Shown: positions 1-64,000 of the stretch, one piece after another | Position numbering within the stretch: position 1 is the stretch's first letter | How the letters are laid out: each line of letters begins with the position of its first letter | IMG/VR virus record: IMGVR_UViG_3300031087_000014 | Reading direction: 5' to 3' (one strand) | DNA length: 64,000 bases | Source of the DNA: a virus | Position numbers and translations under genes: made by a program | Notes under the pieces: model-generated | What the model was told of the DNA's origin: nothing | Databases searched by the model: none | The model's input: only the letters and a program-made list of their open reading frames with translations

Positions 1-134
1 ATCGAAGGTTTGATACCCTCAGAGAACTTCTTTAGATCCTCAAGAGATTTCTTGGCAGCGTTGAAAGATCTTTTATCTACTTTGAAATCTACAACGTTTG
101 TTAACTTCTGTGTATTTAACGACGATCCCGCCAT
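1..134 (-). CDS. tape measure protein, N-terminal fragment (runs off window)
   Basis: ATG at 134 with GAGG RBS; frame open to window edge (MAGSSLNTQKLTNVVDFKVDK...); directly downstream of tail chaperone genes. Confidence 0.7.
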   Translation of the reverse strand, partial: MAGSSLNTQKLTNVVDFKVDKRSFNAAKKSLEDLKKFSEGIKPS

Positions 135-171
135 TTTACCTCGCAAAGCCCTTGGCTAGCAAGGGCATAGA

Positions 172-495
172 TTATTTCTTGTTGAACATATCCCATTTAC
201 GACGAGCTTCATCTTTCTGATCGAAGTCCTTTCTGTGCAAGGCACTGATATAATCTTCGTAATCAATGATCTCAGCTTGCTTGAGTAAGTAATCCACATT
301 ATACTTATCGAGCGTGTAGAGGGTTTCTGACGTTTTTGTTGTGATTCTGTAGAGCAGATAATCCCACCAGCGAAAGCTAGTGGTTTCTTCCGCGATGGCA
401 ATAGCCTTAGCTATCGTTGGATTTAGCTGTTGTTCAGCGTCTGCACGGTTTGAAATTGGGTTAACAGTTTTCCGAAACCGCGTTTGAAAAAAGGG
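172..495 (-). CDS. -1 frameshift extension of tail assembly chaperone (gpGT-like C-terminal part)
   Basis: -1 frame open from slippery CCCTTTT (495-489) to TAA at 172-174; no start codon of its own; reads ...QLNPTIAKAIAIAEETTSFRWWDYLL...FNKK. Confidence 0.8.
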   Translation of the reverse strand, partial: PFFQTRFRKTVNPISNRADAEQQLNPTIAKAIAIAEETTSFRWWDYLLYRITTKTSETLYTLDKYNVDYLLKQAEIIDYEDYISALHRKDFDQKDEARRKWDMFNKK

Positions 496-902
496 CCGTA
501 GTTCACCTCAAGAACCTTTGCTGCTAAATCAACTACAAGGTAAGGGTGTAACATAAACAATTCTTCAAATTTTTCTACAACAGAAACGTTGTCTTCTGTG
601 TAGGTTTCGTCTAAGATATCTTTCAACAGGTCAGACAGAACACGTTGCTCTAGTCCCGAGAAAAGCTGAATCAGAGACATTGCAATCTTCTGTTCATAAT
701 CTTCTCCGGCAAGATCCTCGGCTGTACCATACATCACCATAGGAACAGCAAAAATACTGCCGTACTCAGGGATTCGGTCAAAGACTTTAGAAGGTCTCCA
801 GCGAATAATCCTGAAACCTACTTTACGTCCTGAATCTAACTCAAGTTCAATCTTAACCTCTGGTTTCGCGTATTGTGCGATAACATTTTCTTCAACTTGC
901 AT
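423..902 (-). CDS. tail assembly chaperone (gpG-like)
   Basis: 159 aa between tail tube and tape measure; slippery site near 3' end. Confidence 0.75.
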   Translation of the reverse strand: MQVEENVIAQYAKPEVKIELELDSGRKVGFRIIRWRPSKVFDRIPEYGSIFAVPMVMYGTAEDLAGEDYEQKIAMSLIQLFSGLEQRVLSDLLKDILDETYTEDNVSVVEKFEELFMLHPYLVVDLAAKVLEVNYGPFFKRGFGKLLTQFQTVQTLNNS

Positions 903-920
903 ATTTTTCTCTTAGTTAAT

Positions 921-950
921 AAAAAAGGGGTAACACAGATATGTTACCCC
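921..950 (-). terminator. rho-independent terminator after tail tube
   Basis: GGGGTAACA/TGTTACCCC stem followed by T run on minus strand. Confidence 0.7.
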
Positions 951-974
951 AGATGGAAATTAAAGTCAATCTTT

Positions 975-1454
975 TTATGCGATTGTCAGGGCAGTAATTG
1001 AGTTTAGGACACTCAAACCTAGCGTTGCAGTGTTGCGTAGCAGGGAAGCATCTTTCAAACCAATAACCCAATCGTTTGTAGTGATGGTATCACCCATTGT
1101 GTCGTCTGGCTGTGACTGAATCCATCCAATCGTGCTGATGTAGTATCCGCGTGGATCTTCCAGGTAAACAGGGAAGGCAACTTGACGAGTAGAGTACATT
1201 GTCTGTGCGTAAGTAGCTAGTACTTCGTTAGCCTCAGATGTTCTCTGTAGGGAGATAGTCATTGTACCCATACGGTTACGACTCAGAGCAAGTGACACGT
1301 CACCGTCTGTACCGCCATAAGGGTTGATAATGTCGTTAGATTTACTAACTACGATCTTAGTATCAGAGGCAAACCCGTAAGGTTCCCATCCACCAAGTGA
1401 GAGCGTGATGTTAGATGGATCATAGGCCATTACACCAGTTAGCATCTTATCCAT
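975..1454 (-). CDS. tail tube protein
   Basis: 159 aa directly after sheath; YDPSNITLSLGG...GTMTISLQRTS pattern typical of myovirus tube proteins. Confidence 0.8.
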   Translation of the reverse strand: MDKMLTGVMAYDPSNITLSLGGWEPYGFASDTKIVVSKSNDIINPYGGTDGDVSLALSRNRMGTMTISLQRTSEANEVLATYAQTMYSTRQVAFPVYLEDPRGYYISTIGWIQSQPDDTMGDTITTNDWVIGLKDASLLRNTATLGLSVLNSITALTIA

Positions 1455-1491
1455 TTTTATTCCTTTTTAAGGAAGGGCCGAAGCCCTTCAA

Positions 1492-2910
1492 TTATGATGA
1501 TGTTGTGCTTACTGAGCTTGAAGCTGAGCTTGTGGTTCCAGTTCTGTTGGTCAGAACGTTCACCTGCACTTTCACGTAGTGGAAGAATCCAGCGTATACA
1601 TACTCAACAATCATACCGTCTACTAGACGTTGGTTAATTTGAGCAGTAGTCATATCCGCACGAGATGGAATGTAAACTGTTGGTTTCAGGCTGACATACA
1701 TTCCTGTATCGCTTGAGGTAACAACTTCGTTTGCAATCGTACCGTTCAAAATACCGACTTGGATCGGGTTAGCTGTTACTGCCTGACGAATCAGAACAAT
1801 ACCAGAACTTGTTGCACGAACACCGCTTCCCAGCATAGACTGTTGCTTGAACAGTGTGAACAGAGATTCGTCCAAACGAGCCTTGAACCACAGTGCGTGA
1901 ATGATGTAGTCTGCGTACAGTCCTGACACCATAAAGCCATCGCGGTAGAATAGCAGTCCGTGTTCTTTGCGGTAGATGTTACCGTTGTTAGCAACAATCT
2001 TAGACTCACGATCAGTACTTAGTTTCTCTAGTGTAACACCAACCAGCGTTTTACCGTGGAGAGGAGTTGTCCCTGGAGTTGCAGAACAAATACTACCTAC
2101 GACACCTGCTTCTGGGAAGGTGCTGTCTGCTGTACTAGTCCAAAGAGCAAAGCCAGTGTTGTTGTAACCAGTATCACCTAGAGTGACCAGCAGGTTTCCG
2201 TCAACATCGTCTGCAATGTCTGTGTCTTGGCTTGAGAAGAAGTAAACCTTATCGTGTTCTTCTACCCAACCAGCCAGGGCCAGTACGTCTGCACTTACGT
2301 GAGACTCAGAGAGAACATAGAAGAATGAACTATCTTCATCAGCAACTTTTGTGATATCTTCCAGTACGCTTTGAGCAAACTGAACTTTCTCGACAAAGTT
2401 ATCAGATCCTTCAACCGTTACATTCTGACCATCCACAGGGGAGAACAGAATCTGGTCTGCGGTTCCTTCGACAGTTACTTTAGCACTCCAAGTAGTGTCT
2501 TCTTGAATCAGTTTAGCAATGCCTTCGTTAACTTCCTGTACTGTAGCAGCATCGGTAGCTTTATAACTAAAGGTCTTAGAAGTCTTGCCTTGTTTCAGGG
2601 TGACAGTGTAAACTCCACCATTCTCAAGTTCACCGACTGTGAAATCTGTTGCGGTAATATCACGCTTACCGACAATCACTCTTTCAGGAGCATACAGCCC
2701 ATCGAAAAGTAATTTAGCCATTTTGTAGGCTGCGCTGTTTACAGAGAAACCAGCCGATACCATTGCATCTGTAGACGTGTAGGTGTTAGTAACGTCTGAG
2801 GTAACGTTATGCCCTACAAGAATCAGAGGAATGTCAAACTGAGTTTCGTTAATTGCTGTAGCGCCGTAGTTTAGAGTTACGGTAACTACCTTATCACGAA
2901 AAGTCGCCAT
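1492..2910 (-). CDS. tail sheath protein
   Basis: 472 aa; sheath-like motifs (YKMAKLLFDG..PERVIVG; HGKTLVGV; YADYIIHALWFKARL); position in tail module. Confidence 0.85.
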   Translation of the reverse strand: MATFRDKVVTVTLNYGATAINETQFDIPLILVGHNVTSDVTNTYTSTDAMVSAGFSVNSAAYKMAKLLFDGLYAPERVIVGKRDITATDFTVGELENGGVYTVTLKQGKTSKTFSYKATDAATVQEVNEGIAKLIQEDTTWSAKVTVEGTADQILFSPVDGQNVTVEGSDNFVEKVQFAQSVLEDITKVADEDSSFFYVLSESHVSADVLALAGWVEEHDKVYFFSSQDTDIADDVDGNLLVTLGDTGYNNTGFALWTSTADSTFPEAGVVGSICSATPGTTPLHGKTLVGVTLEKLSTDRESKIVANNGNIYRKEHGLLFYRDGFMVSGLYADYIIHALWFKARLDESLFTLFKQQSMLGSGVRATSSGIVLIRQAVTANPIQVGILNGTIANEVVTSSDTGMYVSLKPTVYIPSRADMTTAQINQRLVDGMIVEYVYAGFFHYVKVQVNVLTNRTGTTSSASSSVSTTSS

Positions 2911-2954
2911 TTGTGCTCCTGATTAGGTTTATAGCTATATCCATAAGGATTGGG

Positions 2955-3530
2955 TTAGGTTACATATACAAAGGTATGATCGTTATATTCCAGAGGATCT
3001 GGATCGGCATACGTTCCGTTGTAACTGTGAATTGAGTATCTAACTTGCTCAATTGGTGTAGTTGGAATATCTTCTAGCAGCATACGTGTGTTGAAAGTAA
3101 AGATAGCCCTGGCTCTTAGCTGGGTTTTATCTCCGTCCAAAATAGTATTCGCTTGAGATGCATCCGATGAAGATAGGTAAGAAACACCCTTGGAATACAT
3201 AGTCTGATATTTAAGTTCATCTAAGCTATTAAATGCTGAGATCAAATAAGACATAGCTGCCATTGGTCTTCCACGATATACCATAATCTCTATCGTGTAG
3301 TTGTTGTCAGTGAAGTAAGAGAACATATCGTTTTCGAGTTTGCTTCTCTGGCCCCACCCTCCTGAGTTATCGGATGTGATTACTCGGAGTGTTACATAAG
3401 GTTTCTCCGGTGCAATGAAAGGTTTATCCTTCAAGTACACTGGCAATCCCAGCACGGTCTTTACAAAAGTACCGATACTGTTTAGAATGTGATCTTCGTA
3501 AGCTTCAATCTGCTGCATAATATCAGCCAA
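2955..3530 (-). CDS. neck/tail terminator protein
   Basis: 191 aa directly upstream of sheath; APEKPYVTL motif. Confidence 0.6.
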   Translation of the reverse strand: MADIMQQIEAYEDHILNSIGTFVKTVLGLPVYLKDKPFIAPEKPYVTLRVITSDNSGGWGQRSKLENDMFSYFTDNNYTIEIMVYRGRPMAAMSYLISAFNSLDELKYQTMYSKGVSYLSSSDASQANTILDGDKTQLRARAIFTFNTRMLLEDIPTTPIEQVRYSIHSYNGTYADPDPLEYNDHTFVYVT

Positions 3531-3939
3531 AGTTACCTCCCTCTACGTCTTCGTGCCAAGAGTTATCTTGGTCATCGTAGATAGCTACGCATTGCGTATG
3601 TTGTAGGAAAGAAGTTCTAGTCCAATCACTGAGAGCGTAGATTGAATACCACTTACCATCGATGTTGATCTGGTCAGAAAGTTGGTTGCTCCCTTGAATG
3701 AGAGGTCTAATTTCTGTTACAGTCCAGAATGTGTATTGTGCTTTAGAACGATAACCATCCGGTACAGCCTGTAGAGTGAATCCACTGATCGGTTGCAGGG
3801 ATGAAGACTCGATCACAAAATCCTCAGTTAGGATCGTATTATCTTGGTTCGAGAATACAGCATCTGTATTTTCAACGTAAGTCCTACGGCGTCCTGGGTA
3901 TTGAGTCAAGTCAAGAAGTTTAAACTGTGAAAGTAACAT
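3523..3939 (-). CDS. head closure/stopper protein
   Basis: 138 aa; SLQP...VPDG.R...DQINIDGKWY pattern; position. Confidence 0.55.
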   Translation of the reverse strand: MLLSQFKLLDLTQYPGRRRTYVENTDAVFSNQDNTILTEDFVIESSSLQPISGFTLQAVPDGYRSKAQYTFWTVTEIRPLIQGSNQLSDQINIDGKWYSIYALSDWTRTSFLQHTQCVAIYDDQDNSWHEDVEGGNFG

Positions 3940-3983
3940 TTCGTTCTCCTTTCAGTATAACCCACATTTAAAATAAATGCAAG

Positions 3984-4460
3984 TTATTTCTTAGAGATTT
4001 TAGTCTCGATGTTGTTGATCATATAAGATGAATCGATCAGGATAGTTGTGCTATTATTTCCCTTCTCTCTTCTTTTCTCCAGTGTAGTCGGAGACAGAGG
4101 AGTAAATCGTTGCATCTTAATGGCTTGGATAATACTTTCTTTCGAGATCTCTGCAATAGGTTTCATTGCGACAGTGAGACTTGTCCCTTTCAGGTACTTA
4201 TGAATTGCACCTGGCAACTGTTGTTTTAGTTTGTTCTGGGATAAAACAAAACCATCTGTCATAAATGGACGCTCAGGAATGTTTTTAGTCACACTACCAA
4301 ACTGTTGAATATTAGCTAGCTCCACCATATCAATACCTGTTTCAGGATGCTTTTTATGAGTGATGAATCCAGCTTCAACTTCAACACTTTCTAGTTCGAG
4401 ATATCTGGCAAAAATAGAATCAAGGGAACCATCAGTTCCCTTTGTAATAGTAGCTCTCAT
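3984..4460 (-). CDS. neck/tail completion protein
   Basis: ANIQQFG..NIPERPFM and PLSPTTLEKR..G...LIDS motifs; start moved to ATG 4460. Confidence 0.6.
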   Translation of the reverse strand: MRATITKGTDGSLDSIFARYLELESVEVEAGFITHKKHPETGIDMVELANIQQFGSVTKNIPERPFMTDGFVLSQNKLKQQLPGAIHKYLKGTSLTVAMKPIAEISKESIIQAIKMQRFTPLSPTTLEKRREKGNNSTTILIDSSYMINNIETKISKK

Positions 4461-4461
4461 A

Positions 4462-5001
4462 TCAACACCAGTAACCAAACCTGTTAGGCTGATCCCATTT
4501 GATATTTCTAGTCTTTCTATCTACACTGGCAGTGCGTCCTAGTCCATTAACTGAATCGGGATTGCTGTTTACACGATTAATTTCGTTAGCACTTACGCCA
4601 CCTACCAGTACTTTACTTCCTAGTCCGTTTGCAATTGCACAACCAGGGATTTGTAGCGTACCGTTTAGGTAGTTATCATAGATAGATTGCCAAGGAGATG
4701 TATAGCTGCTGCTGCCGTCTCCGTACTGAACTTGTACCTGAACCTGTCCGACTTTCTCCAGCCTTGAGGTTGCTCCTCCTGACTGCTGAGCGTGATTGAT
4801 CAGATCAGAGTTAAGAAGGTATTCTAGCGCAGAGATTAAACTGTTCCATAGAACGATGCACTTATTTTTATCATCATCCCCAAAGATATCAATCCATCCT
4901 TGAATGATAGTGAGTAATACATCGTCAGACAGGACTTCTGGACTAGGGTTGTATGTCAGTAAACGGATAGTCGGTAGAAGCTGAATAGCTTGTAATGCCA
5001 T
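4462..5001 (-). CDS. head-tail adaptor protein
   Basis: 179 aa; EKVGQVQVQVQY motif; position after capsid. Confidence 0.55.
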   Translation of the reverse strand: MALQAIQLLPTIRLLTYNPSPEVLSDDVLLTIIQGWIDIFGDDDKNKCIVLWNSLISALEYLLNSDLINHAQQSGGATSRLEKVGQVQVQVQYGDGSSSYTSPWQSIYDNYLNGTLQIPGCAIANGLGSKVLVGGVSANEINRVNSNPDSVNGLGRTASVDRKTRNIKWDQPNRFGYWC

Positions 5002-5015
5002 AATCCGTTCTCCTA

Positions 5016-5363
5016 TTATTTTTTAGCTCGGGTAGCTCTTTTCTTAGCAGGAGTATCTACAGCCTTAACTGTGATCTTCTCTTGTGCTTCTGATTCTACC
5101 GGAGAATAATCTTCGTAGCTAACAGCAAATACACCAGGCATTTCTAGGCTAGACATTGGAAGAATTTTGATGCCAGTGGCTTCAACGACTTTAACCAAGA
5201 AGATCAGGAATGTTCCACCGAGGTGAATAGATCCGTCTTTGGTATAGAAAGAAAACTCTGGAGCACGAGCCAGTGTAGCTTCTGCGTCAATCTTATCACT
5301 AAGAGTGGCAAAGTCCATCACCATATCGTATGTGCTGTGGTAATGCTTGAGAATGTTATTCAT
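5016..5363 (-). CDS. hypothetical virion-module protein
   Basis: AGGAG RBS before ATG 5363; basic C-terminus. Confidence 0.6.
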   Translation of the reverse strand: MNNILKHYHSTYDMVMDFATLSDKIDAEATLARAPEFSFYTKDGSIHLGGTFLIFLVKVVEATGIKILPMSSLEMPGVFAVSYEDYSPVESEAQEKITVKAVDTPAKKRATRAKK

Positions 5364-5377
5364 TTTATCTCCTAAAT

Positions 5378-5407
5378 AAAAAACCCCCACCCTGTGAAGG
5401 GCAGGGG
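5378..5407 (-). terminator. terminator after major capsid gene
   Basis: CCCCTGCCCT/AGGGTGGGG stem plus T run. Confidence 0.7.
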
Positions 5408-5435
5408 TTGATATTATCCAATCGTTCCGCTACAA

Positions 5436-6452
5436 TTAAGCAGTGGTCAGACGAACAACCAGTTCTGGACGAGTACAAACTGCCAGCATCCCGAATTCGG
5501 ACTGCATTGACATTACACGCCAGTCAGTGTTGATCAGGAACAGGTAGAAATCCTGAGCCAGTTGGTTAGCGTATGCGTAAGCATCTGCTGGTGCGAAGTG
5601 TTCCTGGAACATATTGGAAATGCCCTCTGGGAATACAAACGCTTCGTTTGTTGGAACGTTGTTGTGGATATCTTCGATGTAAGTTACACCTTTGAAGTTC
5701 CAAACACGCGCATCCAGGTTTCCACCGATACGGTCACGAATCGGGTTCGGAGTACCTTGGTAGTAAGTGAATGCAGAGCGAACAAACGGGCTGCTGATGA
5801 TGCGAGAGAAGAACTGACGACCGCACAGGGCGATGATGTTACTTACAGTGCTACCATCTTGCTTGTTGTCGATGATGTAACCACGAGCCTGAGCTTCGAT
5901 AACCTCAGTTGGGTCAATGGTTGTGCTTGTGAAGTCAATAGAGATTGACTCTTGAGCAACACCGAATACATCATACCAGTTGTAGTTCTGGTTCTGGTTC
6001 TGGAAACCGTCTGCATCAGTACCAACGTAAGCACGGCCCATAACTGCATCAGCAAGGATACGTTCTTTGGTGAAGGCTACGTTACGACGAATCTGGTTCA
6101 GATAACGGTTAACAACTGCTTCCTGAGTGGTCAGGCGATCTGCATCTGGGTTCAGGAAGTCAAGGAATGACTGAATATCCTGAGCTTTGATGTTGTGGTC
6201 AAGTGGGAAGAACGGAATGGTTACAGCAACGCCGTTCAGACCAGGAGTGGTCAGCCAGTTACGCTCACCGCCACGAACACGAGCAGGGATCAGTTTGTCA
6301 CTTGAAACGTCACGATCAACGCGAATCTCAGTGGTTGCGTGGTTGTATGACTCGAAGATGCCCAGGCTGCTGATCAGAGTGTTCTGAGTTGGAGCCAGTT
6401 CAATCAGTGGAGTAAAGTCAACCTTGCGGTCAGTTTGAAAATCGAAAGCCAT
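5436..6452 (-). CDS. major capsid protein (lambda gpE-like HK97 fold)
   Basis: 338 aa; phage_cap_E-like motifs (IPFFPLDHNIKAQDIQ; C-terminal LAVCTRPELVVRL); highly biased codons. Confidence 0.9.
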   Translation of the reverse strand: MAFDFQTDRKVDFTPLIELAPTQNTLISSLGIFESYNHATTEIRVDRDVSSDKLIPARVRGGERNWLTTPGLNGVAVTIPFFPLDHNIKAQDIQSFLDFLNPDADRLTTQEAVVNRYLNQIRRNVAFTKERILADAVMGRAYVGTDADGFQNQNQNYNWYDVFGVAQESISIDFTSTTIDPTEVIEAQARGYIIDNKQDGSTVSNIIALCGRQFFSRIISSPFVRSAFTYYQGTPNPIRDRIGGNLDARVWNFKGVTYIEDIHNNVPTNEAFVFPEGISNMFQEHFAPADAYAYANQLAQDFYLFLINTDWRVMSMQSEFGMLAVCTRPELVVRLTTA

Positions 6453-6480
6453 TATTTAGCGTCCTTATTAAAAGTTAAAA

Positions 6481-6873
6481 TTAAGAAGTCACAAGGACTT
6501 TAGCAGTCAGTTTCAGACCGACTTCTTCCAGAGCCGCAACACCAGCATCGTCAATCAGACTTCCGTCAGAATAAACAACTTTGAAGCGGTTCAGAGTCAG
6601 GTCACGCTTAGCGACTACTGCTGTGAAAGTTTCACCAACTGGAACGTCAGCAATGTCAAAGGTAACGTCAGTCCATACCAGTACGGTAGCAGCATCGCCA
6701 GCGGCAGCAGCTTCTACACCAGCAGCGGTCAGGACACTACCAAGTTGCATTGTAGCGGTTTTAACCAGGTTGATTTCACGAACACAATGGCCTAGATCAG
6801 AAGAGAATACGTTTCCAAGTACCAGGTCACTGTAACGACCGAAGCCGCGAGAGTAAGTTTTAAATGTTGCCAT
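6481..6873 (-). CDS. head decoration protein
   Basis: 130 aa directly upstream of capsid gene, in the lambda gpD position. Confidence 0.7.
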   Translation of the reverse strand: MATFKTYSRGFGRYSDLVLGNVFSSDLGHCVREINLVKTATMQLGSVLTAAGVEAAAAGDAATVLVWTDVTFDIADVPVGETFTAVVAKRDLTLNRFKVVYSDGSLIDDAGVAALEEVGLKLTAKVLVTS

Positions 6874-6892
6874 TTAAGAGATTCCTTTTAAA

Positions 6893-8005
6893 TTATTTAG
6901 ATTTACGGGCTTTCATTTCTTGAGCGCGTTTAGCGATCAGGTCACTTGAGCTTTTAACTACAGCAGAAGCATTCTCTACAGAAGCACCTTTCTCAGCGGC
7001 AAATTCAGCTTTGACTGTTGCTACTTCGTCTTTAGCCTTATCAAAAGACTCAACGATTGCATCAGCTACTTCGCTATTTGCTACCAGGTATTTAACCAGA
7101 ACGTCAACTTTTTCTTCTGACACGAAGCCATAAGATTTCAGTACAGTTGCATAGTCTTCTTCGATACGAGCTTGTTCAGCTTTGCGAAGTTCTTCCAGTT
7201 CAGCCTGAGCTTTAGCAATAGCTTCCTGAGCTTCGGCCTGAGCAGCTTCTTTAGCTTCGGCGCTAGCCTTTTCTACAGCTTCTGCAATTTGAGCCTTCAT
7301 CAGATCTTGGAATTCTGCTGATTTCAGAAACTCTTCTTTGTTAAGTTCCAATGGGAGTTCTCCTTTTTGGATTTCGGGTGTGTTTGCAGTTGATCCTGCG
7401 TGAGTTTCCTCTGCATTCACAGAGTTGTCTTCTGGCTTGGCTTTCGCCTTAACCAGTAATTCTTTTACGTGTGAGTGTTTGATTGTGCTCTTAACCAGAT
7501 TAGCTAATGCTTCGTCAATCATATCGTCAAAGTAGTCAATGGAAATAAGTACTGCACCATCTAATACTTGATAATCTGTAACTGGCATTACTGGATTAGC
7601 TGTATCTTCCAACTCAACTGTAAGTCCGTTAATAGTGAATCCAGCAGCGTACAAACCAAAGTCTGTAACGAAGATAACTAGGCTGTTATCAAAATCTGCG
7701 TCCACTACACTCACCCAACTCCAACCGTCCGAATATTTATCGTTGACAGCGGATTGAAGAGAGTCCATAATCTGACTTACATAAGACTTGCGCAGTTCTG
7801 TAACATCTTCACCGAGAGCCTTAAGAGTCTCTAGTTTTTCAAATGACAGTTCAGCGTTAGCCGCGTTATTCTTAAACATCAGAGGATTATTGAATCCTGA
7901 TGCTGCACCGCCTTGTTCGGCAAATGTGTAAGCAATGTGTGCTCCACAAGAAACATCAGACGCTGGTGCGGAGAAGTCAATGTCTTCTAAATATGTGTTA
8001 GCCAT
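6893..8005 (-). CDS. head morphogenesis/scaffold protein
   Basis: Start MANTYLEDIDF at 8005; Ala/Glu/Lys coiled-coil C-terminal half; internal RBS plus TTG at 7351. Confidence 0.7.
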   Translation of the reverse strand: MANTYLEDIDFSAPASDVSCGAHIAYTFAEQGGAASGFNNPLMFKNNAANAELSFEKLETLKALGEDVTELRKSYVSQIMDSLQSAVNDKYSDGWSWVSVVDADFDNSLVIFVTDFGLYAAGFTINGLTVELEDTANPVMPVTDYQVLDGAVLISIDYFDDMIDEALANLVKSTIKHSHVKELLVKAKAKPEDNSVNAEETHAGSTANTPEIQKGELPLELNKEEFLKSAEFQDLMKAQIAEAVEKASAEAKEAAQAEAQEAIAKAQAELEELRKAEQARIEEDYATVLKSYGFVSEEKVDVLVKYLVANSEVADAIVESFDKAKDEVATVKAEFAAEKGASVENASAVVKSSSDLIAKRAQEMKARKSK

Positions 8006-8009
8006 TAAG

Positions 8010-8498
8010 TTATTCCTTTTCGACTGAGCGACCCAGAGCACCAATACTAAGACCTTTCAATACGCCATTTTTTCTTGCTTCAAACAAGTCTCTGTCGTAG
8101 AATTGAATCTTAACTAGGGGCGTTCCTTCGGTTACTAGGTTATCACCAATCATACAATCCACTTCATTAACCCAAGCTTTCACTGGTTTAAATTGCTTCG
8201 TGTTCTTGATGTGTCCTAAGTTACCTTGAACGTTATTGATGTTCTCGTTAAAGTTATCTACCATCTTGCGAATCTCAAGTTCTGACATTCGTTCGCCGTG
8301 CAAATCATCATACTCTGGAGGACAATACATAACCTCAATGGCCTGCATCTTCTCTTCTGCAAATTGCTCAACTTTCAGGATTGGTAAACTTTCTTCTGTC
8401 TTATCGGCAGGGATAGTGCTCTTGTCGATTTCAACTTTAGTGGGAGATTGTTGCAATGCCTTAGACAGTGCGATAAACTCTTCTGGAGATAAGTTCAA
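8010..8498 (-). CDS. prohead protease (XkdF-like serine protease)
   Basis: DDLHGERMS, NLGH and GLSIGA motifs; after portal. Confidence 0.75.
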   Translation of the reverse strand: MNLSPEEFIALSKALQQSPTKVEIDKSTIPADKTEESLPILKVEQFAEEKMQAIEVMYCPPEYDDLHGERMSELEIRKMVDNFNENINNVQGNLGHIKNTKQFKPVKAWVNEVDCMIGDNLVTEGTPLVKIQFYDRDLFEARKNGVLKGLSIGALGRSVEKE

Positions 8499-8536
8499 AA
8501 TGAAGTTCCTTTGAAAACATATATCCTATAAATCTC

Positions 8537-8565
8537 ATTCTATAGGATATACGGTATTTTGTCAA
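8537..8565 (-). promoter_or_regulatory. sigma70-like promoter
   Basis: TTGACA-17-TAGAAT upstream of protease gene. Confidence 0.7.
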
Positions 8566-8594
8566 TAGCTTTTTTAAATATTTATGAAAATATT

Positions 8595-10154
8595 TTAGTT
8601 AGCCGTATTTGCAACTGAATTATCGCGGGTTGCGGCAGTGGTAGAAGTACCGTTGCCTTGTCCGGCGGCGATTCCGTCACCCGATCTTGAGGTAGGATCA
8701 GACATATATGTTTCCACATACTCTTTAAACTTCTCAGGATCTGCTGCTACATCATCAGGAATCCTTTCTTTCATCCCCATCATTGCGAAGAACTCATTGA
8801 TAGTGCCTGGAGTCATTGGCAGACCTTTAACACCTACAATCTTCTGGATCGCAGAAGAGACAGTTTCGATATCAGGATCACCAATATCATCACTACAGAA
8901 TCTTGGCATATCTTCCTGAGACAAATAGATTCCGTTAATTTTCAACATTGTTGGAATAACTTGAGTGTTGATTGCTTCGATGATAGTATCTACATCTCTC
9001 TCAACATAATGAGAAAGAAGGGTTTGTTTGTTGTCAGAAAGAGATAAGCTGCCTCCTTCACCACCACCCATAATAAGAACACCTGCACCGAATCTGTTAA
9101 AGATATCTAGCTGGCGTTGTTTAATCAGGGCTTGTGTATCAAACTGCTTACCACTCCCTTGTACACCTTGGAATACCAAGTCATACTGACGCATTGATGT
9201 GTTCTCATAAATGTCAGAAGGCAACACCATATAAGACTGCTCACCAGCGTGTAGGTTTGCGATGTTTGATTGCAGGACGCGAAGCGACTGAGCTTCTTCC
9301 CCGTTAGGGTTCAGAGATGCACGGTTTAGGATTGCTCCAGGAACCATCAGTACTGGCATACCGCCTAAGTCTTTACTCACACCAACAACTTCATACTCTT
9401 GAATCAGAGTCTTCTCTCTCCAGCTACGGTAAACAGAAGCTAACGGGCTTACACCCAGAGGATTGTTATCAGTGATGTTATTTCCTACGAGAACACACTT
9501 CTGAATTGGAATAGACTTTTTACCAATCAGAGATTGTGGTAATGCTTTACTAAGCATTGATCCGGTGATGTTCTGGTTGACTGAAATGATCTCACGTCCA
9601 TCGTCACTGTAAGTGAATGGAGTGGTCAGGTCAATCGTGTCTTGTGGACGAAAACCTAATTTCTGTAAACGGTATTGACCGAAGTACGGACTTTTGGTAT
9701 CTTCATCTACAGCGAATACTTTCTCAGCAATGGCAAATCCATATTGCTTATATGTAAGGAGTGATCTAACATATTGGCGTAATGGTGCTTCCATATTGCG
9801 AAGAGAGTAATCAATGAATTTAGCTGCTCTTTTAGATTTAGCTGACTTTTGGTTATAGTCAATACGGAAATCAAAGAATGCTCTATCGACAAATGTATAA
9901 ACTGCGTCCAGCGCTGTTGCTACATCTGGATCTTCGCCCATCTCTCTGTATGTGCGAATAGACTCTGGAAACTTAGTCTCGTGATTATGCAGGAATGCAG
10001 TGAAGCTACGAATTGAACTTAGGCCCAACGTACCGATTTCTTGCGAGAGAACTAGATTAGACTCTTCTTTCTGCGGTGCGGGTGCTGCTTTCTGTACCGA
10101 AGTTTTTGAGTTCCAGTAGTCGGACTTTTTGGTATATTGTCTCTTAGCCACCAC
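8595..10154 (-). CDS. portal protein
   Basis: 519 aa after terminase; YREMGEDPDV, YGFAIAEKV and NPLGVSPL motifs (DUF935-like portal). Confidence 0.85.
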   Translation of the reverse strand: MVAKRQYTKKSDYWNSKTSVQKAAPAPQKEESNLVLSQEIGTLGLSSIRSFTAFLHNHETKFPESIRTYREMGEDPDVATALDAVYTFVDRAFFDFRIDYNQKSAKSKRAAKFIDYSLRNMEAPLRQYVRSLLTYKQYGFAIAEKVFAVDEDTKSPYFGQYRLQKLGFRPQDTIDLTTPFTYSDDGREIISVNQNITGSMLSKALPQSLIGKKSIPIQKCVLVGNNITDNNPLGVSPLASVYRSWREKTLIQEYEVVGVSKDLGGMPVLMVPGAILNRASLNPNGEEAQSLRVLQSNIANLHAGEQSYMVLPSDIYENTSMRQYDLVFQGVQGSGKQFDTQALIKQRQLDIFNRFGAGVLIMGGGEGGSLSLSDNKQTLLSHYVERDVDTIIEAINTQVIPTMLKINGIYLSQEDMPRFCSDDIGDPDIETVSSAIQKIVGVKGLPMTPGTINEFFAMMGMKERIPDDVAADPEKFKEYVETYMSDPTSRSGDGIAAGQGNGTSTTAATRDNSVANTAN

Positions 10155-10208
10155 TACCTCTTATGTTGTTTGTTAAAAGAAGAGGAGACCGAAAGATCTC
10201 CTAATCCC

Positions 10209-10237
10209 AATATAACACCAAAGATATAAAAAGTCAA
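10209..10237 (-). promoter_or_regulatory. sigma70-like promoter
   Basis: TTGACT-17-TATATT upstream of portal gene. Confidence 0.6.
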
Positions 10238-10243
10238 GAAATA

Positions 10244-12328
10244 TTACCAAGAGCGCATTCTTGACGGCATCTTAGGCATTGACGGCTTACCCAACTGAGA
10301 ACTAGCCCAACGAGTAGTAGCATTGATTGAAGGAATGCTCACAGCGTTAAACACCTGTTCACGTTGGATTGTGTTAAAGGCAGAAGCCACGGCATCCGGT
10401 AAATCATCCTTAATCGTTGCACTTGATCTTTCACCAGTAAATACTTCAAGTTCACGATAGAAGTGATCAAGAGTTTCTTGGTTGTTGAAAGAGTCTTCTA
10501 CAATGTAAACAAACCCATTCTGACAAGCACTACTGAATGGAATGAAACGTTGCAGTTTCTTTTTGTTGTTAGGCATTGCGTCTGGTTTGACATTGAATCC
10601 CTGTGCGATTAATTTCTTAGCCGATTCGGTGTATTCGATGATACCTGCACCAGATGGATCTTTAGGAAGTACAACAGTTACGTCTGTTCCGTCAATATTA
10701 CTCTGGTTTAGGATTAGCTTATCCCTATCGCCTGGTAGTCTGCGGAATCTTCCGTATACCTTGCTCTTCTCGTCGATTGCATCATAGTCATAATCCCCGA
10801 AGATATAAATGTTACCATCGCTATCTTTTCCGAGTTTAACCGAAGCCGTATAGTCAGGGTATTTATATTTTTCGGATGGAATAGATGCTGCTTTATCCCA
10901 ACCACGAACGTAAGTCATATTGTTAGGGATCTCAGAGTATTTGATTTTGTTCAACCAATCTCTCTGGAAATAACTTGAGGCTTGTTCACGAGCATACCAG
11001 CAACCATCAAGCAGACGTTCACGGTTAACCTTAGTCTGAGCTTTCAATGAAGCCAAGTAGTTTGGGTTAAGACGAATTAGCGCTGGGTTGTCAAAGATTG
11101 TACCACCAATGAAGACGAAAGTCTTAGGTGGAACATCAATAGTTTCTCCGGTGTTCTGGTTGTACTGACTACACAGATCAGGGTATAATTCCCGTAGCTC
11201 TTGCTCTGAATCAGAGAAAACAGGTTCATCGTTGTTGATGATGAAGTAAAGCTGTTTACCACACATCTCGTCTGTTGGGAAGCCTTTTTCGTCCAAGTAA
11301 GGAAGAACAAACTTCAATACCCAACTATCTGCATCAGGGTTGCACGTTGCTAGGCAGAAACTTGAGGTCTCAGATTCAGAACGCAAACGACCAATCAGAT
11401 ATAGGAACTGAGTGATACTGAAATGTGTAAGTTCGTCAAACCCTACCATCGAGTACTGTGTACCCTGGTGGTTTTGTTCTGCGGTTGATTCTAATTCCAA
11501 GTGGTCAAACTTAAGCTTACCACCTCGGGTTGATTGGAATTCAATCTCCATAGAAGATTCACGAACGTGTGGTTGCAGTGGTGCAAACAGTTTCTTAGCT
11601 TCTGTGAATAATCCCCCAGCGGATCTGTGTGCTTTAGTTGTTCTACGGAATAGAACGCCTTCAAACAACGGATCTTTAAATGCAAACTTCAAAGCTTTCA
11701 GGAGTAACAGACGACTCTTACCACTATTACCAGTGACAAAGGTATGACCTGCTCTACGAAGGATCAAGTAAGACGATGGAGTTTCGAAACAATATTTCAG
11801 ACCGTCTGTAGCCGGAGATTCAAAGATCTTCAAAGCTGTACTTGGTTTGCCTTTAATATTGAAAGGGATTCTTGTCCCGAAGAAAGTTTCTACGTATCCA
11901 CGAAGAGGATTTCCAGATTGTTGTAGTGCAATAAGATCACCAACAGCAATTTCGAAATGCTTCTTAGATTTTTTCTTCTTGTAAAATACGAAGCGATGCT
12001 CCATACTTAGTTCTTGATAAATACCAGCAGCGTTACTGATGCGGTGAAAGTTATCGTTTTTGATCTCTGTCTCGATAAAGTATGGCATCACCAGTTCCAG
12101 TTTCTTATTATCTGGGTTGTACTGATAGATCTTCTCGTTGTCATAATACTTAATCGGTTTCCATCCTTCTGCGGATAGATATTCTGTTTCTGCTGATACA
12201 CATCCAGCCGCACCGCCGTAAATCATTACGTCAGGCATACTCTCCATAGCTATAGTCTGCTTACCTTCCTGGGCATTGATCTGAATGTTATTTACGTTAA
12301 TCTTTTTCTTTGCTGCTGCTCTTCCCAT
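10244..12328 (-). CDS. terL: terminase large subunit (intein-containing)
   Basis: Walker A GGAAG|SGKS split by an insertion; Walker B GFDELT; ATCNPD; RNase H-like nuclease GWDKA...DDLPDA. Confidence 0.93.
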   Translation of the reverse strand: MGRAAAKKKINVNNIQINAQEGKQTIAMESMPDVMIYGGAAGCVSAETEYLSAEGWKPIKYYDNEKIYQYNPDNKKLELVMPYFIETEIKNDNFHRISNAAGIYQELSMEHRFVFYKKKKSKKHFEIAVGDLIALQQSGNPLRGYVETFFGTRIPFNIKGKPSTALKIFESPATDGLKYCFETPSSYLILRRAGHTFVTGNSGKSRLLLLKALKFAFKDPLFEGVLFRRTTKAHRSAGGLFTEAKKLFAPLQPHVRESSMEIEFQSTRGGKLKFDHLELESTAEQNHQGTQYSMVGFDELTHFSITQFLYLIGRLRSESETSSFCLATCNPDADSWVLKFVLPYLDEKGFPTDEMCGKQLYFIINNDEPVFSDSEQELRELYPDLCSQYNQNTGETIDVPPKTFVFIGGTIFDNPALIRLNPNYLASLKAQTKVNRERLLDGCWYAREQASSYFQRDWLNKIKYSEIPNNMTYVRGWDKAASIPSEKYKYPDYTASVKLGKDSDGNIYIFGDYDYDAIDEKSKVYGRFRRLPGDRDKLILNQSNIDGTDVTVVLPKDPSGAGIIEYTESAKKLIAQGFNVKPDAMPNNKKKLQRFIPFSSACQNGFVYIVEDSFNNQETLDHFYRELEVFTGERSSATIKDDLPDAVASAFNTIQREQVFNAVSIPSINATTRWASSQLGKPSMPKMPSRMRSW
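11726..12202 (-). mobile_element. mini-intein (159 aa) in terL P-loop
   Basis: Starts C43 (CVSAETEYL); block B SMEHRF; block F YCFETPS; ends VTGN followed by Ser +1; too short for a homing endonuclease. Confidence 0.88.
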
Positions 12329-12339
12329 AGGGAACGCTC

Positions 12340-12666
12340 CTATTTAGCCACAATACCTTTATCCTGTAAGGTATGCACGTATTCTTGTAAACCATCGACT
12401 TTAGCTCTGTCATTAGCCCACAGTTTATTGTTCTCTGATTGATTTGCCACAACCTCTGAGGTGTTGGCTCCATTTTTAATCTGACTCGCTGTGTATCTGA
12501 CAGGAATCGATTTAGCTTCCATCAATGAGGCAGAAGGGCCAGATACAGGCGCTGTTGCAACTACCTTACATTGGTCAATTACTATCGGGGAAGCTTTCAT
12601 TGATGATGCGCAGCCCGTTACCGTTAGAACGGAAGCAAGTACCAGCACCTTCAACAGATTTGGCAT
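12340..12666 (-). CDS. o-spanin (Rz1-like lipoprotein)
   Basis: Signal peptide with lipobox LTVTGC; overlaps 3' end of i-spanin gene. Confidence 0.8.
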   Translation of the reverse strand: MPNLLKVLVLASVLTVTGCASSMKASPIVIDQCKVVATAPVSGPSASLMEAKSIPVRYTASQIKNGANTSEVVANQSENNKLWANDRAKVDGLQEYVHTLQDKGIVAK

Positions 12667-12997
12667 AATCTATTACCTCTTGTTTCTGTTTAGTGTATTT
12701 CTCGTCAAGTTTGGCCTGGAGAGAATTGTTCTTTTCGGTGAGTTGTTCTATTGTGGTATTCAGCTTAGCTCTGTCGCTATCCGCTTGTGCCTGCTTGGAG
12801 GCAAGAGTATTTCTAGCTTCGTCCTGTTGCTTCTGGTAAACTTGCGTTTGATATGCAACACCAGATTCATATCCATTATGATAGATGTGATGGTGAAGGG
12901 CTACCCCTCCAATCACAAGAGCGAATGCTAACACCACGATCAAAATAACCTTTCTCACCTGTTTACTGGCTAGCAGTAGTTTTAGTGCTTCTAGCAT
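12575..12997 (-). CDS. i-spanin (Rz-like)
   Basis: N-terminal TM helix followed by coiled coil and C-terminal Cys. Confidence 0.8.
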   Translation of the reverse strand: MLEALKLLLASKQVRKVILIVVLAFALVIGGVALHHHIYHNGYESGVAYQTQVYQKQQDEARNTLASKQAQADSDRAKLNTTIEQLTEKNNSLQAKLDEKYTKQKQEVIDYAKSVEGAGTCFRSNGNGLRIINESFPDSN

Positions 12998-13044
12998 TTA
13001 TAAGATCCTGTATGTGTTTTGGTGGAGAGTTATCTACCACCTTC

Positions 13045-13206
13045 TTAATCGGCATTGGCTTGGCTGTCATCAACAGCTTCGCTAGTTCCTCTTGGTTCAT
13101 AGTCGTCCATCTCGTCATCAATGTCCCACGCACGGTTATAATCGTTCTTGCGATCACGGTGAGTGGAAGCACGGTTGAAATCATTTTTAGCTACAAAGTT
13201 TCTCAT
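13045..13206 (-). CDS. small hypothetical protein (53 aa, MRNFVAKNDFNRASTHRDRK...)
   Basis: Below the ORF-track cutoff; strong AAGGAG RBS and ATG at 13206. Confidence 0.6.
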   Translation of the reverse strand: MRNFVAKNDFNRASTHRDRKNDYNRAWDIDDEMDDYEPRGTSEAVDDSQANAD

Positions 13207-13306
13207 TTATTTCTCCTTGTTGAATGTAAAAAATCCCCTGCTTTTTACGACAGGGGCTGTTATATTAACAGAAAGGTGCGCATAGCGCAAGGAGGAGAGA
13301 GGGGTA

Positions 13307-13594
13307 TTAGATAACAATGGCTTCGGATTCTGAGTCGTCCTGATCGTCTTCGGCTTCCATTGAGGCGTGATGTTCTTCCAGCCAAGCTTCGACTTGATCT
13401 TTAACAGTCTTAGCGGCGGTGAATCTTAAGTTAGGTGAAGCCTTATCATCCACAACTAAATCAGCAATATATCGCATTGCTTCTAGGTATCTGTCAGCGA
13501 AAATCTCTTTCACTGTACCTTGAGCATCATCCATAGCGTAAATCTGCTGCAATTCTTTTGGTGGACGACCAACACTTCTTTTGAGCTTCTTCAT
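13307..13594 (-). CDS. hypothetical protein, possible terminase small subunit
   Basis: N-terminal GRPPK, helical core and acidic tail; upstream of terL; AGGAG RBS. Confidence 0.45.
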   Translation of the reverse strand: MKKLKRSVGRPPKELQQIYAMDDAQGTVKEIFADRYLEAMRYIADLVVDDKASPNLRFTAAKTVKDQVEAWLEEHHASMEAEDDQDDSESEAIVI

Positions 13595-13633
13595 AGGTTA
13601 CTCCTTTTACTACCTGTCTTTACCTTAGCATAT

Positions 13634-13825
13634 TTAACGATTCCTGTCAAGCCTTTCGTCAGAGATGATCATCTTCTCAAGAATGGCAACCAGATTTCTC
13701 AACTGACCCTGTTCTGGTGCGAGATAGTTTGTAATGAAAGCGGGATTGTTTATAATGGTCTCAATAGCCTGATAGCAATCACGCCTAGACTCCAATATAT
13801 CTGGGTCTATGTGGAAATTATGCAT
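13634..13825 (-). CDS. hypothetical protein
   Basis: 63 aa ORF on the coding strand. Confidence 0.5.
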   Translation of the reverse strand: MHNFHIDPDILESRRDCYQAIETIINNPAFITNYLAPEQGQLRNLVAILEKMIISDERLDRNR

Positions 13826-14131
13826 TTTTATACCTGTTGATTAGAAAGTGTTCTATCTTGAATATAGCACGTATCTCTGATCCTTACAAGTTAAATCTTT
13901 TTGACAGTACCATCGTAAGTAGAGAACCCGCCGAAGCGGGAGCCGTTAGAACGAGATATACCCGTCTTCTCCTACTTTATTAACTTCCATATATAACCAA
14001 CGAGCGGTATCAACACCTACATCCATCTGGAGAGTAACCGAATAGAAAAGGTTGTTTCTCGAATCAATTCTGGTAGGGTGTCAGACATACAGAGGTTCCT
14101 TTAAGTAGGAGGTTAGTCTAAAATAGACAAT

Positions 14132-14160
14132 AAAAAACCCCTACCCAAAAGGGCAGGGGC
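14132..14160 (-). terminator. terminator closing the tRNA cluster transcript
   Basis: GCCCCTGCCC/GGGTAGGGGT stem plus T run. Confidence 0.75.
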
Positions 14161-14309
14161 TTAAACTTTGCCTGCGTTGAAGAGTCGCAGCCCTCTAGCT
14201 TGCCTTTCGGCTACTCTTTGAAGGAACTAGGCATTAGTCTTCGAAGATGGACACATAAAGTGTCCGTAGAAATCATACTAGGTATGTCTCTACACCGCTG
14301 GCGCGGATA

Positions 14310-14384
14310 TGGTTGCTCCAGCAGGTAACGATCCTGCTTCTGTCGCTTATCAGGCGACTGTAATACCTTTATACTATAGAGCAA
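14310..14384 (-). tRNA. tRNA-Ile(GAT)
   Basis: Cloverleaf; gtcgc-CTGATAA-gcgac; CCA end; T-loop variant ATCGTTA. Confidence 0.85.
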
Positions 14385-14389
14385 TTGAT

Positions 14390-14470
14390 TGGCACGTAGG
14401 TGATGATTCGAACACCTAAACTAACGGGTTTGGAAGCCGTCTCCTGACCACCAGGATTAGTGACCCACGT
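14390..14470 (-). tRNA. atypical tRNA-Trp(CCA)
   Basis: Acceptor acgtggg/cctacgt plus GCCA; TTCGAAT T-loop; loop TTCCAAA; irregular D arm. Confidence 0.6.
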
Positions 14471-14477
14471 ATTTATT

Positions 14478-14556
14478 TGGTGGAGAATAAGAGACTTGAA
14501 CTCTTCTGGTATCCTCGGTGCAAGCGAGGTGTCCACTCCTGGCAGACCCATTCCCC
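14478..14556 (-). tRNA. tRNA-Ala(TGC)
   Basis: cctcg-CTTGCAC-cgagg; G3:U70; ACCA end. Confidence 0.9.
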
Positions 14557-14561
14557 TAATT

Positions 14562-14706
14562 TGGCATCGTAGAAAGGAATCGAACCCCTCAGAGTAGGCG
14601 ATCAACTCTACCTGTGACCCTCATCACTTGGGAGATTAGCTACATCACCACCTCCGTCGAGGAAGTATCTCGTAACCATCTTTCCTTTGCTTTGTATCAC
14701 TACGAC
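14562..14706 (-). ncRNA. 145-nt tRNA-scaffold ncRNA
   Basis: Acceptor gtcgtag/ctacgat plus GCCA and TTCGATT T-arm; ~110-nt non-tRNA body. Confidence 0.65.
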
Positions 14707-14730
14707 ATTTTATTTGGTGATCATTTCATT

Positions 14731-14816
14731 TGGTACATCAGGTGAGACTCGAACTCACACGTCACAAGGACACTGGAACCTAAATCCAGGGCGTCTACCA
14801 ATTTCGCCACTGATGC
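14731..14816 (-). tRNA. tRNA-Leu(TAG)
   Basis: ctgga-TTTAGGT-tccag; long variable arm; ACCA end. Confidence 0.9.
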
Positions 14817-14823
14817 ATTTGTT

Positions 14824-14890
14824 TAGTGGAATCGTGCAGATTCGAACTGCATCCGGCTCCCTACGGGAACCAGTCACCCAAATCAATTCC
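14824..14890 (-). ncRNA. 67-nt mini tRNA-like RNA lacking a D stem
   Basis: Acceptor ggaattg/cgattcc; T-arm tgcag-TTCGAAT-ctgca; one 9-bp hairpin; ends ACTA. Confidence 0.6.
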
Positions 14891-14897
14891 GAGTGTT

Positions 14898-14979
14898 TGG
14901 AAGCGAGAGCGGAAGTCGAATCCGCAATTTTCAGGGTATGAGCCTAACGTGATCTATATATCCGTTTCACTATCTCGCT
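14898..14979 (-). tRNA. tRNA-Met(CAT)
   Basis: ttagg-CTCATAC-cctga; enlarged D loop; CCA end. Confidence 0.8.
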
Positions 14980-15063
14980 ATTGTTAAATCAGCTTTAAAC
15001 TAAAAGCATTATCCACGGCCCTATCAGACTCCTATCTTCAATTAGGGAATCGTAGCCTTGATA

Positions 15064-15136
15064 TGGTGCAGATGCAAGGATTCGAACCTCGAACAAACAC
15101 CTTCGTAGAGTGTTGCCTGTCCATCAGGACACCTGC
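15064..15136 (-). tRNA. tRNA-Arg(ACG)
   Basis: acact-CTACGAA-ggtgt; short D arm; CCA end. Confidence 0.8.
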
Positions 15137-15141
15137 AAAAA

Positions 15142-15216
15142 TGGTGCGACCTGCTGGTAACGATCCAGCCTTTCTGCCTTTTCAGGGCAGCACACATCCG
15201 TCTATGTCAAAGTCGC
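15142..15216 (-). tRNA. tRNA-Phe(GAA)
   Basis: ctgcc-CTGAAAA-ggcag; T-loop variant ATCGTTA; CCA end. Confidence 0.85.
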
Positions 15217-15250
15217 TTTGAAACCGATATCATCTTCGATTTCTATTGTT

Positions 15251-15328
15251 TGGTCAGTGCAGGGTGAATCGAACACCCGACCTCCTGCTCCCAAAGCAGG
15301 CGCTGCTACCAGGCTGAGCTATGCACTG
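15251..15328 (-). tRNA. tRNA-Pro(TGG)
   Basis: cctgc-TTTGGGA-gcagg; CCA end. Confidence 0.92.
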
Positions 15329-15334
15329 AATATT

Positions 15335-15411
15335 TGGGGTGGCTAATGGGACTCGAACCCACATAGAACTGCATCACAGGCAGCGTCATTAAGCCATTAT
15401 GATATAGCCAC
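15335..15411 (-). tRNA. tRNA-His(GTG)
   Basis: gctgc-CTGTGAT-gcagt; C73 plus CCA. Confidence 0.88.
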
Positions 15412-15443
15412 ATCTTAGTGCTCTCATTGAAAACACTAAAATT

Positions 15444-15518
15444 TGGCAGAGGTGAGAGGAGTTGAACCTGCTGCTACGGGAGTCAAAGGCCCGTGTGCTA
15501 CCATTACACCACACCCCT
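15444..15518 (-). tRNA. tRNA-Gln(TTG)
   Basis: Loop CTTTGAC; GCCA end. Confidence 0.88.
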
Positions 15519-15524
15519 AGTATT

Positions 15525-15669
15525 TGGCGAACAGGAAGGAGTCGAACCTTCGTACACATCCTTTGGCGAGGCTATGTATTCTTGAATGCCCATACTAATT
15601 ATGTTTTGTTAGTCAAACAAGCGCCAACTTGCGAACCCTAACGCTACACTTTCATATTGCATCTATCCG
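15525..15669 (-). ncRNA. second 145-nt tRNA-scaffold ncRNA
   Basis: cggatag/ctgttcg end pairing plus CCA; T-arm gaagg-TTCGACT-ccttc; no canonical anticodon arm. Confidence 0.6.
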
Positions 15670-15675
15670 ATAATT

Positions 15676-15747
15676 TGTTGAAGCTAGAAGATAAATCTTC
15701 ATTTGTCAATCTCGGAAGTGACAAGTTTTGCATTAAACTATAGCTTC
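15676..15747 (-). ncRNA. remodelled or degenerate tRNA-like element
   Basis: gaagcta/tagcttc acceptor; D stem; ttgtca/tgacaa stem with 10-nt loop; T stem with 4-nt loop; ends AACA. Confidence 0.55.
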
Positions 15748-15753
15748 TTTTTT

Positions 15754-15841
15754 TGGTATCGTGGACGGGATTCGAACCCGTAAGCAGAAAACTGCGCCAG
15801 ATTGAAAGTCTGGTTACTTAGGCCAATTTGTATACCACGAT
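15754..15841 (-). tRNA. tRNA with TTC (Glu) anticodon and long variable arm
   Basis: ccaga-CTTTCAA-tctgg; gcag-tttt-ctgc variable hairpin; A73 plus CCA. Confidence 0.85.
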
Positions 15842-15847
15842 ATAATT

Positions 15848-15924
15848 TGGAGCGAGATATCGGATTCGAACCGATGACGAACTGCTTGGAAGGCAGACAC
15901 TCTACCAGACTGAGTTAAACTCGC
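15848..15924 (-). tRNA. tRNA-Gly(TCC)
   Basis: Loop CTTCCAA; U73 plus CCA. Confidence 0.92.
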
Positions 15925-16050
15925 AATGTTGAAGGGCTAGCTGTGTGCTGCATATAGAGACATTGCACACCCACGCTGTAAATATTCTCGTTGGAAAACA
16001 CTTACAGAGATCTCTACTGGTATCCAGTTATTCCCCTTCTTGGGATACTC

Positions 16051-16101
16051 CGCGCTACGCTTCACAGCGTTTCGTCTTATTTCAAAGACTCATCAGGCGC
16101 G
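16051..16101 (-). ncRNA. type I hammerhead ribozyme core
   Basis: cgcgc-CTGATGA-gtctt(tgaaat)aagac-GAAA-cgct(gtga)agcg-TA-gcgcg; all core nucleotides and three stems present. Confidence 0.9.
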
Positions 16102-16434
16102 TTTGCTTGATAATATACGATCACGTAGACCTTTTATGTGCCGTCGCGGTCACAACCTGTTATGATAAATCACAGTGCAGGTAGGGGAGAGGGTATAACA
16201 TTTCTGCTATCTCGTGTCGCCCTCTCTAAACAACCTCCATCACTAAAGACTGGACGCTATTGTTATTTGTGGGACAGTGACGGATATCCCTTTGCTGACT
16301 AGGCTACGTTCGGGACTGCTACCTTACAATGTTACAAGCTGTTGCGAATAACTCTGCTCGGTGCTCTCGACAAGAAGTACCCGCTGATACTATGCTCTTG
16401 TCATCCATACTCGCGGTCAAGCTTTCTGGTCATC

Positions 16435-16510
16435 TGGTGCTTGCAGCAGGACTTGAACCCGCGACCCACTGATTACAAAACAGTAGCTCTACCAACTGAG
16501 CTATACAAGC
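16435..16510 (-). tRNA. tRNA-Thr(TGT)
   Basis: Loop TTTGTAA; ACCA end. Confidence 0.92.
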
Positions 16511-16511
16511 T

Positions 16512-16685
16512 TTATCTTAATGGAATACCTTTGTATTCTCTTGAACGTATCAGTGCTTCTCTTCGTTTACGAGCTTCACGTTTTACGTTGTTTGGTGAAC
16601 GAGGATATTCACTGTAGACTTGAAAAGTTCTATTAACTTCTCTTGGTTCATCAAAGGAACCTATGGTCTGCTTCTGGAATGTCAT
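16512..16685 (-). CDS. small basic hypothetical protein (57 aa)
   Basis: AGGAG RBS, ATG at 16685; lies between tRNA-Asn and tRNA-Thr. Confidence 0.6.
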   Translation of the reverse strand: MTFQKQTIGSFDEPREVNRTFQVYSEYPRSPNNVKREARKRREALIRSREYKGIPLR

Positions 16686-16700
16686 ATCATTCTCCTGTAT

Positions 16701-16778
16701 TGGCGATCCTAGCAGGACTCGAACCTGCAACCGGTGGATTAACAGTCCACTGCTCTAACCAATTATAGCTATAGAATC
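16701..16778 (-). tRNA. tRNA-Asn(GTT)
   Basis: gtgga-CTGTTAA-tccac; GCCA end. Confidence 0.92.
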
Positions 16779-16784
16779 ATTGTT

Positions 16785-16869
16785 TGGTGAAATCTACTTT
16801 TCGAGCTTGTATCCCCGAAGGACTGAGTGATATAGATCACGCCATCTCGTCTTCCCTTATTTCGATTTC
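16785..16869 (-). ncRNA. 85-nt CCA-ended non-tRNA RNA
   Basis: gaaatc/gatttc plus ACCA; inner cgag/ctcg stem closing gtgat-ctat-atcac and a cTTCGg hairpin; no T-loop. Confidence 0.45.
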
Positions 16870-16875
16870 ATTATT

Positions 16876-16957
16876 TGGTGGGGCTGCCTGGATTCGAACC
16901 AGGGCGTGGTATGCCTGATTTACAGTCAGGTGCGTTCGGCCTCTCCGCCACATCCCC
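16876..16957 (-). tRNA. tRNA-Tyr(GTA)
   Basis: cctga-CTGTAAA-tcagg; ACCA end. Confidence 0.92.
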
Positions 16958-17025
16958 TTAAACTTTATTTATCAATACTATATCATAAAAGTATTCAGAA
17001 GTAAAGATTTATTTTACTTTTTGTT

Positions 17026-17102
17026 TGGTGCATCGCGGAGGATTCGAACCTCCAGTATTCTGATTAAAAGTCAGATGCCTTATCCAGTTTAGCTAGCGAT
17101 GC
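17026..17102 (-). tRNA. tRNA-Lys(TTT)
   Basis: tctga-CTTTTAA-tcaga; ACCA end. Confidence 0.92.
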
Positions 17103-17103
17103 G

Positions 17104-17197
17104 TGGAGGAGAATATCAGACTTGAACTGATACGCCGCGTTTCCGCGACTACTGAGTGTTTAGCAAACACTTCCCTTACCGTTAGGGTTAATTCTCC
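17104..17197 (-). tRNA. tRNA-Ser(GCT)
   Basis: agtgt-TTGCTAA-acact; long variable arm. Confidence 0.9.
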
Positions 17198-17238
17198 GTT
17201 ACTTCTTATCGGTGTGATTTCTCACTCAATATCTTAGT

Positions 17239-17314
17239 TGGCGGGGATAGAGGAAATCGAATCCTCGGCTCCGCAGTGACAGTGCGGTATTTTTACCAAC
17301 TAAACTATATCCCC
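17239..17314 (-). tRNA. tRNA-Asp(GTC)
   Basis: ccgca-CTGTCAC-tgcgg; GCCA end. Confidence 0.92.
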
Positions 17315-17320
17315 TTAATT

Positions 17321-17411
17321 TGGAGGAAGGTAATGGAGTCGAACCATCATCGGCTATTAACCGATGGGCTGGTTTTCAAGACCAGTTACTCACCGCTGAG
17401 TCCTACCTTCC
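17321..17411 (-). tRNA. tRNA-Ser(TGA)
   Basis: ctggt-CTTGAAA-accag; long variable arm. Confidence 0.9.
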
Positions 17412-17452
17412 TTTAAGTAGTTGTTAACTAACAATCTTCTCTACTTAATACC

Positions 17453-17481
17453 AATGTACCACGTATTTGATTGTCTGTCAA
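17453..17481 (-). promoter_or_regulatory. sigma70-like promoter for the tRNA array
   Basis: TTGACA-17-TACATT. Confidence 0.65.
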
Positions 17482-17498
17482 CAACTATTTTAAACTAT

Positions 17499-17678
17499 TT
17501 ACTGCTTGGTAGAACGAGCGCGTTCACGCTTAGTTTTACCAGTACGGATGCGGTGAGACACTTTCTTCACTTCGCCGTTGATGGTAATTTCAACTGGCTT
17601 ACTTTCAGTCTGAGTAGACTTGCTCTCAAACTGGAAAGGCTGAATGATTTTGTCTACTGCGCTTACTTTCTTACCCAT
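17499..17678 (-). CDS. small basic hypothetical protein (59 aa)
   Basis: AAGGAG RBS, ATG at 17678 (MGKKVSAV...). Confidence 0.6.
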   Translation of the reverse strand: MGKKVSAVDKIIQPFQFESKSTQTESKPVEITINGEVKKVSHRIRTGKTKRERARSTKQ

Positions 17679-17877
17679 TATGTCTCTCCTTATATGATTT
17701 ATTTTTAAATTGTGCCTCTCTGTCGCCATAAGCGAGGCTACTTACTATGATCGGAAAACAAAAAGTTACAATAACTTTTAAAAACGATGGCTTGTATATT
17801 TCATTAAGTTGTGCTCGACAAGAAGGCTAGTCTACAAACGCTACAACTTTAAATCAACGCATATACCAGACGCAAAC

Positions 17878-17954
17878 TGGCACTCCGTGAGGGATTCGAA
17901 CCCCCAACCTAGAGAGTAGAAATCTCTTGCGCTATCCAATTGCGCTAACGGAGC
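17878..17954 (-). tRNA. tRNA-Arg(TCT)
   Basis: agaga-TTTCTAC-tctct; GCCA end. Confidence 0.92.
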
Positions 17955-17990
17955 AAATATTCTCTTTAACCTTGTTGGTCAGTGAGGTAA

Positions 17991-18224
17991 CTATACTACA
18001 GTTTCAGTAATAAAGTCAACATCTTTTTTAAACTTTCTTTTCTTGTTCCCAAAAATAACTCCACATACAGAGCACTTCTGACCTGGAGCTACTAAATCTC
18101 TATCGCAGCCACACCATACTCGCACTTTCTTTGGTGACTTGGCCTTTACTCTATTCGAATGTCTTTTGTAAGTCAATCTCTTTTCTCCCTTCACGACGAG
18201 CTTTCTTTCTTTTTGCTCGGTCAA
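17991..18224 (-). CDS. small Cys-rich (CxC...CxxC) basic protein
   Basis: ORF track; true start may be the TTG at 18176. Confidence 0.5.
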   Translation of the reverse strand: MTEQKERKLVVKGEKRLTYKRHSNRVKAKSPKKVRVWCGCDRDLVAPGQKCSVCGVIFGNKKRKFKKDVDFITETVV

Positions 18225-18327
18225 TTACTTTTCTGACAGTCCAGTGTCGCTGAGTTCGATCAGGATGGAAGCAGCAACCCCAACCACAGATAGAGTTATC
18301 TTTTTCTGTGTGTCCATATGGTTTCAT
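18151..18327 (-). CDS. small basic hypothetical protein (58 aa, MKPYGHTEK...)
   Basis: GGAGG RBS plus ATG; below the ORF-track cutoff. Confidence 0.55.
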   Translation of the reverse strand: MKPYGHTEKDNSICGWGCCFHPDRTQRHWTVRKVIDRAKRKKARREGRKEIDLQKTFE

Positions 18328-18408
18328 TATTACCTCCGATAAAAATAATAAGAAAGAGTGTTTCTTTATTATTACTTCTAAAGAAAGCCCCCGAAGGGGC
18401 TTATAAAA

Positions 18409-19017
18409 TTACTTGCCGTTGTTAACGGTAACACCCTGGCGCTGAGCATCAGCACGAGCGATTTCCAGACGAGTTTCACGTTCTGCGGTAATCTGACCTT
18501 TCAGATCTTTGTTCTGCTCTTCGAGGAAGGCAATACGCTGTTCAAAAGATTTCTCGTTAGCTTCGAACTGAGCGATGGCTACGCGATGGTTTGATTCGAT
18601 TGCAGACTTCTGAGCGTTAAACGCGATTGCTGCTGAACGTTCACCTGCTGCTTTGGCTTCTGCCAGAGCGTCTTCGTTAGAATCCTGAGCCACAGCCAGA
18701 TCTGAACGGAGGGTAGCCAGTTCTTTAGGATCGATAGTTACCAGAGTACGAGATTTCAGAAGAGTACCAAGTACTTTATCTTCGTCTTCAATTACTTTCA
18801 GTTTCAGTTCAGCAGAAGCTTCACGGAATTTAGTATCGAACTGCTGATTCAGGTTATCCAGATCATTCTGCTTGTATTCGATATCAGTCGCCAGAGAAAC
18901 AGCTTGGTCAGCGATTGCTGCCAGATCCTGGGTGATTTTAACCAGGCCAGTTGCTGCGGTGTTCAGTGCTTTAGTAGAACGATCTGCTACGGTGATTACT
19001 TTTTTAACTTCTGACAT
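18409..19017 (-). CDS. coiled-coil hypothetical protein, probably highly expressed
   Basis: 202 aa; GAGGAG RBS; strongly biased codons; followed by a terminator. Confidence 0.8.
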   Translation of the reverse strand: MSEVKKVITVADRSTKALNTAATGLVKITQDLAAIADQAVSLATDIEYKQNDLDNLNQQFDTKFREASAELKLKVIEDEDKVLGTLLKSRTLVTIDPKELATLRSDLAVAQDSNEDALAEAKAAGERSAAIAFNAQKSAIESNHRVAIAQFEANEKSFEQRIAFLEEQNKDLKGQITAERETRLEIARADAQRQGVTVNNGK

Positions 19018-19098
19018 ATCTATATTCTCCTCTAAGAATTATTTATTTTTGATTAGTAATCTGTCCACTATATTAGTGAACAGAGCATTAAACAAAGT

Positions 19099-19205
19099 TG
19101 GAGCCGGATGGTGGAGTCGAACCACCTATGTATTCACATCACCCTAAAAGTGAATGCTGTTTTCGGGCTTTGATGGCCCCGCCCTTACCCAAGGGCTTAT
19201 CCGGC
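19099..19205 (-). ncRNA. 107-nt atypical tRNA with CA-TCA-AA loop and oversized variable arm
   Basis: gccggat/atccggc plus TCCA; D arm gccctt-gggt-aagggc; gggc-CATCAAA-gccc; T-arm ggtgg-TTCGACT-ccacc. Confidence 0.7.
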
Positions 19206-19207
19206 GT

Positions 19208-19333
19208 TGGTTGATGCGTAACAGGACTCGAACCTGCAATGTGTGAGTCATCGGCGGCTTCCGGTAAGCTACGGCGCTCAACCGTAGTAGATTCCCTATT
19301 CCCCCGCGTCTACCTATTTCGCCAGACGCATCA
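19208..19333 (-). ncRNA. 126-nt Leu-like tRNA-scaffold RNA
   Basis: 8-bp acceptor tgatgcgt/acgcatca plus ACCA; Leu-type D arm GCGAAATAGGTAGACGC; TTCGAGT T-arm; expanded central region. Confidence 0.65.
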
Positions 19334-19350
19334 TTGTTTCAACGAGGAGG

Positions 19351-19380
19351 ATATTAACACGGTTTTTGATACCGTGTCAA
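19351..19380 (-). promoter_or_regulatory. sigma70-like promoter
   Basis: TTGACA-18-TAATAT just upstream of the first tRNA-like RNA. Confidence 0.6.
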
Positions 19381-19439
19381 CACCTTTTATTTAAATAATC
19401 TCAATAATACGCATTTATTTTCTCCCTCTGAGATTATTG

Positions 19440-19553
19440 TTAAGTTGAGGAAGAATCAGTACGGTCACAACACTTGCTACCAAGGTGTTTACCCAAGGCA
19501 AAAGCAACAAGCAAAGAGACCAACTGGACGGAGATTGCTATTTCAAGAGCCAT
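19440..19553 (-). CDS. small membrane peptide (37 aa)
   Basis: AAGGAG RBS; MALEIAISVQLVSLLVAFALGK hydrophobic stretch. Confidence 0.45.
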   Translation of the reverse strand: MALEIAISVQLVSLLVAFALGKHLGSKCCDRTDSSST

Positions 19554-19562
19554 AATCGCTCC

Positions 19563-19826
19563 TTACGTAGTTGGAGATCCGTTCATTGTAGAGATTACAA
19601 TTTCGGATTTCACGGTTTGTGATCGAACCCAGGCTGAACCAAACTCCGGTGCAATAGTGCTCCAGTTAGCCAAGCGGTGATGATCGTGAGTAAATGCAGT
19701 AGGCATAGTTTCGCTGAATGCAAGATAGACGTTTCCGACTCTTACTTCAACAACCGAAACAGTGCTTCCGTCAATCACTTTAATCCAACCGTCAGTGTCC
19801 GTTAGTGAGTATGACTTAGTTGCCAT
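19563..19826 (-). CDS. hypothetical protein
   Basis: 87 aa; AAGGA RBS. Confidence 0.7.
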   Translation of the reverse strand: MATKSYSLTDTDGWIKVIDGSTVSVVEVRVGNVYLAFSETMPTAFTHDHHRLANWSTIAPEFGSAWVRSQTVKSEIVISTMNGSPTT

Positions 19827-19835
19827 TGTGTTTCC

Positions 19836-20054
19836 TTAATCTAGGTTATTTGAGGGTGATGGTGTATATTGAGTAAGAACATCGGTGATATCTTGATGAT
19901 GATACTCTCTATACTCTGAATCATCTGATGCTAGGCTAGTACATACGGAACATAAGTCCGATTCTTTAATCAGTCCACTCTTGCTGGCGTTAGCCCTATT
20001 GTGAAGTTTCCGATTACAAGCTTTACATCTAAAATGAAAACTGTGTCCATTCAT
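19836..20054 (-). CDS. small zinc-finger protein
   Basis: CKAC...CSVC; preceded by a TTGACA-18-TATATT promoter-like site. Confidence 0.6.
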   Translation of the reverse strand: MNGHSFHFRCKACNRKLHNRANASKSGLIKESDLCSVCTSLASDDSEYREYHHQDITDVLTQYTPSPSNNLD

Positions 20055-20156
20055 AGTAGTTGCTCATACACAGAGGGAGTATTAGCAAGCTTTAATATAC
20101 CACGAATAGAGGGGAGTTGTCAATCTGTCTGACGCATCCCCTACCCTCTTTATAAC

Positions 20157-21866
20157 TTATTTCAGATACTTGCTCACCGTTTCATCCAAGATGCAGCGAA
20201 CTTCGTCGATACTTACGTCAACAACCATTTGGCTATTGCGGAAGATTTCTTTCAGTTCATTGCGCTCTGACGAGATATCGGAGAAAGACAAACCATCTTC
20301 CAATACCAGATCTCCATCTGGGCTAGCCACTACAGCCAAGAATCCACGAGCAGAACGTTTACCTAAGTCGGTTTTTGGTTCCTTGCTTACAAGAATCTCG
20401 TTACCGTCAATGATACAACCTGTAGCTTTACAAGCAAAGCCGAAAGTATCACGAGTGCTGTAGTTGTAAGTGTAACTACCAACACCAAGAACGATATTGC
20501 TCGATGCAAAACCATTCGCCTCCAGACGTTTGAAGATTTCCTTGGTCAGACTAACAGTAATACTGTCACCGTAGATCAGGCCAATATGTTCATCCAGAAC
20601 TTTGTAGCCCTTACTGTTGACAGTGCCGCCAAAGGTTTCCCACAGAATCTGAATAGTACCTACAGCTTCGTGACGGGGAATCTCATATACTTCGTTGATG
20701 CTGGCGTTAATGGTACGATCACCAGTAATATCGTAGTATTTGTCACGGTCTTCCAGGTAAATAACTTCTGTACTAATTCCAACACTCGAAGTCTGCATTG
20801 TCTGCCAATCTTTGAAGCTTTCAATCTTGTAACCGCAAATAATATGCAGGGGCTTACCGCTATCTGGACGGATAACTAATTTACCGTCACGTTCCATAAT
20901 CTCTTCTTTCAAGAGAGGAAGGATCTCAGTGACCAGCGCCCAATAGTCATAACTATCTGCCACGTAAGACACGATGCCGTCAGGGTAAATCTGAGTGACA
21001 TACTTACGCAAGAATTCCAGTTCAGAGAAGAAGCGTTGTTCATCAACGTTCATTGCTGCAAAACCATCAACTTCGATCATCAGTTTAGCCAAGATATCAC
21101 TAATGTTGGTGGTAGCTACGCTGTGTTCTGATGCTGGGATGCTTCCAGCTACAAAGGTATCTTCGCCGTAGTAGAAATCATCTACGTAGCAAACTGCACG
21201 TAATGTGTCAGTACCTTTAAATGCCAGTAAGTGACCGAAGCCTGAACGATAGCCATCATCGATACCAGATAAGCCACGAGCAGAGAAATCGTGAAACTGG
21301 AAGGCTAAGTGATCTTTGCTGTCACAAGTAGATTCAGCGTAAGACTCACCCAGCAGACGATACTGGAATGCGATAGTCGCATTGTTCATTGTCTTCCAGG
21401 TTTCTGCACTCAGCATAGTTTCCAGATAGTTCACCAACCAAGCAAAGCCTGCTACTGTATTGTGAATCGTATAAACTGGAACCTGAATCGGACACAGTAC
21501 ACCTTCTGGTAGCGCTCGTACAGACAGAGGCAAATAACCTAAGTCGTGCAGTGCTTCGATGTGATCAGTGCGATTCTGACGACCGTTATAGCGAGTCATA
21601 AACTTAGAGTATTCCGCAACGACTTCATCTTTTGGACGAGAGAAGAAGTTTTCATTCCAATCGTCAATCAGTCGTTCTTTAATCACGCCCTGGATACCAG
21701 CAGCAATTACGCCGCGAGGTGCATTAGGTGCGTAATGCGGGAAGTACTTATCACCGCGAGGGGTGAAGTTAGAAAACAGGATTTCCATATTGTCAGCGTA
21801 CTGGTCAATGTGGCTTGGTTTGTAACCGTCAGTGTTGAACAGTGGGTTTTTAATACGTTTAGCCAT
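20157..21866 (-). CDS. NAMPT-like enzyme (Namat of NARP1-type NAD+ reconstitution)
   Basis: TDGYKPSH, FHDFSARG, IPASEHS, VIRPDSG, GLIYGDSI and RDTFGFA motifs. Confidence 0.9.
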   Translation of the reverse strand: MAKRIKNPLFNTDGYKPSHIDQYADNMEILFSNFTPRGDKYFPHYAPNAPRGVIAAGIQGVIKERLIDDWNENFFSRPKDEVVAEYSKFMTRYNGRQNRTDHIEALHDLGYLPLSVRALPEGVLCPIQVPVYTIHNTVAGFAWLVNYLETMLSAETWKTMNNATIAFQYRLLGESYAESTCDSKDHLAFQFHDFSARGLSGIDDGYRSGFGHLLAFKGTDTLRAVCYVDDFYYGEDTFVAGSIPASEHSVATTNISDILAKLMIEVDGFAAMNVDEQRFFSELEFLRKYVTQIYPDGIVSYVADSYDYWALVTEILPLLKEEIMERDGKLVIRPDSGKPLHIICGYKIESFKDWQTMQTSSVGISTEVIYLEDRDKYYDITGDRTINASINEVYEIPRHEAVGTIQILWETFGGTVNSKGYKVLDEHIGLIYGDSITVSLTKEIFKRLEANGFASSNIVLGVGSYTYNYSTRDTFGFACKATGCIIDGNEILVSKEPKTDLGKRSARGFLAVVASPDGDLVLEDGLSFSDISSERNELKEIFRNSQMVVDVSIDEVRCILDETVSKYLK

Positions 21867-21929
21867 AATCATATCTCCTTTTCGTTTTCGATAGGGAGAG
21901 TCTACACCCTCCCTGATTATTGTCAATAC

Positions 21930-22820
21930 TTAGTTGTAGTATTTGTTCAAAATAACACGGCGACTGATCCCCTGGTTTAGTACGAGGATATCTTGGTCAA
22001 TCTCAACATTATCTTTCCAGACGTTAAGAGAGTGTACGCGGTCAATGATACCTTCCAGAGGACGAAGCCCTTTAGAGAAAATACCGTGAGTTACGTAGAG
22101 ATCTACACGTCCTGCGTTACGACTCTTGAGAAGTTCAGCTAGTTTGATGAATGTATAGCCGCCGTCACAGATATCATCCACGATGATTAGATTTCGACCT
22201 TTGAAGTCTTGGACAGAAATATCTGTGTGTTTGATAGCTCCAGTAGCAGTATCACGAATCTTTTCAGCACAGTAAACATCTACTCCACCTAATTCTTTCG
22301 CAACCTTGAAGATTTTCTTCAAAGCGCCAGCGTCAGGAGACACGATAGCGAAGTTATCCATTGGGATGTAGTGTCCCAGCATTTCTTTCACAATCTTCTC
22401 TTGTGGAATGATGGTGAGTCGGTCGATCAGTGCCGGAGTAACGTCACTGTGCGGATCTGCAATTACCACCTCTTCAAAGTCCCAGCTATTGATGATATTA
22501 GCAAACACCTTAAGCCCGAATGCCTCTCCTGCTTCACAAGGGCGATCCTGACGACCGTAAGGAACGTAGAGCATAATCAGCTTCACTGGAACACGGAAGT
22601 GAGCACAACGCGATATAGCGTCTTTAATCATACCTACTCGCATAAGGTCATCACTGCTGCGGATTTCTGCTTCAATAATCACTTCATCACCGTAAGAGAT
22701 TTCCTTTAATGCTTCTGGCAGAACAATGTGTTCTTCCCCAGCAGAGAATCGGAAAGACTTAACAGGACACTCAATCGTGTTCATATTAAAACCTAACATA
22801 GTGCGGATACTTACTTTCAT
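21930..22820 (-). CDS. ribose-phosphate pyrophosphokinase-like enzyme (Adps of NARP1-type pathway)
   Basis: FSAGE, YVPYGRQDR, DPHS, VSPDAGA and IVDDICDGGYT motifs. Confidence 0.9.
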   Translation of the reverse strand: MKVSIRTMLGFNMNTIECPVKSFRFSAGEEHIVLPEALKEISYGDEVIIEAEIRSSDDLMRVGMIKDAISRCAHFRVPVKLIMLYVPYGRQDRPCEAGEAFGLKVFANIINSWDFEEVVIADPHSDVTPALIDRLTIIPQEKIVKEMLGHYIPMDNFAIVSPDAGALKKIFKVAKELGGVDVYCAEKIRDTATGAIKHTDISVQDFKGRNLIIVDDICDGGYTFIKLAELLKSRNAGRVDLYVTHGIFSKGLRPLEGIIDRVHSLNVWKDNVEIDQDILVLNQGISRRVILNKYYN

Positions 22821-23041
22821 ACATTCACCTCCAATTTTGCGTTAACAGGGATTGCTACGCCGTCTATAGGCATTGAATCTACCACACCTTTGTTCAGGTT
22901 GACAAGATAAATCATATCTTCTGCTTCACCAGGTGGACGCTCAATAATCATAAAATACTCACGCCCCACTTTGATAACATCTCCGATATCCAGTTTGCGT
23001 ACATCGACAAACACCTGACCACCAGCCTGTATAATAATCAT
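22817..23041 (-). CDS. small beta-barrel-like protein, paralog 4
   Basis: 74 aa; LDIGDVIK..YFMI..LVNLNKG shared pattern. Confidence 0.7.
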   Translation of the reverse strand: MIIIQAGGQVFVDVRKLDIGDVIKVGREYFMIIERPPGEAEDMIYLVNLNKGVVDSMPIDGVAIPVNAKLEVNV

Positions 23042-23262
23042 AACACCACCTCCATAGAAACAGAAGTCGCAGCTTCAACAAGGGATTCCCCATCGGGAGA
23101 GATAAGATACCCATCCTTTAAGCGTACACATTGTGGATCACCGTACCCATCTTCTTCATCAGACTTGATATAGAAATCACCATCATAGATGAATACTGAT
23201 CCGTCTTCAAGATTCACAAGCTTCTCTACCCTGGAAGCCTTAGTGTGTTTAATATCAATCAT
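23038..23262 (-). CDS. small beta-barrel-like protein, paralog 3
   Basis: 74 aa; LEDGSVFIYDG..DE..CVRLKDG. Confidence 0.75.
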   Translation of the reverse strand: MIDIKHTKASRVEKLVNLEDGSVFIYDGDFYIKSDEEDGYGDPQCVRLKDGYLISPDGESLVEAATSVSMEVVL

Positions 23263-23483
23263 ATGTCAATCTCCATTTTTGCAGAGTGGGCTACATCAAC
23301 AGTAGCGGCAGGGTCATAAGTAAATAATTGACCATCACGAATTCTAACGCAGCGAATATCTCCGTATTCATCTGTCTCGTCGGTGAGGATATGGAATGTA
23401 CCATCATAGTTAAAGACAGTACCGCTTTGGAGGCTACCCAGCCTTCCGGTTTGCTTCTGATTCTTTTGTGATATTTCAATCAT
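23259..23483 (-). CDS. small beta-barrel-like protein, paralog 2
   Basis: 74 aa from ATG 23483; LQSGTVFNYDG..DE..CVRIRDG. Confidence 0.75.
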   Translation of the reverse strand: MIEISQKNQKQTGRLGSLQSGTVFNYDGTFHILTDETDEYGDIRCVRIRDGQLFTYDPAATVDVAHSAKMEIDI

Positions 23484-23703
23484 AGAATACCTCCATTGAT
23501 GCATTGTGTATAGGGGTGACTTCGTGACTCTGTGAGATACGACTAATATCTCCTGTAGCTAAGTCTACACAAACTGATGAATGACCCGCTCCTACTTCAT
23601 CTGTCTTCATAAACACAGAGTCTTCAAACTTGAATAAACCCCCAATTGGTAAGAGCAGAATGCTGGTTTTATTTTTCTTAGCAACTTCTTTAATCTCTAA
23701 CAT
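23476..23703 (-). CDS. small beta-barrel-like protein, paralog 1
   Basis: 75 aa; LPIGGLFKF..MKTDE..CVDLATG; AGGAGG RBS. Confidence 0.75.
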   Translation of the reverse strand: MLEIKEVAKKNKTSILLLPIGGLFKFEDSVFMKTDEVGAGHSSVCVDLATGDISRISQSHEVTPIHNASMEVFYD

Positions 23704-23732
23704 AATTCCTCCTGTTTCGTTTCGATGGATGT

Positions 23733-23762
23733 AATGTACTCCTTAACGACTTCACCTGTCAA
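23733..23762 (-). promoter_or_regulatory. sigma70-like promoter for the paralog/NARP operon
   Basis: TTGACA-18-TACATT. Confidence 0.6.
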
Positions 23763-23796
23763 ACTCTTTTTGAAAATAATATCTTCTATATAGATC

Positions 23797-24027
23797 TGTT
23801 GTTCCTTCGTCACAACATCTCTGTTATCTAAACTCACTTCGTTCGTTAAGATAAAACAACCTAAAACATTAAAAACAAAAGAAGTTATTACTACTCACTC
23901 CCTTCGGTCGTTCGTAGAAGATCAGTAGGGTAACACACTTTAAAACAAAAGTCAACAACAAAAGAATAAATATTTAAGTCTTTTGTCTTTAATACTCAGT
24001 ATGTTCGCTTCGCTCCCATACTTCGTA
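23797..24027 (-). repeat. four GAA-triloop hairpins with tandem GA mismatches
   Basis: e.g. ctac-GA-ac-GA-cc-GAA-gg-GA-gt-GA-gtag; in the AT-rich strand-switch region. Confidence 0.75.
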
Positions 24028-24119
24028 AGAGAGGGTATCACAATTTAGACTAAAAATCAAGTTGTATTATGTTTTATTTAATGGTAGAGTGCAGGCTGTT
24101 TTTACAGAGGAGAATGAAA

Positions 24120-24260
24120 ATGAACAAATCGCTTGCAATGTCACTGCTAACTATGCAGAATGTAGACCTTACCCCGAAAGCTAAGCGCGGTGGTGCAGCT
24201 ACCCACAAAGGGAAGCTTACTAAGACCGATTCTAAGCTTCTTAAAAGTAAACCTTGGTGA
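24120..24260 (+). CDS. small basic hypothetical protein
   Basis: GAGGAG RBS. Confidence 0.55.
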   Translation: MNKSLAMSLLTMQNVDLTPKAKRGGAATHKGKLTKTDSKLLKSKPW

Positions 24261-24442
24261 TTTATCGTCTTATGTGATAAAGTGCCTTAAAATGCGATAC
24301 AGGAGGTGCTAGGTGTATTCTATTGTGAGTAAGGTGATGTTCGGTGAACTGTATCACTGTGTCTATGAAAACAGTGTGAGTGTAGGGGCCTGGCATCACT
24401 TGGATTTACCTAAAAAGTTTAAATATTTACTGGAGAATTAAT

Positions 24443-24625
24443 ATGCCTATTTATGATTACCACTGCAAAGAACACGGATCATTTGAGAAGATGAAGAAGA
24501 TCTCCGAACGATCCTCTGCCAACTGTCCTGAGTGTGAGGCTGAGTGTGAGCAAAGTATTACCGCTCCGAAGATGGTGAACGGTGGTTTCTGCGATAAGTC
24601 TATGAAATTAAGCAAGAAGTTTTAA
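24443..24625 (+). CDS. FmdB-family zinc-ribbon protein
   Basis: MPIYDYHCKEHG.FE...CPEC. Confidence 0.8.
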   Translation: MPIYDYHCKEHGSFEKMKKISERSSANCPECEAECEQSITAPKMVNGGFCDKSMKLSKKF

Positions 24626-24643
24626 CAGGAGGAAATTTAGAGT

Positions 24644-25753
24644 ATGAAGATTATCCCATTAAGTATTGCGAAGTCGTATGTAAGTCACTGGAGTTGGTGG
24701 GAAGGAGTGAGAGAACTCCTCCAGAACGCAGTTGACACAAAGGATTATGAGGTGCAAATCTCAGAGAAAAACGAGATCATCATTATCTCTCGCGGGGATC
24801 GTATCCCTGTCAGTGCATTGCTTATGGGTAAATCTGGCAAGCAGGATGATGACAGCACCATCGGAAAGTTTGGTGAAGGTATGAAACTTGCTTTCTTGGT
24901 ATTGGGGCGTCTAGGTGCAACAGTCGTAGTGCAAAACTATGATGAAGTGTGGCATCCTGCCTTCCAATGGAGTGATACTTTCCAGGAGGAATGTCTTTCT
25001 ATCGGAATCGTATCGGCTGTAGATATTGGAGAGGTTCAGATTACTATCTCCGGTGTTCCTGATGAAGTGTTGGAAGAGGTGAGCGATAAGTTTCTCCCTC
25101 TTCAAGACAGAACTCCTGAACATTCATCCCACAACGGAGAAGCCTACAAGAAAGATGCAGACGGCTGTGACCTGTATATCAATGGTATCTTCGTCACTAA
25201 TATGGAAGGTCGTTATAAATATGACTACAATTTCAGGCCATCGGCGTTTACGTTAGACCGAGATCGAAATACCGCAAAGGATTTTGAGGTTCGTTGGGAG
25301 GCAAGTGCATTATTGATGAATGCAAACCAGTTCTTGCTTATTGCTGAAATGGTGTCTGATGGATATCTGGATGTTGAGCACTTCAAATATCACAGTAGCT
25401 GTGCAACCCAGGAAGAGAAAGACGATATGGATAGCTTGGCTGTATCTCTGTTCTTCACGCAGCACGGAGAAAATGCTTGGGCTATCAACCGTAGCTGGGA
25501 GGACGGTAAACGCCGTCTCGTCACTAAGGCTTGTATTGATAAGGGATACATCCCTGTAGAAGTGCCGGATGGACTATATCATCTGCTGAAAGGTAAGTTT
25601 GCTGTTGACAAAGATATGCAGGAGGTGTTAAGCTTCAAGCCAATCGAGTTCTTAGAAGGTTTCCTTGCCGAGAACAAACGTCATATGCGGTCTAAGCCTG
25701 TACGTCAGTTGAAAGCCGTTATCGAACGACTCAAAATTATCCGAGGAGCTTAA
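24644..25753 (+). CDS. GHKL (HATPase_c) domain protein
   Basis: RELLQNAVD and IGKFGEGMKLA motifs. Confidence 0.75.
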   Translation: MKIIPLSIAKSYVSHWSWWEGVRELLQNAVDTKDYEVQISEKNEIIIISRGDRIPVSALLMGKSGKQDDDSTIGKFGEGMKLAFLVLGRLGATVVVQNYDEVWHPAFQWSDTFQEECLSIGIVSAVDIGEVQITISGVPDEVLEEVSDKFLPLQDRTPEHSSHNGEAYKKDADGCDLYINGIFVTNMEGRYKYDYNFRPSAFTLDRDRNTAKDFEVRWEASALLMNANQFLLIAEMVSDGYLDVEHFKYHSSCATQEEKDDMDSLAVSLFFTQHGENAWAINRSWEDGKRRLVTKACIDKGYIPVEVPDGLYHLLKGKFAVDKDMQEVLSFKPIEFLEGFLAENKRHMRSKPVRQLKAVIERLKIIRGA

Positions 25754-25951
25754 ATGAACCCGAACATTTATACATTATGGCTGGACGATCACAAAGTAGA
25801 ATCAACTCTCTCATACACTGAGGCAAAGAAGAAGTTTATGGAGTGGATCGATTTCACCAAAGAAAACAATGTCGCTTATCAAGCGGTAATCGTAACTAAG
25901 AATATGGAGGTATTACTTGAATATCGAAGGTCGAATCCCACTGCCAAATGA
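25754..25951 (+). CDS. hypothetical protein
   Basis: 65 aa; coupled to upstream stop. Confidence 0.6.
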   Translation: MNPNIYTLWLDDHKVESTLSYTEAKKKFMEWIDFTKENNVAYQAVIVTKNMEVLLEYRRSNPTAK

Positions 25952-26180
25952 GACTGTGTTTGAGGCGAAGGAAGTCTTTTACACTTGCATTGGCAAAGGT
26001 GGCTTGTATCGTATCGTTGGTCGAGCGCGTGGAGCGGGTAAGTCTCGTGAGACAGGCGTGATCGTAGTATACGAAGATGTTAACTCGTTAGAGCATATGC
26101 CTTTCTTCCGTACTCTGGAGGACTTCCAGGATCGTATGCAAGAGGTGGACATTGATGAAGCAATCGCCGCTCAAGAGTAA
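25917..26180 (+). CDS. hypothetical protein (DUF1653-like)
   Basis: KGGLYRIVG...VVYE...FFRTLEDF pattern. Confidence 0.5.
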   Translation: MNIEGRIPLPNETVFEAKEVFYTCIGKGGLYRIVGRARGAGKSRETGVIVVYEDVNSLEHMPFFRTLEDFQDRMQEVDIDEAIAAQE

Positions 26181-26520
26181 CACAAAGAAAGCAGCCCCTA
26201 AAAAGGCTGCTCCAAAGAAACGCGCACCAGCGAAACCAAAAGTCAACCGGACTTTAAAGGTAGCGAAGGAAGCGCCTAAGAAAAAGAATAAGTTTGATAC
26301 AGAAGCGTTTACTTTTAGTACGCCTATAGAACACATTGAAGCAGCGCTGGAGCGCCTGGATAAACAGGACGCAGATCCAATGGCTGAACCATTTACAAAA
26401 GATGAAATCTATTGGATGGTGGTGTGGACGGAAATGTTACCGGAAGCTAAAAGACGTAAAATGACGCACGTCCCTTGTTGTGCGAAAGAACGCGCTGTTT
26501 TGAAGTTACCTAAATTATAG
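26152..26520 (+). CDS. hypothetical protein with Lys/Ala/Pro-rich N-terminus
   Basis: KKAAPKKAAPKK repeats. Confidence 0.65.
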   Translation: MMKQSPLKSNTKKAAPKKAAPKKRAPAKPKVNRTLKVAKEAPKKKNKFDTEAFTFSTPIEHIEAALERLDKQDADPMAEPFTKDEIYWMVVWTEMLPEAKRRKMTHVPCCAKERAVLKLPKL

Positions 26521-26529
26521 GAGGATGAA

Positions 26530-26886
26530 ATGAAACCAGACACTATCCTGTGGTTGGATGATGTACGTGACCCTAAAAACTTTGGTATGGAAGGTGCTGT
26601 CTGGATCAAGACATTCTCAGACTTCGAAAATACTCTTCATACCTTGATCGAAGCGATGCAGGATGATAATATCGTTCACATCAGTTTTGATAATGACCTG
26701 GGCACTGAGGAAGAAGGGTATGATGGATTCTGTATCTTGGAGGAGTATCTTCATATGGGATACTTCGAAGGGCTGAAAAAGATCACAGTACATTCATCAA
26801 ACCCTAGCGCAGTTCATAAGTTTATGTTAGTATCTCGGGCAATGAAGGCTCACTTTGATATTGACCTTTTACGTACACCACTTTGA
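26530..26886 (+). CDS. cyclic-phosphate-processing receiver-like domain protein
   Basis: LWLDDVRDP, ISFDNDLG and VHSSNP motifs. Confidence 0.7.
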   Translation: MKPDTILWLDDVRDPKNFGMEGAVWIKTFSDFENTLHTLIEAMQDDNIVHISFDNDLGTEEEGYDGFCILEEYLHMGYFEGLKKITVHSSNPSAVHKFMLVSRAMKAHFDIDLLRTPL

Positions 26887-26895
26887 GGAGTAATT

Positions 26896-27810
26896 ATGAT
26901 TGACGTTAGCGTAGTTCTGGAATACCTTAAGGATTACCGCGAAGAACTGAAACAACCTATGGATCGTGTGCTGGCAAGAAAGGCATTGTTCACCAACGGT
27001 GTTCCAGTAATGAGCTTCGAGGAGATGGTTTCCTTTGATAGTGATGTTTTCGACGAAATGTTTGAATACTACATCACAACAGGACGTAAGCCAAGTCGCC
27101 GCCCTATATTGGAGCGTATTTACCCTTGGTTTGGATATGTAAAAGGTAATGTGTATTGGGGCAAAGCTGTAGATGTTGAGCGGCGTGCTCTGAGAAAAAT
27201 GCAGATGAAAGACTTGCATTACTCGGAGGATAATGTACACTTCGTATCGGATGTTCATTTCTTGCATAAGAATATCATCCATCACAACCGAAACAACATC
27301 TCAAACATTGATGAAATGCATCATCTGCTGATTGAAGCGTGGAACAAACAAGTGGGGCCAAACGATTTGGTGTTTGACTTGGGGGATCTCACCTTGGGTA
27401 GTATGACTAAGGGATTGGAATTACTTAAGCAGTTGAATGGCTTTATTATTCATCTGAAAGGAAACCACGTTAGTGAAAAGGAATGGGAGTATTACGATAT
27501 GAATCTCCCTAAACAAAAGTTTGTTGACAGTAGCTACTTATGCAGTACAATCAACGGGCAGAAGATTGCAATGTGTCACTTCCCGATTCTGAGTTGGGAC
27601 GATATGCACCGCGATAGCTGGCACCTGTTTGGTCACTGTCACGGAAGTAATGCAATGGAGCAGCATATGGGCAAGGCGATGGATGTTGGAGTAGATGCAA
27701 CTGTAGGCATTACTGAATCACTCCGTCCTGTCTCTATGGCAGAAGTAAGAACAGTTATGGCTGGCAAAAGAATTGTTAGCTGGGATCATCACGAAGTAGG
27801 AGGAAACTAA
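26896..27810 (+). CDS. calcineurin-like metallophosphoesterase
   Basis: SDVHF, LGD, GNH and GHCHG motifs. Confidence 0.85.
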   Translation: MIDVSVVLEYLKDYREELKQPMDRVLARKALFTNGVPVMSFEEMVSFDSDVFDEMFEYYITTGRKPSRRPILERIYPWFGYVKGNVYWGKAVDVERRALRKMQMKDLHYSEDNVHFVSDVHFLHKNIIHHNRNNISNIDEMHHLLIEAWNKQVGPNDLVFDLGDLTLGSMTKGLELLKQLNGFIIHLKGNHVSEKEWEYYDMNLPKQKFVDSSYLCSTINGQKIAMCHFPILSWDDMHRDSWHLFGHCHGSNAMEQHMGKAMDVGVDATVGITESLRPVSMAEVRTVMAGKRIVSWDHHEVGGN

Positions 27811-27811
27811 T

Positions 27812-28834
27812 ATGAGCAATATCAAATACCCGAGCACAAACCAGTTCCGTCAGGTAGTTAAGACAATGAAAACTCAACTGGAGTATGATCATTATAATCC
27901 AGAGACGCAGGAACACGTCACAAAGATTCCAGAAACGTATGTGATCCCTTACATCGGTACTGTGAAGATTCACGGCACCAACGGTAGCGTACTTTTCCGC
28001 TCAGAAACTGATTTCATCTTCCAATCAAAAGCCCAGCAGGTAGACATTGGGAAAGATAATGCCGGATTTGCAGCGTTTATGCATCGCAAAGATATGGATC
28101 TTCTGCTGGCGCGAGTACGTAAAGTATGTGAGGATCATAACGTAACATTTGAGTTCCCTGTCGAGATTGCTGGAGAGTGGGCAGGTCGTGGTATTCAGAA
28201 AGGCGTTGCTGTTACTGAGGTTGAACCATTCTTCGCTGTATTCCGTGTTGCAGTAGGTGAGCGTCCTAATGGCGGTCTGAAATGGCTTCCGACAGATATC
28301 ATCGGGCCAGTGTCTGATAATGAAAACCGGATCTTCAACATTCTACAGTTTGGCTTTGTTCCACTGGAGATTGACTTTGAAAATCCTCAGAATGTACAGA
28401 ACACCCTCGTATCTCTGACAGAAGAAGCAGAGAAAGAATGTCCGGCAGGTAAGTTCTTTGGTGTGTCTGGTATCGGTGAAGGTTATGTTTGGACTCCTGC
28501 TGATCCATCTCTGGCTATTGACTCTGGCTTGTGGTTTAAAGTGAAAGGCGATAAGCACTCTGTTTCTAAGGTTAAGACCTTGGCGGCAGTAGACCCTGAA
28601 CGTATGGCAAACATCGCTGAGTTTGTGGAATATGCCGTAACTGAAAATCGTCTGGAGCAGGCTCTGGGTGAAGTAGGCTTGGATAAGACCAAGATCGGAG
28701 AGTTTGTTAAGTGGATGTCTACAGACATTCTTAAAGAGGAAGGCGATGTTATGGAAGCCTCCGCTCTAACAATGAAAGATGTTGGTAAGAACATCTCTGA
28801 TAAATCCCGTAAATGGTATATGGCTAAACTGTAA
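27812..28834 (+). CDS. RNA ligase 2-like protein
   Basis: KIHGTN motif I; GEWAG; GEGYV; FKVK. Confidence 0.8.
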   Translation: MSNIKYPSTNQFRQVVKTMKTQLEYDHYNPETQEHVTKIPETYVIPYIGTVKIHGTNGSVLFRSETDFIFQSKAQQVDIGKDNAGFAAFMHRKDMDLLLARVRKVCEDHNVTFEFPVEIAGEWAGRGIQKGVAVTEVEPFFAVFRVAVGERPNGGLKWLPTDIIGPVSDNENRIFNILQFGFVPLEIDFENPQNVQNTLVSLTEEAEKECPAGKFFGVSGIGEGYVWTPADPSLAIDSGLWFKVKGDKHSVSKVKTLAAVDPERMANIAEFVEYAVTENRLEQALGEVGLDKTKIGEFVKWMSTDILKEEGDVMEASALTMKDVGKNISDKSRKWYMAKL

Positions 28835-28847
28835 GAGGAGAATTAAA

Positions 28848-29972
28848 ATGCAAGTAACTGACTTCCTGAAAACACCTGGTAACTCTCTGACCCTGTTAAC
28901 TCTGTCTACAGGCATAAAAGTGAAAGAATATCCAGAAGAGGGCTTATACGTCCTAAACTATGACCAGATAGATAGTCCAAAGACACATCCTCTGGTTATG
29001 GAGTGCCGAGCACTGATCCTTGACAGGGAGTTTAATGTGGTTGCTCGTTCATTTGACCGATTCTTCAACCTGAATGAAGCGCCGGATACACAGGCGCATT
29101 TAGATTGGGATATTGCTGAGATTGCTGATAAAGTAGATGGTAGTCTAATCAAACTGTACTACTGGAACGGTGCTTGGCGCTTCTCTACTCGTGGCACAGC
29201 ATTTGCTGAAAGCCAGTGTATGAATAGTGAATACACATTCCACGATCTTTGCGTCAAAGCTTCTAACGCTAGTTATATGGAAGAGGTAGAGGCGTCAGCA
29301 GAACTGGCTGATCTTGACCAGGGAGTTACATACCTACTGGAGCTTACTTGTCGTGAAAACCGAGTGGTAACAGTATATGAGGGCTATCATCTGCACTTCT
29401 TAGGTGCTCGTCGTAATGACACTGGTGAATATGTGACTGTCCCTAATAGTGCATTATGGGTGATGAACTGGAAAGCTGTTAATAAGTATAAGTTTAACAG
29501 TGCTCAAGCTTGTAAAGAGACAGCCGAAAAGCTTCCTAATCTGGCAGAAGGTTATGTTGTTTACCAGAATGGCATCCCTGTTTGTAAGGTGAAGTCTCCA
29601 GCATACGTTGCTGTCCACCATCTCCGAGGTAACGGTATCCCTTCTTTGAAGCGTATTGTTGATTTGGTTGCTGTGGGTGAAGAAGACGAGTATCTTACTT
29701 ACTTCCCAGAGGACAGAAAGTACTTTGATCCGGTGACTCAAGCTAAGGCTTGGATTATCAATCAGGCTGATGCTATGTGGCACGTAGCTAAAGATATTGA
29801 GGAACAGAAGAAGTTTGCCATTGTGGTGAAAGATCTGTCCTTTGCTTGGTTGCTGTTTCAAGCAAGAAAGGTAAACAAGGAGCCGTCTGAGGTGTTCAAC
29901 TCCGCTCCGCTGGAGAAGCGATCTAAGACAATCCTGAACTATGTCGAAAAAGCAGGGAATGCTTTGAAATAA
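28848..29972 (+). CDS. RNA ligase 1 (T4 RnlA-like)
   Basis: ECRALI, RFFN, KVDGSLI, EGYV and KVKS motifs; start MQVTD at 28848. Confidence 0.85.
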   Translation: MQVTDFLKTPGNSLTLLTLSTGIKVKEYPEEGLYVLNYDQIDSPKTHPLVMECRALILDREFNVVARSFDRFFNLNEAPDTQAHLDWDIAEIADKVDGSLIKLYYWNGAWRFSTRGTAFAESQCMNSEYTFHDLCVKASNASYMEEVEASAELADLDQGVTYLLELTCRENRVVTVYEGYHLHFLGARRNDTGEYVTVPNSALWVMNWKAVNKYKFNSAQACKETAEKLPNLAEGYVVYQNGIPVCKVKSPAYVAVHHLRGNGIPSLKRIVDLVAVGEEDEYLTYFPEDRKYFDPVTQAKAWIINQADAMWHVAKDIEEQKKFAIVVKDLSFAWLLFQARKVNKEPSEVFNSAPLEKRSKTILNYVEKAGNALK

Positions 29973-29981
29973 GGAGGAAAA

Positions 29982-30386
29982 TTGAAGAATTTCTATATCA
30001 TTCGTGGTGTATCTGGGAGTGGCAAGTCCACTCTCGCTAAAACAATGTCTGAGGCTCTTGGAGCTTCACATTTAGAAGCTGATATGCTGCTATACAATAA
30101 CCAAGGAGAATACGTCTGGACAAAAGAAGGCGTATCTGAGGCACATCGACAGACTGCGATTCATCTGTATCACTTAATGGAGTCAGGTGAGTCTAATATA
30201 ATTCTGTCCGATACCTCTGCAAAACAAAAAGATATGCAAAAATACCTTGATCTGGCTAAAGAGAAGGGTTACACTACGACAGTGATTGTAGTTGAGAACC
30301 GTCACGGCGGTAAGTCCATTCACGATGTAAGCGAGGAAACACTAGCTAAACAACGTGATCGTATCCGAAGCACTATTTCACTCTAA
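29982..30386 (+). CDS. P-loop kinase (polynucleotide kinase-like)
   Basis: RGVSGSGKST; directly after the RNA ligases. Confidence 0.7.
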   Translation: MKNFYIIRGVSGSGKSTLAKTMSEALGASHLEADMLLYNNQGEYVWTKEGVSEAHRQTAIHLYHLMESGESNIILSDTSAKQKDMQKYLDLAKEKGYTTTVIVVENRHGGKSIHDVSEETLAKQRDRIRSTISL

Positions 30387-30397
30387 GGATAAAATAT

Positions 30398-30631
30398 ATG
30401 TTGATTAAAGAACTTAGTCCTGGTACAGTATACAAACTGAAAGACGAACACTTTATTCAAAACAAACTGATGGTGATTGCAGTCCCATATGACATTGAAA
30501 TTGTCGATAAAGAGTTTGGGGCACCTGTTTGTGCTGGACTAGCGTCTATTGATTTGGTAACATTCGAACTCGTTCAGTGGCAAGGCCACGAAGAACAAGA
30601 AGCAACTTTACTTACAGAAGGAGATGAATAA
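30398..30631 (+). CDS. hypothetical protein
   Basis: 77 aa ORF. Confidence 0.6.
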   Translation: MLIKELSPGTVYKLKDEHFIQNKLMVIAVPYDIEIVDKEFGAPVCAGLASIDLVTFELVQWQGHEEQEATLLTEGDE

Positions 30632-30864
30632 TGTCAACAGCAATCTATGTACGTGGTGAACGTGGTGATCAGAACCTGTTTTCTTTCAACGATGATGTTT
30701 CTATCTACGATATTCGTCGTGAGATGGAAGATTTTATCCGCGAAGTACGAGGCTTTGTTCTGGCAGAGTTCCTTATCAGTACAACCCGAGGTGATTACTG
30801 GTATATGGACATTGAAGGGCTGGTGAATGATATTGGTGAGTTTTCTGTGGAGATGAACGGCTAA
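30631..30864 (+). CDS. hypothetical protein
   Basis: 77 aa; TAATG coupling. Confidence 0.65.
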   Translation: MSTAIYVRGERGDQNLFSFNDDVSIYDIRREMEDFIREVRGFVLAEFLISTTRGDYWYMDIEGLVNDIGEFSVEMNG

Positions 30865-31061
30865 TGCATACTGTTCCCGATTTTGAGGTCGGGAATATCG
30901 TCAAGCTACTATCTGGCGGTGTTCCAATGACTGTTCAAGAAGTCTTCGATAATATGTGTAGTGTTATCTGGATGGATTTGAAAGGCGAGATGAAAACTAC
31001 TCGCGTTTATAAATCTGTGTTACGGCATCTGAATGACGAGGAGTATCAATGGAACAAGTAA
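30864..31061 (+). CDS. DUF2158/YodC-like protein
   Basis: FEVGNIVKLLSGGVPMTV. Confidence 0.7.
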   Translation: MHTVPDFEVGNIVKLLSGGVPMTVQEVFDNMCSVIWMDLKGEMKTTRVYKSVLRHLNDEEYQWNK

Positions 31062-32365
31062 AAACAACCCTATATGCTTTAAACAAAGATGAAAGCTTTC
31101 AACAGTGGAAGGTATTCACTGTGGGCAGCACTATTGTTGTAGAGTTTGGGAAACTCGGTGGTAAGATTCAAGTTAAGCGCACGGAAGCTAAACCTAAGAA
31201 TGTAGGTCGAGCAAATGAAACAACAGCCGAGCAGCAAGCAGTACTGGAAGCTATTTCTAAATGGGAAAAGCAGGTTCGTACTGGATACCGTGAATCTACC
31301 GAAGAGCTTGAAACTGTCGAGCAATTCTCTCCGATGCTTGCTCACGATGGGAATAAGCGTAGCCACGATATTGTGTATCCTTGTTATGTTCAGCCGAAGC
31401 TGGATGGTTTACGTTGCCTGGTTACTTTTGATGTATTTGGTAATCCTATTTTCAATAGTCGTGGAAATAAGACATACCCAATCCAAGGAAAGATAGCCGA
31501 ACAAATGACAGAGTTGCGTGACAAGACGATGAATACGATCTTTGAAAATCGCACACCGATGTTTGATGGTGAAGTTTATCTACACGGGCTGAGCCTACAA
31601 AAGATTGTAGCTCTGGCTAAGAAGTGGCGTACTCACGATGAAATTGAGATCGAAATTGATAAGGATTTCGAGGCAGATAAGAAACGTCGAGCAAAAGCTA
31701 TTGCAGCAGGGGAAACTGTATGGAAGAACTTTGCTAAGCGCGAGATTAGCGTGGAAGTAGAGCCAGTACGTGACACTGATCGATACAATGGTTATGAGAG
31801 TGCGGATCTCCAGTTCCATATCTTCGATATTCCTGATTCGAAGAAGAAATGGTACGTCCCTAAACCAGATGACCAGGTAGAATGGGCTGATAGTCGATAC
31901 ACTGATCTATTCCTCATTGGGCTGGAAGCTAGTGGTATGTCTCACTTACGTTTTGTTAAAGGTAAGGTGTTAGAGACAGAAGAGGCTGTTAAGCTTTACA
32001 TTGGTGATTATATGGAGCAAGGTTATGAGGGCGTAATCGTCCGTAACTTTGATGGTGTCTACTTATTCAACCAACGATCATCGGATCTGATTAAGTGGAA
32101 GATTTTTCAGACGATTGAAGCATTTGTTTTTGGATTTGAGATTGACAAGAACGACGAAGTTCTGTTACACTGCCGTCTTCAATCTGGAGTTGAGTTCAAA
32201 GTGAAAATGAAAGGCACCCACGCCTACCGAGCAAACTGTATGTATCTGGTAGGTAGTTTCATCACAATTAGCTTCCAAGCTTATACTGATGACGGAGCAC
32301 CTAGCTTTGCAACTGGACTCACTGAACGTGATGTTAACCCTGACACTTGGGAGGTATTAGAATAA
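31049..32365 (+). CDS. lig: ATP-dependent DNA ligase with N-terminal WGR-like domain
   Basis: QPKLDGLRC, FDGEVY, FHIFD and YEGVIVR motifs. Confidence 0.9.
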   Translation: MEQVKTTLYALNKDESFQQWKVFTVGSTIVVEFGKLGGKIQVKRTEAKPKNVGRANETTAEQQAVLEAISKWEKQVRTGYRESTEELETVEQFSPMLAHDGNKRSHDIVYPCYVQPKLDGLRCLVTFDVFGNPIFNSRGNKTYPIQGKIAEQMTELRDKTMNTIFENRTPMFDGEVYLHGLSLQKIVALAKKWRTHDEIEIEIDKDFEADKKRRAKAIAAGETVWKNFAKREISVEVEPVRDTDRYNGYESADLQFHIFDIPDSKKKWYVPKPDDQVEWADSRYTDLFLIGLEASGMSHLRFVKGKVLETEEAVKLYIGDYMEQGYEGVIVRNFDGVYLFNQRSSDLIKWKIFQTIEAFVFGFEIDKNDEVLLHCRLQSGVEFKVKMKGTHAYRANCMYLVGSFITISFQAYTDDGAPSFATGLTERDVNPDTWEVLE

Positions 32366-32547
32366 TGTTTACTACCGCACTTATCGTGCTGTCTATTATG
32401 TGGTTGGTAATGTTTGTCTACTACATTATCAATACAACGAATGAAACTACCACAGCAGCAATCGTAGGTATTGGTGTGGCATATTTTGCCGGATGTGGTG
32501 TAGCGGATTTCATCTTAAAAGCAGCAACCTGGATTGCCCAACTATAA
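32365..32547 (+). CDS. small two-TM membrane protein
   Basis: Two hydrophobic helices. Confidence 0.6.
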   Translation: MFTTALIVLSIMWLVMFVYYIINTTNETTTAAIVGIGVAYFAGCGVADFILKAATWIAQL

Positions 32548-32584
32548 TTAGAGGGCTTCGGCCCTCAGTAAGGAGAGATTTTTA

Positions 32585-33322
32585 ATGGCTAAGAAGTTTT
32601 ACAAAGAACAACGCAATCACTCAACATTCTTCCAGAACGCAGCAGAACGTGTAGTAAGCTGGAACGCGATTGCAATGAACGAATCCCCGAGCAACTACGA
32701 AAAGTTTGCTGAGAAGTTCACCCACGAGAAGTTTGTTCATCAGATTTCTCTGGTAGAAGAAGAACTCAAAGAGTACCGTGATGCATTCCAAGCACAGGAT
32801 CAGGTAGAGATGTTGGATGCAGCCGCAGATATCTTTGTTGTATCAGGATTCCTGACTTATATGTTCTTCGGCCCCGCTATTCTTAATGAGTTTATGAAAT
32901 ACGGTGTAGCAGATCATCTGGCAAGCGATCCCTACGAAACACTGTGTCGTTCTCGGGAAGTACTTGACAGTTCAGATCAGACAGCATTCCTGATGGCGGC
33001 AATCTTCCGCTCTTCTCGTGACTCGCTGGTAAAAACTGTTCACGATGGTAAAGGAGCTATTCTGGAAGTGTTACGTAGTAACGACAGTAAGTTTCCTACT
33101 GAGCAACAGCTTCGTGATAGCCACCAGCTTCTTACCGAAGATATCTCAGAGGTTCTTGAGGCAGAATTAGCTTGGATTAAAGAAAACCGTACCGAATATT
33201 CTGACTTCTCTGTTGTTTACAACGAAGAGTTTGAGGTGTATACTTTCCTCGATGGTAATGGTAAGTATATGAAACCATCTACTTTCAGTCCGGCAAACCT
33301 CAAGCCGTTTATGGTGGAGTAA
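32585..33322 (+). CDS. MazG-like NTP pyrophosphohydrolase
   Basis: EEELKEY...EMLDAAADI and GKYMKP motifs. Confidence 0.7.
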   Translation: MAKKFYKEQRNHSTFFQNAAERVVSWNAIAMNESPSNYEKFAEKFTHEKFVHQISLVEEELKEYRDAFQAQDQVEMLDAAADIFVVSGFLTYMFFGPAILNEFMKYGVADHLASDPYETLCRSREVLDSSDQTAFLMAAIFRSSRDSLVKTVHDGKGAILEVLRSNDSKFPTEQQLRDSHQLLTEDISEVLEAELAWIKENRTEYSDFSVVYNEEFEVYTFLDGNGKYMKPSTFSPANLKPFMVE

Positions 33323-33606
33323 TGAGTTACAGTGCTCAAGCAATGCAATACCAGTTGATGCAAATCATTAAGCAGTTGAAGGCTGCTGGTATTGATGATA
33401 TAACTACGGAAGATGTTTCTTTGAAGCACTCTGTGAGAGGTAAGCTGGTAGTAAGATTCAACACGGAAGAGCAATGGCTCGATAATCCTGAGAACAAAGC
33501 CAGCGCTGCACAAAAAGTAATGAAGCAAGCATATAAAGGTTGCAAGCTTCCTGACTGTGTAGTAGAGTACGAAAAGGTTAAATACCTCGTTAAAGTAATC
33601 AAATAA
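33322..33606 (+). CDS. hypothetical protein
   Basis: 94 aa; coupled. Confidence 0.65.
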   Translation: MSYSAQAMQYQLMQIIKQLKAAGIDDITTEDVSLKHSVRGKLVVRFNTEEQWLDNPENKASAAQKVMKQAYKGCKLPDCVVEYEKVKYLVKVIK

Positions 33607-33649
33607 TTATAGGGCTGGCAACAGCCCTTCATTAACAAAGGAGAATATT

Positions 33650-34528
33650 ATGTCATTCGCAAAAACTTTCAAATCTGTTGTTACTCTGGAACTGACCGAA
33701 GCTGTTGACCTGAACGCAATCAACAATATCACGGATCGTCCGTTTGAGTATGTACCTGCTGGTGAATGGGAAGCAGAGAGCATCGGTCTGATTCATATCG
33801 ACGGTGAGTTTGTGAAAGAGTTCGCTGGTCTGCAAGTGATTAACATCGGCTCCAGTGTTAAGAAAGTTAACAAGAAAAAAGTGAAGCGTCTGGTTAAAGA
33901 ACGTGTAGCTGAGATGCAAGCGCAGTATGCTGAAAACAACCCAGGCGAAACCCTGAAAGTTAGCAAGGAAGATAAGGATATTATCGCAGAAGAAATCGCA
34001 TTTTCTCTGCTGCCAGAGACAGAGGTTGACGAGTTTGAAAACCTGCTGATCGTGGATAAAGAAAACCAGCAAGTATTCGTTGTCAACACCAGCAAGAAAG
34101 CTAGCGAAAAGCTGACTGACTTTGTGCGTGACCTGATTGAAAGCTTCCCTGTGGAAGGTATTGTGAAAGACGAGTCAATGGTAGTGAAAGGTTTCTCTGA
34201 ACTGCTTACTGGCGATATCACTACCCGTTTGGCGCTGGGCAACTACATCAAACTGGCTGACGCTGACGGTGTTGTTGTCTGGACTAAAGAAAGTCTGTAT
34301 CAGTCAGAAGCATCTGAACTGCTGGAGACAGGTAAGCTGGTTCAAGCGATTGGTCTGGATTATGATGCGGTTGTAACTTTCGTGGTGGATACTGAGTTTA
34401 CTCTGAAATCCCTCAAGTTCGATAAGAGCTTTGAGGCAGATGGTACTTTTGAAGCGAACGTACTTGCAATCGTAAATGAACTTCGTGGCATCATCAAAGA
34501 TCTAAAAGAAGAAACTTTTAGCGAATAA
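33650..34528 (+). CDS. rdgC: RdgC-like recombination-associated protein
   Basis: EEIAFSLLP, GKLVQAIGL and VTFVVDTEFTLKSLKF resemble RdgC. Confidence 0.7.
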   Translation: MSFAKTFKSVVTLELTEAVDLNAINNITDRPFEYVPAGEWEAESIGLIHIDGEFVKEFAGLQVINIGSSVKKVNKKKVKRLVKERVAEMQAQYAENNPGETLKVSKEDKDIIAEEIAFSLLPETEVDEFENLLIVDKENQQVFVVNTSKKASEKLTDFVRDLIESFPVEGIVKDESMVVKGFSELLTGDITTRLALGNYIKLADADGVVVWTKESLYQSEASELLETGKLVQAIGLDYDAVVTFVVDTEFTLKSLKFDKSFEADGTFEANVLAIVNELRGIIKDLKEETFSE

Positions 34529-34531
34529 GTA

Positions 34532-34561
34532 TTGACACGCTCAGTCTAGTTATGTTAAGAT
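34532..34561 (+). promoter_or_regulatory. sigma70-like promoter
   Basis: TTGACA-18-TAAGAT. Confidence 0.55.
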
Positions 34562-34602
34562 GCCCTTCTAGTAACGAAGGGCTTTTTATTAGGAGACTCA
34601 CA

Positions 34603-34800
34603 ATGAAACGAATCATCCTCGCAATCGCATTAATGACTTCATTCTGTGCCGCAGCGCAACAGACTACATTAATCCTTGAAGCAGAGTACATCAGCGGTAA
34701 CGCCAAATATTGTGTATATTCTAATGCTAGCCATACAGAGACTGTTGAGGTCAGCGAGAATTCACAATGTCGGCATACGGAGACTTTCGATGCCGATTAA
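34603..34800 (+). CDS. small exported protein
   Basis: Signal peptide MKRIILAIALMTSFCAAA; two Cys in the mature part. Confidence 0.7.
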   Translation: MKRIILAIALMTSFCAAAQQTTLILEAEYISGNAKYCVYSNASHTETVEVSENSQCRHTETFDAD

Positions 34801-34818
34801 CATCACTAGGAGGATGTT

Positions 34819-35946
34819 ATTAGCGGCTTTATCAAAATCAAACTGGAAGACCTGCCAAAATATGTAGACGAGAATACGGAAGTTGTGATTGACTACGATC
34901 AAATCGCTTTCCAAGGAGCGTCAGCGCTAGAAAAGAGAGCGATTGAGGCGTTACACATTGCCTCGGGCAGAAAGAAACAGTTTAAGCATAAAACAGAATT
35001 CTGGGGTGCGGGAAAGGCTATCGGAGGATGGTTAGCAAATCAGAACACGGAAAGAGAAGAGAAAGGACTTAAGACGTTTACAAAGGAAGATTTTGAAATC
35101 CTTAATCTACAGATCCCAGCAGCGGATATCTCCCACACTTTCCAAGCAGCAAAATCAAAACTCGAAGGGATTGTTAAGCACCTCAAGCTTACAAAGTATT
35201 CCGGCGTTATCGGTGTAGGTAAAACCTTCCGGCATCGCTTAGAACTCCCCAAAGAATACAAATCCTCTCGTGCAGAAACAAAACCTGTCCAGTTAGCAGA
35301 AACCAAAGATTTCCTTGTAGAGCATCATTACGGCGATGTTGTTGTTGAGATCGAAGCCGATGATGCTATGGAGATCCGAGCATTTGAAGGCTACAACGAT
35401 TATCTGAGAACAGGTAAAACATCGTGTATCATCGCATCGATGGATAAAGACAGCCTCCACACTCCAGGCTTCTTACTGAACTTCTACCGTGAACCAGGCG
35501 CCACCTCTTACAAGGAGCCAGAAGTTATCTTTATTGATGACTCAATCGGTGATATCTGGGTTAACGAAAAGACCAACTCGAAAGGGAAGGTAACAAAAGA
35601 AGTTAAGGGCTGGGGAAGTTATTGGCTGGCGTATCAGATGCTTATGGGTGACGATACAGATACAGTAAGACCTTACCAAGACTTTGATATCAAGTTTGGG
35701 GATTTAACGTGCTACGCTTTAATCAAAGACAGCACTTCTCAATATGACTTGTTCAGCAAAGTTAAAGCACAATTCCATACTTGGTTCCCAGACGGTGTTA
35801 AGTTCACCTCGTGGACAGGTAGAGAGATTGAAATGTCAACGGACGAGTGGATTGAAACTATCTTCCAACTGGTCTATATGAAACGTGTACACAACGATAC
35901 TACCACCTTTGAAGATATGCTTCAAGGGTATCAGGAGATAAAATGA
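34819..35946 (+). CDS. 5'-3' exonuclease (T5 D15/T7 gp6-like flap nuclease)
   Basis: IDYD, YKSSR, IEADD, SMDKD and GDDTD motifs; probable ATT start at 34819 (ORF track starts at 34885). Confidence 0.85.
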   Translation: MSGFIKIKLEDLPKYVDENTEVVIDYDQIAFQGASALEKRAIEALHIASGRKKQFKHKTEFWGAGKAIGGWLANQNTEREEKGLKTFTKEDFEILNLQIPAADISHTFQAAKSKLEGIVKHLKLTKYSGVIGVGKTFRHRLELPKEYKSSRAETKPVQLAETKDFLVEHHYGDVVVEIEADDAMEIRAFEGYNDYLRTGKTSCIIASMDKDSLHTPGFLLNFYREPGATSYKEPEVIFIDDSIGDIWVNEKTNSKGKVTKEVKGWGSYWLAYQMLMGDDTDTVRPYQDFDIKFGDLTCYALIKDSTSQYDLFSKVKAQFHTWFPDGVKFTSWTGREIEMSTDEWIETIFQLVYMKRVHNDTTTFEDMLQGYQEIK

Positions 35947-36902
35947 GCAAGTTAACAGAAACGCAGAAGACAGATATCCTTAGTTATAAAGCACAGGGAT
36001 TCAGTTCTCGCGCTATTGCCTCTTTAGTGTTAGGTAGCAGTTCTCGCAAGAGTACTGTTAATGATTTCCTAGCTCGTGAAGTTGGAGCAACACTGACAGT
36101 AATTAAGAAAGACGGCCCCGTTATCAAAATTATTGATGTGGAAACAGCCCCAGAAATCGCGTATAGTTTCCGTCGATTCAAAGCTTTCATCTCTCCTGAG
36201 CAGGTGATTAAGCGTGGCTATTTGCTGTCCTACTCTATCGCAGACCTGCATACAGGTGAAGTAGAAGGTAAGAGTTTAGCAGATTATGACCTGTTTGATA
36301 TTGACCACACAGACGACTATGATATGTGCCAAGACCTCTGGCGTATTATGGATGAAGCAGATGTTCTGATTGCTCACAACGGCGTCAAGTTTGACCGTGC
36401 GTACATCAACCAACGGTTTGCTTATCACGGTATGGTTCCACCAAGCCCGTATGTTGTAGTCGATACACTGAAAGCCGCTAAGAAGCAGTTTGCACTGCCT
36501 TCAAATGCGCTTAAAGAGATGTGTATCTATTTTGAGACAGAGAACTTCAAACTGGATAACGAAGGATTCCCGCTTTGGAAGGCTTGTTGTGAAGGTGATC
36601 GTGATGCATTCAATCGTATGCAAACATACAATGATGGGGATGTTCTGAGCCTTCGTGATCTATATCTGAAACTTCTGGCGTGGATTCCTCAGCACCCGAA
36701 CGTCTCAGCATACTACAGTGATGACGCTTGTCGTTGTTCACGTTGTGGTAGCACGGATGTTGCTGTTGTTCCAGGTAAGTTCCACCAGACCGCAGTTAGC
36801 ACCTTCGAAGTTATTCGTTGTGCTCAGTGTGACAGCCTTTCTCGTGGACGTGTCAACCTCCGCAGTAAAGAGAAACGTGGCAATACCATCATCGGTATTT
36901 AA
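35943..36902 (+). CDS. RNase H-fold 3'-5' exonuclease with N-terminal HTH and C-terminal Zn ribbon
   Basis: IDVET, HNGVKFD and YNDGDV motifs; CSRC...CAQC. Confidence 0.8.
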   Translation: MSKLTETQKTDILSYKAQGFSSRAIASLVLGSSSRKSTVNDFLAREVGATLTVIKKDGPVIKIIDVETAPEIAYSFRRFKAFISPEQVIKRGYLLSYSIADLHTGEVEGKSLADYDLFDIDHTDDYDMCQDLWRIMDEADVLIAHNGVKFDRAYINQRFAYHGMVPPSPYVVVDTLKAAKKQFALPSNALKEMCIYFETENFKLDNEGFPLWKACCEGDRDAFNRMQTYNDGDVLSLRDLYLKLLAWIPQHPNVSAYYSDDACRCSRCGSTDVAVVPGKFHQTAVSTFEVIRCAQCDSLSRGRVNLRSKEKRGNTIIGI

Positions 36903-36908
36903 TATCAA

Positions 36909-36931
36909 AGAGGGCTTCGGCCCTCTCTTTT
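36909..36931 (+). terminator. terminator (cTTCGg hairpin)
   Basis: AGAGGGCTTCGGCCCTCT plus T run. Confidence 0.7.
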
Positions 36932-36944
36932 AGAGGAGATAGTT

Positions 36945-37334
36945 ATGTCAGCAATCAATTCCCAAATCGACGGAAGTCACTACACAGAAATGTACCTTCA
37001 ACCACTGGAACTAACCTATATGATAGGTGCTACTCCGGCCTTCTGCAAGCTTGCCAAATACGGCTCACGTAACAAAGGCGATAAGCTTATCAACTTAAAC
37101 AAAGCCCTCCATTGCATCAAGTATGAGCAAGAAATGCAAAGCCGTTATGCTAATATTATGGCAGAGGCATATCCCTTCGGATTCGATTTAAGCAAGTCAG
37201 AGTTGGCATCAAAGCTAATCGAAATCTTCACTCCAAATCCAGAACTACGTTCTGCACTCAAAGCAATGTATAACGGTGAATACGAAAGAGCAATCCGCTA
37301 TATTGAGGTAATGATCGAAAGTGAAACAGAATAA
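36945..37334 (+). CDS. DUF3310-like protein
   Basis: QIDGSHY...QP...KY..R.KG...L.KA pattern. Confidence 0.6.
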   Translation: MSAINSQIDGSHYTEMYLQPLELTYMIGATPAFCKLAKYGSRNKGDKLINLNKALHCIKYEQEMQSRYANIMAEAYPFGFDLSKSELASKLIEIFTPNPELRSALKAMYNGEYERAIRYIEVMIESETE

Positions 37335-37518
37335 CCCTCAAGATTATAAAGAGGGTGATCGTGTGAAGATTTATAGAAAGGGCGCTAATGGCGTCCTTTT
37401 GTGCGATATAACCCTAAAGGAATCATTCTGCAAGAGAGCCTTCGACAGAATGTTGTTTTTCAAATACGATATACCGCCTGGTGATTACAGGGCAGTTAAG
37501 GTAGTGAGCAATGGCTAA
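37321..37518 (+). CDS. hypothetical protein
   Basis: 65 aa ORF. Confidence 0.5.
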   Translation: MKQNNPQDYKEGDRVKIYRKGANGVLLCDITLKESFCKRAFDRMLFFKYDIPPGDYRAVKVVSNG

Positions 37519-38137
37519 AGCTGTTAGAAAGAAAGTTACAAGGAAGAAAGCAGTAAAGAAACCTCTGCTTATGGACGTTATTGAAGACCTCACCGGAGAA
37601 CCTAAGAAAGTATGGGGAGAAGGAACGCCCTGGAGAACAAAATCAGAATTCTATGTCTGGTTGCGTGGGCTTCTGCGTAGAGGTTGGAGCAAGCATCCGT
37701 TAAGGATCTCCAAGATCACAGCAAACAGGTTTAAAGCCGATAAGCACTTTAAAAACGGTAAAGTGATGCAGGTGTGGCACTGTAAGTGTGAAATGTGTGG
37801 AATCACTGGCCCTCAGAAAGAGTTTGAGGTAGACCACATCACAGCGGCTGGATCTTTGCGTGGCTATGATGATATACTCGGATTCATTACAAGACTTCTC
37901 TACATCTCAGATGAAGATTTAAGAATTGTGTGCAAGAAGTGCAACAGCATCTTGGCATACTCAGACAAACAAGGAGTTACTTTTGAAGAAGCGAAAGCTA
38001 TCAAAGAGGCGATCAGTTTGGTGGGCAGTAAGCAAGACAGACAGTGGCTTGAGTCCAGAGGAGTATCGGCAGAATCAACCATCGCAAAAAGAAGAGAACA
38101 AATCATAAATATTTTGTTGACAGAGAAGAACACTTAG
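37511..38137 (+). CDS. HNH-family endonuclease
   Basis: CEMC...EVDHI...LRIVCKKCN. Confidence 0.8.
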   Translation: MAKAVRKKVTRKKAVKKPLLMDVIEDLTGEPKKVWGEGTPWRTKSEFYVWLRGLLRRGWSKHPLRISKITANRFKADKHFKNGKVMQVWHCKCEMCGITGPQKEFEVDHITAAGSLRGYDDILGFITRLLYISDEDLRIVCKKCNSILAYSDKQGVTFEEAKAIKEAISLVGSKQDRQWLESRGVSAESTIAKRREQIINILLTEKNT

Positions 38138-38145
38138 CGTAGTAT
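38117..38145 (+). promoter_or_regulatory. sigma70-like promoter
   Basis: TTGACA-17-TAGTAT. Confidence 0.6.
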
Positions 38146-38210
38146 TCATCTCAACAAAACGAGACAGCTACTGAAATGGTTTGGTAGCTGAACAACAAAG
38201 GAGATATTTA

Positions 38211-38741
38211 ATGAAAAAGCTTAAAAACGTAAAATCAGTTCGCAACGAAAACGGCTCAGTGTTTATGGTCAATGATAATGATCAAGTATTCAAGGGGGCC
38301 GGATTCACCAGCCTATACGGTAGCATCGGTATGGAAGACGGTTCAAAGATCCTGTCTGCTGTATCTCAAGCAAAACCTACAGGTGATAGCGAAGTTGTCT
38401 TTGGCAAATCTAAGCGTGGATTTATGACCCTGGGTAGCATCTTGGGTAATGGTCGCTTCCGTGACCGTGGTATCTCTGAAACTCTGCTGTTGAAGCTGTT
38501 CACTAACAACCGTTTTATCAAGCGCGTCCGTATGGCTTATAAGATGACTCCGCTGAAAGAAGAAAGTCTCCAGCAGGTGTATGAGCCAATCGTGGATACT
38601 CAGTCTCTGACCAGTGAACTGACTCAAGTCAAAAAATGTCTGAAAATGGATGAAAACGGCTTGACAGGAACTGTCGAATACGATAATATTCGTGTCGTTG
38701 TCTCAGCGACAGAAGCTAAGCGTCTGAGCAACTTTATTTAA
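38211..38741 (+). CDS. hypothetical protein
   Basis: AAGGAG RBS, ATG at 38211. Confidence 0.75.
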   Translation: MKKLKNVKSVRNENGSVFMVNDNDQVFKGAGFTSLYGSIGMEDGSKILSAVSQAKPTGDSEVVFGKSKRGFMTLGSILGNGRFRDRGISETLLLKLFTNNRFIKRVRMAYKMTPLKEESLQQVYEPIVDTQSLTSELTQVKKCLKMDENGLTGTVEYDNIRVVVSATEAKRLSNFI

Positions 38742-38789
38742 TATTACCGCCCTCTTCGGAGGGCACTTTTAGAGTAAACATAAGGAGAA

Positions 38790-39803
38790 GTGACAATGCT
38801 GAATAAAACAAACGTAGAACACATCTATACCATCAAAGTTAAAGACTTTCTGAACAAAACTAAAACTCCAACTATTCAGCGTGATCACAAGGCTCGTGTA
38901 GAGTCAGGTAAAGTAAACTACTTCCAAGATATGCTGCCAAACCACTTGGTAGTTAACCTTGCGCTGTATATTGGTAAGGACTTCACCACTGACAACGGTC
39001 ACACAATCCAGCGTGGCGATTATCTGGTTGTTGATGGAAACACCCGAAAGTTCTTCTGGCAAGTTATGATGGAAAGCAAAGATCCAAAATGGCTGGCCTT
39101 TAATGAATCACAAATCGTTTGTGGTTATCGGGAGTTCTCTGAGATTGAAGATCTGAATAAGTGGTATGCTACATTCGACTCGAAAGAGCAGATTAAGGTT
39201 GCTAAGCATAAAATGGAATCAGCAGCGAGTCTGATCGGTATCGACTCAGAACGTGTAGCTAAGCTTAGCAGCGCACTGAACAAGTGTTCTTCTAAGGTTG
39301 CTGATGTTTGCCGCAAGTATGACGTTACCGAAGAAGAAGCTAAGGCACGTCAGATTGAAGCTTTTGGCACTCATTACATCAATGAGTTTTACGATAACTT
39401 TGAAAAACTGTGGAGTCCTAAACAGAAATCAAGCATTGGGCCTTTCCTGGTTGCTTACCGTTATCTGCTCAGCAGTGGTCAGCCTCGCTCAGTTGTAAAC
39501 AGCCTGTTCACCGAAATGTTTACTGGTCACTTTGACCGTGCAATGAATGAAGAAGGAGACAAATGCGTAGCGCTAGAACTGCGTGATATGTTCCTGACAG
39601 ATGGTATCTACAGTTACTTAAACCCTAAAGGCGCTGGCGACCGTATTGAAATCATCTCCGCAGTGGTGTATAAACTTATCCAGACCAGTATTGAATCTGG
39701 TAAGTATTTTGTAAGCCGCAAACGCAAGCCTTTTGCTCAGAGTCAAGAGGGTGCTAAGCGAGCAATCCAAATCTTCAACGAAGAGTTGAGGATCACAGTA
39801 TAA
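38790..39803 (+). CDS. ParB/Srx (DGQHR-like) domain protein
   Basis: IQRDH and VVDGNTR motifs. Confidence 0.55.
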   Translation: MTMLNKTNVEHIYTIKVKDFLNKTKTPTIQRDHKARVESGKVNYFQDMLPNHLVVNLALYIGKDFTTDNGHTIQRGDYLVVDGNTRKFFWQVMMESKDPKWLAFNESQIVCGYREFSEIEDLNKWYATFDSKEQIKVAKHKMESAASLIGIDSERVAKLSSALNKCSSKVADVCRKYDVTEEEAKARQIEAFGTHYINEFYDNFEKLWSPKQKSSIGPFLVAYRYLLSSGQPRSVVNSLFTEMFTGHFDRAMNEEGDKCVALELRDMFLTDGIYSYLNPKGAGDRIEIISAVVYKLIQTSIESGKYFVSRKRKPFAQSQEGAKRAIQIFNEELRITV

Positions 39804-39813
39804 CGGAGGAAGT

Positions 39814-40668
39814 TTGATTAACGACTTAAAACCCCTATTCAAATGGGCTGGTTGTAAACGTAAGATGTTCGTAAAGTATGCCCCTCTCTTTGAGGGGCTT
39901 TCTTTTGACACTTTCGTAGATTTATGTGGTGGTACAGGGATTACCTCTGTGTGGATTCACAAGAACTTTCCTGATGCGAAAATCATCTTGAATGAGTATA
40001 ATGTGGATCTCTATTACATCTACCAGCAAATTAAAGAGAATTACGAAGACTTCATTGACAACGTAAATCATTTAGAGGCTAAGTATATGGCCTTACCTAC
40101 CAAAGAAGAAAGAAAGGCTTTCTACCTAGAGTATCGAGAGTATTACCACGAGAACTACAACACTCTATGCGTTGAAGACAAGACCTTCATTCTGTATTTC
40201 CTAATGTCCACCAACTTCAACGGTATTTGGCAAGCTAAAGCTGCAACTGGAATCTACTACACTCCTTTCGGAAACGGTGGAGAGAAGAATGGAATCTATA
40301 ACAGAAAAGCTATGCAAGATTTCCGTGATATGATAAAAGATGCTACCATTGTTTGTGGTAGTTATGAGCACGTAGCAATTCCAGAAAACTCATTAGTGTT
40401 TGCAGATCCACCCTACGTGAATAGCCACACTCAGTACGACCGCAGATCTTCATTCGAAGATATTATGCAGTTGCAAATGGCAGAACATCTAAAGAACCTT
40501 CCGGCTAGCTGTCAGTTTGCATTCTGTAACAAGGATCACGAAATGTTCTATGATGCTTTTAAAGGCTACACCTTCGAGTACTTTGACGTTAAGTACACTG
40601 CGTCCAGTAAAGACACAGAAGGAGCTAAAGCCAAGGAAGTATTGATTCATAACTTAAGAGGTGAATAA
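39814..40668 (+). CDS. Dam-family DNA adenine methyltransferase
   Basis: KWAGCK, DLCGGTG and FADPPY motifs. Confidence 0.88.
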   Translation: MINDLKPLFKWAGCKRKMFVKYAPLFEGLSFDTFVDLCGGTGITSVWIHKNFPDAKIILNEYNVDLYYIYQQIKENYEDFIDNVNHLEAKYMALPTKEERKAFYLEYREYYHENYNTLCVEDKTFILYFLMSTNFNGIWQAKAATGIYYTPFGNGGEKNGIYNRKAMQDFRDMIKDATIVCGSYEHVAIPENSLVFADPPYVNSHTQYDRRSSFEDIMQLQMAEHLKNLPASCQFAFCNKDHEMFYDAFKGYTFEYFDVKYTASSKDTEGAKAKEVLIHNLRGE

Positions 40669-40670
40669 CT

Positions 40671-41222
40671 TTGGCAAAGTTGTATTTCAGACACAGCGTA
40701 ATGAACGCTGGTAAAAGTCTGCATCTACTTCAAACCCAAAACAACTACAGAGAGAGGAAGAAGGAAACTCTTCTTCTCACTGCTGCACTTGATACCCGCA
40801 ACGGCGAAGGTAAGATTACCTCTCGTCTGGGTGTTTCTGGTGATGCAATGGGTGTGTCAGATGTTGACGATATCAAAGTAGTAGCGTATGCTATTGAGCC
40901 TGCAAATATAGAAGCGATATTTGTAGACGAATGCCAATTCTTATCCGAAGAAGTCATTGACGCACTGGCTGGATTGGTAGATACTTACGACATTCCTCTT
41001 TTCTGTTACGGACTAAAGACAGATTTCAGAGGAAAGCTTTTTGAGGGAAGCAAAAGACTGCTAGAAATTGCAGATTCGATAACAGAACTGAAAAGCATTT
41101 GTATGTGTGGAAGAAAGGCACTATTCAATAGAAGAATGGTTGACTCTCCTGACCAAGTAGTGTTAGGTGGAGAGGATATTTACGAAACGCAATGCAGAAA
41201 ATGTTTTATGGAAGGAAAGTGA
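40671..41222 (+). CDS. tdk: thymidine kinase
   Basis: MNAGKS, VDECQF, YGLKTDFRG and CMCGRKA motifs. Confidence 0.95.
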   Translation: MAKLYFRHSVMNAGKSLHLLQTQNNYRERKKETLLLTAALDTRNGEGKITSRLGVSGDAMGVSDVDDIKVVAYAIEPANIEAIFVDECQFLSEEVIDALAGLVDTYDIPLFCYGLKTDFRGKLFEGSKRLLEIADSITELKSICMCGRKALFNRRMVDSPDQVVLGGEDIYETQCRKCFMEGK

Positions 41223-41223
41223 A

Positions 41224-41811
41224 ATGAGAATTATGTGTGATTGGGATCTATGCGTAGCTCCTACAGACGTAGGCTGGTGGGAATGGTTGTGTAAGATTGA
41301 CGGCAGAAAAGACCCTATGCCAGTGAGAGGTAAAACCACCCACTACAACCTTGGAGAATACTTCGCTTGGTTTAAGCATCAACACGGTATTGATCCTCAG
41401 TCTTATTGGGATAACTTACACCTGTATGATACAATGGGTACTGTAGAAGGTGCAGGTAGAGTACTAAACCGTTGGGGTAGGTTTGGAAACAACCTGTCTG
41501 TAGGCAGTGTTACTCGTGGAGGACACATTAGTAGCAAGTTTAGACACGTTAAGCGCGTGGCAAGTGATTTCAGTTTTGAGCCTGGTAGTGGTAATGGTTT
41601 CTTTGCAACAAAAGAGAAATATTTACTTCCTTGTGATATCGCAATTGACGACCGAGCCGAAAACCTGTTACACTTTCCAGATAGTGTCGAAAAGATTTAC
41701 TTCAACACGGTATATGATGATTCAGCGCTAATGCGTTTAGTCAACAAACCAAATGTACACATCACCACGATTGAAACACCGTGGCAAGATATTGAATCAA
41801 TTTTATTTTAG
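41224..41811 (+). CDS. HAD-family 5'(3')-deoxyribonucleotidase-like protein
   Basis: CDWDLC and IDDR motifs. Confidence 0.7.
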   Translation: MRIMCDWDLCVAPTDVGWWEWLCKIDGRKDPMPVRGKTTHYNLGEYFAWFKHQHGIDPQSYWDNLHLYDTMGTVEGAGRVLNRWGRFGNNLSVGSVTRGGHISSKFRHVKRVASDFSFEPGSGNGFFATKEKYLLPCDIAIDDRAENLLHFPDSVEKIYFNTVYDDSALMRLVNKPNVHITTIETPWQDIESILF

Positions 41812-41819
41812 GAGAAACA

Positions 41820-42800
41820 ATGGAATTTACTAACGATCAGGGATATGTAGCAACTATCATCGCAGACTCAATCTCACCGACAGGTAAGCGAATCACAACA
41901 TTCGAACTTACTTACCCACGTATGGTTCACTCTGAAATGATGACTCACCGCCTATTCAGCCGTAATGCTGCATCAAGCCGTGCAATCCCTGTAACCAAGC
42001 TGATCGAACTAATCAGGACTAAGCCTGCCCGACCTTACCGCTTTGGTCAGAATCAACCTGGTATGCAAGATAAAGGCGTAGATTTCGATGCTCCTATTCA
42101 GGCAGGATACTCTGCACAGGAATGGTGGGATCTTGCAGCACTAAGCGCGATTCGATTTGCCGAAGAGTACACAGCAGCAGGTTATCACAAACAGGTAGCA
42201 AACCGTTTACTGGAACCTTTCCAGTTTATCAAAACCGTTTTGACAGCTACAGAGTTTGCTAACTTCTGGTGGTTGCGTATTGATGCTGACGCAGATCCTT
42301 CCATCAAAGCTATTGCTGAGTTGATGAAGCAAGCTATTGATGTTTCTAAGCCGGAAGCCCTTGAACCTGGTCAGTGGCATACTCCGTATGTTGACCACGC
42401 ATATGAACATCTGACGGATGATGGCCCAGGTATTTTTGTAGGTTATTGCTTGCAAAATGAAGACGGTACAACTACTATGCTTACCGAACAAGAGGCTCTT
42501 GCTATCTCTTCTTCGTGTTGTGCTCAGGTAAGTTATCGTGTTCTGAATAACACCAAAGATAAAGCGCTGGATATTTACGGCAAGCTGTTATCAGGTGCAA
42601 AAGTTCACGCATCACCTTTCGAACATCAGGCAACGCCAATGATTATTGAGTCTGTGGAGTGTTTTGGTGACTTCTCCCGATTCTTAGATGGTGATCTTTC
42701 TGGATACACTCACGTTGATAAAAACGGTATGTTCTGGTCAGGAAATCTTCAAGGTTTTGTTCAGCATCGACAATTACTGGAAAATCATTCGGAATGGTAA
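41820..42800 (+). CDS. thyX: flavin-dependent thymidylate synthase
   Basis: THRLFSRNAASSRAIP and HASPFEH motifs. Confidence 0.88.
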   Translation: MEFTNDQGYVATIIADSISPTGKRITTFELTYPRMVHSEMMTHRLFSRNAASSRAIPVTKLIELIRTKPARPYRFGQNQPGMQDKGVDFDAPIQAGYSAQEWWDLAALSAIRFAEEYTAAGYHKQVANRLLEPFQFIKTVLTATEFANFWWLRIDADADPSIKAIAELMKQAIDVSKPEALEPGQWHTPYVDHAYEHLTDDGPGIFVGYCLQNEDGTTTMLTEQEALAISSSCCAQVSYRVLNNTKDKALDIYGKLLSGAKVHASPFEHQATPMIIESVECFGDFSRFLDGDLSGYTHVDKNGMFWSGNLQGFVQHRQLLENHSEW

Positions 42801-42808
42801 GAAAGTAG

Positions 42809-42838
42809 TTGACAGATAAGTAGGTTTTGTAGTAGTAT
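42809..42838 (+). promoter_or_regulatory. sigma70-like promoter
   Basis: TTGACA-18-TAGTAT. Confidence 0.55.
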
Positions 42839-42898
42839 TATCCCACGTTTGAGAGGGAGCATTTCCCTCTCCACTATTTAGATTAGGAGAAGCAAAAT

Positions 42899-43315
42899 AT
42901 GTCACTGATTAACACCACCGTATACGGCTCTGTAAGTATGTCCACCATCAAAGCAACCCCAGAATGGAAAGCTGTTGCTGATTCAAATGGTAATATCCCT
43001 CGTGAACTATTCAGTAAGACATTTAAGCTAGCTCTGCACTTCCTTGGTTGGGATTCAGAAAAAGCAGGATACACTCGTGAAGAAGGTATCTATATCCGTA
43101 GCCAAGAACGTGAAGTAGTGTTCAAAACGAGCGTCTACCGTTTTCCAGTACGTAGCGATTATGCTTACAAGCGTATCTATGAGAAAATGGATATTCTCCA
43201 CGTTGGAGATGAAGAATTCAACGGATGGGGAGACATTCACACTAAACTCGCTGACTTCGGTAACGAACATCAGCCACCAACAGGCAGTAACTTTGCCGAC
43301 GACACCGAGGAATAA
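42899..43315 (+). CDS. hypothetical protein
   Basis: 138 aa; AGGAG RBS. Confidence 0.75.
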   Translation: MSLINTTVYGSVSMSTIKATPEWKAVADSNGNIPRELFSKTFKLALHFLGWDSEKAGYTREEGIYIRSQEREVVFKTSVYRFPVRSDYAYKRIYEKMDILHVGDEEFNGWGDIHTKLADFGNEHQPPTGSNFADDTEE

Positions 43316-43560
43316 TGGCTAAGAATACCAAACCCAAAGATAGATTCGCAGGATGCGTTACAGAAACCTATTTCGATAAAGATATGAACTGTAACGTGAC
43401 CGTTATTTTAGATACATCAGAAAGATTAAGTCCTAGCAGAAAAGCAGCAGATCAGAAAGCCAAAGAACGTGGATTTGAAGATATCGATCATTTTGAAGGT
43501 TATCTGTATGCAAACAGCTTATATACGGACTTAAAGCCAGGCAGTGATGTAGAACTGTAA
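43315..43560 (+). CDS. hypothetical protein
   Basis: 81 aa; coupled. Confidence 0.65.
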   Translation: MAKNTKPKDRFAGCVTETYFDKDMNCNVTVILDTSERLSPSRKAADQKAKERGFEDIDHFEGYLYANSLYTDLKPGSDVEL

Positions 43561-43580
43561 TTTAGAATAAGGAAAAGACA

Positions 43581-45893
43581 TTGATTAACTTCGTAACAAA
43601 AGCTAATGGTAAGAAAGAACCTTTTAATCCAGAGAAACTTCGTAAATGGTCTGACTTTGCAAAAAAGATCAAGCGGAATAAAGGTAAAGTTAGCTGGAGT
43701 GAGATCGAGTTAGAAGCAGTCAAACGTGGGTATGACGGAATGCCCACTTCCGAACTGCATAACGCTATGATTTCAGCTTGTATCAGCAAACAAACACAAC
43801 CATACGCAGATTTCGCAGCGCGGCTTCTGATTGGTCGTCTGTATAAACAAGCACACGGAGGTTTCAGTAAGATTCCTTCTCTGCTTGAGTTTTATAACAC
43901 CAGTGTAAAATCTGAATACTGGATTGATATGGATTACACCGAAGAAGAGATCAACGCTCTCGGGAAAGTAATTGACCATAACAAAAACTTGGATTATGAT
44001 TACAGCGTCTTACGTCAGATGGAAGATAAATATCTGGTGCGTGATGTAATCAACGGAGTAGTACACGAAACTCCTCAGTTCCTGTTTATGGGCCTGGCGA
44101 TGAAAGTGATGGAGAAGCAGCCTAAAGAAACTCGTCTTCTGGATGTTACTCAACTGTACACATACACCAGCGATTTGAAGATCAACCTGCCGTCTCCGTA
44201 TCTGACAACAGTACGTACTCGGATCTTGGGTAGCGCTTCTTGCTGTCTGTTCCGTGCAGATGATACTGCTCAGTCTCAGCGTATCGCTAATACGATTGCT
44301 CACGAGTATACACTGAATAACGCAGGTATTGGTGTTAACATCTCTACTCGTGCTACAGGCCAGGGCGTAAAGAATAACCGAATCGTTCACGGCGGTATGC
44401 TTCCTTACCTTCGTTGGATGGAGAGCAGCGTTGGTGCGTCGAAACAAGCCTCTCGTGGTGGTAGTGCAACAATTACGTTCACCTGCTTGGAGCCGGACTT
44501 TGATGACCTTGTACGACTGAAAAACCCAACTACACCAAATAACAAACGTGTAGATAAACTGGACTACTCAGTTGTGGTGAATAACGCATTCCTTCGTCGT
44601 GCAGCACAAGGCAAGGAGTGGATGCTGGTGAGTGTTAACGAAGCTCCAGAACTGTATGATGCGCTCTACGCCTCAGAAGAAGAGTTTGAGGAAGTATATG
44701 AGCTTGTAAGTCGTAAACGAATCAAGAAGACTGTGGTTAAGGCTCGTGATATGCTGGTGGAAATCATCAAGCAACGTGCAGAGACCGGACGTATTTATAT
44801 TTTCTTCGCAGATAACGTAAACCGTCATACACCTTTCTTGGACACGATCTTCCAGTCAAATTTGTGTCAGGAAATCTTCTTGCCTACAAAGGCATTCCAG
44901 AAAATGAGTGATCTGGATACTGGTGAGAATACTGATACATCAGAACTGGCGCTGTGCTTCCTAGCTTCTATCGTTGCAGGACGTGTTACTCCAGAAGAAT
45001 ACGAGGATGTTGCTTACTACACAGTATTAACGATTGACAACATTATCGAAGATATGGTGTATCCATTCTATCATAATGAAGTAACAGCTAAGGCTCGTCG
45101 CTCTATTGGTGTTGGTATCACAAACCTAGCTCACTATCTGGCAGCAAGCGATGCATCTTATACCGATGAAAAAGGTAAGGTGTTAATGCACGAACTGGCT
45201 GAACGTCATTACTTCTGGTTGGCTAAAGCCTCTCTTCGCTTAGGTAAAGAGAAAGGTAATGCCGAGTGGATGGATAAAACCAAGTGGCCTCAAGGTTGGT
45301 TGCCTATTGACACTTACTCTAAAGCTGTTGATGACATTGCAGACTTTGAGTTGAAGATGGATTGGGAAACTCTCCGTTCAGAGATTATTGCTAATGGTGG
45401 TATCCGTAACAGTGTTCTAACAGCAGTTGCACCGAATGAATCATCTTCTTTGGTGAGTAATACAACAAACAGTCTGTACCCTGTGCGTGACACAATTATC
45501 TTTAAGCAAAGTCAGAAAGGTAACGTGCTATTCATCGTTCCTGAATATGATCGACTGAAAGATAAATACCAGATTGCCTGGGATGTACCTCATAAGCATA
45601 TGGCTGAATGCTACGGCATCTTCACTAAGTTTATGGATCAGGGTATCTCTTGTGATGAATGGGCTGACTACACCAAGTCAGAAGACGGAAAACTGTCTTA
45701 CAAGACGGAGATTCAGTTTATCCTGACAATGGCTAAGCTGGGGGCTAAATCTCTGTACTATATGAACAGCCGCACCAAATCCTCTGAAACAATGGCAGAT
45801 CAAGATCTTAAAGCCTTGGGTATGGAAGCAAATGCACTTGAACAGCTTCCTGACGAAGAGGAAGAAGATGGTTGTGAAGCGTGTAAAATGTGA
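43581..45893 (+). CDS. nrdA: ribonucleotide reductase class I alpha subunit
   Basis: ATP cone; ASCCL; QSNLCQEI; SLYY; C-terminal CEAC. Confidence 0.95.
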   Translation: MINFVTKANGKKEPFNPEKLRKWSDFAKKIKRNKGKVSWSEIELEAVKRGYDGMPTSELHNAMISACISKQTQPYADFAARLLIGRLYKQAHGGFSKIPSLLEFYNTSVKSEYWIDMDYTEEEINALGKVIDHNKNLDYDYSVLRQMEDKYLVRDVINGVVHETPQFLFMGLAMKVMEKQPKETRLLDVTQLYTYTSDLKINLPSPYLTTVRTRILGSASCCLFRADDTAQSQRIANTIAHEYTLNNAGIGVNISTRATGQGVKNNRIVHGGMLPYLRWMESSVGASKQASRGGSATITFTCLEPDFDDLVRLKNPTTPNNKRVDKLDYSVVVNNAFLRRAAQGKEWMLVSVNEAPELYDALYASEEEFEEVYELVSRKRIKKTVVKARDMLVEIIKQRAETGRIYIFFADNVNRHTPFLDTIFQSNLCQEIFLPTKAFQKMSDLDTGENTDTSELALCFLASIVAGRVTPEEYEDVAYYTVLTIDNIIEDMVYPFYHNEVTAKARRSIGVGITNLAHYLAASDASYTDEKGKVLMHELAERHYFWLAKASLRLGKEKGNAEWMDKTKWPQGWLPIDTYSKAVDDIADFELKMDWETLRSEIIANGGIRNSVLTAVAPNESSSLVSNTTNSLYPVRDTIIFKQSQKGNVLFIVPEYDRLKDKYQIAWDVPHKHMAECYGIFTKFMDQGISCDEWADYTKSEDGKLSYKTEIQFILTMAKLGAKSLYYMNSRTKSSETMADQDLKALGMEANALEQLPDEEEEDGCEACKM

Positions 45894-45895
45894 AT

Positions 45896-45915
45896 AAAGG
45901 GCTTCGGCCCTTTTT
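45896..45915 (+). terminator. terminator
   Basis: AAAGGGCTTCGGCCCTTTTT. Confidence 0.7.
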
Positions 45916-45929
45916 CTTTGGGAGTAAGA

Positions 45930-46412
45930 ATGTACTTACCGATAAATGATGGTGTTGATCACATAAACATCTACACCAAAGGAAAGACGCTTCTTGGTAG
46001 ACGGTTAACAAACTTATCTAACGATAGAGTTGACGTTACCGGCTACGGAAAGTTTGCATCTCTCGAAGGTTTCTGGTATTATTATCTAACGGGATCTAAA
46101 GACGAGTCTCTAAGAGGTATGTCTGGATTCGAAGCAAAGAAGCACGGACGTAAGATAGAAGGTAGGATCGATGAAGACGGGATGACCGAAGAACACAAAG
46201 ATGTGTTAAGAGAAGCTATCCGGTGCAAACTACGTCAGAATAAAGACCTGCTTAAAATGTTGGTGGAGTCAACTCTGCCGCTCACTCATTATTATTTCTA
46301 CGGGAAAGAGGATAATCCCCGAGTTCACTACTTGGAACAGTTTAATTGGATTACCGAAGAAATAGAAAGAATACGAACAGTATGTAAGGAGCACTATGGG
46401 ATCTCTAATTGA
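45930..46412 (+). CDS. NADAR-like protein (tentative)
   Basis: LTNL...FASLEGFWY...EAKKHGR...KLRQN..L...LVES resembles the NADAR/YbiA fold. Confidence 0.5.
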   Translation: MYLPINDGVDHINIYTKGKTLLGRRLTNLSNDRVDVTGYGKFASLEGFWYYYLTGSKDESLRGMSGFEAKKHGRKIEGRIDEDGMTEEHKDVLREAIRCKLRQNKDLLKMLVESTLPLTHYYFYGKEDNPRVHYLEQFNWITEEIERIRTVCKEHYGISN

Positions 46413-46551
46413 AGTTAAACTATCACTAGGTGAACTATCAGCCTTGATTGACCTTATTGAGATGGCTCAAGATCATAATATTTCCCTGAGCGAATCTCAG
46501 AAGGAAGTTTATAAATACCTACAAAGCAAAGAAGCGGAGGAACTAATCTAA
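46396..46551 (+). CDS. small hypothetical protein (51 aa)
   Basis: AAGGAG RBS; TAATG coupling to nrdB. Confidence 0.55.
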   Translation: MGSLIEVKLSLGELSALIDLIEMAQDHNISLSESQKEVYKYLQSKEAEELI

Positions 46552-47645
46552 TGGCAGCAATCAACCTTAAGAATGACAACTATAAAAGCGGCATCTACCC
46601 TGTATTCTTAGGACAACAGTTAGGCATCTACGACAGTATCAATAAAGCCTATCCAGAAATGTTTGACCTGTATAAAAAGCAAAAGGCGCAAGATTGGGCA
46701 GAGGATGAAGTTGACCTAGACCAATCACGTAAAGACTTTGCAACTTGCTCTCAGAATAACTTCGATGTTATGATCAAGACGCTCAGCTTCCAGTGGGAAA
46801 ACGACTCCCTGGCAAAATCAATCATCACATTGTTTGCTCCGTTCTTGACAAACAATGAAGCAAGTGCAATGATGCTGAAACAATCTGAGGTAGAACTGCT
46901 TCACGCACTCACCTACTCAGAAATCGTGCGTCAGTGTGTGAAAGACCCAAACAAAGTTATTGATGAAATCGTTAAGAACGAAAGTATCTTCAACCGTATG
47001 GGTATCGTAGAAGAAGTAATGTCAGAACTTGAGATTGCAGGCCACAAGTATGCTCTCGGGATGCTGACTGTAGAGAATGACGGCCCTTACATCCGACAGC
47101 TTCTGCTGGAAGGTATGGTTGCTCTGATTGCCTTAGAAGGTATTCAGTTTATGTCTTCGTTCTCTGCAACGTTTGCCCTGGCTGAACAAGGCTTGTTCAT
47201 CGGTGCAGCTAAACTGGTTCAGAAAATTATGCTGGATGAAATGTTGCACGTCCGTATGGATTATGCTATCATCGACGCATTGTTAAAAGATCCCGTTTGG
47301 GCAGCAGCCTATGAAACAGCTAAACCACGTCTGAAACTTATCTTAGACACGGTGGTTGCCCAGGAACGACAGTGGGCTAAGTATCTGTTTAGCGAAGGAC
47401 GTGTTGTTGTAGGCTTGAATGAAGTACTGATGATGGAATGGGTGTATTACAATTGTGCTCCTATTTATCGTCGTCTGAAACTCAAAGCAGACTTCAAAGC
47501 CCCTAAGCAAAACCCTACTCCTTGGATGGACTTCTGGACTGATCCAGATAAAACTCAAGCAGCAGCACAAGAGATTCAGCTCACAAACTATAAACTCAAC
47601 TCAATGAAACAAGATTTCAGCGACGAAGAGAAATTTGATTTTTAA
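46551..47645 (+). CDS. nrdB: ribonucleotide reductase class I beta subunit
   Basis: W..DEV, ELLHALTY, LEGIQF and DEMLH motifs. Confidence 0.95.
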   Translation: MAAINLKNDNYKSGIYPVFLGQQLGIYDSINKAYPEMFDLYKKQKAQDWAEDEVDLDQSRKDFATCSQNNFDVMIKTLSFQWENDSLAKSIITLFAPFLTNNEASAMMLKQSEVELLHALTYSEIVRQCVKDPNKVIDEIVKNESIFNRMGIVEEVMSELEIAGHKYALGMLTVENDGPYIRQLLLEGMVALIALEGIQFMSSFSATFALAEQGLFIGAAKLVQKIMLDEMLHVRMDYAIIDALLKDPVWAAAYETAKPRLKLILDTVVAQERQWAKYLFSEGRVVVGLNEVLMMEWVYYNCAPIYRRLKLKADFKAPKQNPTPWMDFWTDPDKTQAAAQEIQLTNYKLNSMKQDFSDEEKFDF

Positions 47646-47654
47646 GGAGCACTA

Positions 47655-47915
47655 ATGACAGCAGTATATCAGAAGCCAGTGTATGATGTTGTAGTCGGTG
47701 ACGAGATCCTATATACGGAAGATGAAGACGGTGGAAACCAGATCTTCAAGAAAGTAGTAGGTGAACCGTTCACTGTTTATGAACCATATGACACTAATAA
47801 GTATGGGACTTTCTGGGCAAGTGGAGATGTAATTTTCCAGCTTGAAGACGATACATACACTGGCGGTGATCGTGGAACGATTATCACTGTCAAAGACCAA
47901 TCAGCAGGAGAGTAA
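47655..47915 (+). CDS. hypothetical acidic protein
   Basis: 86 aa; RBS. Confidence 0.65.
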   Translation: MTAVYQKPVYDVVVGDEILYTEDEDGGNQIFKKVVGEPFTVYEPYDTNKYGTFWASGDVIFQLEDDTYTGGDRGTIITVKDQSAGE

Positions 47916-47917
47916 TA

Positions 47918-48136
47918 ATGACTACGAGTATTGTTAAACTGTCAGACATTAAGAAAGGCGATTATCTGGAAGTTCAAGAAGACTTCTATATGACTGCCAA
48001 TCAGGACGCAGAACTATTAACAGAAGATGTGGATTTCCCTATTCATATCGATGCTGGTAATTGGTTAGTTGTTACCGATACCCAAGCTTTCATCTACGGC
48101 CCTGCCGATTTGGAACTTACTTTAGTAACATCGTAA
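47918..48136 (+). CDS. hypothetical acidic protein
   Basis: 72 aa; RBS. Confidence 0.65.
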
Positions 48137-48141
48137 TATTC

Positions 48142-48162
48142 AAGGGGCTTCGGCCCCTTTTT
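48142..48162 (+). terminator. terminator
   Basis: AAGGGGCTTCGGCCCCTTTTT. Confidence 0.7.
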
Positions 48163-48177
48163 AGATTGAGGAGACGT

Positions 48178-49167
48178 ATGAGAATTCTAGTAACAGGTGG
48201 AGCAGGCTTTATTGGAAGTGCTGTTGTTCGCCAACTTCTTGAGACCACGGACGCTCAGATAGCTGTCGTGGATAAAATGGGATATGCGTCTGATCTGAGA
48301 AACGCACCTATTCTGGACAACCCAAGAGTAGTATTTTATGAGTTTGACTTGGCGTTGTCGTTCAGAGTGAACTCTATGATCGAAGATTTCGATCCACACA
48401 TCATTATGCATCTTGCCGCAGAGAGTCACGTTGACAACTCTATTGGAGATCCTGCACCATTTATTTATTCGAACATCATTGGAACTTTCAACCTACTGGA
48501 AGCAGTGAGGAATCGTTCTAACAGTTTGATGTTGTTCCATCACATTTCAACCGACGAGGTGTATGGGGATCTGAGTGATCGAGAAGAAGAGAATGCCAAG
48601 TTCAAGGAGACAGATGCCTACGATCCTAGTAGCCCTTATTCTGCATCTAAAGCAGCCAGTGATCATTTAGTCAGATCTTGGGGAAGAACATATAAAATCC
48701 CTGTGGTGGTAACAAACTGCTCTAACAACTACGGGCCATACCATCACCCTGAAAAACTAATCCCTTCTGTAATCACAAATGCGCTAAAAGGTAGTCCGAT
48801 CCGTGTCTACGGCAAGGGAAACCAAATTCGTGATTGGTTATATGTAGAAGACCACGCAAGAGCGCTGATTCAGGTAGCAACAAGCGGTAAAGATGGTGAG
48901 ACATATAACATTGGTGGATGTAACGAACGTACCAATCTACAGGTCGTACAAGCGATTCTAAGCCGTCTTAAAGAAAAGACAGGCAAAGACTACAGTCAAC
49001 TCGTTACGCACGTCCCAGACCGTCCAGGGCACGATTATCGCTATGCTATCAATGCTGACAAGATTATTTCTGAATTGGGCTGGTATCCGCAGGAAACCTT
49101 CGAGTCAGGTATTGTGAAAACTGTCGATTGGTATCTGGAAAACTTGGATTGGGTAGAGGGTAAATAA
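48178..49167 (+). CDS. rmlB: dTDP-glucose 4,6-dehydratase
   Basis: [25 protein letters not shown] and YSASK motifs. Confidence 0.95.
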
Positions 49168-50051
49168 TGAAAGGAATTATTCTGGCTGGCGGGAGTGGAA
49201 CCCGCCTACATCCAGTGACAAAAGGCGTAAGCAAACAGTTATTGCCTGTCTATGATAAACCAATGGTGTACTATCCACTCTCAGTGCTTATGCTAGCAGG
49301 AATACGTGAGATTCTAATCATCACTACACCCAAAGATAAGGCAGCATTCGTAGAGCTACTTGGGGATGGGAGTACTTGGGGATTAACCCTGTCCTATGCT
49401 ACACAAGATCAGCCTAACGGTTTGGCAGAAGCATTCATTATTGGGGAAGACTTCATTGCAGGTGATGATGTTGCGTTGGTATTAGGAGATAATCTATTCT
49501 TTGGGGAAAGCTTCACAGAGAAACTAATTCGAGTCCGAACCAGGGTGGAACAATATGGAGGTGCGGGTATCTTTGCTTATGAGGTAAAAGACCCTCAGAG
49601 ATTTGGTGTTGTCTGTAAAGACGAACGCAACCGTGTGGTGTCTATCGAAGAAAAGCCAACTGATCCTAAGTCAAACTTAGCTGTAACTGGCTTGTATTTC
49701 TACGATTACACAGTTGTAGAAAAAGCAAAGAGTGTTAAACCTTCTCAGCGGGGAGAGTTAGAGATTACCGATATAAATAACTTTTATATCGAAGATGAAA
49801 ATCTTTCTGTAGAGGTATTGGGGCGAGGGTTTGCTTGGCTAGACACAGGAACCCACGAAAGTTTATTAGAAGCCGCTGGATATGTAAGAACACTGCAAAG
49901 ACAGCAAGGAACGTATATTGCCTGTCTGGAAGAGATTGCTTATAAGAAAGGCTGGATCAGTCGAGAACAACTCTTAGCAAGTGGTCAGGAGTTATCTAAG
50001 ATCGAATACGGATCATACATTTTAAAATTGTTTGGGGAGACTATTAAGTGA
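49167..50051 (+). CDS. rmlA: glucose-1-phosphate thymidylyltransferase
   Basis: [23 protein letters not shown] and WLDTGT motifs. Confidence 0.96.
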
Positions 50052-50599
50052 AAGTAAAGAGTTTTGATATTGAGGGATTGAAACTTTTCAGTCCCAAGAT
50101 CTTCGGGGATGAAAGAGGTTATTTCTACGAGTCTTTCAACCAAGCGGATTATGACGAACATATTGGTTATGAGATATTCGTTCAGGACAACGTTTCCAAG
50201 TCTAAGAGAGGAGTGCTTCGTGGTATGCACTTCCAGACACAGAACCCTCAAGGTAAACTTGTCCGTGTAATGTCGGGTAGCGTCTACGATGTAGCTGTTG
50301 ACCTGAGAGAAGGATCTTCTACCTTTGGTCAGTGGGAAGGCGTGGTTTTGAGTGATCGTAATAAGAATATCTTCTGGATTCCACCTGGCTTTGCTCACGG
50401 TTTTGTTGTAATGAGCGAAGAGGTTATTTTTGAATACAAATGCACTCAGTTCTATCACCCAGCCTCAGAGGTAAGTTTGGCTTGGGATGATCCTGATGTT
50501 GGGATTGATTGGGGATTTGACTTAATGGGCAAGAACTTCAAAGTCACTCTATCGGATAAAGATGCAAATGCAAAATCACTTAAGGAGATCTTTGGATGA
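50048..50599 (+). CDS. rmlC: dTDP-4-dehydrorhamnose 3,5-epimerase
   Basis: [18 protein letters not shown] and GFAHGF motifs. Confidence 0.95.
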
Positions 50600-51417
50600 A
50601 ATATTTAGTCTTTGGTGGATATGGGCAGCTAGGATCTGCCCTAGCAAAATATAAGCCAGAAGGTGTTCAGGTTATTCAGCTAGATAGCGGAGCAGATATC
50701 ACTGATTACTTCAAGGTTAAATCTATTATTGATGAAGTTATGCCTGACGTTGTGGTTAACTGTGCAGCCTACACAAACGTTAATAAAGCAGAACAGGAAC
50801 AAGATAAAGCATTCTCCATTAATGCTCTTGGGCCTTCTATTCTGACCAAGCTTTGTTCAGACCGTCAGATCCGATTCATTCATATTTCATCGGACTATGT
50901 TTTCGATGGAAGAAAATCTGCACCTTATAACTCTTGGGATGATACAAACCCTCTGAACGTGTACGGGGTGACAAAAGAAGCAGGAGAGATCTTTGCATCT
51001 GGTCACAAGTGGTATAGCCCTCTGGTAATTAGAACATCTTGGGTGTATAGTGAGTTTGGAAACAACTTTGCTAAGACCATTCTGAAACGATTAGAAAATG
51101 GTATCACCGAGTTCAACGTAGTAGATGATCAGATAGGCACACCGACATACGCCGGACACATCGCGGAAGCTATCTTTGAATATTATGGCAAAGGCGACCT
51201 GTTCTTAGAGACAGGTATTGTTCACTTCTCGGGTAATCGAGCATTGAGTTGGTATGACTTCACAAAGTTATTGACACAGGATGTTGATTCTGTTATAGTC
51301 TCTCCAACGAAAACAGTGTCTCAAGTAGAGCGTCCAGCGTATTCCGCTTTAGCCTCTTCTTTTGGTATTTATAGCAATATCGAAGAAGGTATTCTGAGAA
51401 CAAAACAAAATCTTTAA
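50596..51417 (+). CDS. rmlD: dTDP-4-dehydrorhamnose reductase
   Basis: GQLG, NCAAYTNV, SSDYVFDG, YGVTK and DQIGTPT motifs. Confidence 0.93.
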   Translation: MKYLVFGGYGQLGSALAKYKPEGVQVIQLDSGADITDYFKVKSIIDEVMPDVVVNCAAYTNVNKAEQEQDKAFSINALGPSILTKLCSDRQIRFIHISSDYVFDGRKSAPYNSWDDTNPLNVYGVTKEAGEIFASGHKWYSPLVIRTSWVYSEFGNNFAKTILKRLENGITEFNVVDDQIGTPTYAGHIAEAIFEYYGKGDLFLETGIVHFSGNRALSWYDFTKLLTQDVDSVIVSPTKTVSQVERPAYSALASSFGIYSNIEEGILRTKQNL

Positions 51418-51428
51418 TAGGAGAAAAG

Positions 51429-51683
51429 ATGGTATTCACTATTTATGGCAAACCAAACTGCCCATATTGCACTCGTGCAACTGAAACTTTAATTTCCAAA
51501 GGTATTCACTTCGTGTACCTTACACTGGATGAAGATTTCACAGTACCAGAACTTATTGAACTGGTAGTTGCGAAAACAGGAGTTCGTCCCTCTACATTCC
51601 CTCAGATTTTCGTAAGAGATGAAGAGGAAACGGACACAACACACGTAGGAGGCTTTACTGAGTTAGTAAACTTCCTTAAGTAA
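51429..51683 (+). CDS. glutaredoxin
   Basis: CPYC, TFPQIF and VGGF motifs. Confidence 0.92.
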   Translation: MVFTIYGKPNCPYCTRATETLISKGIHFVYLTLDEDFTVPELIELVVAKTGVRPSTFPQIFVRDEEETDTTHVGGFTELVNFLK

Positions 51684-51694
51684 AAGGAAAATAG

Positions 51695-52195
51695 ATGCCT
51701 AACGTATCAGACGCTTTCGGTATGTTGAAGCTGGATGAAGGTCTAAAGCTTAAGACATATAAGGACACAGAAGGTTACTGGACTATCGGGATTGGTCATC
51801 TTTTAACTAAGAAACCATCCTTGGACGTAGCAATAAGTGTTTTGGATTCCCAAGTAGGGAGAAAGACTCAAGGGTCTATCACCGAAGACGAAGCCCGAAA
51901 GCTGTTCCAAAGTGATGTTAACTCTGCTGTTAAGTCGATCAAGGTTGATTCAACACTCGGCCCACTTTACGCCAAATATGATGATGCAAGGAAACAAGCA
52001 CTGATTAATATGGTTTTCCAAATGGGGAGTGCAGGCACTGCATCTTTCAAAAATAGCTTAGGCTTGATTGCGGATAAGAATTACGCAGTTGCTGGGGCTA
52101 ATATGAGGAAGAGTAAGTGGTATCGCCAGACACCGAATAGAGCAGAACGTGTTATTAAGGTGTTAACAACAGGCACATTTGATGCCTACAACTAA
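51695..52195 (+). CDS. endolysin (T4-type lysozyme)
   Basis: DEGLKL..YKDTEGYWTIGIGHL and WYRQTPNRA motifs. Confidence 0.93.
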   Translation: MPNVSDAFGMLKLDEGLKLKTYKDTEGYWTIGIGHLLTKKPSLDVAISVLDSQVGRKTQGSITEDEARKLFQSDVNSAVKSIKVDSTLGPLYAKYDDARKQALINMVFQMGSAGTASFKNSLGLIADKNYAVAGANMRKSKWYRQTPNRAERVIKVLTTGTFDAYN

Positions 52196-52226
52196 TTAAG
52201 GGGCTTTGCCCCTTTCAGGAGCAATA

Positions 52227-52961
52227 ATGGGAAAGAGTAGCCGTAAGTCTATTAAATCTTTTGATACCTCCGCACCACGTAGCAAATATCAAGAGAAGAA
52301 CGCAGAAACAGCACCCGATTATAAGCTGGGAGATTTCATCCCTACCGAAAAACAGAATCAGATTGTCAATAGTATCGAATGGAATGATCTGACCATCGTA
52401 AACGGTAAAGCTGGTACGGGTAAGACCTCTACCGCACTTTGGGCTGCAATCAAGAAGCTCAAGCAAGGGGAAACACGTAGAGTGCTATTCCTCAAGAACC
52501 CAACAGAAGTAGGTGACGATCAGATTGGCTTCCTTTCTGGTGACAAAAAGGATAAACTTGTCGCTCACTATGCTACAACAAAAAGAGTGTTCCATCAGTT
52601 TGTATCACCAGGTAAGTTAGAGTCAGATATTGCCAATGGTAAGATTGAACTTGAAATTCCAAACTACGCTTTAGGTGCGACTTGGGATGATTCGATTGTT
52701 ATCATTGACGAGAGCCAGTTAATGTCGCCTGAAACAATCAAGCTACTGCTTGAGCGTACAGGACAGAACACAAAAGTGGTAATTGTTGGTGATGTGACGC
52801 AAACTTACGCAGTTAAGAAGCGCCAGAACGGTTTAGCAGATTTAGTAAGTAGAGTAACCGACAACGGAGTTCCAAACAGGGACTTTATCGGGTATATTAC
52901 GCTGGAATCTGAGGACAACCAGAGGTCAAGACTTTCTCAGTACATTACTGAGGTATATTAA
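52227..52961 (+). CDS. phoH: PhoH-like ATPase
   Basis: GKAGTGKT, IGFLSG, IDESQ and GDVTQ motifs. Confidence 0.88.
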   Translation: MGKSSRKSIKSFDTSAPRSKYQEKNAETAPDYKLGDFIPTEKQNQIVNSIEWNDLTIVNGKAGTGKTSTALWAAIKKLKQGETRRVLFLKNPTEVGDDQIGFLSGDKKDKLVAHYATTKRVFHQFVSPGKLESDIANGKIELEIPNYALGATWDDSIVIIDESQLMSPETIKLLLERTGQNTKVVIVGDVTQTYAVKKRQNGLADLVSRVTDNGVPNRDFIGYITLESEDNQRSRLSQYITEVY

Positions 52962-53002
52962 ATAAGCAATGGGCAGGGAAGCCCTTATAACGAGGAGAAT
53001 GT

Positions 53003-53479
53003 ATGCAGTTAGTTGAGATTGATCGTAGTGGTGTTGAAGCCTGCTATCAGGCAGGTATGGTTAAGCCAAACGAGTTTCGTCAGATTTTTATGGATCTTCT
53101 TGCAAAAGAGGTACAACTTCGGTTAGAGTCCACCACTCCTTTCCAGGTAGTGTCTGCTCTGTTCACTCAAGAGTACTTTCTTGAATTCTATCAGAAGCTG
53201 GCGGGAACAAAAGATGATTTAGTTCAATGCGTGATCGATATCGCAACTTCCGAGCCAGAACTGCTGCTGATCGACCAAGAAGAAGCTAAACGCCTTTTCT
53301 TGAGCTATGTGTTCTACCGTAAAGCAGTTATTGTCCGTGATTGTAGTGATATCTTTAAGCACGAGCTAGTAGAGTCCAGCACGATTATGGTTGACAAAGA
53401 AACCCTCCGTGCTATAGAATACTTATCCGTCCATTCCTCCGGTGGTCGGGACTTAATTAAAACTTATTATCAAAACTAA
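53003..53479 (+). CDS. hypothetical protein
   Basis: 158 aa; GAGGAG RBS. Confidence 0.75.
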   Translation: MQLVEIDRSGVEACYQAGMVKPNEFRQIFMDLLAKEVQLRLESTTPFQVVSALFTQEYFLEFYQKLAGTKDDLVQCVIDIATSEPELLLIDQEEAKRLFLSYVFYRKAVIVRDCSDIFKHELVESSTIMVDKETLRAIEYLSVHSSGGRDLIKTYYQN

Positions 53480-53488
53480 GGAGGTTGA

Positions 53489-54130
53489 ATGACTACAATT
53501 ATTGCTACCCGAGATGCAATCTATAGTGACGGGATGATTACAGTCGGGGATCGTGTTGACAGCGTTAACTTCAACAAGGTAAGAAAGATTGAAGGATACC
53601 TTGTAGGTGGTGCTGGTCGCTTATCCTCTATCCTAACATTCTTCTCTTGGATGGAAGAACGTATCAAAGCAGAACGTCTGTCCGAGGAACTGCCCAGCTT
53701 GGATTTTGATAATGATCCAGAAAAAGACGACGAAGAGTTTACTGCTTTAGTTGTTCATCCTGACGGTGAAATCTATTTGCACGAAGGCAATGATCCTTCA
53801 CGAGCATATCCAATTGATACGGAGTATTATGCAGTCGGAAGCGGTAGTGACTACGCATTAGCAGCATTAGATGCAGGAGCCACACCAGAAGTTGCTATGG
53901 ATGTTGCCAAGTTTAGAGATGCATTCTCAGGTGGAGCAACATTCTCAGAACATATCCCGCCAGAAGAAAAGAAAGTCGAACTTACGGATGAAGTTATGGG
54001 ACTTATGAGCAAGGAAGAGTTGATGCACCTTATCAAAACAGGAGTACCACTTGGAAAACCCGAACAAGTATTTGTTAGCAGCAGACCAAATCCTGAGTCT
54101 GACACCAGAAGCCAAACACCTACTGGCTGA
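53489..54130 (+). CDS. HslV/proteasome-like Ntn-hydrolase protein
   Basis: N-terminal MTTIIA; AVGSGS.YA; D.FSGG. Confidence 0.7.
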   Translation: MTTIIATRDAIYSDGMITVGDRVDSVNFNKVRKIEGYLVGGAGRLSSILTFFSWMEERIKAERLSEELPSLDFDNDPEKDDEEFTALVVHPDGEIYLHEGNDPSRAYPIDTEYYAVGSGSDYALAALDAGATPEVAMDVAKFRDAFSGGATFSEHIPPEEKKVELTDEVMGLMSKEELMHLIKTGVPLGKPEQVFVSSRPNPESDTRSQTPTG

Positions 54131-54232
54131 GTTGATCGAGGAAGCCGAGAAATCGGCTTTTAAAGACGGCTTCAATAAAGGATATAATGCAGGTTTCATT
54201 GAGCATAAGTATTTACCTTTCTAAGGAGAAGT

Positions 54233-54658
54233 ATGTTAATTACTAAAGTGGAAGTATTGGCGAAACATTTCGCCTTTCAGCAAACGAGGAAGCTAGGCAG
54301 AAACCTACGAATCGCAATGGCACGTAAAATGTATTGGGTGCCTGGAAAAGGCATCTTCGGGAATTTCTATGACAACTACACCAACGTGTTTGGTGAGGCA
54401 ATGTTAAAGAATCCTAAAAATGAAGAGATCCTTGATACGTTGCTTGCAATGGATAAGATTTCCGTGGTAAACTATAATTTACTAGCCTTCTATGACGAAA
54501 CTATGCAGGGTGAGGAGATGTTCCAAGCCCTGTTAGCTAAGTTTGAAGATAAAGAAGAACTTGACATTGATGAAAGATGTGTTAATATCGTCAGGTTCCT
54601 CGGAGACTTCAATGAAGAGACTCACGAAGGTAAGGGTGTGAAATGCCCGCAACTTTAA
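54233..54658 (+). CDS. hypothetical protein
   Basis: 141 aa; RBS. Confidence 0.7.
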   Translation: MLITKVEVLAKHFAFQQTRKLGRNLRIAMARKMYWVPGKGIFGNFYDNYTNVFGEAMLKNPKNEEILDTLLAMDKISVVNYNLLAFYDETMQGEEMFQALLAKFEDKEELDIDERCVNIVRFLGDFNEETHEGKGVKCPQL

Positions 54659-55164
54659 AAAAGAAGTCTGAAAGAAATGCAAATGACTACTACCCAACAC
54701 CAGACTCAGCTATTGAGCCAATGTTGAATGTAATCAACTACGGTAGCATTGTAAAGGATTGGCGATTTGCTGAACCTTGCCGTGGAGAAGCAAAAGCAAT
54801 ATACAAGTACTTGCCTTTTGGAAGCGAGTACTGTGAGTTATCGGAAGGGAAAGATTATCTACTGTCTGAATGGAATGAAAAGCCAGATTGCATAATCACA
54901 AACCCGCCCTTCTCGATAGCTACCGAATTCTTAGAGAAGAGTCTTGCAGAGGCTGATGTTTGTATTTTCCTCTTGCGACTTGGCTTCTTAGAATCTGTGA
55001 GACGAAAGGAGTTCCACGATAAATATCCAGTGGATCATCTGATTGTCCTCAGTAAGCGTCCATCGTTCTCGGGAGACGGAAAAACAGACGGCACAGCTTA
55101 CGCTTGGTTTGTCTATGATCCGAAGAAGAGATTAGGACTACAAAAATCGATATATGTCGTATAA
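54643..55164 (+). CDS. small amino-DNA methyltransferase (NPPF)
   Basis: DYYPTP, EPC.G, ITNPPF and YAWF motifs. Confidence 0.8.
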   Translation: MPATLKKKSERNANDYYPTPDSAIEPMLNVINYGSIVKDWRFAEPCRGEAKAIYKYLPFGSEYCELSEGKDYLLSEWNEKPDCIITNPPFSIATEFLEKSLAEADVCIFLLRLGFLESVRRKEFHDKYPVDHLIVLSKRPSFSGDGKTDGTAYAWFVYDPKKRLGLQKSIYVV

Positions 55165-55177
55165 TTAAGGAAATATA

Positions 55178-55369
55178 ATGGCTTCATATCAGAACTACCT
55201 AGTTCGTTACAGTGTTTCACAGAAGAGCACCATCGGTGCAGGCGTTGTGAGCACTACAGAGTCAGATGCAAAAGTAGCTGGAAGCAAAGTACTAGCCTCA
55301 GCCTTCGGTGTACCTGTCTCTCAGGATAAAGTATTCGTTTCAGTAATGGATGCTCCGGTAACAACCTAA
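55178..55369 (+). CDS. hypothetical protein
   Basis: 63 aa; followed by a terminator. Confidence 0.6.
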   Translation: MASYQNYLVRYSVSQKSTIGAGVVSTTESDAKVAGSKVLASAFGVPVSQDKVFVSVMDAPVTT

Positions 55370-55413
55370 AAATCTTGCCCTCTTTCGGGAGGGCTTTTTC
55401 GTAGGAGGGAATT

Positions 55414-55611
55414 ATGCAGCAACAAGTGGAAGTAGTTCAAACCTTCACTTCAAAAGCATCCGCATTAAACTTTATGCAGTTTTTGAACGTGGATCGTATC
55501 TTACTCGATAGTACAGGCTCTGAATACAAGGTTGTATATGCCGCACTACGTAGCACAGTGGACGGTGAAGTTGTACCCAAAGAAGAAGAGACCAGTGTTA
55601 TCACCTCATAA
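55414..55611 (+). CDS. hypothetical protein
   Basis: 65 aa; GGAGG RBS. Confidence 0.6.
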   Translation: MQQQVEVVQTFTSKASALNFMQFLNVDRILLDSTGSEYKVVYAALRSTVDGEVVPKEEETSVITS

Positions 55612-55621
55612 GGGGTAATAA

Positions 55622-56209
55622 ATGCTCTTAAGTGCAAGTGGTTATGTCAGTTCCGAAATACTGACCAAAGCAATTCTACAGGCTTCAAAAGATCGTAAGC
55701 CATTGTCGTTGCCTATGTGTGTGGATTTTGATAGTGTATACCAAAGCCATATTTCGCATCTTTACGTGCGTAGAAACAACGTAGACAACGTAACAGAAAA
55801 CACATTCTATGTTACTACACCCAAGCAAGCTATCATCAATCAGTCTAAGATGGATCTCTTGCCCAAGTCAGGAGATTATTTCAGCATTCTCCCTTGTAGA
55901 AGCCTAGACGTAGAGGGGATGACGTGTTATTCTACTGAGATGTGCGTAGAGCTAATAGATTTTGGGCATAACACAATGTCTAAGATCGTAACAGAGATTA
56001 AATCTTTCCTAATCTCTCTTGGAGTACAACGGAAGTATATTGACTTCGTTATCTCAGAGAAAGAAGGAGAGGGTGTGGAAGTATGGGTAAACCTTATTAA
56101 GGTTGGTAATGTAATTTGCTTTGATACTCCTAACGGACGTACCGTTACGGTAGGAACCCTTGCAAAAGAACCTTTATTGTCTTATGCTGTAGAGGTGTCA
56201 ACAAGTTAA
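55622..56209 (+). CDS. hypothetical protein
   Basis: 195 aa ORF. Confidence 0.7.
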   Translation: MLLSASGYVSSEILTKAILQASKDRKPLSLPMCVDFDSVYQSHISHLYVRRNNVDNVTENTFYVTTPKQAIINQSKMDLLPKSGDYFSILPCRSLDVEGMTCYSTEMCVELIDFGHNTMSKIVTEIKSFLISLGVQRKYIDFVISEKEGEGVEVWVNLIKVGNVICFDTPNGRTVTVGTLAKEPLLSYAVEVSTS

Positions 56210-56221
56210 ACGGAGGTAGTA

Positions 56222-56980
56222 ATGTTTCAGCAAAATATTAAAGAGGGTGATGGTAAACGAGTTTTAGTGTTTGGTGATGTTCACGGAGCCTGGCACTTGC
56301 TGGAAAAGGCTATCCACGATCTAGCTATTGAAAAGGGAGATGTAAAAGTCTTTCTTGGTGATCTAACAGACCGAGGAACCGAAAACCTCAAGTGTGTTGA
56401 CTACGCGGTTAACACAGAAAACTCATATGTTGTTCGCGGTAATCACGACGATATGTTGATTCAAGGTTTGCTGGAAGGGGATCAGAGAAACTATCTGGGA
56501 TGGTTACAGAACGGTGGAAAGACCGTATTAGCAGAAGTTGGTGAAGAGGGTAGTACTTGTTTGGCAGTGATGCTGGAGAACAAGTCTTATTACCTCATTA
56601 CGATGGAAGTTAATAGTAAGATGTACGCTTTCAGCCACGCAGAATACCCGCTGGAGTTGGAAGAAGTGCCACCTCAAGCTTTGGAAAAAGTTCTTGAGCG
56701 CGTTTATCCTGATGACCTCGATCAAGCGAAAGCAGAGATTGCTCAAATGCTTTGCTGGAACAGAACTATTATTGGTGCGATTGAGCAAGGATATAAACTT
56801 CCTGACGTACCTGGCGTGGAGATGATTTTCCACGGACATACTGGAGTGAAAGAGCCTGTTATTCACGGCAACCGAGCCTATATCGATACGGGATCAGTGT
56901 TCACCCAGAAACTTACAGTGGCTGTTATCGAACCTGACGGCGAGATCTGGTATTACAATACCAAAATGGAGGAGCTATAA
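56222..56980 (+). CDS. Ser/Thr protein phosphatase (NinI/PphA-like)
   Basis: GDVHG, GDLTDRG, RGNHD, HGHT and IDTGS motifs. Confidence 0.88.
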   Translation: MFQQNIKEGDGKRVLVFGDVHGAWHLLEKAIHDLAIEKGDVKVFLGDLTDRGTENLKCVDYAVNTENSYVVRGNHDDMLIQGLLEGDQRNYLGWLQNGGKTVLAEVGEEGSTCLAVMLENKSYYLITMEVNSKMYAFSHAEYPLELEEVPPQALEKVLERVYPDDLDQAKAEIAQMLCWNRTIIGAIEQGYKLPDVPGVEMIFHGHTGVKEPVIHGNRAYIDTGSVFTQKLTVAVIEPDGEIWYYNTKMEEL

Positions 56981-57202
56981 ATGTTCAAGATTAAAGTAAT
57001 TAAGAAAGTCGGAGATGTGGAAACCATTGTTGAAGTGGATACAGATAGCGTTGATATGGCCTTAGCCATTCTACGCCACAACGATGTTATTTCAATTACC
57101 AGCGATGTACCAAACCGTAATATTGATTTCGATTGGCAAGATTTCATTCGGAAGTCTAAAGAATACGGTTTACCCCAGACGCCTATGACGATCACTTGTT
57201 AA
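56981..57202 (+). CDS. hypothetical protein
   Basis: 73 aa ORF. Confidence 0.6.
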   Translation: MFKIKVIKKVGDVETIVEVDTDSVDMALAILRHNDVISITSDVPNRNIDFDWQDFIRKSKEYGLPQTPMTITC

Positions 57203-57212
57203 GGAGGTAAAA

Positions 57213-57932
57213 GTGCTAGTTGGAGAACTTCCACCAGAAGTAAGAGAGTTGCATCACCTCTTGTGGAAATATGCAGATAAGTATAATCTGTCTTTTGAAG
57301 AGGCTGTATCTGAGGTAACAAGATTATCTCGGGAGTTTCAGGATTCCCAGGAAGAGCAGTCTCAAGAAGGCCCGAGCAACTTGCTAGCATACACTGGTGT
57401 GGGCAGTCGTGAAGTGAGTGATGAAGAGTTTGACCTTATGGAAGCCGTTGCAAAGTGGTTAGCTGGTCAAGGCTATGTATTGCGTAGCGGAAAAGCTCTA
57501 GGGAGCGACAGTGCCTTTGAAAGCGGTGTAAACCTTGCAGGCGATATCTCTAAGAAAGAGATCTACACTCCTTGGGAAAAGTTTAACGGCAATGACTTGG
57601 AAGGCGAAACAATCCCTCTGGGTAAACCTTCTACTGTTGATTTTGGAATCTCGTTGAAACTTGTACGAGAGATCCATCCAGCAGCAGACAGATTATCTCA
57701 GGGTGCGCTAAAACTTCATCAACGTAACTGCCACCAAGTGTTAGGTAAAAGCCTGGAGAATCCTATTCCTTCACGTTTTCTGCTTGCCTGTGGTAAAGAA
57801 GATAAGGACGGAAATGTTCAAGGTGGTACTCGTACTGCTTGGATGCTAGCTAAGAAATATGGCGTCCCTTGCCTGAACATTCGAGGGAAGACGAAGAAAG
57901 AGATCTTCGCTTTCCTTAAGCAAGTGATGTAA
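57213..57932 (+). CDS. SLOG/DprA-like nucleotide-binding protein
   Basis: YTGVGSR, SGKALGSDSAF, RNCHQ and GGT motifs. Confidence 0.7.
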   Translation: MLVGELPPEVRELHHLLWKYADKYNLSFEEAVSEVTRLSREFQDSQEEQSQEGPSNLLAYTGVGSREVSDEEFDLMEAVAKWLAGQGYVLRSGKALGSDSAFESGVNLAGDISKKEIYTPWEKFNGNDLEGETIPLGKPSTVDFGISLKLVREIHPAADRLSQGALKLHQRNCHQVLGKSLENPIPSRFLLACGKEDKDGNVQGGTRTAWMLAKKYGVPCLNIRGKTKKEIFAFLKQVM

Positions 57933-58002
57933 CATATCAGGGGCACAACTGTTTAAATAGCGGTTAGTGTCCTTAATCAAACACCCTACAGAGGAGAAGA
58001 AT

Positions 58003-58287
58003 ATGTCAGAACATATAATTGCAGAAAATGGAATGGAAGCTAGCTTTGTAAAAAGCTGGGAAGGTTGGGATGAAATGGATACCTCCGATCTCTATTTCTA
58101 TGACGTAAAGCTGCTGCCAGGTATTTTCCCTGCACACGTCTACGAACGTGAAGCAGAAGTTAAAGCTTCCGGTGGTCAGATTGATCTAGGTATCTGGGGC
58201 CAAACCAGTGTTATCGAACTTTATGACGGCAACGAAGAGCCAATCTTCAAATCTCAGTTTAAACTCGTATTAGTGGAGGAAGTATAA
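58003..58287 (+). CDS. hypothetical protein
   Basis: GAGGAG RBS, ATG at 58003. Confidence 0.65.
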   Translation: MSEHIIAENGMEASFVKSWEGWDEMDTSDLYFYDVKLLPGIFPAHVYEREAEVKASGGQIDLGIWGQTSVIELYDGNEEPIFKSQFKLVLVEEV

Positions 58288-58706
58288 TGGCAAAGTTAGG
58301 TGAAGTATTTATTGATCGTTGGGATGACGAAGCTTATATCTGTATCTATGACGGAAAGACACGTCTTGATCAAGCAAATCCTACTCAGCTTGTAGATTGG
58401 AACTTTGATCCAGAAGCTTTGGATGAACACGTTTCAGAATACCCAGGCACAGCAGCATACCTTAGCGAATACGGTGATGTGGAAGACTACGATAGTATGA
58501 TGGATGATCGCAACTTACGTTCTCAGAGTGATATTGAAGAAGGCAAAAAGCTATACAAGAAAATCAAGAAAGCCTTAAAGCAAGTAGAAGGTTTAGATTT
58601 AGATAACCTAATTCTTTCTGATGGTGTTGTCTACAACGGTAACAGTGCGTGTTGTGATTACATCCAAGGTACTTATGCTTGGTGTTCAAGTTCAATGGAG
58701 TGCTAA
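58287..58706 (+). CDS. hypothetical acidic protein
   Basis: 139 aa; ends WCSSSMEC. Confidence 0.7.
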   Translation: MAKLGEVFIDRWDDEAYICIYDGKTRLDQANPTQLVDWNFDPEALDEHVSEYPGTAAYLSEYGDVEDYDSMMDDRNLRSQSDIEEGKKLYKKIKKALKQVEGLDLDNLILSDGVVYNGNSACCDYIQGTYAWCSSSMEC

Positions 58707-59168
58707 ATGATTGCATACAAAGAGCCAACAAAACGTTTTAATATTGACAAGCTTCAATTTTCAGACTATGGCTCTGCGTTGACAAAGTTACTGTTTGATC
58801 GTCTTCCTTCCGCTATGAAGATCGAACTATCCACCTCCGATGTGTTTCACAGACCTTCGGAGGAACCGATAAAATTGGTTCAGTATACTTTTGATGCAGA
58901 GTTAGATAAACAGGACATTCGGGAACTAGGATTCATTGCACAAGGGCTGACTCCAGATCACGGAACTTTCTTTGAGAAGATCCTGACAGTTATCTACAAT
59001 CAGATTCACGCCGAAGTGAAGCATTTGTTTGAGCACGGAGTTCCGAAGGATTTTCAGACTTTAGTATTCCAAGCAAACCCAGCCGGATATGCTATCACCG
59101 GATATGTCAGGGATAATACAATCAGCATTACAACCGTGTTTAAGGTGGTGTCTAATGTTACAAACTAA
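58707..59168 (+). CDS. hypothetical protein
   Basis: 153 aa ORF. Confidence 0.7.
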   Translation: MIAYKEPTKRFNIDKLQFSDYGSALTKLLFDRLPSAMKIELSTSDVFHRPSEEPIKLVQYTFDAELDKQDIRELGFIAQGLTPDHGTFFEKILTVIYNQIHAEVKHLFEHGVPKDFQTLVFQANPAGYAITGYVRDNTISITTVFKVVSNVTN

Positions 59169-59694
59169 GGTAATATCTCTGGTTGCTGGCCCTGGGGCTG
59201 GCAAATCCACTACAGCCGCTGGTATCTTCCATAATATGAAGATCGACCAGAAGTACAAGGTGGAGTTGGTTACTGAGGTAATCAAAGATGCAGTGTATGA
59301 TGACAATACAGGTATGCTGGATGACCAATTACTGCTAACTGCAACTCAGAACCACGCCCTGCATCGTTTAGTCGGAAAGGTAGATTACGTTATCAGTGAT
59401 GCTTGTCTTCTAAATGGTATCGTGTATAATCGTTTTTACAATACGCCAAGTATCTTGGATAATCTGATTCTCACCTTATTCAAGGACTACGACAATACAG
59501 TAATTATGTTGCCTCGTAAGGCAAAGTATGAGGGATACGGCAGAAGCCAGACAGAACAAGAAGCCAAGGATATTGACCAACTTTTCATTGACGTTCTGGA
59601 GGAACTTGGTGTACCATATCACGACTTAAGACAATGTGGACTCACCACAAGAGAGTTACCACTTCATATCATCGACTTAATTGGAGGTAAATAA
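59155..59694 (+). CDS. P-loop nucleotide kinase (NadR/AAA_28-like)
   Basis: GPGAGKST, ISDA and GRSQ motifs. Confidence 0.65.
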   Translation: MLQTKVISLVAGPGAGKSTTAAGIFHNMKIDQKYKVELVTEVIKDAVYDDNTGMLDDQLLLTATQNHALHRLVGKVDYVISDACLLNGIVYNRFYNTPSILDNLILTLFKDYDNTVIMLPRKAKYEGYGRSQTEQEAKDIDQLFIDVLEELGVPYHDLRQCGLTTRELPLHIIDLIGGK

Positions 59695-59891
59695 TGGATT
59701 CAACTAAAGCACGTAAGGTAGTACAGAATGCAATCAACTCTATCACCCCTAACCTGACAGAGGGCCGTAACAGCTTCACTCTGGAAGACGGTGTTGAAGT
59801 TGTTATCAATGTACCTCAGAAAGAGGTAGAGTCTCACGAAGAATCTTGGTGGGAATCCTCAGAAGAATATTGGGACGATAGTGGTTGCTAA
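59694..59891 (+). CDS. hypothetical protein
   Basis: 65 aa; ends YWDDSGC. Confidence 0.6.
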   Translation: MDSTKARKVVQNAINSITPNLTEGRNSFTLEDGVEVVINVPQKEVESHEESWWESSEEYWDDSGC

Positions 59892-59908
59892 TCCCAACAA
59901 TATTTGAT

Positions 59909-59932
59909 AGCCTACTTCGGTAGGCTTTTTTA
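59909..59932 (+). terminator. terminator
   Basis: AGCCTACTTCGGTAGGCTTTTTT. Confidence 0.75.
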
Positions 59933-59949
59933 CGTTAGGAGGAAATGAA

Positions 59950-60210
59950 ATGAGAGCAGTATCTGGTGATTGTGTTTTTGGTGGATGTATAGCGATTGTA
60001 TTTGGTTTGGACGATGAATACCCTATGGGTGCTACAGTTCACGTCCAGCATCGTATAGATGAAAACCCTATCTGGTTTTGCATCTATGACTGTCCAGTAG
60101 ACGGCTACAAAGAAGTATACCTGGATGAAAAGAATCTGAGTCGAGTCACCCCAGAAGACGAGGATACGATTGAGCGTTATTGGGGATCTAATGGAGGTGT
60201 GTATGCGTGA
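59950..60210 (+). CDS. hypothetical protein
   Basis: 86 aa; AGGAGG RBS. Confidence 0.65.
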   Translation: MRAVSGDCVFGGCIAIVFGLDDEYPMGATVHVQHRIDENPIWFCIYDCPVDGYKEVYLDEKNLSRVTPEDEDTIERYWGSNGGVYA

Positions 60211-60397
60211 CATTGTTTTTATGATTATTGATGAACACGGAATTCCAACGTGGTTCCCTACGACTGCTCTGGCTAACCACTATATTGAAAAGAGTGGGCT
60301 GGAGGGATACACAGAGATTCATCGTATCGATATCCCTAAGATCCAAGAGGAACTACTTACCTCTAAAGAATCCATCGAAGAACTGTTTAACTTTTAG
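60203..60397 (+). CDS. hypothetical protein
   Basis: GGAGG RBS, ATG at 60203. Confidence 0.55.
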   Translation: MRDIVFMIIDEHGIPTWFPTTALANHYIEKSGLEGYTEIHRIDIPKIQEELLTSKESIEELFNF

Positions 60398-60494
60398 GAG
60401 AACGTATGTCACTACACTTGCACGGCTTAGGTAACGTTTTAATATTCGCTGTCATCCTCGTAATAGCTTGGGAATGGTGGAAACGGAGTTAACA

Positions 60495-60645
60495 AGAGGA
60501 GCCTAACGGCTCCTTTTCTTTTATATAAGACACTCTAAGAGCCTCTAACAGGTCAGCAATACGTTTCCCTACCTTAGAATCATAAAACCTCTTAGAATCG
60601 CTCCCACGAATCGTAGGCAATAAAAAAGGAGCCTTTCGGCTCCCT
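60495..60645. terminator. convergent terminator pair
   Basis: AGGAGCC-TAAC-GGCTCCT plus T run (plus strand); GGAGCCGAAAGGCTCC plus T run (minus strand). Confidence 0.65.
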
Positions 60646-60648
60646 CTC

Positions 60649-61467
60649 TCATCCTTCCAGATGCTTTTCGATAATCTCACAGAACTCTGGGTCACTGAAA
60701 ACGTCTCCAGCGCCTTTCCTCCAGATTTTACCTCCTGCCTCTTGGATGATCTGCTCTTCGTTATACAAACCGTGAGGGTTTACCTCGTGTACCTGCAAAC
60801 CAAACCTACGGGCCTTCGGGATCAGTTCACTCCAGAAGTTAATCACTAAGTTAGAGCAACCTACAACAACCACCATATCTTGAACTGTCAGATTATCCAG
60901 AACGTGATACATCTCAGTGTAAGCTGGGGCATTCTCGTAGAAGAACACAATGTTAGGCTTAACAAAGAAGTGCTCAGAAACATCCACAGCATTATATCCA
61001 ACATCGATTACACGCCTAGGATCGCCAGGTGAGTCTTGGGTAATCACTTCTGGCAAATAACCGTGAATATGGAGGATATCAGATTTAACACCAGCACGTT
61101 CCAACAGGTTATCAACGTTAGTAGTCAGGTTAATCACTTGACCAGGGAAACGGTTAGCCCATTCTGCAATACGGCAATGAGCTAAGTTTGGCTCAACAGT
61201 ACCCAATTCTTCGCGGCGCTTGTTGTAAAACTCATTGGTTAGAGTGTACAGGTCAATGCCTTTATCATTTTCATACAGCCAGTGAGCCTTAACCTCTGAT
61301 CCAGTATACTTCTCAAAACCTGCACGGAAAGCGCGTAAGTCGCAAACCTCTCCAATATCGTATTCGTCCCACATACTTCTACCGGAAGCGGTGTCGGTAC
61401 GGAAAGCTCGTACTCCACTCTCAACACTAAGTCCCGCACCACTGATTACTATTAAACGTCTAGGCAT
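60649..61467 (-). CDS. Sir2-family NAD-dependent deacylase
   Basis: SGAGLSVESG..FR, TTNVDNLLERAG, HIHG and KPNIVFF motifs. Confidence 0.9.
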   Translation of the reverse strand: MPRRLIVISGAGLSVESGVRAFRTDTASGRSMWDEYDIGEVCDLRAFRAGFEKYTGSEVKAHWLYENDKGIDLYTLTNEFYNKRREELGTVEPNLAHCRIAEWANRFPGQVINLTTNVDNLLERAGVKSDILHIHGYLPEVITQDSPGDPRRVIDVGYNAVDVSEHFFVKPNIVFFYENAPAYTEMYHVLDNLTVQDMVVVVGCSNLVINFWSELIPKARRFGLQVHEVNPHGLYNEEQIIQEAGGKIWRKGAGDVFSDPEFCEIIEKHLEG

Positions 61468-61738
61468 CTTTCTTTTCCTCCAACTTGATAGTTTCTTTTT
61501 TGACAACACGACCGCTAAACTCCTGACGGTATGTGTAGTATTTCATTGCAATAATACGTCTTGCTTCAATCTCAGTGCAAACCTCTACAACATCAACCCA
61601 CTTAGAGAAGTAGGTGATAATGTCCACGAGAGCACTCATACCGAAACGGCGTTTCTGCACCATATAGGTAGGTGGCCCAGAATCGTGATGCAGTTTCTGT
61701 AACCGGAACATCTGGGACTTTGTTTTCATTTCTGACAT
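61460..61738 (-). CDS. hypothetical protein
   Basis: ORF overlapping both neighbours. Confidence 0.6.
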   Translation of the reverse strand: MSEMKTKSQMFRLQKLHHDSGPPTYMVQKRRFGMSALVDIITYFSKWVDVVEVCTEIEARRIIAMKYYTYRQEFSGRVVKKETIKLEEKKDA

Positions 61739-62388
61739 TCTTTCCTCCAATCATCGTAAGCCTGCTGATCCCCATAAGCCACGTACACCTGTATATTCTC
61801 AATAGGAGTATCGTGATCCTGCCAACGGATACTACCACCATACTTACTACCAGGGAAAGTGAATTCTGCGATCTTAGTGAACATTGGGTAATCACACTGC
61901 CACTTAGTAACCTCATACTCAGGGAAGTTCTTCTCAACGTAAGCTTTAAAGTCTTCTCCAGCCTTAAAGAATCCATCTAAGTAGTGTGCGTGTTGCTCTA
62001 CTTCTTTCATATTGAGATAGATGTGCTTACGGTTAGGACTTTCCACAAGTTCATCGGGGATGTACAAACCATCCATATGATCAGGGTATTCTTTTTCCAA
62101 CTCGTCGTACTCCTCCCGTGTCACTGGTTCGTTCATCCGGCGCTGCCAGTATTCACTGTAAATATACCAGCCTTCCTCTAAGAAAGCCTTCTCCGGCACA
62201 TACCCCAAAACAGCCCACTTGTCAAACTTAGGATCACGTTTGACGGAGTATTCAGTTTCTTCGTAGTAGTGGCCCATACGACTAGCTCCTAAACGTCGAG
62301 CCTGCAATCCGTGAGTAGCGAATACAATAACAGCACCATCTTCATAATCAGGTGCAGTGACAACAAAAGCTCTAGCAATATTTTCCAT
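61726..62388 (-). CDS. hypothetical protein
   Basis: GGAGG RBS, ATG at 62388. Confidence 0.7.
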   Translation of the reverse strand: MENIARAFVVTAPDYEDGAVIVFATHGLQARRLGASRMGHYYEETEYSVKRDPKFDKWAVLGYVPEKAFLEEGWYIYSEYWQRRMNEPVTREEYDELEKEYPDHMDGLYIPDELVESPNRKHIYLNMKEVEQHAHYLDGFFKAGEDFKAYVEKNFPEYEVTKWQCDYPMFTKIAEFTFPGSKYGGSIRWQDHDTPIENIQVYVAYGDQQAYDDWRKECQK

Positions 62389-62441
62389 TATTTTCCTCCA
62401 GAAACGACAAAAGGAGAAGGTATCACACCCTCTCCTTAGAA

Positions 62442-62888
62442 TCAACCTTCGATTACAACACTTACTTTGTTTTTCTGACCAAACTCGTCATAGTAGAACA
62501 CTTCAAACCCTTCGAGAGAATGGTAAATACCATCCATATCGTAATCTTCGGGCCAGCTTTCGATCCAATCCCCTCCAATATACTTGTCGTAGTTTTCCAC
62601 ATTCTCGTAAGAGTCATAACCACCTTTACCGTTCCGATACAGGTTTGCACAGTCAACCAAGAACTGTAAAAACTCGTACATAGATTCAGTTTCAGTAACA
62701 GGGAAAGCTTTCTCTTCGATAATCTCACCATCTGCATCTCCAATCATAAACTTGGCACTCACCAAGTAAGAGTTGAAGAACCGAGGTGCCACGCTTTCAG
62801 CAATCATTACAGTTCGCACCTTTCCGAGAGGTGGCTGTCTGAAAGCAGGTGAAATAAAACCTTTATGCACTTTAATAGAATTCTTCAT
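62442..62888 (-). CDS. hypothetical protein
   Basis: GGAGG RBS, ATG at 62888. Confidence 0.7.
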   Translation of the reverse strand: MKNSIKVHKGFISPAFRQPPLGKVRTVMIAESVAPRFFNSYLVSAKFMIGDADGEIIEEKAFPVTETESMYEFLQFLVDCANLYRNGKGGYDSYENVENYDKYIGGDWIESWPEDYDMDGIYHSLEGFEVFYYDEFGQKNKVSVVIEG

Positions 62889-63151
62889 CTTCCCTCCTGT
62901 TATGCCCAACGGATATGAACGATCATTTCATAAATTAACCACACTGTACCGACGATACTTGCAATAGCTCCCACACCCGCCATAATGAACAGGATCATAA
63001 ACATCCCTTCCCAGCCTTTACCGAACATCTTCTTTCTCCTCTAATAGTTTGCGTAAACGCAACACTTCATAAGCCAAAACTCGCTCCAGACCGTTACGGC
63101 TATCGTCCCGAAGGTGAACAAGCAACTCTTCTGTTAGTTCTAATTGTTTCA

Positions 63152-63322
63152 TTACTTTCTGCTCCAAGTGATTTCAATAACATCGTAGTCATCTGCAATC
63201 TCGGCATTCATCTTATTAAGAATACAATCCCAAGCCGCAGCCTTCGAAGAGAAAATTAGAAACTGCTTAGTTTCATTCTGCCAAGCAATACCGTCTTTTT
63301 CTTTATGATAGACTGCCCACAT
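63152..63322 (-). CDS. hypothetical protein
   Basis: GGAGG RBS, ATG at 63322. Confidence 0.55.
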   Translation of the reverse strand: MWAVYHKEKDGIAWQNETKQFLIFSSKAAAWDCILNKMNAEIADDYDVIEITWSRK

Positions 63323-63488
63323 AGTCACCTCCAATACGTCAACCATATACCACCAGCAATTATCAGACAGGTAAGAATACCAAATGTCCATCTTGCCCAG
63401 CGGCGCTCAAGTAATCCAGGAAACTCAATGATAGCCTCAAACATACAAGCAATCAACTGAAAGATTGCCTCAATGATTTCTCCTTCCA

Positions 63489-64000
63489 TTAGCTATTCTC
63501 TAAGAACACAGCTTGGGCAAAGCCCCGAGGAGTGAGAGAGCGGATCATTTTAGTCTTTGCAGACTTGCCTCCCAACTTTTTGTATTGTACAGAGAATCCT
63601 TCATCTAAGTCAACAGGTTTCTTCTCTGGCATCTTAAAGCCTTCGCTCACCCACAGACAGGTTTTCTTTGGATAAGCATCTCTTGCCTTGATAAACTCAG
63701 GGAAAGCCGGATGCTGGTCGTCTTCCGGTAAATAACCACCATACTCGTGAGGGTTAAATATGTGGTTTGGCTTTCTCCACATAGAAGACAGAACACTTAC
63801 GGGATTCTCGATCATATACTCTGCCATATATTTCTCAGCCAGTTCCGCAGCAATCTTAGCAGTAGCAACAGCCTTCTCCTGGAACAGAGGATCTTTCTCC
63901 CGCTTAGCTTCAAAATGACGAGCACCACTTACAGCCATATCAGTGCAAGGAGGAAAGGCAAAGATTAGATCTGGAGCCTCAATCATCACACCGTTTACAC
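63489..64000 (-). CDS. C5-cytosine DNA methyltransferase-like protein (N-terminus outside window)
   Basis: AFPPCT (motif IV) and IENPV (motif VI). Confidence 0.75.
   Translation of the reverse strand, partial: VNGVMIEAPDLIFAFPPCTDMAVSGARHFEAKREKDPLFQEKAVATAKIAAELAEKYMAEYMIENPVSVLSSMWRKPNHIFNPHEYGGYLPEDDQHPAFPEFIKARDAYPKKTCLWVSEGFKMPEKKPVDLDEGFSVQYKKLGGKSAKTKMIRSLTPRGFAQAVFLENS

Follow-up and report, generated by a model that had tools for sequence, protein, structure and literature searches.

The tRNA array of a Vequintavirinae-like phage carries, among its true tRNAs, a set of RNAs that keep the tRNA scaffold without the means to decode. We consider it likely that these are non-decoding, tRNA-derived members of phage tRNA operons, four of them under selection, which may act as mimics of the tRNA top half. 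The comparisons described below support selection on E19333, E19208 and E15525 and, weakly, on E14562. All four retain the coaxial helix formed by the acceptor and T arms, the T loop and an encoded CCA end, and two of them the D arm, while a short hairpin that contains no anticodon, or else a long irregular arm, stands in for the anticodon region. The acceptor/T-arm helix, the T loop, the elbow-closing D arm and N73-CCA are the parts of a tRNA read by the maturation machinery.

Layout of the array and its tRNA-like elements

The stretch of DNA analysed (64 kb, hereafter the window) represents the minus strand of a 141-kb phage genome. The array spans positions 19333 to 14310 on the minus strand, which carries every tRNA gene and every listed element, and is bracketed by a promoter-like site (19380-19351) and a terminator-like hairpin (14162-14135). 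The first, immediately upstream of E19333, is a predicted sigma-70-like promoter (TTGACA, 18 nt, TG-n-TAATAT) found by a consensus scan, with 10 of 12 positions matching and an extended -10. The second, at the array end, is a predicted intrinsic terminator in which a T run follows a 12-bp stem, and both are consensus matches only. E19333 and E19208 are located between the promoter and an ORF of 202 aa. The first-pass annotation had listed seven elements, by coordinates that correspond to their 3' ends (the lowest coordinate, on the minus strand). We found an eighth odd element that was absent from this list, a non-canonical tRNA-Trp(CCA) at 14388..14470 with a UUCCAAA loop, a 7-bp acceptor and a G-CCA end. 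Its odd T stem and a D arm formed as a hairpin are common to it and the annotated tRNA-Trp of PVP-SE1, and neither ARAGORN nor Rfam called it.

The paired acceptor stem ascribed to all seven elements is real in each of them (7 bp, or 8 bp in E19333). The T arm attributed to most is canonical (5 bp with a UUCGANU loop) in five of the seven, where it adjoins the acceptor of 7–8 bp: E19333 (19333-19208), E19208 (19205-19099), E15525 (15669-15525), E14824 (14890-14824) and E14562 (14706-14562). The CCA end, also claimed for most, was confirmed in E19333, E19208, E14562, E16785 and E15525, with E15676 ending in AACA and E14824 in ACUA. The further claim, that unrelated structure had replaced the D/anticodon half, is wrong for three of the elements: E19333 retains a canonical Leu-type D arm, E19208 has a Sec-type D stem of 6 bp closing a 4-nt loop and, in addition, a short hairpin resembling an anticodon arm, and E15676 is a full, degenerate cloverleaf (36.1 bits on the Rfam tRNA model, in sensitive mode only). 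Nor was the treatment of all seven as a single family borne out. E16785 is not a credible element.

A mechanical scan of both strands of the window for a T arm with a 7-bp acceptor recovered E19208, E15525, E14824 and E14562 together with true tRNAs and nothing further on the array strand, and the two matches on the opposite strand both lacked canonical loops. The signature is thus confined to the array, far beyond chance. Fold energies compared with those of shuffled sequences gave weak z-scores for E19333 (-0.9), E15525 (-0.5) and E14562 (-1.5), and a true tRNA-Leu scored -1.2 in the same test.

Conservation of the elements among related phages

E19208 (19099..19205) belongs to a conserved L-shaped family, and covariation in an alignment of 15 sequences supports the view that it is kept by selection. 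Its 5' part consists of the 7-bp acceptor, the D stem and loop and a 4-bp stem with the loop CAUCAAA, followed on the 3' side by a GAAAA linker, a variable hairpin, the linker AAUACAUA, the T arm and U73-CCA. All 21 scored pairs were 100% paired over the 315 cells of the alignment, eight of them with compensatory changes, and slid controls paired at 52% or less. Base 3 of the D tetraloop and position 3 of the T loop covary from G/C to U/A (the latter combination in GAP31, 4MG, Ro1 and L042), which fits the G19:C56 elbow pair. While the stems vary, the linkers GAAAA and AAUACAUA are invariant. The “anticodon” loop changes from genus to genus (CAUCAAA, AAUCAAG, CAUCCA, CAGCCA, CCUCCA, CUUCCA, UUUUA, UUAUA), and because it varies in both length and sequence we take the family to be non-decoding. 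Conservation of the family extends across the Vequintavirinae to one phage of the Schitoviridae. Its members are found in Henunavirus, Seunavirus, Mydovirus, Avunavirus, rV5-like contigs and one Schitoviridae phage, and they are essentially absent from bacterial genomes (one match in one pattern scan). A model of the family (R1) gave 111–123 bits to members and at most 31 bits to ordinary tRNAs.

E19333 (19208..19333) aligns with the true tRNA-Leu(UAA) that occupies the same slot in the relative L002. It has an 8-bp acceptor (UGAUGCGU/ACGCAUCA) followed by A-CCA (A73), G18G19 in its D arm, a canonical T arm and a non-anticodon insert of ca. 70 nt made up of a long irregular arm and a 15-nt linker. 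No Rfam match was obtained at E<=10. At this slot, between flanks that are 96–98% identical, an entirely different insert is present in three sibling phages (L035, L036 and L038), and the acceptor, D and T stems of the alleles differ by compensatory changes, supporting selection on the shell. The insert itself could be compared among near-identical relatives only, so that selection on its interior was barely probed. The RNA containing the sibling insert (family B) is found also in the tRNA clusters of T4-like phages, with compensatory changes in 16 of its 30 predicted pairs and interiors conserved between Vequintavirinae-like and T4-like phages. An exact-pattern scan detected the Leu-type shell with unrelated inserts of 55–85 nt at 19 IMG/VR loci.

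The other two elements of the selected set are longer. E15525 (15525..15669; 142 nt plus the CCA end) has a 7-bp acceptor that includes two G-U pairs, a long arm of ca. 75 nt, a hairpin containing AAUACAUAG and the T arm. Its identity to L002 is 83%, in the range of true tRNAs, compared to ca. 50% for unconserved spacers, and the consensus fold keeps 43 pairs, two of them compensatory. Such tRNA-like conservation supports selection on E15525 as well. E14562 (14562..14706; 141 nt plus G-CCA) is built in the same way, from a 7-bp acceptor including G1-U72, a long arm, a hairpin and the T arm. Against the version in L001 (88% identity) all 47 predicted pairs are retained, with one compensatory and five one-sided compatible changes, although with near-identical relatives alone in the comparison interior selection is barely probed. 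It had no match among GenBank phages, and we regard selection as weakly supported here.

The remaining three elements are not part of any conserved system. E15676 (15676..15747) has a 7-bp acceptor, a 10-nt “anticodon” loop and a 5-bp T stem with a 4-nt loop, folds better than shuffles (z = -2.7) and occurs in the window and L001 only, L002 having a mini-ORF instead; it is probably a decaying tRNA. Its 3' end, like that of E15525, is imperfect in the window genome relative to the near-identical L001, which has ACCA in E15676 and C-CCA in E15525 (CCA without the discriminator in the window). E14824 (14824..14890; 63 nt, z = -3.3) comprises a 7-bp acceptor with one G-U pair, a single-stranded stretch containing GG, a 9-bp hairpin and the T arm. 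It corresponds to an indel of 73 nt missing from L001, where the flanks are near-identical, and looks like a recent lineage-specific mini-element. Neither of the two had a match among GenBank phages. E16785 (16785..16868), with 7-bp terminal pairing and CCA immediately 3' of the stem, found no support as an RNA gene: it has no T arm, it folds no better than shuffles (z = +0.6) and it is unconserved. In L038 it is missing and Tyr directly adjoins Asn, in L039 an ORF takes its place and in L002 it is unalignable (50% identity), as expected of plain spacer. The original argument that intact pairing indicates selection rather than decay consequently holds for E19208, the E19333 shell and E15525, and weakly for E14562, where no change at a predicted pair breaks it; it is not supported for E15676 and E14824.

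Resemblance to known stable RNAs and tRNA mimics

The closest parallels are found in T5, whose record (AY692264) contains six misc_RNAs of 103–172 nt in the tRNA cluster and on the tRNA strand, as in the window (RNA1, rna2, RNAI, RNAIII, RNAIV and RNA2H). RNA1 (144 nt) matches E19333 in combining a Leu-type D arm with a long insert and a T arm, and in rna2 (125 nt) an acceptor-like stem closes the molecule and the T arm is canonical. However, RNAI, RNAIII, RNAIV and RNA2H have no T arm, BLAST detected no sequence homology between the T5 RNAs and our elements, and in the T5 locus model R1 matched true tRNAs only. We know of no function for these T5 RNAs. The T4 precedent named in the first-pass annotation is also apt. 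RNAC (species 1, 139 nt) and RNAD (species 2, 119 nt), located at the end of the tRNA cluster, are discrete late-expressed RNAs whose roles are still unknown after about 50 years (PMC9697503, PMC3014915). RNAC is near E15525 and E14562 in size and has a canonical T arm at its end, together with a terminal stem that is only partly paired; however, this acceptor-like stem is imperfect (5/7) and lacks CCA, RNAD has no T arm, and neither is homologous in sequence to the window elements.

Top-half mimics that do not decode through an anticodon include the tRNA-like domain of tmRNA, to which E14824 is akin in its bare form, and YrlA-type Y RNAs, both with an acceptor or T arm and a D-loop contact. 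However, ARAGORN found no tmRNA, the elements have neither G3:U70 nor a tag frame, no Rfam YrlA or Y_RNA match was obtained and the genome has no Ro60/TROVE gene; the elements end in a free acceptor with CCA, a Y RNA in a Ro-binding stem. The 3' tRNA-like structures of plant RNA viruses mimic the acceptor/T half and use the host CCA-adding enzyme, aminoacyl-tRNA synthetases and RNase P (PMC4810235). They are cis elements built on pseudoknots, in RNA genomes whose hosts are eukaryotes, in contrast to free-standing genes made of ordinary helices in the tRNA operon of a DNA phage.

Possible roles of the elements

The elements could also be relics of tRNAs whose anticodon halves were destroyed, RNAs without function in trans whose acceptor and T arms have been kept solely so that RNase P and 3' trimming can free the adjacent tRNAs and the mRNA that follows. 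The position of E19333 in a former tRNA-Leu(UAA) slot, that of E19333 and E19208 between promoter and ORF, the lineage-specific or decaying state of E15676, E14824 and E16785, and the absence from this phage of the Leu(UAA), Cys and Val tRNAs of its relatives agree with this reading. We nevertheless regard it as unlikely. The acceptor/T minihelix alone would be required, and this leaves unexplained the covariation of the D-type and anticodon-type hairpins and of the elbow in the E19208 family, its single-stranded linkers invariant across genera, its transfer to a Schitoviridae phage and the fact that Vequintavirinae-like and T4-like phages share conserved family-B interiors.

It seems very unlikely that the inserts are antisense or sponge RNAs on a tRNA chassis, with the shell serving for processing and stability only and the target being a host, plasmid or phage transcript or an RNA-binding protein (CsrA, Hfq, ProQ). 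Inserts are indeed exchangeable on a constant shell, single-stranded linkers are conserved and the hairpin loop CAAAGGAUGU of E15525 is reminiscent of the GGA-loop consensus of CsrA. However, this GGA motif is lost in L002, no antisense match of at least 13 nt was found in the phage genome apart from shared T-arm sequence, and E14562, E15525 and E19333 with E19208 were unmatched in 5,426 E. coli genomes and plasmids. These antisense negatives are weak evidence, because short seeds would escape detection and E. coli may not be the host.

Least probable of all is that E19208 is a working UGA-reading tRNA (an opal suppressor or tRNA-Sec-like) and the other long elements aminoacylated adaptors: its D stem and loop, long extra arm and UCA-centred 7-nt loop (CA-UCA-AA) do recall bacterial tRNA-Sec (RF01852), and GenBank labels the homologues in Henunavirus (Erwinia phages) “tRNA-TERM” and “tRNA-sup(tca)”, but its 36.5 bits fall below the gathering score of 47, and it has A rather than U at position 33, a 4-bp anticodon stem, an acceptor of 7 bp instead of 8 and U73 instead of G73 as discriminator, while within the family the loop ranges over 5–7 nt and UCA gives way to UCC, GCC or U-rich versions with the remainder conserved. 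The share of TGA stops is ordinary (33 of 151 long ORFs), and no split genes came to light. For E19333, A73 and the Leu-type D arm would suit an aminoacylated adaptor, since LeuRS recognises its tRNA without reading the anticodon.

Mimicry of the tRNA top half, the reading that we favour, can be laid out in steps that we infer throughout from established tRNA biology. The elements would be co-transcribed with the tRNAs from sigma-70-type promoters, RNase P would release their 5' ends, their 3' sides would be trimmed to the CCA, and they would accumulate as stable RNAs of 65–145 nt, comparable to RNAC and RNAD of T4 or RNA1, rna2, RNAI and RNAIII of T5. Their action as “top-half” mimics, the last step, is conjecture on our part. 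Through the constant shell the RNAs may be processed, remain stable and reach proteins that bind the elbow or the acceptor end of tRNAs, and their specificity may reside in the lower part, which varies, and in the single-stranded linkers, which are invariant. Their partner is more likely to come from the host than from the phage: the same RNA families are common to unrelated families of phages infecting Enterobacterales. The phage elements are of the same kind as the small stable RNAs known for decades from T4 and T5.

Non-decoding elements in the tRNA array

The window represents the reverse strand of a phage genome recovered as a single contig of 141,261 bp (CheckV completeness 96%), from which it differs at 10 bases (3915, 3928, 5274, 13771, 13796, 13897, 13916, 24769, 30460 and 44963), none of them inside the elements studied. 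Gene content and DNA matches place the phage near the Vequintavirinae. At the DNA level it is closest to Mydovirus, Seunavirus and Henunavirus phages, with matches limited to tRNA pieces, and its genome encodes a nicotinamide phosphoribosyltransferase and a PRPP-synthetase-like protein. Every tRNA gene of the genome lies in one array (window minus strand, 19333 down to 14310), with a sigma-70-like promoter upstream of its first element and a strong terminator-like hairpin downstream of its last tRNA, both identified as consensus matches. ARAGORN called 18 tRNA genes in the array, to which Rfam added a tRNA-Met(CAU) at 14901-14979.

Reading and folding of the minus strand placed the seven coordinates listed in the first-pass annotation at the 3' ends of elements located in gaps between tRNA genes. 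E19333 (19333-19208) has an 8-bp acceptor, a Leu-type D arm, an insert of ~70 nt, a T arm and an A-CCA end. The acceptor of E19208 (19205-19099) has 7 bp and is followed by a 6-bp D stem with a tetraloop, a 4-bp hairpin with the loop CAUCAAA, a variable hairpin, a T arm and U-CCA. Acceptors of 7 bp are also found in E15525 (15669-15525; long arm of ~75 nt, hairpin, T arm, CCA), E14562 (14706-14562; long arm, hairpin, T arm, G-CCA), E14824 (14890-14824; 9-bp hairpin, T arm, ACUA) and E15676 (15747-15676; full but degenerate cloverleaf, AACA). E16785 (about 16868-16785) consists of a 7-bp terminal pairing and nothing else, with CCA right after the stem.

The window was scanned for a T-arm-like hairpin (5-bp stem, 7-nt loop of the type U[UA][CA][GA]A) with a 7-bp acceptor after it. 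This recovered E19208, E15525, E14824, E14562 and the true tRNAs. There were no further matches on the same strand of the 64 kb and only two, non-canonical, on the other. Since nothing else on the array strand was matched, the T-arm/acceptor signature is real and specific to the array. E19333 was missed solely owing to a one-register shift of its acceptor helix. In the four recovered elements the acceptor (7 bp) stacks on a T arm made of a 5-bp stem and a UUCRANY loop, E19333 has the same arrangement with 8 bp and a 1-nt bulge, and E15676 and E16785 lack it. Scanning and folding thus revealed the signature in five elements. None of the seven was called by ARAGORN. Rfam RF00005 with default filters called none either; under sensitive filters E15676, alone among them, reached the gathering score (36.1 bits against 29). 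The earlier description of the D/anticodon half as replaced has to be restricted, given that the D arms of E19333, E19208 and E15676 remain. A canonical anticodon arm, in which a 5-bp stem carries a 7-nt loop with U33 and the anticodon is conserved, was found in none of the elements examined: E19208 has a 4-bp anticodon-type stem, A33 and a loop that varies across its family, the anticodon loop of E15676 has 10 nt, and E19333, E15525, E14562 and E14824 have no anticodon arm. A tmRNA or tRNA-like domain identity was not supported, with no tmRNA called by ARAGORN in window or genome, no tag reading frame and A3:U70 rather than G3:U70 in E14824. Nor was a YrlA/Y RNA-Ro60 identity, for which Rfam gave no match and the genome (96% complete) no TROVE gene.

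Some other features of the array deserve description. An eighth unannotated element (14388-14470, minus strand), missed by both ARAGORN and Rfam, is most likely a non-canonical tRNA-Trp(CCA) that has 7 bp in its acceptor, UUCCAAA as its loop and a G-CCA end. Like the annotated tRNA-Trp of PVP-SE1, it has a D arm resembling a hairpin and a T stem with an A.A mismatch at its base. In tRNA-Ile(GAU) (14310-14383, minus) and tRNA-Phe(GAA) (15142-15216, minus) the T loop is AUCGUUA, not UUCGAAU, so that positions 54 and 58 look swapped. The tRNA-Ala(UGC) called by ARAGORN at 14478-14556 (minus) carries G3:U70 and has no Rfam tRNA match even when E<=5 is allowed; annotated tRNA-Ala genes from many T5-like Salmonella phages match it at 87-94% identity. 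The tRNA-Glu(UUC) (15754-15841, minus) measures 88 nt and has a class II body with a long variable arm, which is unusual for tRNA-Glu. A hammerhead-like motif at 16051-16101 (minus; 30.9 bits, E about 1e-3, under the Rfam gathering score) is conserved in two T5-like metagenome contigs, L041 and L043. Its stems II and III show compensatory changes (GUCUU/AAGAC to GUCC/GGAC and CGC/GCG to CAC/GUG, respectively), its core is CUGAUGA or CUGACGA, and its cleavage triplet is GUA or GUC. It is followed by a conserved RNA of ~130 nt (15925-16055, minus) that extends to tRNA-Gly. The first ~320 nt of the 510-nt gap holding the motif are missing from the near-identical relative L001.

The E19208 family

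Full-length homologues of E19208 were found by BLAST in about 30 GenBank phages. In the Erwinia phages pEp_SNUABM_01 and Hena1 the homologue is annotated as 'tRNA-TERM' or 'tRNA-sup(tca)', and in Salmonella phages PVP-SE1 and SSE-121 it stands without annotation or under a 'hypothetical protein' overlay. Others are located in Cronobacter phage GAP31, Escherichia phage 4MG, Raoultella phage Ro1, Avunavirus 18-1-2 and one Schitoviridae phage, UTK0002, and a pattern scan of IMG/VR added rV5-like contigs. The family signature had one match in a pattern scan of 185,579 bacterial and archaeal species genomes. A covariance model of the family (R1), built from 15 aligned sequences, gave its members 111-123 bits and ordinary tRNAs at most 31, and found no family member among the T4 and T5 stable RNAs. 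The family is absent from Rfam release 15.

Over an alignment of 15 sequences the four defined helices (21 pairs) were paired in 315/315 cells, with changes on both sides in 8 of the 21 pairs; in a control with the 3' partners slid by 1-3 columns, 34-52% of the cells paired. The covariation extends to the loops. A D tetraloop UGGC or GGGU accompanies the T loop UUCGAYU, and UGUC occurs with UUAGAUU in GAP31, 4MG, Ro1, the contig L042 and four IMG/VR contigs. This joint change, probably a single evolutionary event, is the one expected for the G19:C56 elbow pair of tRNA and supports an L-shaped fold. Two single-stranded linkers, GAAAA and AAUACAUA, are invariant against a background of variable stems. 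Conservation is lacking in the 'anticodon' loop, which reads CAUCAAA, AAUCAAG, CAUCCA, CAGCCA, CCUCCA, CUUCCA, UUUUA or UUAUA, i.e., 5-7 nt.

The names given in some of these genomes raise the reading of E19208 as an opal suppressor or selenocysteine tRNA. Its 6-bp D stem with a 4-nt loop and its long extra arm, both backed by covariation across the family, do resemble tRNA-Sec. However, the acceptor has 7 bp and not 8, U73 replaces G73, position 33 is A, the anticodon-type stem has 4 bp, and UCA gives way in other genera of the family to UCC, GCC or U-rich loops of 5-6 nt. The tRNA-Sec model RF01852 scored E19208 at 36.5 bits, below its gathering score of 47, and TGA ends 33 of the 151 long ORFs of the phage genome, i.e., it is an ordinary stop codon. 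Because the loop varies, the Sec score is low, the hallmarks of tRNA-Sec are missing and TGA is used ordinarily, this reading was rejected at the level of the family. From these comparisons E19208 is a conserved, L-shaped, non-decoding RNA. The motif AAUACAUAG, common to E19208 and E15525, occurs three times on the same strand of the genome, where about 0.5 copies would be expected, an excess from which common descent is not demonstrable.

Exchangeable shells, conserved elements and decay

At the slot of E19333 the more distant relative L002 has a normal tRNA-Leu(UAA), with which E19333 aligns over the acceptor, D arm and T arm but not over the anticodon and variable arms. We have called a tRNA-Leu-type shell any RNA with the D arm GNGAAAUNGGUAGAC, a canonical T arm, a paired acceptor and an insert of 55-85 nt in place of the anticodon and variable arms. 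E19333 has this build and the other six elements are without a Leu-type D arm. Three sibling phages (L035, L036 and L038) are 96-98% identical to the window over the flanks and E19208, and at the E19333 slot hold an RNA that shares the shell of E19333 but has an entirely different insert. Between window and siblings the shell shows compensatory changes in the acceptor (C-G to U-A), the D stem (GCG/CGC to GUG/CAC) and the T stem (GCAGG/CCUGU to GUAGG/CCUAU). T4-like phages of Erwinia, Serratia, Kosakonia, Escherichia and Enterobacter carry homologues of the sibling RNA, here family B, within their tRNA clusters, and the consensus fold of eight sequences has compensatory changes in 16 of 30 pairs. 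The same build is present in T5 RNA1 (144 nt) and in 19 loci with paired acceptors and unrelated inserts, found by an exact-pattern scan of IMG/VR for a Leu-type D arm and a T arm 55-85 nt apart. The insert of E19333 itself, the structure of which is predicted only, has no relatives except 99%-identical copies. Comparison of the genomes thus identifies E19333 as a tRNA-Leu-type shell whose slot is exchangeable.

In the T4-like Enterobacter phage ZX14 (L101, 1-60) the family-B RNA directly follows a sequence resembling the 3' end of T4 rnaC. The motif YUGAGUAAGR is common to T4 rnaD and family B, a hint that T4 rnaD may be a distant relative of family B without a T arm. In three loci of the IMG/VR pattern scan (L070, L076 and L078) a GUU loop is combined with a Leu-type body whose extra arm is very long, recalling the tRNA-Glu(UUC) of the window.

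The window and L002 copies of E15525 show 83% identity, compared with 60-94% for shared tRNAs and about 50% for the neighboring non-conserved spacers. Its three-sequence consensus keeps 43 pairs, with two compensatory and several compatible changes; a CsrA-like GGA loop was dropped as a candidate, not being conserved in L002. E14562, known solely from the window and L001 (88% identity), has substitutions that leave 47/47 predicted pairs paired, one being compensatory and five one-sided and compatible. Both elements measure about 141-142 nt plus the CCA end. T4 rnaC (139 nt), T5 RNA1 and two further elements, one of 146 nt in Erwinia phage pEp_SNUABM_01 and one of 149 nt found in many T5-like contigs, are like them in size and layout, a likeness from which homology is not demonstrable.

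For E15676, E14824 and E16785 sequence comparison gave no evidence of selection. The degenerate cloverleaf of E15676, with a T loop of 4 nt, was found only in the window and L001, and a mini-ORF takes its place in L002. E14824, strongly structured (z = -3.3) and without CCA, is a 73-nt indel missing from L001 between otherwise near-identical flanks, and no relatives of it were found. At E16785 the tRNA-like element listed at first pass had to be abandoned: the T arm is absent and folding is no better than in shuffled sequence (z = +0.6). The place is a 97-nt spacer in the window, the element is missing in L038 and unalignable in L002, and an ORF stands there instead in a further sibling, L039. 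This ORF of ~160 codons (L039:1970-2497, between tRNA-Tyr and tRNA-Asn), GIY-YIG/T5orf172-like by eye, would be a probable homing endonuclease insertion.

Known stable RNAs and a possible mode of action

Small stable RNAs of phage tRNA clusters (T4 species 1 and 2, the T5 RNAs) have been described from the 1970s onward, and to our knowledge a function is known for none. The class is defined by position and behavior, not by homology. The elements share with it the location inside a phage tRNA cluster, the tRNA strand and the non-decoding character. The T5 genome record has six misc_RNAs inside the tRNA cluster and that of T4 lists rnaC and rnaD, both expressed late and with unknown roles (PMC9697503; PMC3014915). 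Neither model R1 nor BLAST of the elements detected homology to the T4 and T5 stable RNAs, and GenBank phages had no homologues of E14562, E14824, E15676, E15525 or the E19333 insert beyond T-arm pieces. Antisense action was not supported either: the phage's own genome had no antisense match of at least 13 nt except the T-arm identity, and E. coli chromosomes and plasmids had no similarity or antisense match for E14562, E15525, or E19333 with E19208.

RNase P requires the acceptor/T-arm helix of its substrates and is helped by a 3' CCA. Because the conserved parts of the elements are those that tRNA-type maturation and stability need, we infer that they would be co-transcribed with the tRNAs, cleaved by RNase P at their 5' ends, trimmed to CCA on their 3' sides and accumulated as stable RNAs. 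In the E19208 family, conservation of the elbow, the linkers and the lower hairpins shows, at the sequence level, selection beyond processing. A host partner is suggested by the presence of the same RNA families in phage families that are unrelated but have hosts in common.

RNA-repair-type genes cluster at 26530-30386 (plus strand), namely a cyclic-phosphate-processing receiver domain (26530-26886), an Rnl2-like RNA ligase (27812-28834), a T4 Rnl1-like RNA ligase (28779-29972) and a P-loop kinase (29982-30386), the two ligases and the kinase being typical of tRNA repair. With these three genes present, the tRNA-like RNAs sit in a genome invested in the contest over tRNA. The genes are consistent with a phage in conflicts over tRNA, which does not in itself establish the role of the RNAs. 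In a speculative reading that we consider improbable, the conserved members, namely the E19208 family together with the tRNA-Leu-type shells and their swappable inserts, would be anti-defence RNAs that are exchanged horizontally. They would then be L-shaped decoys of the tRNA top half, made by the tRNA-processing enzymes of the host, that titrate or misdirect host factors recognizing the tRNA elbow or acceptor end. Candidate targets would be tRNA-targeting nucleases or nucleotidyltransferase toxins, and the inserts would diversify in an arms race.

RNAs of this kind were already known. The E19208 family, with its covariation and its misannotation as suppressor tRNA, and the slot exchange with T4-like phages appear to be undescribed; we found no description of either in Rfam release 15 or the searchable literature. 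What is new is a family with strong secondary and tertiary covariation that GenBank holds as suppressor tRNA, under a hypothetical-protein CDS or without annotation, direct evidence that one tRNA slot can hold interchangeable tRNA-Leu-type shells, with inserts common to Vequintavirinae-like and T4-like phages, and a clear separation of selected from decaying elements within one array. The tRNA-repair setting makes the elements concrete candidates for deletion and pull-down work, and the anti-defence reading, if true, would give T4 RNAC and RNAD and the T5 stable RNAs a function.

Follow-up and report, generated by a model that had tools for sequence, protein, structure and literature searches.

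A Spacer in a Phage tRNA Gene Array That Probably Combines Two Unrelated Structured RNA Cassettes, One of Them with a Hammerhead Ribozyme

Location and Coding Content of the Spacer

The window, which is the complete stretch of 64,000 nucleotides analyzed here, belongs to a 141-kb IMG/VR virus record (IMGVR_UViG_3300031087_000014) with an estimated completeness of 96%. Its DNA is present in phyllosphere metagenomes, and its replication genes share ~67% identity with their counterparts from phages of Enterobacteriaceae and Pseudomonas that have genomes of 140-155 kb. ARAGORN identified in the window an array of 18 tRNA genes (positions 14310-17954) that are all encoded by the minus strand. The 510 bases of the same strand found between the genes of tRNA-Thr and tRNA-Gly (15925-16434) are the spacer described in this work, and the order in which the RNA is read is thus tRNA-Thr, spacer, tRNA-Gly. 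The features of the spacer and those used for comparison are listed in Table 1.

Several observations concern the surroundings of the spacer. Rfam calls a tRNA at positions 14901-14979 (minus strand; 51.2 bits) where ARAGORN reports none. Further long gaps are found on the minus strand of the array at 17412-17877, 16511-16700, 15519-15753, and 14557-14730 (466, 190, 235, and 174 nt, respectively), and further non-tRNA RNAs may be encoded inside them. A minus-strand ORF of 72 aa (16512-16730) overlaps tRNA-Asn and is probably spurious. Outside of the array, genes coding for a NAPRTase-family protein (589 aa) and a phosphoribosyl-pyrophosphate-synthetase-like protein (296 aa) adjoin each other (20157-22820, minus strand), a pair that resembles the pathways with which phages rebuild NAD+ against defences that deplete it.

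The longest ORFs found in the minus strand of the spacer have 42 and 33 aa, and no open frame runs across the element in the 16 homologues of its 5′ part (module A; see below), in agreement with the sequence-only reading that had seen no credible sense-strand ORF. The minimum free energy (MFE) of the minus (sense) strand is -160.2 kcal/mol (z = -3.92), a value that none of 100 shuffled sequences equalled. The fold of the plus strand has a z of -0.96. These data support a non-coding spacer that folds better than shuffled sequences on the tRNA strand alone. All seven helices proposed by the sequence-only reading were located in the sequence at matching coordinates. Five of them (gacaaga/tcttgtc, gggata/tgtccc, gtatcc/ggatac, a 14-bp hairpin, and tgtgc/gcaca) are conserved or covary in homologues; the remaining two (gagaggg/ccctctc and acctg/caggt) lie within a stretch missing from the closest relative, locus L035. 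The scan of the spacer minus strand for promoters and terminators found no site resembling either, a result with which transcription of the spacer together with the tRNAs fits.

The Rfam search of the whole window at gathering scores returned only tRNAs, and no family matched either of the two modules defined below, in line with the sequence-only reading, which could not assign the RNA to a known family. When E-values up to 10 were accepted for positions 15700-16700, the only relevant matches were tRNAs and a sub-threshold hammerhead; weak matches to Plastid-ycf2 (antisense of tRNA-Thr), snoRNAs, and mir-255 were discarded as noise. A literature search found no paper describing the hammerhead-linked RNA or module A.

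Table 1. Features of the tRNA-Thr/tRNA-Gly spacer, of the RNA end-repair gene cluster, and of the loci used for comparison. Coordinates are those of the window unless a locus is named.
Feature	Coordinates	Strand	Remarks
tRNA-Thr (UGU)	16435-16510	-	Upstream spacer boundary; encoded CCA; ARAGORN; Rfam tRNA 66.1 bits
Module A	16269-16434	-	~165-nt multi-helix RNA; 16 distinct homologues, covariation
Module A 5′ start	within 16269-16434	-	GAAAG-CUUGAC, then GAGUA
P2a (gacaaga/tcttgtc)	16396-16402/16369-16375	-	Module A
P2b hairpin	loop 16381-16386	-	Module A; conserved loop CAGCGG
P3 hairpin	3′ of P2b	-	Module A; variable
CCGAACGUAG	16304-16313	-	Module A, between P3 and P4
P4 small hairpin	loop 16296-16302	-	Module A; loop CUAGUCA
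P5 3′ hairpin (gggata/tgtccc)	16285-16290/16271-16276	-	Module A
Linker B	16116-16268	-	Putative non-conserved filler; replaced in L035; no homologue
gagaggg/ccctctc hairpin	16220-16226/16187-16193	-	Linker B
acctg/caggt	16178-16182/16155-16159	-	Linker B
Module C	15925-16115	-	Leader, type I hammerhead, and 131-nt double-pseudoknot RNA
14-nt leader UAUUAUCAAGCAAA	16102-16115	-	Conserved with L019, there directly after CCA of tRNA-Thr
Type I hammerhead ribozyme	16056-16101	-	Core, stems, covariation; cut predicted between 16056 and 16055
131-nt double-pseudoknot RNA	15925-16055	-	Predicted ends: hammerhead cut (5′), RNase P at tRNA-Gly (3′)
Pa	16043-16048/16020-16025	-	Invariant
Pf (GGG with CCC)	16034-16036/15934-15936	-	Loop of Pa with 3′ tail; invariant in 15-sequence set
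Pc pseudoknot	16012-16017/15954-15959	-	Strand after Pa with loop of Pd; 4 covarying pairs
Pe, 14-bp hairpin	15976-16007	-	7 covarying pairs
Pd (tgtgc/gcaca)	15965-15970/15943-15948	-	2 covarying pairs
tRNA-Gly (UCC)	15848-15924	-	Downstream spacer boundary; ARAGORN; Rfam 60.9 bits
cREC_REC cyclic-phosphate receiver domain	26530-26886	+	Pfam
304-aa ORF		+	Between cREC_REC and RNA_ligase genes; no assignment
RNA_ligase PF09414 protein	27812-28834	+	Pfam
T4 Rnl1-type ligase	28779-29972	+	Pfam
P-loop kinase	29982-30386	+	Pfam
Lambda comparison	L044:930-1180 (lambda 44729-44979)		Compared with the two following loci
	L020:3880-4260	-
	L025:6001-6281
Circularly permuted module C	L009:11205-11440	-
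	L040:446-681	+
	L041:1037-1272	+

Division of the Spacer into Separately Matching Parts

BLAST against 50,697 phage records splits the spacer into parts that match separately. Near its 5′ end is a stretch with matches in phAPEC8-like phages, again in Thr-Gly spacers, and the alignment showed that the first ~165 nt following tRNA-Thr are common to phAPEC8 and FKP3. For the last ~175 nt the matches fall in intergenic DNA and come from podophages that are small and unrelated (Pectobacterium phages Pappous and Taid, Dickeya phage Setonix, and Enterobacter phage SDFMU_EhYP). The parts were named module A, linker B, and module C (Table 1). Their folds have z values of -2.40 (A), -1.96 (B; borderline, 7 of 200 shuffles being as good), and -3.28 (C). 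Module A is found in phAPEC8, FKP3, and 12 further loci that lack C, module C without A in L019, an X19 contig, podophages, and lambdoid prophages, and the two occur together with differing linkers.

The sequence-only reading had described the spacer as one structured non-coding RNA that hosts a hammerhead, for which the large tRNA-associated GOLLD and ROOL RNAs were given as a precedent. In the form considered here, the ~510 nt would be excised by processing of the flanking tRNAs and would cut themselves into two cooperating pieces. The fold score, better than that of shuffles on the sense strand only, and a spacer in which no internal promoter or terminator was found are consistent with this proposal, and GOLLD and ROOL often lie near phage tRNAs (PMC5737381). 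However, the parts exist separately in other genomes, the middle third is not conserved in L035, and no GOLLD or ROOL model of Rfam matched at E-values up to 10. The long-range pairings between A, B, and C seen in the MFE structure of the 510 nt use strands of the conserved local helices and therefore compete with them. The separate occurrence of A and C, together with the non-conserved middle, argues against one GOLLD/ROOL-like RNA of ~500 nt, a possibility that is largely refuted and that we regard as very improbable. What stands from the earlier description is a non-coding, structured spacer with a consensus type I hammerhead; its single large RNA does not, given that the parts evolve separately. 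The GOLLD/ROOL analogy is valid for the genomic context only, as the spacer is neither conserved as one unit nor matched by the respective models. We thus consider a mosaic origin of the spacer likely: two structured-RNA cassettes, each self-contained and unrelated to the other, would have been juxtaposed by recombination, with a non-conserved linker between them.

Module A

Pattern scans of IMG/VR and metagenomes extended the set of module A homologues, from related 140-155-kb phages, to 16 distinct sequences (139-224 nt). According to nhmmer the module is present in a single copy in the window. RNAalifold applied to a plain MAFFT alignment (alignment A3) predicted three helices with 14 pairs that are 96.8% paired in the homologues. 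Nine of the 14 pairs display compensatory changes, a result matched by none of 500 shuffles, and control positions slid along the alignment are only 33-51% paired. Complementarity of P2a and P2b is maintained through 6-8 different sequences in the helix table, in which P2a was located by a finder that selects the best helix; its variants include GACAAGA/UCUUGUC, GAUUGG/CCAAUC, GAUGGGG/UCCCAUC, and UGUCAGG/CCUGAUG. The strands of the junction (GGAGUAG, UCGAC, and CCGRACGUAGG) and the loops (GANCGG, UAGUCA, and CGUCAC) are conserved. A U:G pair of P5 is invariant in all 16 homologues. Covariation outside the hammerhead core, on which the sequence-only reading had made its proposal depend, is therefore present in module A and, as described below, in module C.

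A UGAC/GUCA long-range pairing and loop contacts are candidate features of module A, and the bases involved are invariant. A fourth pair of a possible pseudoknot, between the loop CGG and the CCG that precedes ACGUAG, is inconsistent across lineages. The possibility that module A is a small protein gene was rejected: no frame is conserved and the length differences between homologues are not multiples of three.

In most loci module A is preceded by tRNA-Thr (the distance to the tRNA being 75-95 nt in phAPEC8, L027, and L033), in L029, L032, and L039 by tRNA-Ser(GCU), and in one case no tRNA is found nearby. Its downstream neighbours are more diverse. A sigma70-like promoter and tRNA-Gly follow in nine loci. 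In phAPEC8 and FKP3 the promoter is TTGACA-18-TAGAGT/TATAGT, followed by tRNA-Gly, and there is no hammerhead. Another tRNA is found in other cases, and module C in the window and in L035. A Shine-Dalgarno (SD) sequence and an ORF follow in five loci (L028, L029, L031, L034, and L039). In L028 (~3900-4340, minus strand), L034, and L029/L039 this is a small ORF with its own SD, and 10-15 nt separate its start from the module's 3′ hairpin. Judged from this arrangement, module A can also be placed at the 5′ side of a protein gene, i.e., as a putative 5′ leader.

Module C: Hammerhead Ribozyme and Double Pseudoknot

The ribozyme of module C is composed of the stem I 5′ strand CGCGC, the core CUGAUGA, stem II (GUCUU/AAGAC), GAAA, and stem III (ACGCU/AGCGU). 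All three stems are formed in the MFE fold. The window has the canonical core C3 U4 G5 A6 N7 G8 A9 ... G12 A13 A14 and the A15.1-U16.1 pair, and the core is invariant in 15 homologues except for N7 (U/C/A) and H17 (A/C), which are the two free positions. The cleavage triplet is GUA in the lineage of the window and GUC in others, both of the NUH type. Stems II and III show compensatory changes. Stem I (CGCGC/GCGCG) has only 5 bp, is 100% paired, and is open, which is the type I topology. The 30.9 bits of Rfam Hammerhead_3 (E = 2e-4) fall short of its gathering score, 48.5, and the model was aligned in the wrong topology; it was reported as the best match, lower-scoring members of the clan being suppressed. 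By its sequence features the ribozyme is an ordinary member of the type I hammerheads, despite a score below the Rfam threshold. The predicted cut would yield pieces of 379 and 131 nt, the sizes of ~380 and ~130 nt foreseen by the sequence-only reading.

The RNA downstream of the cut adopts a double pseudoknot of ~125 nt with a 45-nt nearly invariant core. Alignment A5, composed of 15 distinct module C sequences of the standard arrangement only, contains 45 pairs in eight helices, including the pseudoknots, that are 99.4% paired. Compensatory changes were found for 16 pairs, none of 500 shuffles matched this result, and slid controls are 35-49% paired. Pf changes from GGGG/GCCC to AGAG/GUCU in the permuted copies of L040 and L041 (see below). 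A G:U pair of Pc is invariant in all 15 sequences; only the tRNA strand fits the invariant G-U pairs of Pc and P5. The module C of L035 differs from the one of the window by a single base, at the free position N7 (CUGAUGAG vs CUGACGAG).

Short contigs related to the 131-nt part were found in three metatranscriptome studies, where they cover positions 15910-16047, 15945-16099, and 15840-16024. These contigs (assembled in Logan) come from relatives of module C, possibly include DNA, and cannot show RNA ends or levels. Modules A and B are not covered by them, which does not argue against transcripts of these parts. The one covering 15910-16047 is a 138-nt insert between adapters with a depth of 135; its start lies 8 nt inside the predicted cut, a weak hint of self-cleavage.

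Module C in Other Genomes

Exact and gapped patterns derived from its most conserved stretch retrieved module C from 21 IMG/VR loci. L019 is an 83-kb phage contig whose tRNA order is that of the window; its module C starts 14 nt after the CCA of tRNA-Thr, and modules A and B are absent from this Thr spacer. In Pectobacterium phage Pappous the module is found just upstream of tRNA-Met and in the autographivirus SDFMU_EhYP between the capsid and tail-tube genes. Of 5426 complete E. coli genomes, 404 also carry module C, which lacks an annotation there and is placed between the antiterminator Q and holin genes of lambdoid prophages; 97 of the E. coli places are on plasmids. Alignment with lambda revealed identical flanks. 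Just after the tR′ terminator, the cassette takes the place of exactly those 37 nt that are flanked in lambda by the two strands of the stem, ACAACAGGTAAGAGCATTG / CAGTGCTCTTTCCGTTGTG. This position makes module C part of the late leader (Q-antiterminated), ahead of the lysis genes. A search of GTDB species-representative genomes gave one match (L045, a Chloroflexia MAG), which lies inside a coding region and was discarded as a chance match.

Three loci (L009, L040, and L041) carry circularly permuted copies of module C, with no tRNA within 1.5 kb. Their order is 3′ half, linker, hammerhead, cut, and 5′ half, and nhmmer aligned profile positions 135-184 upstream of positions 16-110. The 14-bp hairpin Pe is opened in these copies and becomes a perfect terminal helix formed by the two ends. 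In every arrangement, permuted ones included, the hammerhead nick is placed before the same GCGCGG.

Linker B and Assembly of the Mosaic

The closest relative of the spacer, the metagenome contig L035, has a diverged module A, ~65 unrelated nt, and then module C; both helices of linker B are thus absent from it. BLAST of linker B against the phage collection gave no match, its own genome has it only once, and exact 18-mer matches in IMG/VR (L042 and L043) were attributed to chance in GC-rich coding DNA. The comparison with L035 and these negative searches make filler the leading reading of linker B, which may alternatively be a lineage-specific RNA. A lack of homologues and a borderline fold score are also what would be expected if the complete spacer were decayed DNA devoid of function, i.e., remnants of tRNA genes or of insertions whose helices formed by chance. 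Such an origin is extremely improbable for the whole: distant phages share modules A and C, whose compensatory changes far exceed those of shuffled and slid controls. Decay is therefore refuted for A and C and is the leading reading for B alone.

Segment 1168-1680 of L035 carries a different, phAPEC8-like tRNA-Thr immediately followed by an HNH endonuclease gene (a 136-aa ORF, 1229-1639, if read from an upstream GTG; ~132 aa from ATG). Past this gene only the 3′ part of a tRNA-Thr of the window type is found, and then module A. The arrangement looks like a replacement at the edge of the cassette driven by a homing endonuclease. The tRNA array of FKP3 also has an HNH gene, and the presence of such genes in the two arrays suggests how cassettes get shuffled. 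The juxtaposition of the cassettes in the window was likely driven by a homing-endonuclease traffic like the one of these relatives.

Processing and Possible Roles of the Cassettes

The complete spacer is probably transcribed together with the tRNAs. Processing of the tRNA-Thr 3′ end would free the 5′ end of module A, the type I hammerhead would self-cut between 16056 and 16055, and the RNase P cut at the 5′ end of tRNA-Gly, as expected from established tRNA processing, would set the 3′ end of the 131-nt RNA. The predicted products are the 131-nt double-pseudoknot RNA, with a 5′-hydroxyl end, and a 379-nt piece. Conservation within this piece is limited to its 5′ portion, module A (~165 nt), to which it is probably trimmed. 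The hammerhead of module C would then serve to provide an exact, free 5′ end (GCGCGG). We infer that each cassette is most likely released independently as a stable, abundant late RNA that would act in trans, either by binding proteins or as a decoy.

The main rival of a stable trans-acting RNA is a role in cis, in which the modules would punctuate the tRNA operon and late transcripts. The hammerhead and its structured tail would give the downstream RNA a protected 5′-OH end and module A would mark where the upstream unit ends or is processed. Ends with a 5′-OH escape the 5′-monophosphate-dependent attack by RNase E. Furthermore, the transcripts that contain module C are always highly expressed ones, either late or tRNA transcripts, in which a tRNA or late genes closely follow the module, and module A ends in relatives with a hairpin, often a U-rich run, and then a new promoter. 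Nevertheless, the dimensions of the double pseudoknot and of its core far exceed what a protective hairpin needs, and in tRNA arrays RNase P would separate the RNA from whatever lies downstream. P5 is a weak hairpin (6 bp) with a conserved loop that was not scored by the terminator scan, and module A is also found just upstream of ORFs. A purely cis-acting function is consequently judged unlikely.

A different possibility is raised by a gene cluster of RNA end repair identified with Pfam at positions 26530-30386 (plus strand), ~10 kb from the spacer (Table 1). These enzymes are of relevance here because their substrates share the end chemistry of the hammerhead products. Module C could represent a ribozyme-nicked RNA of a new class, with a function that hinges on the end made by the hammerhead, be it through the chemistry or the topology of this end: healing-and-sealing enzymes would act on the 5′-OH and on the 2′,3′-cyclic phosphate of the leaving piece. 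Circular or re-joined RNA would be one outcome, and an RNA used as a decoy or trigger in the conflict over tRNA-cleaving defences another. The permuted copies would be two encodings of the same closed or two-piece fold. Other hosts possess RtcB. Module A would be in this case a second new RNA class of large enterobacterial phages, unrelated to the first. However, the small phages and the prophages that carry module C are not seen to need a repair kit, and this combination of proposals is, in our view, decidedly doubtful. Independent release of stable RNAs that act in trans is retained as the preferred interpretation.

Significance and Comparison with Known Systems

Phage tRNA arrays are usually annotated as tRNAs and junk spacers, and one such spacer holds here two conserved, folded RNAs that are absent from databases. 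Module C travels as a cassette between very different phages: it is found in tRNA arrays of large myoviruses and in podophages, both T7-like ones and others, while ~7% of complete E. coli genomes have it in lambda-like prophages, at the late leader. Permuted forms exist as well, and the module thereby offers a tractable case for studying what hammerheads do in bacteria and phages. The probable mosaic structure corrects the tempting reading of the spacer as a new giant RNA and points to cassette exchange with neighbouring homing endonucleases as a route of spread.

Small stable RNAs other than tRNAs have a precedent in the tRNA gene cluster of phage T4, which encodes species 1 and 2 (rnaC and rnaD). 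They are co-transcribed with the phage tRNAs and released by the tRNA-processing enzymes, a likeness to the cassettes that is by description only. Species 1 and 2 are not known to contain a ribozyme.

GOLLD and ROOL (Weinberg et al. 2009, 2017; PMC5737381) are likewise structured RNAs of phages and prophages that often lie beside tRNA genes. Each is conserved as one large unit, ROOL having ~580 nt and GOLLD being larger. The spacer differs from them by the lack of a covariance-model match and by its division into two cassettes (~165 and ~190 nt), each of which moves on its own, instead of one conserved unit of 500-800 nt. The Drum RNA motif, another candidate, had no Rfam match at E-values up to 10; it is described as terminator-linked and protein-associated, not as hammerhead-linked (PMC5737381).

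Theta ribozymes, which are minimal HDV-like ribozymes found beside phage tRNAs, resemble module C in being small self-cleaving ribozymes within a phage tRNA transcript and in associating a double-pseudoknotted RNA with tRNAs. According to Kienbeck et al. 2024 (PMC10879173), they cut at the tRNA 3′ end, and tRNA maturation is their proposed role. In contrast, the cut predicted here trims neither tRNA: its distance is 379 nt to tRNA-Thr (64 nt in L019) and 131 nt to the tRNA-Gly that follows. The catalytic motif is the one of a hammerhead, and the double pseudoknot lies downstream of the cut, without the P1/P1.1 arrangement of HDV-like ribozymes. HDV-like covariance models gave no match at E-values up to 10. 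Module A was also considered as a theta/HDV-like ribozyme, as a G follows the CCA in the window, and was rejected: its first 7 nt have no P1 partner and it is not always beside a tRNA.

The closest likeness of the ribozyme itself is to the type I hammerheads of bacteria and phages (Rfam clan CL00010; PMC3088659), with which it shares the full core, the three stems, the open stem I, the GUA/GUC site, and the occurrence in intergenic RNA of phages and prophages. Hammerheads were found to flank genes in prophages by Perreault et al. 2011 (PMC3088659), where the partner RNA reported here is not described. Unlike those known type I hammerheads, the one of module C is always fused to one double-pseudoknot RNA of ~125-130 nt, the 5′ end of which would be made by the ribozyme, permuted copies included.

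Follow-up and report, generated by a model that had tools for sequence, protein, structure and literature searches.

A candidate hammerhead processing module joined to a conserved double-pseudoknot RNA in phage tRNA arrays

A hammerhead motif located between two tRNA genes of a phage genome is probably the 5' processing module of a composite RNA gene, from which it would free a discrete small RNA with a probable function in trans. The composite gene extends from 16101 to 15925 on the minus strand of the window, by which we mean the whole 64,000-nt stretch of viral DNA that was analysed, and consists of the hammerhead as a 5' module followed by an RNA of approximately 131 nt that contains two pseudoknots (16055-15925, referred to here as the knotted RNA). 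The ribozyme class is known; what is new is its fusion with an uncatalogued, circularly permutable knotted RNA, together with a defined job for the ribozyme. That job is concrete and testable, and would be either to set the precise 5' terminus of one particular conserved RNA or to open a loop within it. The partner RNA has more than 100 distinct copies and two covarying pseudoknots, and is found in phages of Enterobacteria and Actinobacteria and in those of marine and soil communities.

Results

Genomic setting of the hammerhead

The window is part of a 141-kb virus record that is 96% complete according to CheckV, and the phage is distantly related to the phi92-like / Stephanstirmvirinae enterobacterial myoviruses (55-62% protein identity). 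Eighteen tRNA genes are located on the minus strand at 14310-17954. All 18 were recognized by ARAGORN and 16 reached threshold with the Rfam tRNA model, the tRNA-Ala (UGC) at 14478-14556 and the tRNA-Phe (GAA) at 15142-15216 being found by ARAGORN only. The order of the tRNAs resembles that of Klebsiella phage FKP3, in which the spacer between the Thr and Gly tRNAs is without the element. Adjoining the array, as in phi92-like phages, are NAD-salvage genes for a nicotinamide/nicotinate phosphoribosyltransferase and a ribose-phosphate pyrophosphokinase-like protein (20157-22820, minus strand).

The motif (16051-16101, minus strand) lies within this tRNA array, as originally predicted, in a gap of 510 nt between tRNA-Thr (UGU; 16435-16510), its upstream neighbour, and tRNA-Gly (UCC; 15848-15924), both on the minus strand. 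The predicted cut falls 381 nt past tRNA-Thr and 131 nt ahead of tRNA-Gly. RNase P would be expected to act at the 5' boundary of tRNA-Gly (15924), and the knotted RNA has its 3' end 1 nt from this site, at 15925. This spacing is 3 nt in the closest relatives of the window phage (L002, L028, L035, and L039) and likewise in L048. Between tRNA-Thr and the hammerhead is a minus-strand stretch of approximately 330 nt without ORFs (16102-16434), for which no Rfam match was obtained; a promoter within the stretch was also considered, and none was found on the transcribed strand. The four closest relatives lack the stretch altogether, their tRNA-Thr being positioned 14 nt before the hammerhead. The statement in the original prediction that the ribozyme is not adjacent to a tRNA end is thus correct for this genome only, and does not hold for the relatives, in which the ribozyme follows the CCA of tRNA-Thr by 14 nt. 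A block of about 25 nt from the stretch, GATATCCGTCACTGTCCCACAAATAA, is also present in the Thr-Gly spacer of FKP3 (about 1728-1760 of L006) and upstream of the hammerhead in L048.

Sequence and fold of the hammerhead

The minus strand from 16101 to 16051 reads CGCGC-CUGAUGA-GUCUU(UGAAAU)AAGAC-GAAA-CGCU(GUGA)AGCG-UA-GCGCG, matching letter by letter the complete type I hammerhead with three perfect stems that had been proposed. Stem I is formed by 16101-16097 with 16055-16051, stem II by 16089-16085 with 16078-16074, and stem III by 16069-16066 with 16061-16058; stems II and III are capped by the loops UGAAAU and GUGA, respectively, and stem I is open, which is the connectivity of a type I hammerhead. 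The core consists of CUGAUGA (16096-16090) and the GAA (16073-16071) of the GAAA segment at 16073-16070. The remaining nucleotide of that segment, A16070, pairs with U16057 as the A15.1-U16.1 pair that closes stem III. Position H17 is A16056, and from the positions of core and stems the scissile bond is predicted to lie after A17, between A16056 and G16055, upholding the cleavage site initially assigned. The three-stem junction is also the minimum-free-energy structure of the 63-nt stretch around the hammerhead.

We estimated how often such a motif arises by chance. The linear core pattern alone is no rarer than chance, with 4 matches against about 8 expected. The full motif with its stems occurs a single time in the 141-kb genome, and a motif with lenient stems (3/3/4 bp) occurred at 0.027 hits per genome in 300 first-order Markov genomes; the stems of the window motif, at 5/5/5 bp, are above those of this test. 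No further copies of the element and no other hammerheads were found in the genome of the window phage.

A tertiary contact between stems I and II is normally required for fast hammerhead cleavage at the Mg2+ concentrations found in cells. Inspection for such a contact revealed no consistent partner for loop II. Loop II (U-GAAA-U) and loop III (GUGA) of the window hammerhead are both of the GNRA type, and could conceivably dock on the knotted domain.

Conservation of the hammerhead among relatives

The relatives provided 18 distinct hammerhead variants, all of which keep C3-U4-G5-A6, G8-A9, G12-A13-A14, and the A15.1-U16.1 pair. N7 is U, C, or A in these variants and H17 is A or C, and the stems change yet stay paired. 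A tally of the cores was restricted to the 91 strictly parsed copies, and gave CUGAUGA in 47, CUGACGA in 33, CUGAAGA in 10, and CUGAGGA in 1; the cleavage dinucleotide in these copies is UC (60), UA (27), or UU (4), corresponding to C, A, or U at H17. In an alignment of 24 copies, compensatory pairs were found in stem I (2), stem II (3), and stem III (2), with 98-100% of cells paired, and A15.1-U16.1 was an A-U pair in 24 of 24. An alignment of the cultured phages likewise has a core that is kept except at N7 and H17, with covariation of stems II and III, and the RNA downstream of the hammerhead is even better conserved in this alignment than the ribozyme itself. The original prediction had looked to related phages for conservation and covariation and had named a degenerate core in close relatives as evidence against it. 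The core was found to be invariant apart from N7 and H17, and all three stems covary.

It is this conservation and covariation in the relatives, beyond the letters of the core, that settles the question of whether the hammerhead is real. Taken together with the Markov genomes, the conserved core and the covarying stems exclude a chance origin of the full motif. The 18 variants and 91 parsed copies indicate, at the level of sequence, that the hammerhead is under selection, and the window motif is a genuine and very probably active type I hammerhead. An additional variant is found in Mycobacterium phage Gaia, whose core UUGAUAA represents a U3/A8 version of the C3-G8 core pair; this is a natural hammerhead covariation that was earlier found to be active in vitro (PMC3088659).

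The Rfam scan suggested as a check in the original prediction did not recover the ribozyme above threshold. The window hammerhead scored 13.7 bits with RF00163 (Hammerhead_1), against a gathering threshold of 34 bits, and 30.9 bits with RF00008 (Hammerhead_3), against 48.5 bits and with the alignment forced into the wrong type III topology. The gathering threshold is a database cut-off and no property of the hammerhead class. The element has gone unannotated because its hammerhead scores are under this curated threshold, and standard Rfam-based annotation misses the ribozyme and the knotted RNA alike.

A double-pseudoknot RNA downstream of the ribozyme

A distant blastn search of the spacer against cultured phages matched the window at 16103-15927, that is, over the hammerhead and the next 126 nt, with the match breaking off at tRNA-Gly. 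The matches are in phages of about 40 kb that are unrelated to the window phage: Pectobacterium phages Pappous and Taid, Dickeya phage Setonix, and Enterobacter phage SDFMU_EhYP. Rather than being free-standing, the ribozyme is an integral yet dispensable module of a widespread, circularly permutable RNA.

The knotted RNA, the predicted 3' product of the ribozyme, is made up of the hairpins Ha and Hc, the long hairpin Hb, and the pseudoknots PK1 and PK2. Its chain in the window begins on the minus strand with a remnant of loop L1 (GCGCG-GA, 16055-16049), followed by hairpin Ha (16048-16043/16025-16020). The loop strand of Ha contains GAAGGG (16039-16034), which pairs with CCCUUC (15936-15931) near the 3' end to form PK1, and the invariant A-rich loop GAAUAACU (16033-16026). 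PK1 and Ha constitute an H-type pseudoknot, of which L1 is the first loop and, in the window phage, the start of the chain. PK2 is formed by GUAGAGAU (16017-16010) with the loop of Hc (15961-15954). Between these strands are the Hb hairpin of 14 bp (16007-15994/15989-15976), the CGUGG block (15975-15971), and the 5' strand of Hc (15970-15965/15948-15943). Hc is followed by AGCUAG (15942-15937), the 3' strand of PK1, and a tail, AACAUU (15930-15925), which abuts tRNA-Gly.

The helices of the knotted RNA all covary. A formal count was made in the alignment of 24 hammerhead-first copies (alignment A2), in which 96.3% of cells were paired compared to 35-47% with slid partners, and 28 of 51 pairs contained compensatory changes. 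The covariation score of this alignment was 0.392 compared to no more than 0.106 for the slid controls, and none of 500 shuffles reached the observed values. Over the whole family, Ha occurs in 17 versions and its strands are complementary in every one of the 109 copies. PK1 has 17 variants and pairs along its full length in 99 of 103 copies, PK2 is represented by 79 different sequences of 6-10 bp, and Hc has 53 variants. The conservation of G-U pairs in Hb indicates that selection acts on the minus strand as RNA. Outside the helices, about 45 nucleotides are near-invariant across very different phages, and the window copy carries the invariant blocks CGUGG, GCAG, A-CU-G-CCC, CG(Y)GGAG, and GGGGAAUAACUGG as well as the helices of Ha, Hc, PK1, and PK2. 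We found no family for the knotted RNA in Rfam 15, whether at gathering threshold for the window and its relatives, in either gene order (E up to 10 for the window), in hammerhead-less permuted copies (E up to 1), or in odd copies (E up to 0.5).

Distribution and genomic context of the family

A pattern scan identified the element in 19 viral contigs and gave 26 matches in metagenome contigs, about 8 of these being due to chance. A relaxed scan, in which three base pairs of one helix were left free, had more than 117 viral contigs among the matches listed. The family set used for analysis contains at least 109 unique copies after removal of duplicates, drawn from viral and metagenome contigs, E. 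coli prophages, and cultured phages of Pectobacterium, Enterobacter, Mycobacterium, and Arthrobacter. The family must be wider than these 109 copies, because the Ha helix of Gaia alters CC/GG pairs that were held fixed in the search pattern. An exact 20-mer scan of species-representative genomes gave no match, indicating that sequence of the window type is rare outside phage collections.

The copies favour two kinds of location. A tRNA gene on the same strand is found within 450 nt of 24 of the 109 copies, and some copies exactly fill the spacer between two tRNAs. On the 3' side of the copies is a tRNA in 13 of 98 cases and an intrinsic terminator in 10 of 98, compared to 3 of 239 control windows. 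A terminator upstream of the element is not enriched as a general feature (5 of 99 compared to 3 of 244) and is confined to the lambdoid prophage subset. The element of Pappous and Setonix stops 5 nt short of a tRNA-Met and is located upstream of the genes for the scaffold and major head proteins. The actinophage copies are from Gaia and from Arthrobacter phages Constance and Karkharias; the contexts examined, those of Gaia and Constance, place the element among tRNA or tRNA-like genes, the Gaia copy (1473-1625 of L153, 77851-78003 of the record) lying directly after tRNA-Ser. The second frequent setting is the head of late or structural operons. In SDFMU_EhYP the element is situated between the capsid gene and the gene for tail tubular protein A. 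E. coli has the element, unannotated, in 15 of 5,426 complete genomes, within lambdoid or P22-like prophages and between the Q antiterminator gene and the holin gene. Lambdoid phages keep tRNA genes at the head of the late operon as well. The sharing of a genomic niche with phage tRNAs raises the possibility that the knotted RNA bears on tRNA-centred conflicts between phage and host.

Among the uncultivated phages with the knotted RNA, two carry RNase P RNA sequences within very large arrays that comprise roughly 25 tRNAs or more. One is a bacterial-type RNase P RNA (RF00010, 266 bits; L057 2968-3382, minus strand), and the other matches RF00010 at 92 bits, just under threshold (L064 4115-4423).

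Two gene orders of one fold

The knotted RNA is encoded in two circular permutations. The hammerhead-first order of the window is a minority with 24 copies; 63-66 copies are permuted with the hammerhead inside L1, and 13 copies are permuted and without an intact hammerhead. Six copies ended by contig ends were left out of these classes. The chain of the permuted form starts with CGUGG and the PK1 half and ends with GGAG and the PK2 half. The outer flanks of this form pair with each other, often through 10-18 bp of unrelated sequence, in place of the Hb hairpin. One fold is therefore present throughout, in which L1 can be closed, cut open by the ribozyme, or the place where the chain starts and ends.

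The core unit is the knotted RNA, and the hammerhead is an accessory to it, yet about 85% of copies retain it. Among the 13 copies that lack an intact hammerhead, seven have just a linker of 6-7 nt and a few have decayed cores (decayed hammerheads are seen in L075, L105, and L117), indicating that the break is dispensable for the knotted RNA. The permuted form does not require the hammerhead to make a chain end, yet the hammerhead is retained. The CG(C/U) preceding GGAG is kept even in hammerhead-less copies, indicating that the knotted RNA sets the sequence of the 3' strand in stem I, and this in turn accounts for the near-invariant CGCGC/GCGCG of the window's clade.

Two other interpretations of the permuted copies were set aside. 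Searches with Rfam detected no other ribozyme class in place of the hammerhead in the copies with long linkers. A '6S-like rod' reading of a permuted look-alike was discarded, the helices quoted for it being PK1, PK2, and hammerhead stem III. In contig L143 two permuted copies, each with its own hammerhead, are arranged in tandem about 200 nt apart (about 1250-1600 of the reverse complement); the second of these has GGGGAAUAAAUGG in the invariant loop, and cutting at both sites would free a unit ordered as the RNA of the window is.

Discussion

Proposed processing of the composite RNA

The location of the predicted hammerhead cut exactly in L1, and of an RNase P site 1 nt past the 3' end, suggests a self-processing small-RNA cassette. 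We propose that the tRNA array is transcribed as a polycistron, in which the hammerhead would fold first and cut between A16056 and G16055. Such a cut would leave a 5'-OH on G16055, so that the last GCGCG of L1, which is also the 3' strand of stem I, would become the 5' end of the knotted RNA. In the gene order of the window a proper 5' end requires that the upstream RNA be removed exactly in L1, and this would be the task of the hammerhead. The 3' end at 15925 would be made by RNase P as it cuts at the 5' end of tRNA-Gly, a cleavage at 15924/15925 that is expected from established tRNA processing. The product would be a free and compact small RNA of approximately 131 nt with a 5'-OH; the by-product, comprising the tRNA-Thr trailer of approximately 330 nt and the ribozyme, would end in a 2',3'-cyclic phosphate. 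In the permuted phages, the chain starts and ends in Hb with the hammerhead in L1, and cleavage would open the same position. We thus infer cleavage, processing by RNase P, release as a stand-alone RNA, and action in trans by an RNA that is produced along with tRNAs and late genes and could, for instance, bind protein or serve as a decoy. The proposal agrees with the suggestion in the original prediction that the ribozyme matures a larger noncoding RNA instead of trimming a tRNA, with the amendment that this RNA would be the one downstream (16055-15925) and not the stretch of approximately 330 nt upstream. The tRNA neighbours, the spacer-filling copies, and the terminators speak for a discrete RNA that acts in trans rather than for a leader that acts purely in cis.

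Alternative explanations

Other roles for the cleavage and for the knotted RNA have to be weighed against the release of a trans-acting RNA. The knotted RNA could belong to a new functional class, either a sensor or a second ribozyme, for which the hammerhead serves as a built-in activation or effector step; we regard this as possible though rather unlikely. If it were true, a break at one position of L1, with 5'-OH and cyclic-phosphate ends, would be part of the function, and the element would be a natural aptamer-ribozyme or two-ribozyme device existing in two circular permutations. We also think it unlikely that the element is a cis-acting insulator or stabiliser, in which the cut detaches the downstream RNA and its 5'-OH end is capped by a decay-resistant knot. 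RiboJ, an engineered insulator in which a hammerhead and then a hairpin are placed in the 5' UTR, acts in this manner in cis on an mRNA. The natural element and RiboJ would both remove upstream RNA and leave a structured 5'-OH end, which for hammerhead cleavage is established chemistry, and a role of this kind would suit the many copies at the head of late or structural operons, where Q-like antiterminators are upstream and holin, small terminase, HNH, portal, scaffold, and major head genes are downstream; the element of SDFMU_EhYP, for instance, is about 50 nt before the start codon of tail tubular protein A. Unlike RiboJ, however, the natural element frequently forms a discrete RNA with tRNAs or terminators at its borders, many copies having their own terminator or tRNAs on both sides, and in the permuted majority half of the knot is upstream of the cut. 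Nor could the knot cap the tRNAs of the window, since RNase P would separate it from tRNA-Gly. Another possibility, that the knotted domain is an aptamer for a ligand or protein and switches the hammerhead as a natural allosteric ribozyme, would be consistent with the riboswitch-aptamer-like set of near-invariant nucleotides outside the helices. The CG(C/U) of L1 before GGAG doubles as the 3' strand of stem I, so that folding of the domain could compete with stem I. We nevertheless consider such a switch improbable, because seven copies are without any hammerhead, because in the window order the ribozyme would be transcribed and ready to cut before the domain exists, because terminators, where present, are directly after Hb with no obvious alternative pairing, and because some copies sit between two tRNAs with nothing to regulate.

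The window also encodes a set of RNA-repair proteins, and this raised the question of whether the ends are made to be rejoined, for example by circularising the knotted RNA through its L1-adjacent ends. The plus strand carries a gene for a cREC_REC protein (26530-26886), which has a receiver domain of the cyclic-phosphate-processing type, followed by one for a 304-aa protein and then by the genes for two RNA ligases, one Rnl2-like (27812-28834) and one Rnl1-like (28779-29972), and for a P-loop kinase (29982-30386). RtcB is found elsewhere, and is encoded immediately upstream of the element in marine contig L029; furthermore, the 5' end and the 3' tail of the hammerhead-first form are the two halves of L1. 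The window phage itself is without RtcB, however, and across element-bearing viral records RtcB is present in only 1 of 38 and Rnl1 in 2 of 38, with neither in any of the 24 records that are at least 90% complete; RNA ligases appear in 2 of 96 upstream-neighbour profiles. The repair cluster (26530-30386) is common to L028 and not to other phages that carry the element. We accordingly rejected a partnership with RNA repair on the basis of family-wide co-occurrence, the repair kit being a trait of the lineage of the window phage, and cleavage followed by religation is very improbable. It is still more improbable, to an extreme degree, that the hammerhead is a chance match or an inactive, decaying relic. 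The sub-threshold scores of the Rfam models and the decayed hammerheads of three relatives are what could be said for such a view. They are set against an expected frequency far below one per genome, a core and stems that are perfect in the window, and an invariant core with covarying stems in the relatives. The release of a discrete small RNA, with the hammerhead as its 5' processing module, is the most probable reading.

Relation to known RNAs

The hammerhead shares its core, junction, and open stem I with the type I hammerheads of bacteria, prophages, and phages (Perreault et al. 2011, PMC3088659; RF00163, clan CL00010). Also shared with these are the location in phage intergenic regions and, through Gaia, the U3/A8 variant (PMC3088659). 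The element differs in that the hammerhead is fused to, or embedded in, a conserved double-pseudoknot RNA, and in that the 3' strand of stem I is constrained by this partner. It differs also in its location in tRNA arrays and late-operon leaders, whereas the earlier hammerheads flank protein genes, those of phages having been placed between protein genes (Perreault et al. 2011, PMC3088659). What phage and bacterial hammerheads do biologically is in large part still to be established (PMC6765202), and a 2019 review gave the functions of the bacterial ones as still unknown.

The HDV-like theta ribozymes (Kienbeck et al. 2024, PMC10879173), to which the original prediction drew an analogy, similarly involve a small self-cleaving ribozyme that is co-transcribed with phage tRNAs. 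The analogy holds for location only. Theta ribozymes are of another class and adjacent to viral tRNAs, whereas the window hammerhead is at the 5' end of a non-tRNA RNA and its predicted cut defines no tRNA end; models of the HDV family gave no match at E up to 10 in 15900-16460. The theta-ribozyme paper makes no mention of hammerheads (PMC10879173).

Naturally permuted RNAs include hammerheads of types I-III, the P1, P3, and P5 forms of twister, two-piece tmRNA, SRP RNA, and tRNA genes (Eckert et al. 2023, PMC10085705). The knotted RNA is absent from those listed by these authors, and resembles them in having the same fold in two gene orders, one with Hb closed and L1 open and the other with Hb open and L1 closed. 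It is distinct in that its permuted unit combines a ribozyme with a second structured RNA, and in that the ribozyme itself supplies, in one order, the new chain end. We found no description of the composite RNA in the literature within the incomplete coverage of our search. Experiments are feasible at once, because the element is present in cultured phages (Pappous, Taid, Setonix, SDFMU_EhYP, Gaia, Constance, and Karkharias) and in E. coli lysogens. A stand-alone type I hammerhead, with no knotted RNA 3' of the ribozyme and no tRNAs nearby, was observed at 12385-12440 of L001, an unrelated AT-rich viral contig; its cleavage site is GUC, and its stem II and loop II (GUCUU-UGAAAU-AAGAC) are identical to those of the window.

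Follow-up and report, generated by a model that had tools for sequence, protein, structure and literature searches.

What kind of RNA is encoded at positions 19,099 to 19,205 of this viral DNA, where a tRNA-like gene carries a UCA (opal) triplet in its anticodon-like loop? The window, i.e. the whole stretch of 64,000 nucleotides that was analysed, comes from a 141-kb virus record (IMGVR_UViG_3300031087_000014, 96% complete), a distant relative of the Vequintavirinae, and the DNA samples containing it are mostly plant, phyllosphere and silage metagenomes. An earlier note had suggested an opal suppressor, a Cys- or Gly-charged recoding tRNA, or a decoy. The element proved to be a member of a conserved family of tRNA-shaped RNAs in the tRNA arrays of enterobacterial phages. 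Judged from its sequences, this is a family of non-canonical, class-II-like tRNA-shaped RNAs of Vequintavirinae-type arrays. Full-text literature searches found no description of it.

The element lies on the minus strand, with its 5' end at 19205 and its 3' end at 19099, and reads as a cloverleaf RNA of 107 nt with an encoded U73-CCA. Its parts are the following.

19099-19205, minus strand: whole tRNA-like RNA; 110 bits with the family covariance model R1 (E = 1.6e-25).
19199-19205, minus strand: 5' strand of the acceptor, GCCGGAU, with its partner at 19103-19109; compensatory changes in 5 of 7 pairs across 33 homologues.
19197-19198, minus strand: linker A8 A9 before the D arm, read from the sequence.
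19181-19196, minus strand: D arm, 6-bp stem GCCCUU/AAGGGC with the 4-nt loop GGGU; 3 of 6 pairs covary.
19180 (G26) and 19164 (G44), minus strand: conserved mismatch flanking the anticodon-like arm.
19165-19179, minus strand: anticodon-like arm of 15 nt, 4-bp stem GGGC/GCCC and loop CAUCAAA, from the sequence and the MFE fold.
19171-19173, minus strand: UCA triplet of this loop, with A33 before and A37 after it, from the sequence.
19157-19164, minus strand: 5' flank of the variable hairpin, GAAAACAG, with the GAAAA motif 3' of the anticodon-like arm; in the family alignment its G and last three A are invariant and its first A nearly so.
19137-19156, minus strand: variable hairpin CAU-U-CAC/GUG-AUG with loop UUUUAGG; compensatory changes in L055 and L050, and the MFE fold agrees.
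19127-19136, minus strand: 3' flank of the hairpin, UGAAUACAUA, unpaired; AUACAUA invariant in 33 of 33 aligned sequences.
19110-19126, minus strand: T arm GGUGG-UUCGACU-CCACC, from the sequence and the family alignment.
19099-19109, minus strand: 3' strand of the acceptor, AUCCGGC, discriminator U73 and encoded CCA, from the sequence and the family alignment.

Much of what the earlier note had described in the molecule is borne out. The acceptor (7 bp, GCCGGAU/AUCCGGC) and T stems (GGUGG/CCACC), which it called perfect, pair throughout, and the D stem, for which it had proposed 6 bp with a 4-nt loop, pairs at all six positions in each of the 33 aligned sequences. The loop CA-UCA-AA, A33, U73 and the 7-bp acceptor, listed there as departures from tRNA-Sec, are all read in the sequence, and the long variable region measures 38 nt between the anticodon-like stem and the T stem. 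Since the linker is A8 A9, the element has no U8. Its acceptor/T branch has the standard 12 bp (7/5), an arrangement found in 33 of 33 aligned sequences. Pairing of C25 with G44, with G26 bulged, would give an anticodon stem of 5 bp; because these columns never vary, comparison does not distinguish this alternative from the mismatch.

ARAGORN called 18 tRNAs in the array at 14310-17954 of the window and did not call the element; it also misses the homologues in Hena1, PVP-SE1 and UTK0002, and on that of Pr121LW it makes an odd call with a four-letter anticodon. The best Rfam family for the element is tRNA-Sec, with 36.5 bits against a gathering score of 47 (E = 7.8e-6 in a 361-nt search). The MFE fold is a cloverleaf (z = -2.83), and none of 200 shuffled sequences was equally stable. 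The absence of Cys and Val tRNAs, noted earlier for the window, extends to the whole 141-kb genome, as judged with ARAGORN and Rfam; tRNA-Trp is absent from both as well.

BLAST and pattern scans recovered 34 distinct homologues. The alignment used for covariation holds 33 of them, L040 being parsed separately; an earlier version held the first 20. The carriers are Vequintavirinae phages (Hena1, PVP-SE1, GAP31, Mydo, Av-05 and rV5-like phages), one N4-like phage and metagenomes, as listed here.

Erwinia phages Hena1 and pEp_SNUABM_01, annotated by their depositors as tRNA-sup(tca) or suppressor.
Salmonella phages PVP-SE1 and SSE121, and Cronobacter phage GAP31.
E. coli phages 4MG, Av-05 and the rV5-like Pr121LW.
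Raoultella phage Ro1 and Proteus phage Mydo.
N4-like Salmonella phage UTK0002.
IMG/VR and metagenome contigs.

A search of five genomes with the family model gave one copy in each. At most loci examined the gene starts a few nucleotides past the CCA of the preceding tRNA; in the window it begins 2 nt past the CCA of its upstream neighbour. In most records examined it is unannotated, and in some a 'hypothetical protein' CDS is drawn across it. A search with a pattern for the 5' half returned 74 new loci, none of which matched the family model. A match in a Sporosarcina bacterial genome and two metagenome matches were set aside, as by eye they lack the acceptor and D-arm sequences of the family.

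In the 33-sequence alignment all 726 stem cells are paired, and in 11 of the 22 pairs both partners have changed. Sliding the partner columns by 1-3 positions lowers pairing to 35-50%; the pairing of these aligned stems is thus far beyond chance. The third base of the D loop (19) covaries with T-loop base 56, being G:C in 25 sequences and U:A in 8, which corresponds to the elbow contact of tRNA and therefore strongly supports an L-shaped fold. The aligned sequences describe a constant scaffold, formed by the acceptor, D arm, T arm and the single strands GAAAA and AUACAUA, and two parts that vary between clades, namely the anticodon-like arm and the variable hairpin. L027 (UCA type) and PVP-SE1 (UCC type), for example, have identical acceptor, D and T arms and differ in the anticodon arm and the hairpin. 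The arms fall into five types.

Type A: 4 bp with loop (C/U/A)AUCAA(A/G); window, Hena1, UTK0002, L027, L042, L043, L050 and others, 12 distinct sequences; U73-CCA.
Type B: 5 bp with 6-nt loop C-N-N-C-C-A (UCC or GCC); Seunavirus and Mydovirus; U73-CCA.
Type C: loop UUUAUAA; Av-05 group; 3' end without CCA.
Type D: loop UUUUUAA; rV5-like phages; A73, then CC or CA.
Type E: loop GUGAUA; L040; U73-CCA.

The standard 5-bp stem with 7-nt loop is absent from every member of the family. The arm measures 14-16 nt, as opposed to the standard 17, in the forms 4 bp + 7 nt, 5 bp + 6 nt and 4 bp + 6 nt, and each clade departs from the standard in a different way. Every one of the 24 aligned sequences with a UCA or NCC loop retains U73-CCA, as does L040, which was parsed separately; the Av-05 and rV5-like clades encode CCA incompletely. 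The hairpin motif GAACUAACAGUAC is combined with a type A arm in some members and with a type B arm in others.

Several of the loops nevertheless resemble those of real anticodons: UUUUUAA is Lys-like and C-N-N-CCA Gly-like, and UUUAUAA and CAUCAAA belong here as well. Position 32 is a pyrimidine in most members and A37 is present, as in a decoding tRNA. G1:C72, C2:G71 and U73 co-occur with NCC or NCA loops, and A73 with the UUU loop. The first combination looks like the identity set of a glycine or cysteine tRNA, as would suit a real adaptor, and gives the Gly charging suggested in the earlier note some basis in sequence. With NCC and UUU loops, respectively, the two combinations match the identity rules of the E. 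coli Gly and Lys synthetases, which would suit real charging. The core AUCAA is invariant across the 12 type A sequences, which come from several lineages. This is not significant (probability by chance about 0.19), because 72% of the other type A columns are invariant too, and it therefore leaves selection on the type A loop undemonstrated either way.

For the variable region, the earlier note had drawn a stem between ATTCAC and GTGAAT. The complementarity is there, but as the fold of the minus-strand RNA it probably does not form: relatives and the MFE fold favour the hairpin at RNA nucleotides 50-69. Two close relatives carry the comparative evidence. L055 has a C-G to U-A change within the CAU-U-CAC/GUG-AUG hairpin, and L050 has GUC/GAC and GUAU/AUAC around the same hairpin loop, UUUUAGG. 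The letters GUGAAU are part of the near-invariant unpaired motif (U/G)GAAUACAUA, and the hairpin leaves GAAUACAUA single-stranded. A search of five phage genomes for antisense targets of the invariant AAUACAUAGG motif gave no complementary 10-mers beyond the gene itself.

The nearest known tRNAs differ from this family in specific ways. Bacterial tRNA-Sec (RF01852) shares with the element the 6-bp D stem with tetraloop, the lack of U8, the UCA, the long extra region and the G18/G19-type elbow contacts, and the loop CAUCAAA is one letter from CUUCAAA, the loop of E. coli tRNA-Sec. However, tRNA-Sec has an 8/5 branch where the element has 7/5, and the eighth pair would be A8-C65, which cannot form. 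It also has G73 and U33 where the element has U73 and A33, and the element's anticodon stem of 4 bp is shorter rather than longer. Unlike in tRNA-Sec, the extra hairpin is set between conserved single strands of 8 to 10 nt, and in relatives the UCA is replaced by NCC, UAU or UUU loops. In allo-tRNAs and the selC* tRNA-Cys, too, the D stem-loop is like that of tRNA-Sec, the variable arm is long and the anticodons are diverse, UAU and those for stop codons among them; in selC*, U73 goes with the anticodon UCA or GCA (PMC5389517). Most allo-tRNA-UAU species were judged to be possibly unused in translation (Mukai et al. 2017, PMC5389517). The family shares the D stem-loop, the long variable region and the diversity of anticodons with allo-tRNAs, whereas its linkers around the variable hairpin are long, conserved and single-stranded. 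Allo-tRNAs have an 8/4 or 9/3 branch (PMC5389517) and a longer anticodon stem; the family has 7/5 in 33 of 33 sequences and 4-5 bp. In contrast to allo-tRNA and selC*, it is found in virulent enterobacterial phages. As the 8/5, 8/4 and 9/3 branches are not found in it and the anticodon stem is shorter, we set the family apart from both tRNA-Sec and allo-tRNA.

With canonical elongator and suppressor tRNAs the element shares the 7-bp acceptor, the 5-bp T stem, the T loop, the elbow pairs, N73-CCA and the purine at 37 (A37); it differs in having 4 bp + 7 nt and A33 in place of a 5-bp stem, a 7-nt loop and U33. Phage tRNAs that escape host tRNA-cleaving defences reportedly include those of T5 acting against PARIS and anticodon-loop variants of mycobacteriophages. 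Like the present family they are array RNAs with host-like anticodon loops, the rV5-type member having the Lys-like UUUUUAA, but they are otherwise canonical and have been shown to decode, whereas the body and arm of the element are non-canonical. Bacteriophage T4 encodes RNAs C and D, stable tRNA-like RNAs of obscure role. According to its citation in PMC5389517, tRNA-Other of B. cereus is another stable tRNA-like RNA of obscure role. By description, not by sequence, these resemble the element as small stable RNAs with tRNA-like ends that lie among tRNA genes or are charged without a clear role in decoding; unlike them, members of the family have retained the complete cloverleaf. A review of non-canonical tRNAs gives the anticodon stem as consistently 5 bp and the loop as 7 nt and does not mention phages (PMC7609411).

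Within the window the element most resembles a serine tRNA. The family model's best match there other than the element itself, at 27 bits, is the tRNA-Ser(UGA) of 17321-17411, which scores 42.9 bits on the Rfam tRNA-Sec model. The two have in common an AG/AA linker, a D stem of 5 to 6 bp with a tetraloop, U73-CCA, the T loop UUCGACU, and a variable hairpin that starts with CAU, ends with AUG and has a U/A-rich 7-nt loop. The tRNA-Ser differs in its standard 5-bp stem and 7-nt loop, U33, short linkers around the variable arm and acceptor start G1-G2-A3, and is called by ARAGORN. The element's acceptor begins G1-C2, unlike the G1-G2-A3 of the phage tRNA-Ser genes. G2:C71 is a serine identity element, and the element has C2:G71. 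In UTK0002 and Pr121LW the element closely follows a tRNA-Ser(UGA). From these likenesses we infer descent from a Sec-like, possibly 8/4, phage tRNA-Ser(UGA), after which the acceptor would have changed to G1-C2, the linkers expanded and the anticodon arm shortened. Both tRNA-Ser genes of the phage (17321-17411 and 17104-17197, minus strand) have U73 in place of the usual G73. The tRNA-Ser(UGA) has the D tetraloop GCGG and an AG linker, and its sequence also permits an 8/4 drawing, as for the phage allo-tRNA-Ser described by Mukai et al.

Does anything in these genomes call for UGA reading? Under code 11, ORFs of at least 100 aa cover 76% of the genome and reading TGA as sense adds little, and we rejected reassignment of the stop codon. 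TGA ends 24% of the ORFs in this genome, 33% in Hena1 and 24% in UTK0002, all carriers of type A, compared with 34% in PVP-SE1 and 32% in Pr121LW, relatives with non-UCA loops. Programmed read-through was rejected as well: 3 of 55 TGA-ending ORFs have long in-frame extensions (307, 210 and 172 codons), and these proved to be independent genes, a ribosome-binding site and an ATG following closely on each of the TGA stops. In-frame extensions behind TGA are slightly shorter than those of other ORFs in this genome (median 6 versus 11 codons, one-sided p = 0.03), but as a sign of suppression such back-up stops are marginal here (p = 0.03-0.045) and were discarded, since non-carriers have extensions that are just as short (median 6-7 codons). 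The tail assembly chaperone has a -1 slippery site U-UUU-UUC (L193:397-403, about 72397-72403 of the genome and outside the window) some 60 nt before its TAA; from there the -1 frame continues without a stop as far as a TAA that precedes the tape-measure gene by 26 nt. The idea of a 'shifty tRNA', with the Gly-UCC and Lys-UUU types serving a G-GGA-AAG chaperone site and the UCA type serving read-through, was dropped; the chaperone ends in TAA, and the shift involves Phe codons (checked in this genome only). Filling of gaps in the tRNA set was also rejected, for PVP-SE1 carries an ordinary tRNA-Gly(UCC) in addition to the Gly-like element and Hena1 has Trp, Cys and Lys tRNAs. The TGA use, the extensions, the chaperone and the tRNA-Gly of PVP-SE1 therefore indicate that nothing in the genomes needs or is adapted to UGA reading. 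With off-standard arms, loops that differ between clades, ordinary TGA use and no gene needing read-through, the earlier suggestion of an opal suppressor or recoding tRNA found no support.

A working suppressor, which we consider possible but doubtful, would be charged, most plausibly with Gly, Cys or Ser, delivered by EF-Tu and able to read UGA at low to moderate levels, so that some host or phage proteins would be extended or UGA-containing messages rescued. Its UCA is centred in a 7-nt loop with A37, U73-CCA is encoded and the acceptor/T branch is standard, but the stem has 4 bp and positions 8 and 33 are A. The deposited suppressor labels of Hena1 and pEp_SNUABM_01 favour it, as do the sister clades with UCC/GCC and U73 or UUU and A73, fitting the Gly and Lys identity rules; yet no member has a standard arm. 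The conservation of AUCAA speaks for it but lies within chance for the clade, the short extensions behind TGA recur in non-carriers, the share of TGA among gene ends in carriers (24-33%) is about that of non-carriers, and no gene requiring read-through was found. Selenocysteine insertion with the host Sec machinery is very improbable. The D stem, tetraloop, UCA, extra region and near-identical loop make tRNA-Sec the best Rfam match, but the score stays below the gathering score, homologues have other loops, and the branch, discriminator, A33 and shorter anticodon stem all disagree. We also find it unlikely that the element is only structural, a 'punctuation' for RNase P or for 3' processing of the array and the mRNA of the downstream 202-aa gene, or a decaying tRNA duplicate. 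ORF 19017-18409, which is encoded on the same strand, does begin 82 nt downstream of the element, but in most relatives the next gene is a tRNA or a homing endonuclease. Several more tRNA-shaped oddities occur in the same array and the CCA is incompletely encoded in two clades, but a pseudogene would not keep complete pairing, 11 compensatory pairs and invariant unpaired motifs across phage genera and an unrelated N4-like phage. Processing alone leaves the invariant letters of AUACAUA and AAA unexplained.

The reading that we favour, tentatively, is that of a tRNA-scaffold RNA derived from a Sec-like tRNA-Ser, matured like a tRNA and perhaps charged, which would present an anticodon-loop look-alike as a mimic or decoy. 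A specialised mimic is likelier than a working suppressor, because the anticodon arm departs from the standard and varies from one relative to another; a decoy, also named in the earlier note, accounts for the comparative pattern no less well than decoding does. RNase P and 3' trimming would cut the element from the array transcript like its neighbours, and it may be aminoacylated. It is probably not an efficient UGA decoder, since its stem is 1 bp short, position 33 is A and sister clades have loops of 5 to 7 nt; any UGA reading would be weak. The look-alike loop, held on a stable tRNA scaffold, would instead most likely be offered to some tRNA-binding factor; candidates are anticodon nucleases of the host, other defences directed at tRNAs, and enzymes that recognise the anticodon loop. 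Against a decoy, we know of no enterobacterial anticodon nuclease that targets a UCA loop. A bolder version, a possibility that we rate no higher than that of the working suppressor, is a dedicated class of 7/5 Sec-like tRNAs with an exchangeable anticodon-arm module (for UGA here, with Gly, Lys and Ile loops elsewhere) that would recode messages or neutralise host tRNA-targeting immunity, GAAAA and AUACAUA forming a new tRNA core or docking site. If true, this previously undescribed class would include a natural opal suppressor in a virulent phage with the standard code.

Phages of the rV5, PVP-SE1 and Hena1 types are common and are used in biocontrol and therapy, yet most of the examined records leave the gene unannotated, two label it as a suppressor tRNA and some overlay it with a 'hypothetical protein'. 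Calls of 'tRNA-Sup(TCA)' in these phages should not be counted as evidence of recoding. A conserved scaffold with a fast-changing anticodon arm is a candidate for natural recoding of stop or sense codons or for a counter to tRNA-cleaving defence. For tRNA biologists the family provides a naturally occurring 7/5 molecule in which a D arm of the Sec type is combined with the absence of U8, a shorter anticodon arm and a larger variable region.

The surroundings of the element contain further genes of interest. Directly downstream, 18409-19017 (minus strand) encodes a 202-aa Ala/Glu-rich, coiled-coil-like protein (PHROG 9325) with no Pfam match and no convincing PDB match. It is 50% identical to a protein beside the tRNA array of UTK0002, another carrier of the element. 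A tie between element and gene was rejected; the two lie near each other in UTK0002, but in PVP-SE1 and Hena1 the gene is not found close to the element. HNH genes adjoin the element in PVP-SE1 (L002:601-1095, minus strand, an unannotated ORF called from its motif by eye) and in Ro1 (L012:1-322, annotated as a homing endonuclease), which suggests that mobile endonucleases shuffle segments of tRNA arrays.

Upstream of the element, at 19208-19333 (minus strand), its neighbour is another non-canonical tRNA-like RNA; it is about 126 nt long, and neither ARAGORN nor Rfam detects it. It has an 8-bp acceptor (UGAUGCGU/ACGCAUCA), A73-CCA and a D arm of the tRNA-Leu type, and a single unpaired base separates its normal T arm from the acceptor. 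In its relatives L036, L054 and L055 the acceptor, D and T stems show compensatory changes and the middle of about 70 nt is completely different, with a Leu-like loop that reads UUGAGCG here and CUUAAGC in the relatives. As a test of paralogy, model R1 was applied to this neighbour and does not match it.

Elsewhere in the array, Rfam finds two tRNAs missed by ARAGORN, both on the minus strand: one at 14901-14979 with a CAU anticodon loop (Met or Ile2 type) and CCA directly 3', and one at 15679-15747, of 69 nt, with an unusual anticodon arm. Most of the inter-tRNA stretches at 14384-14477, 14557-14730, 14817-14900, 15519-15678 and 16779-16875 (minus strand) end in a T-arm-like hairpin, some with an acceptor-like 3' strand and CCA, and their middles are unrelated or greatly enlarged; that at 15519-15678 contains GAAUACAUAG. 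The 510-nt gap between tRNA-Gly and tRNA-Thr holds, at 16064-16129 (minus strand), a hammerhead ribozyme core with CUGAUGA, a stem II hairpin, GAAA, a closed stem III, A and a GCGCG helix I. It scores 30.9 bits with Rfam Hammerhead_3 against a gathering score of 48.5 (E = 0.0014), and from its sequence it could be a self-cleaving processing element.
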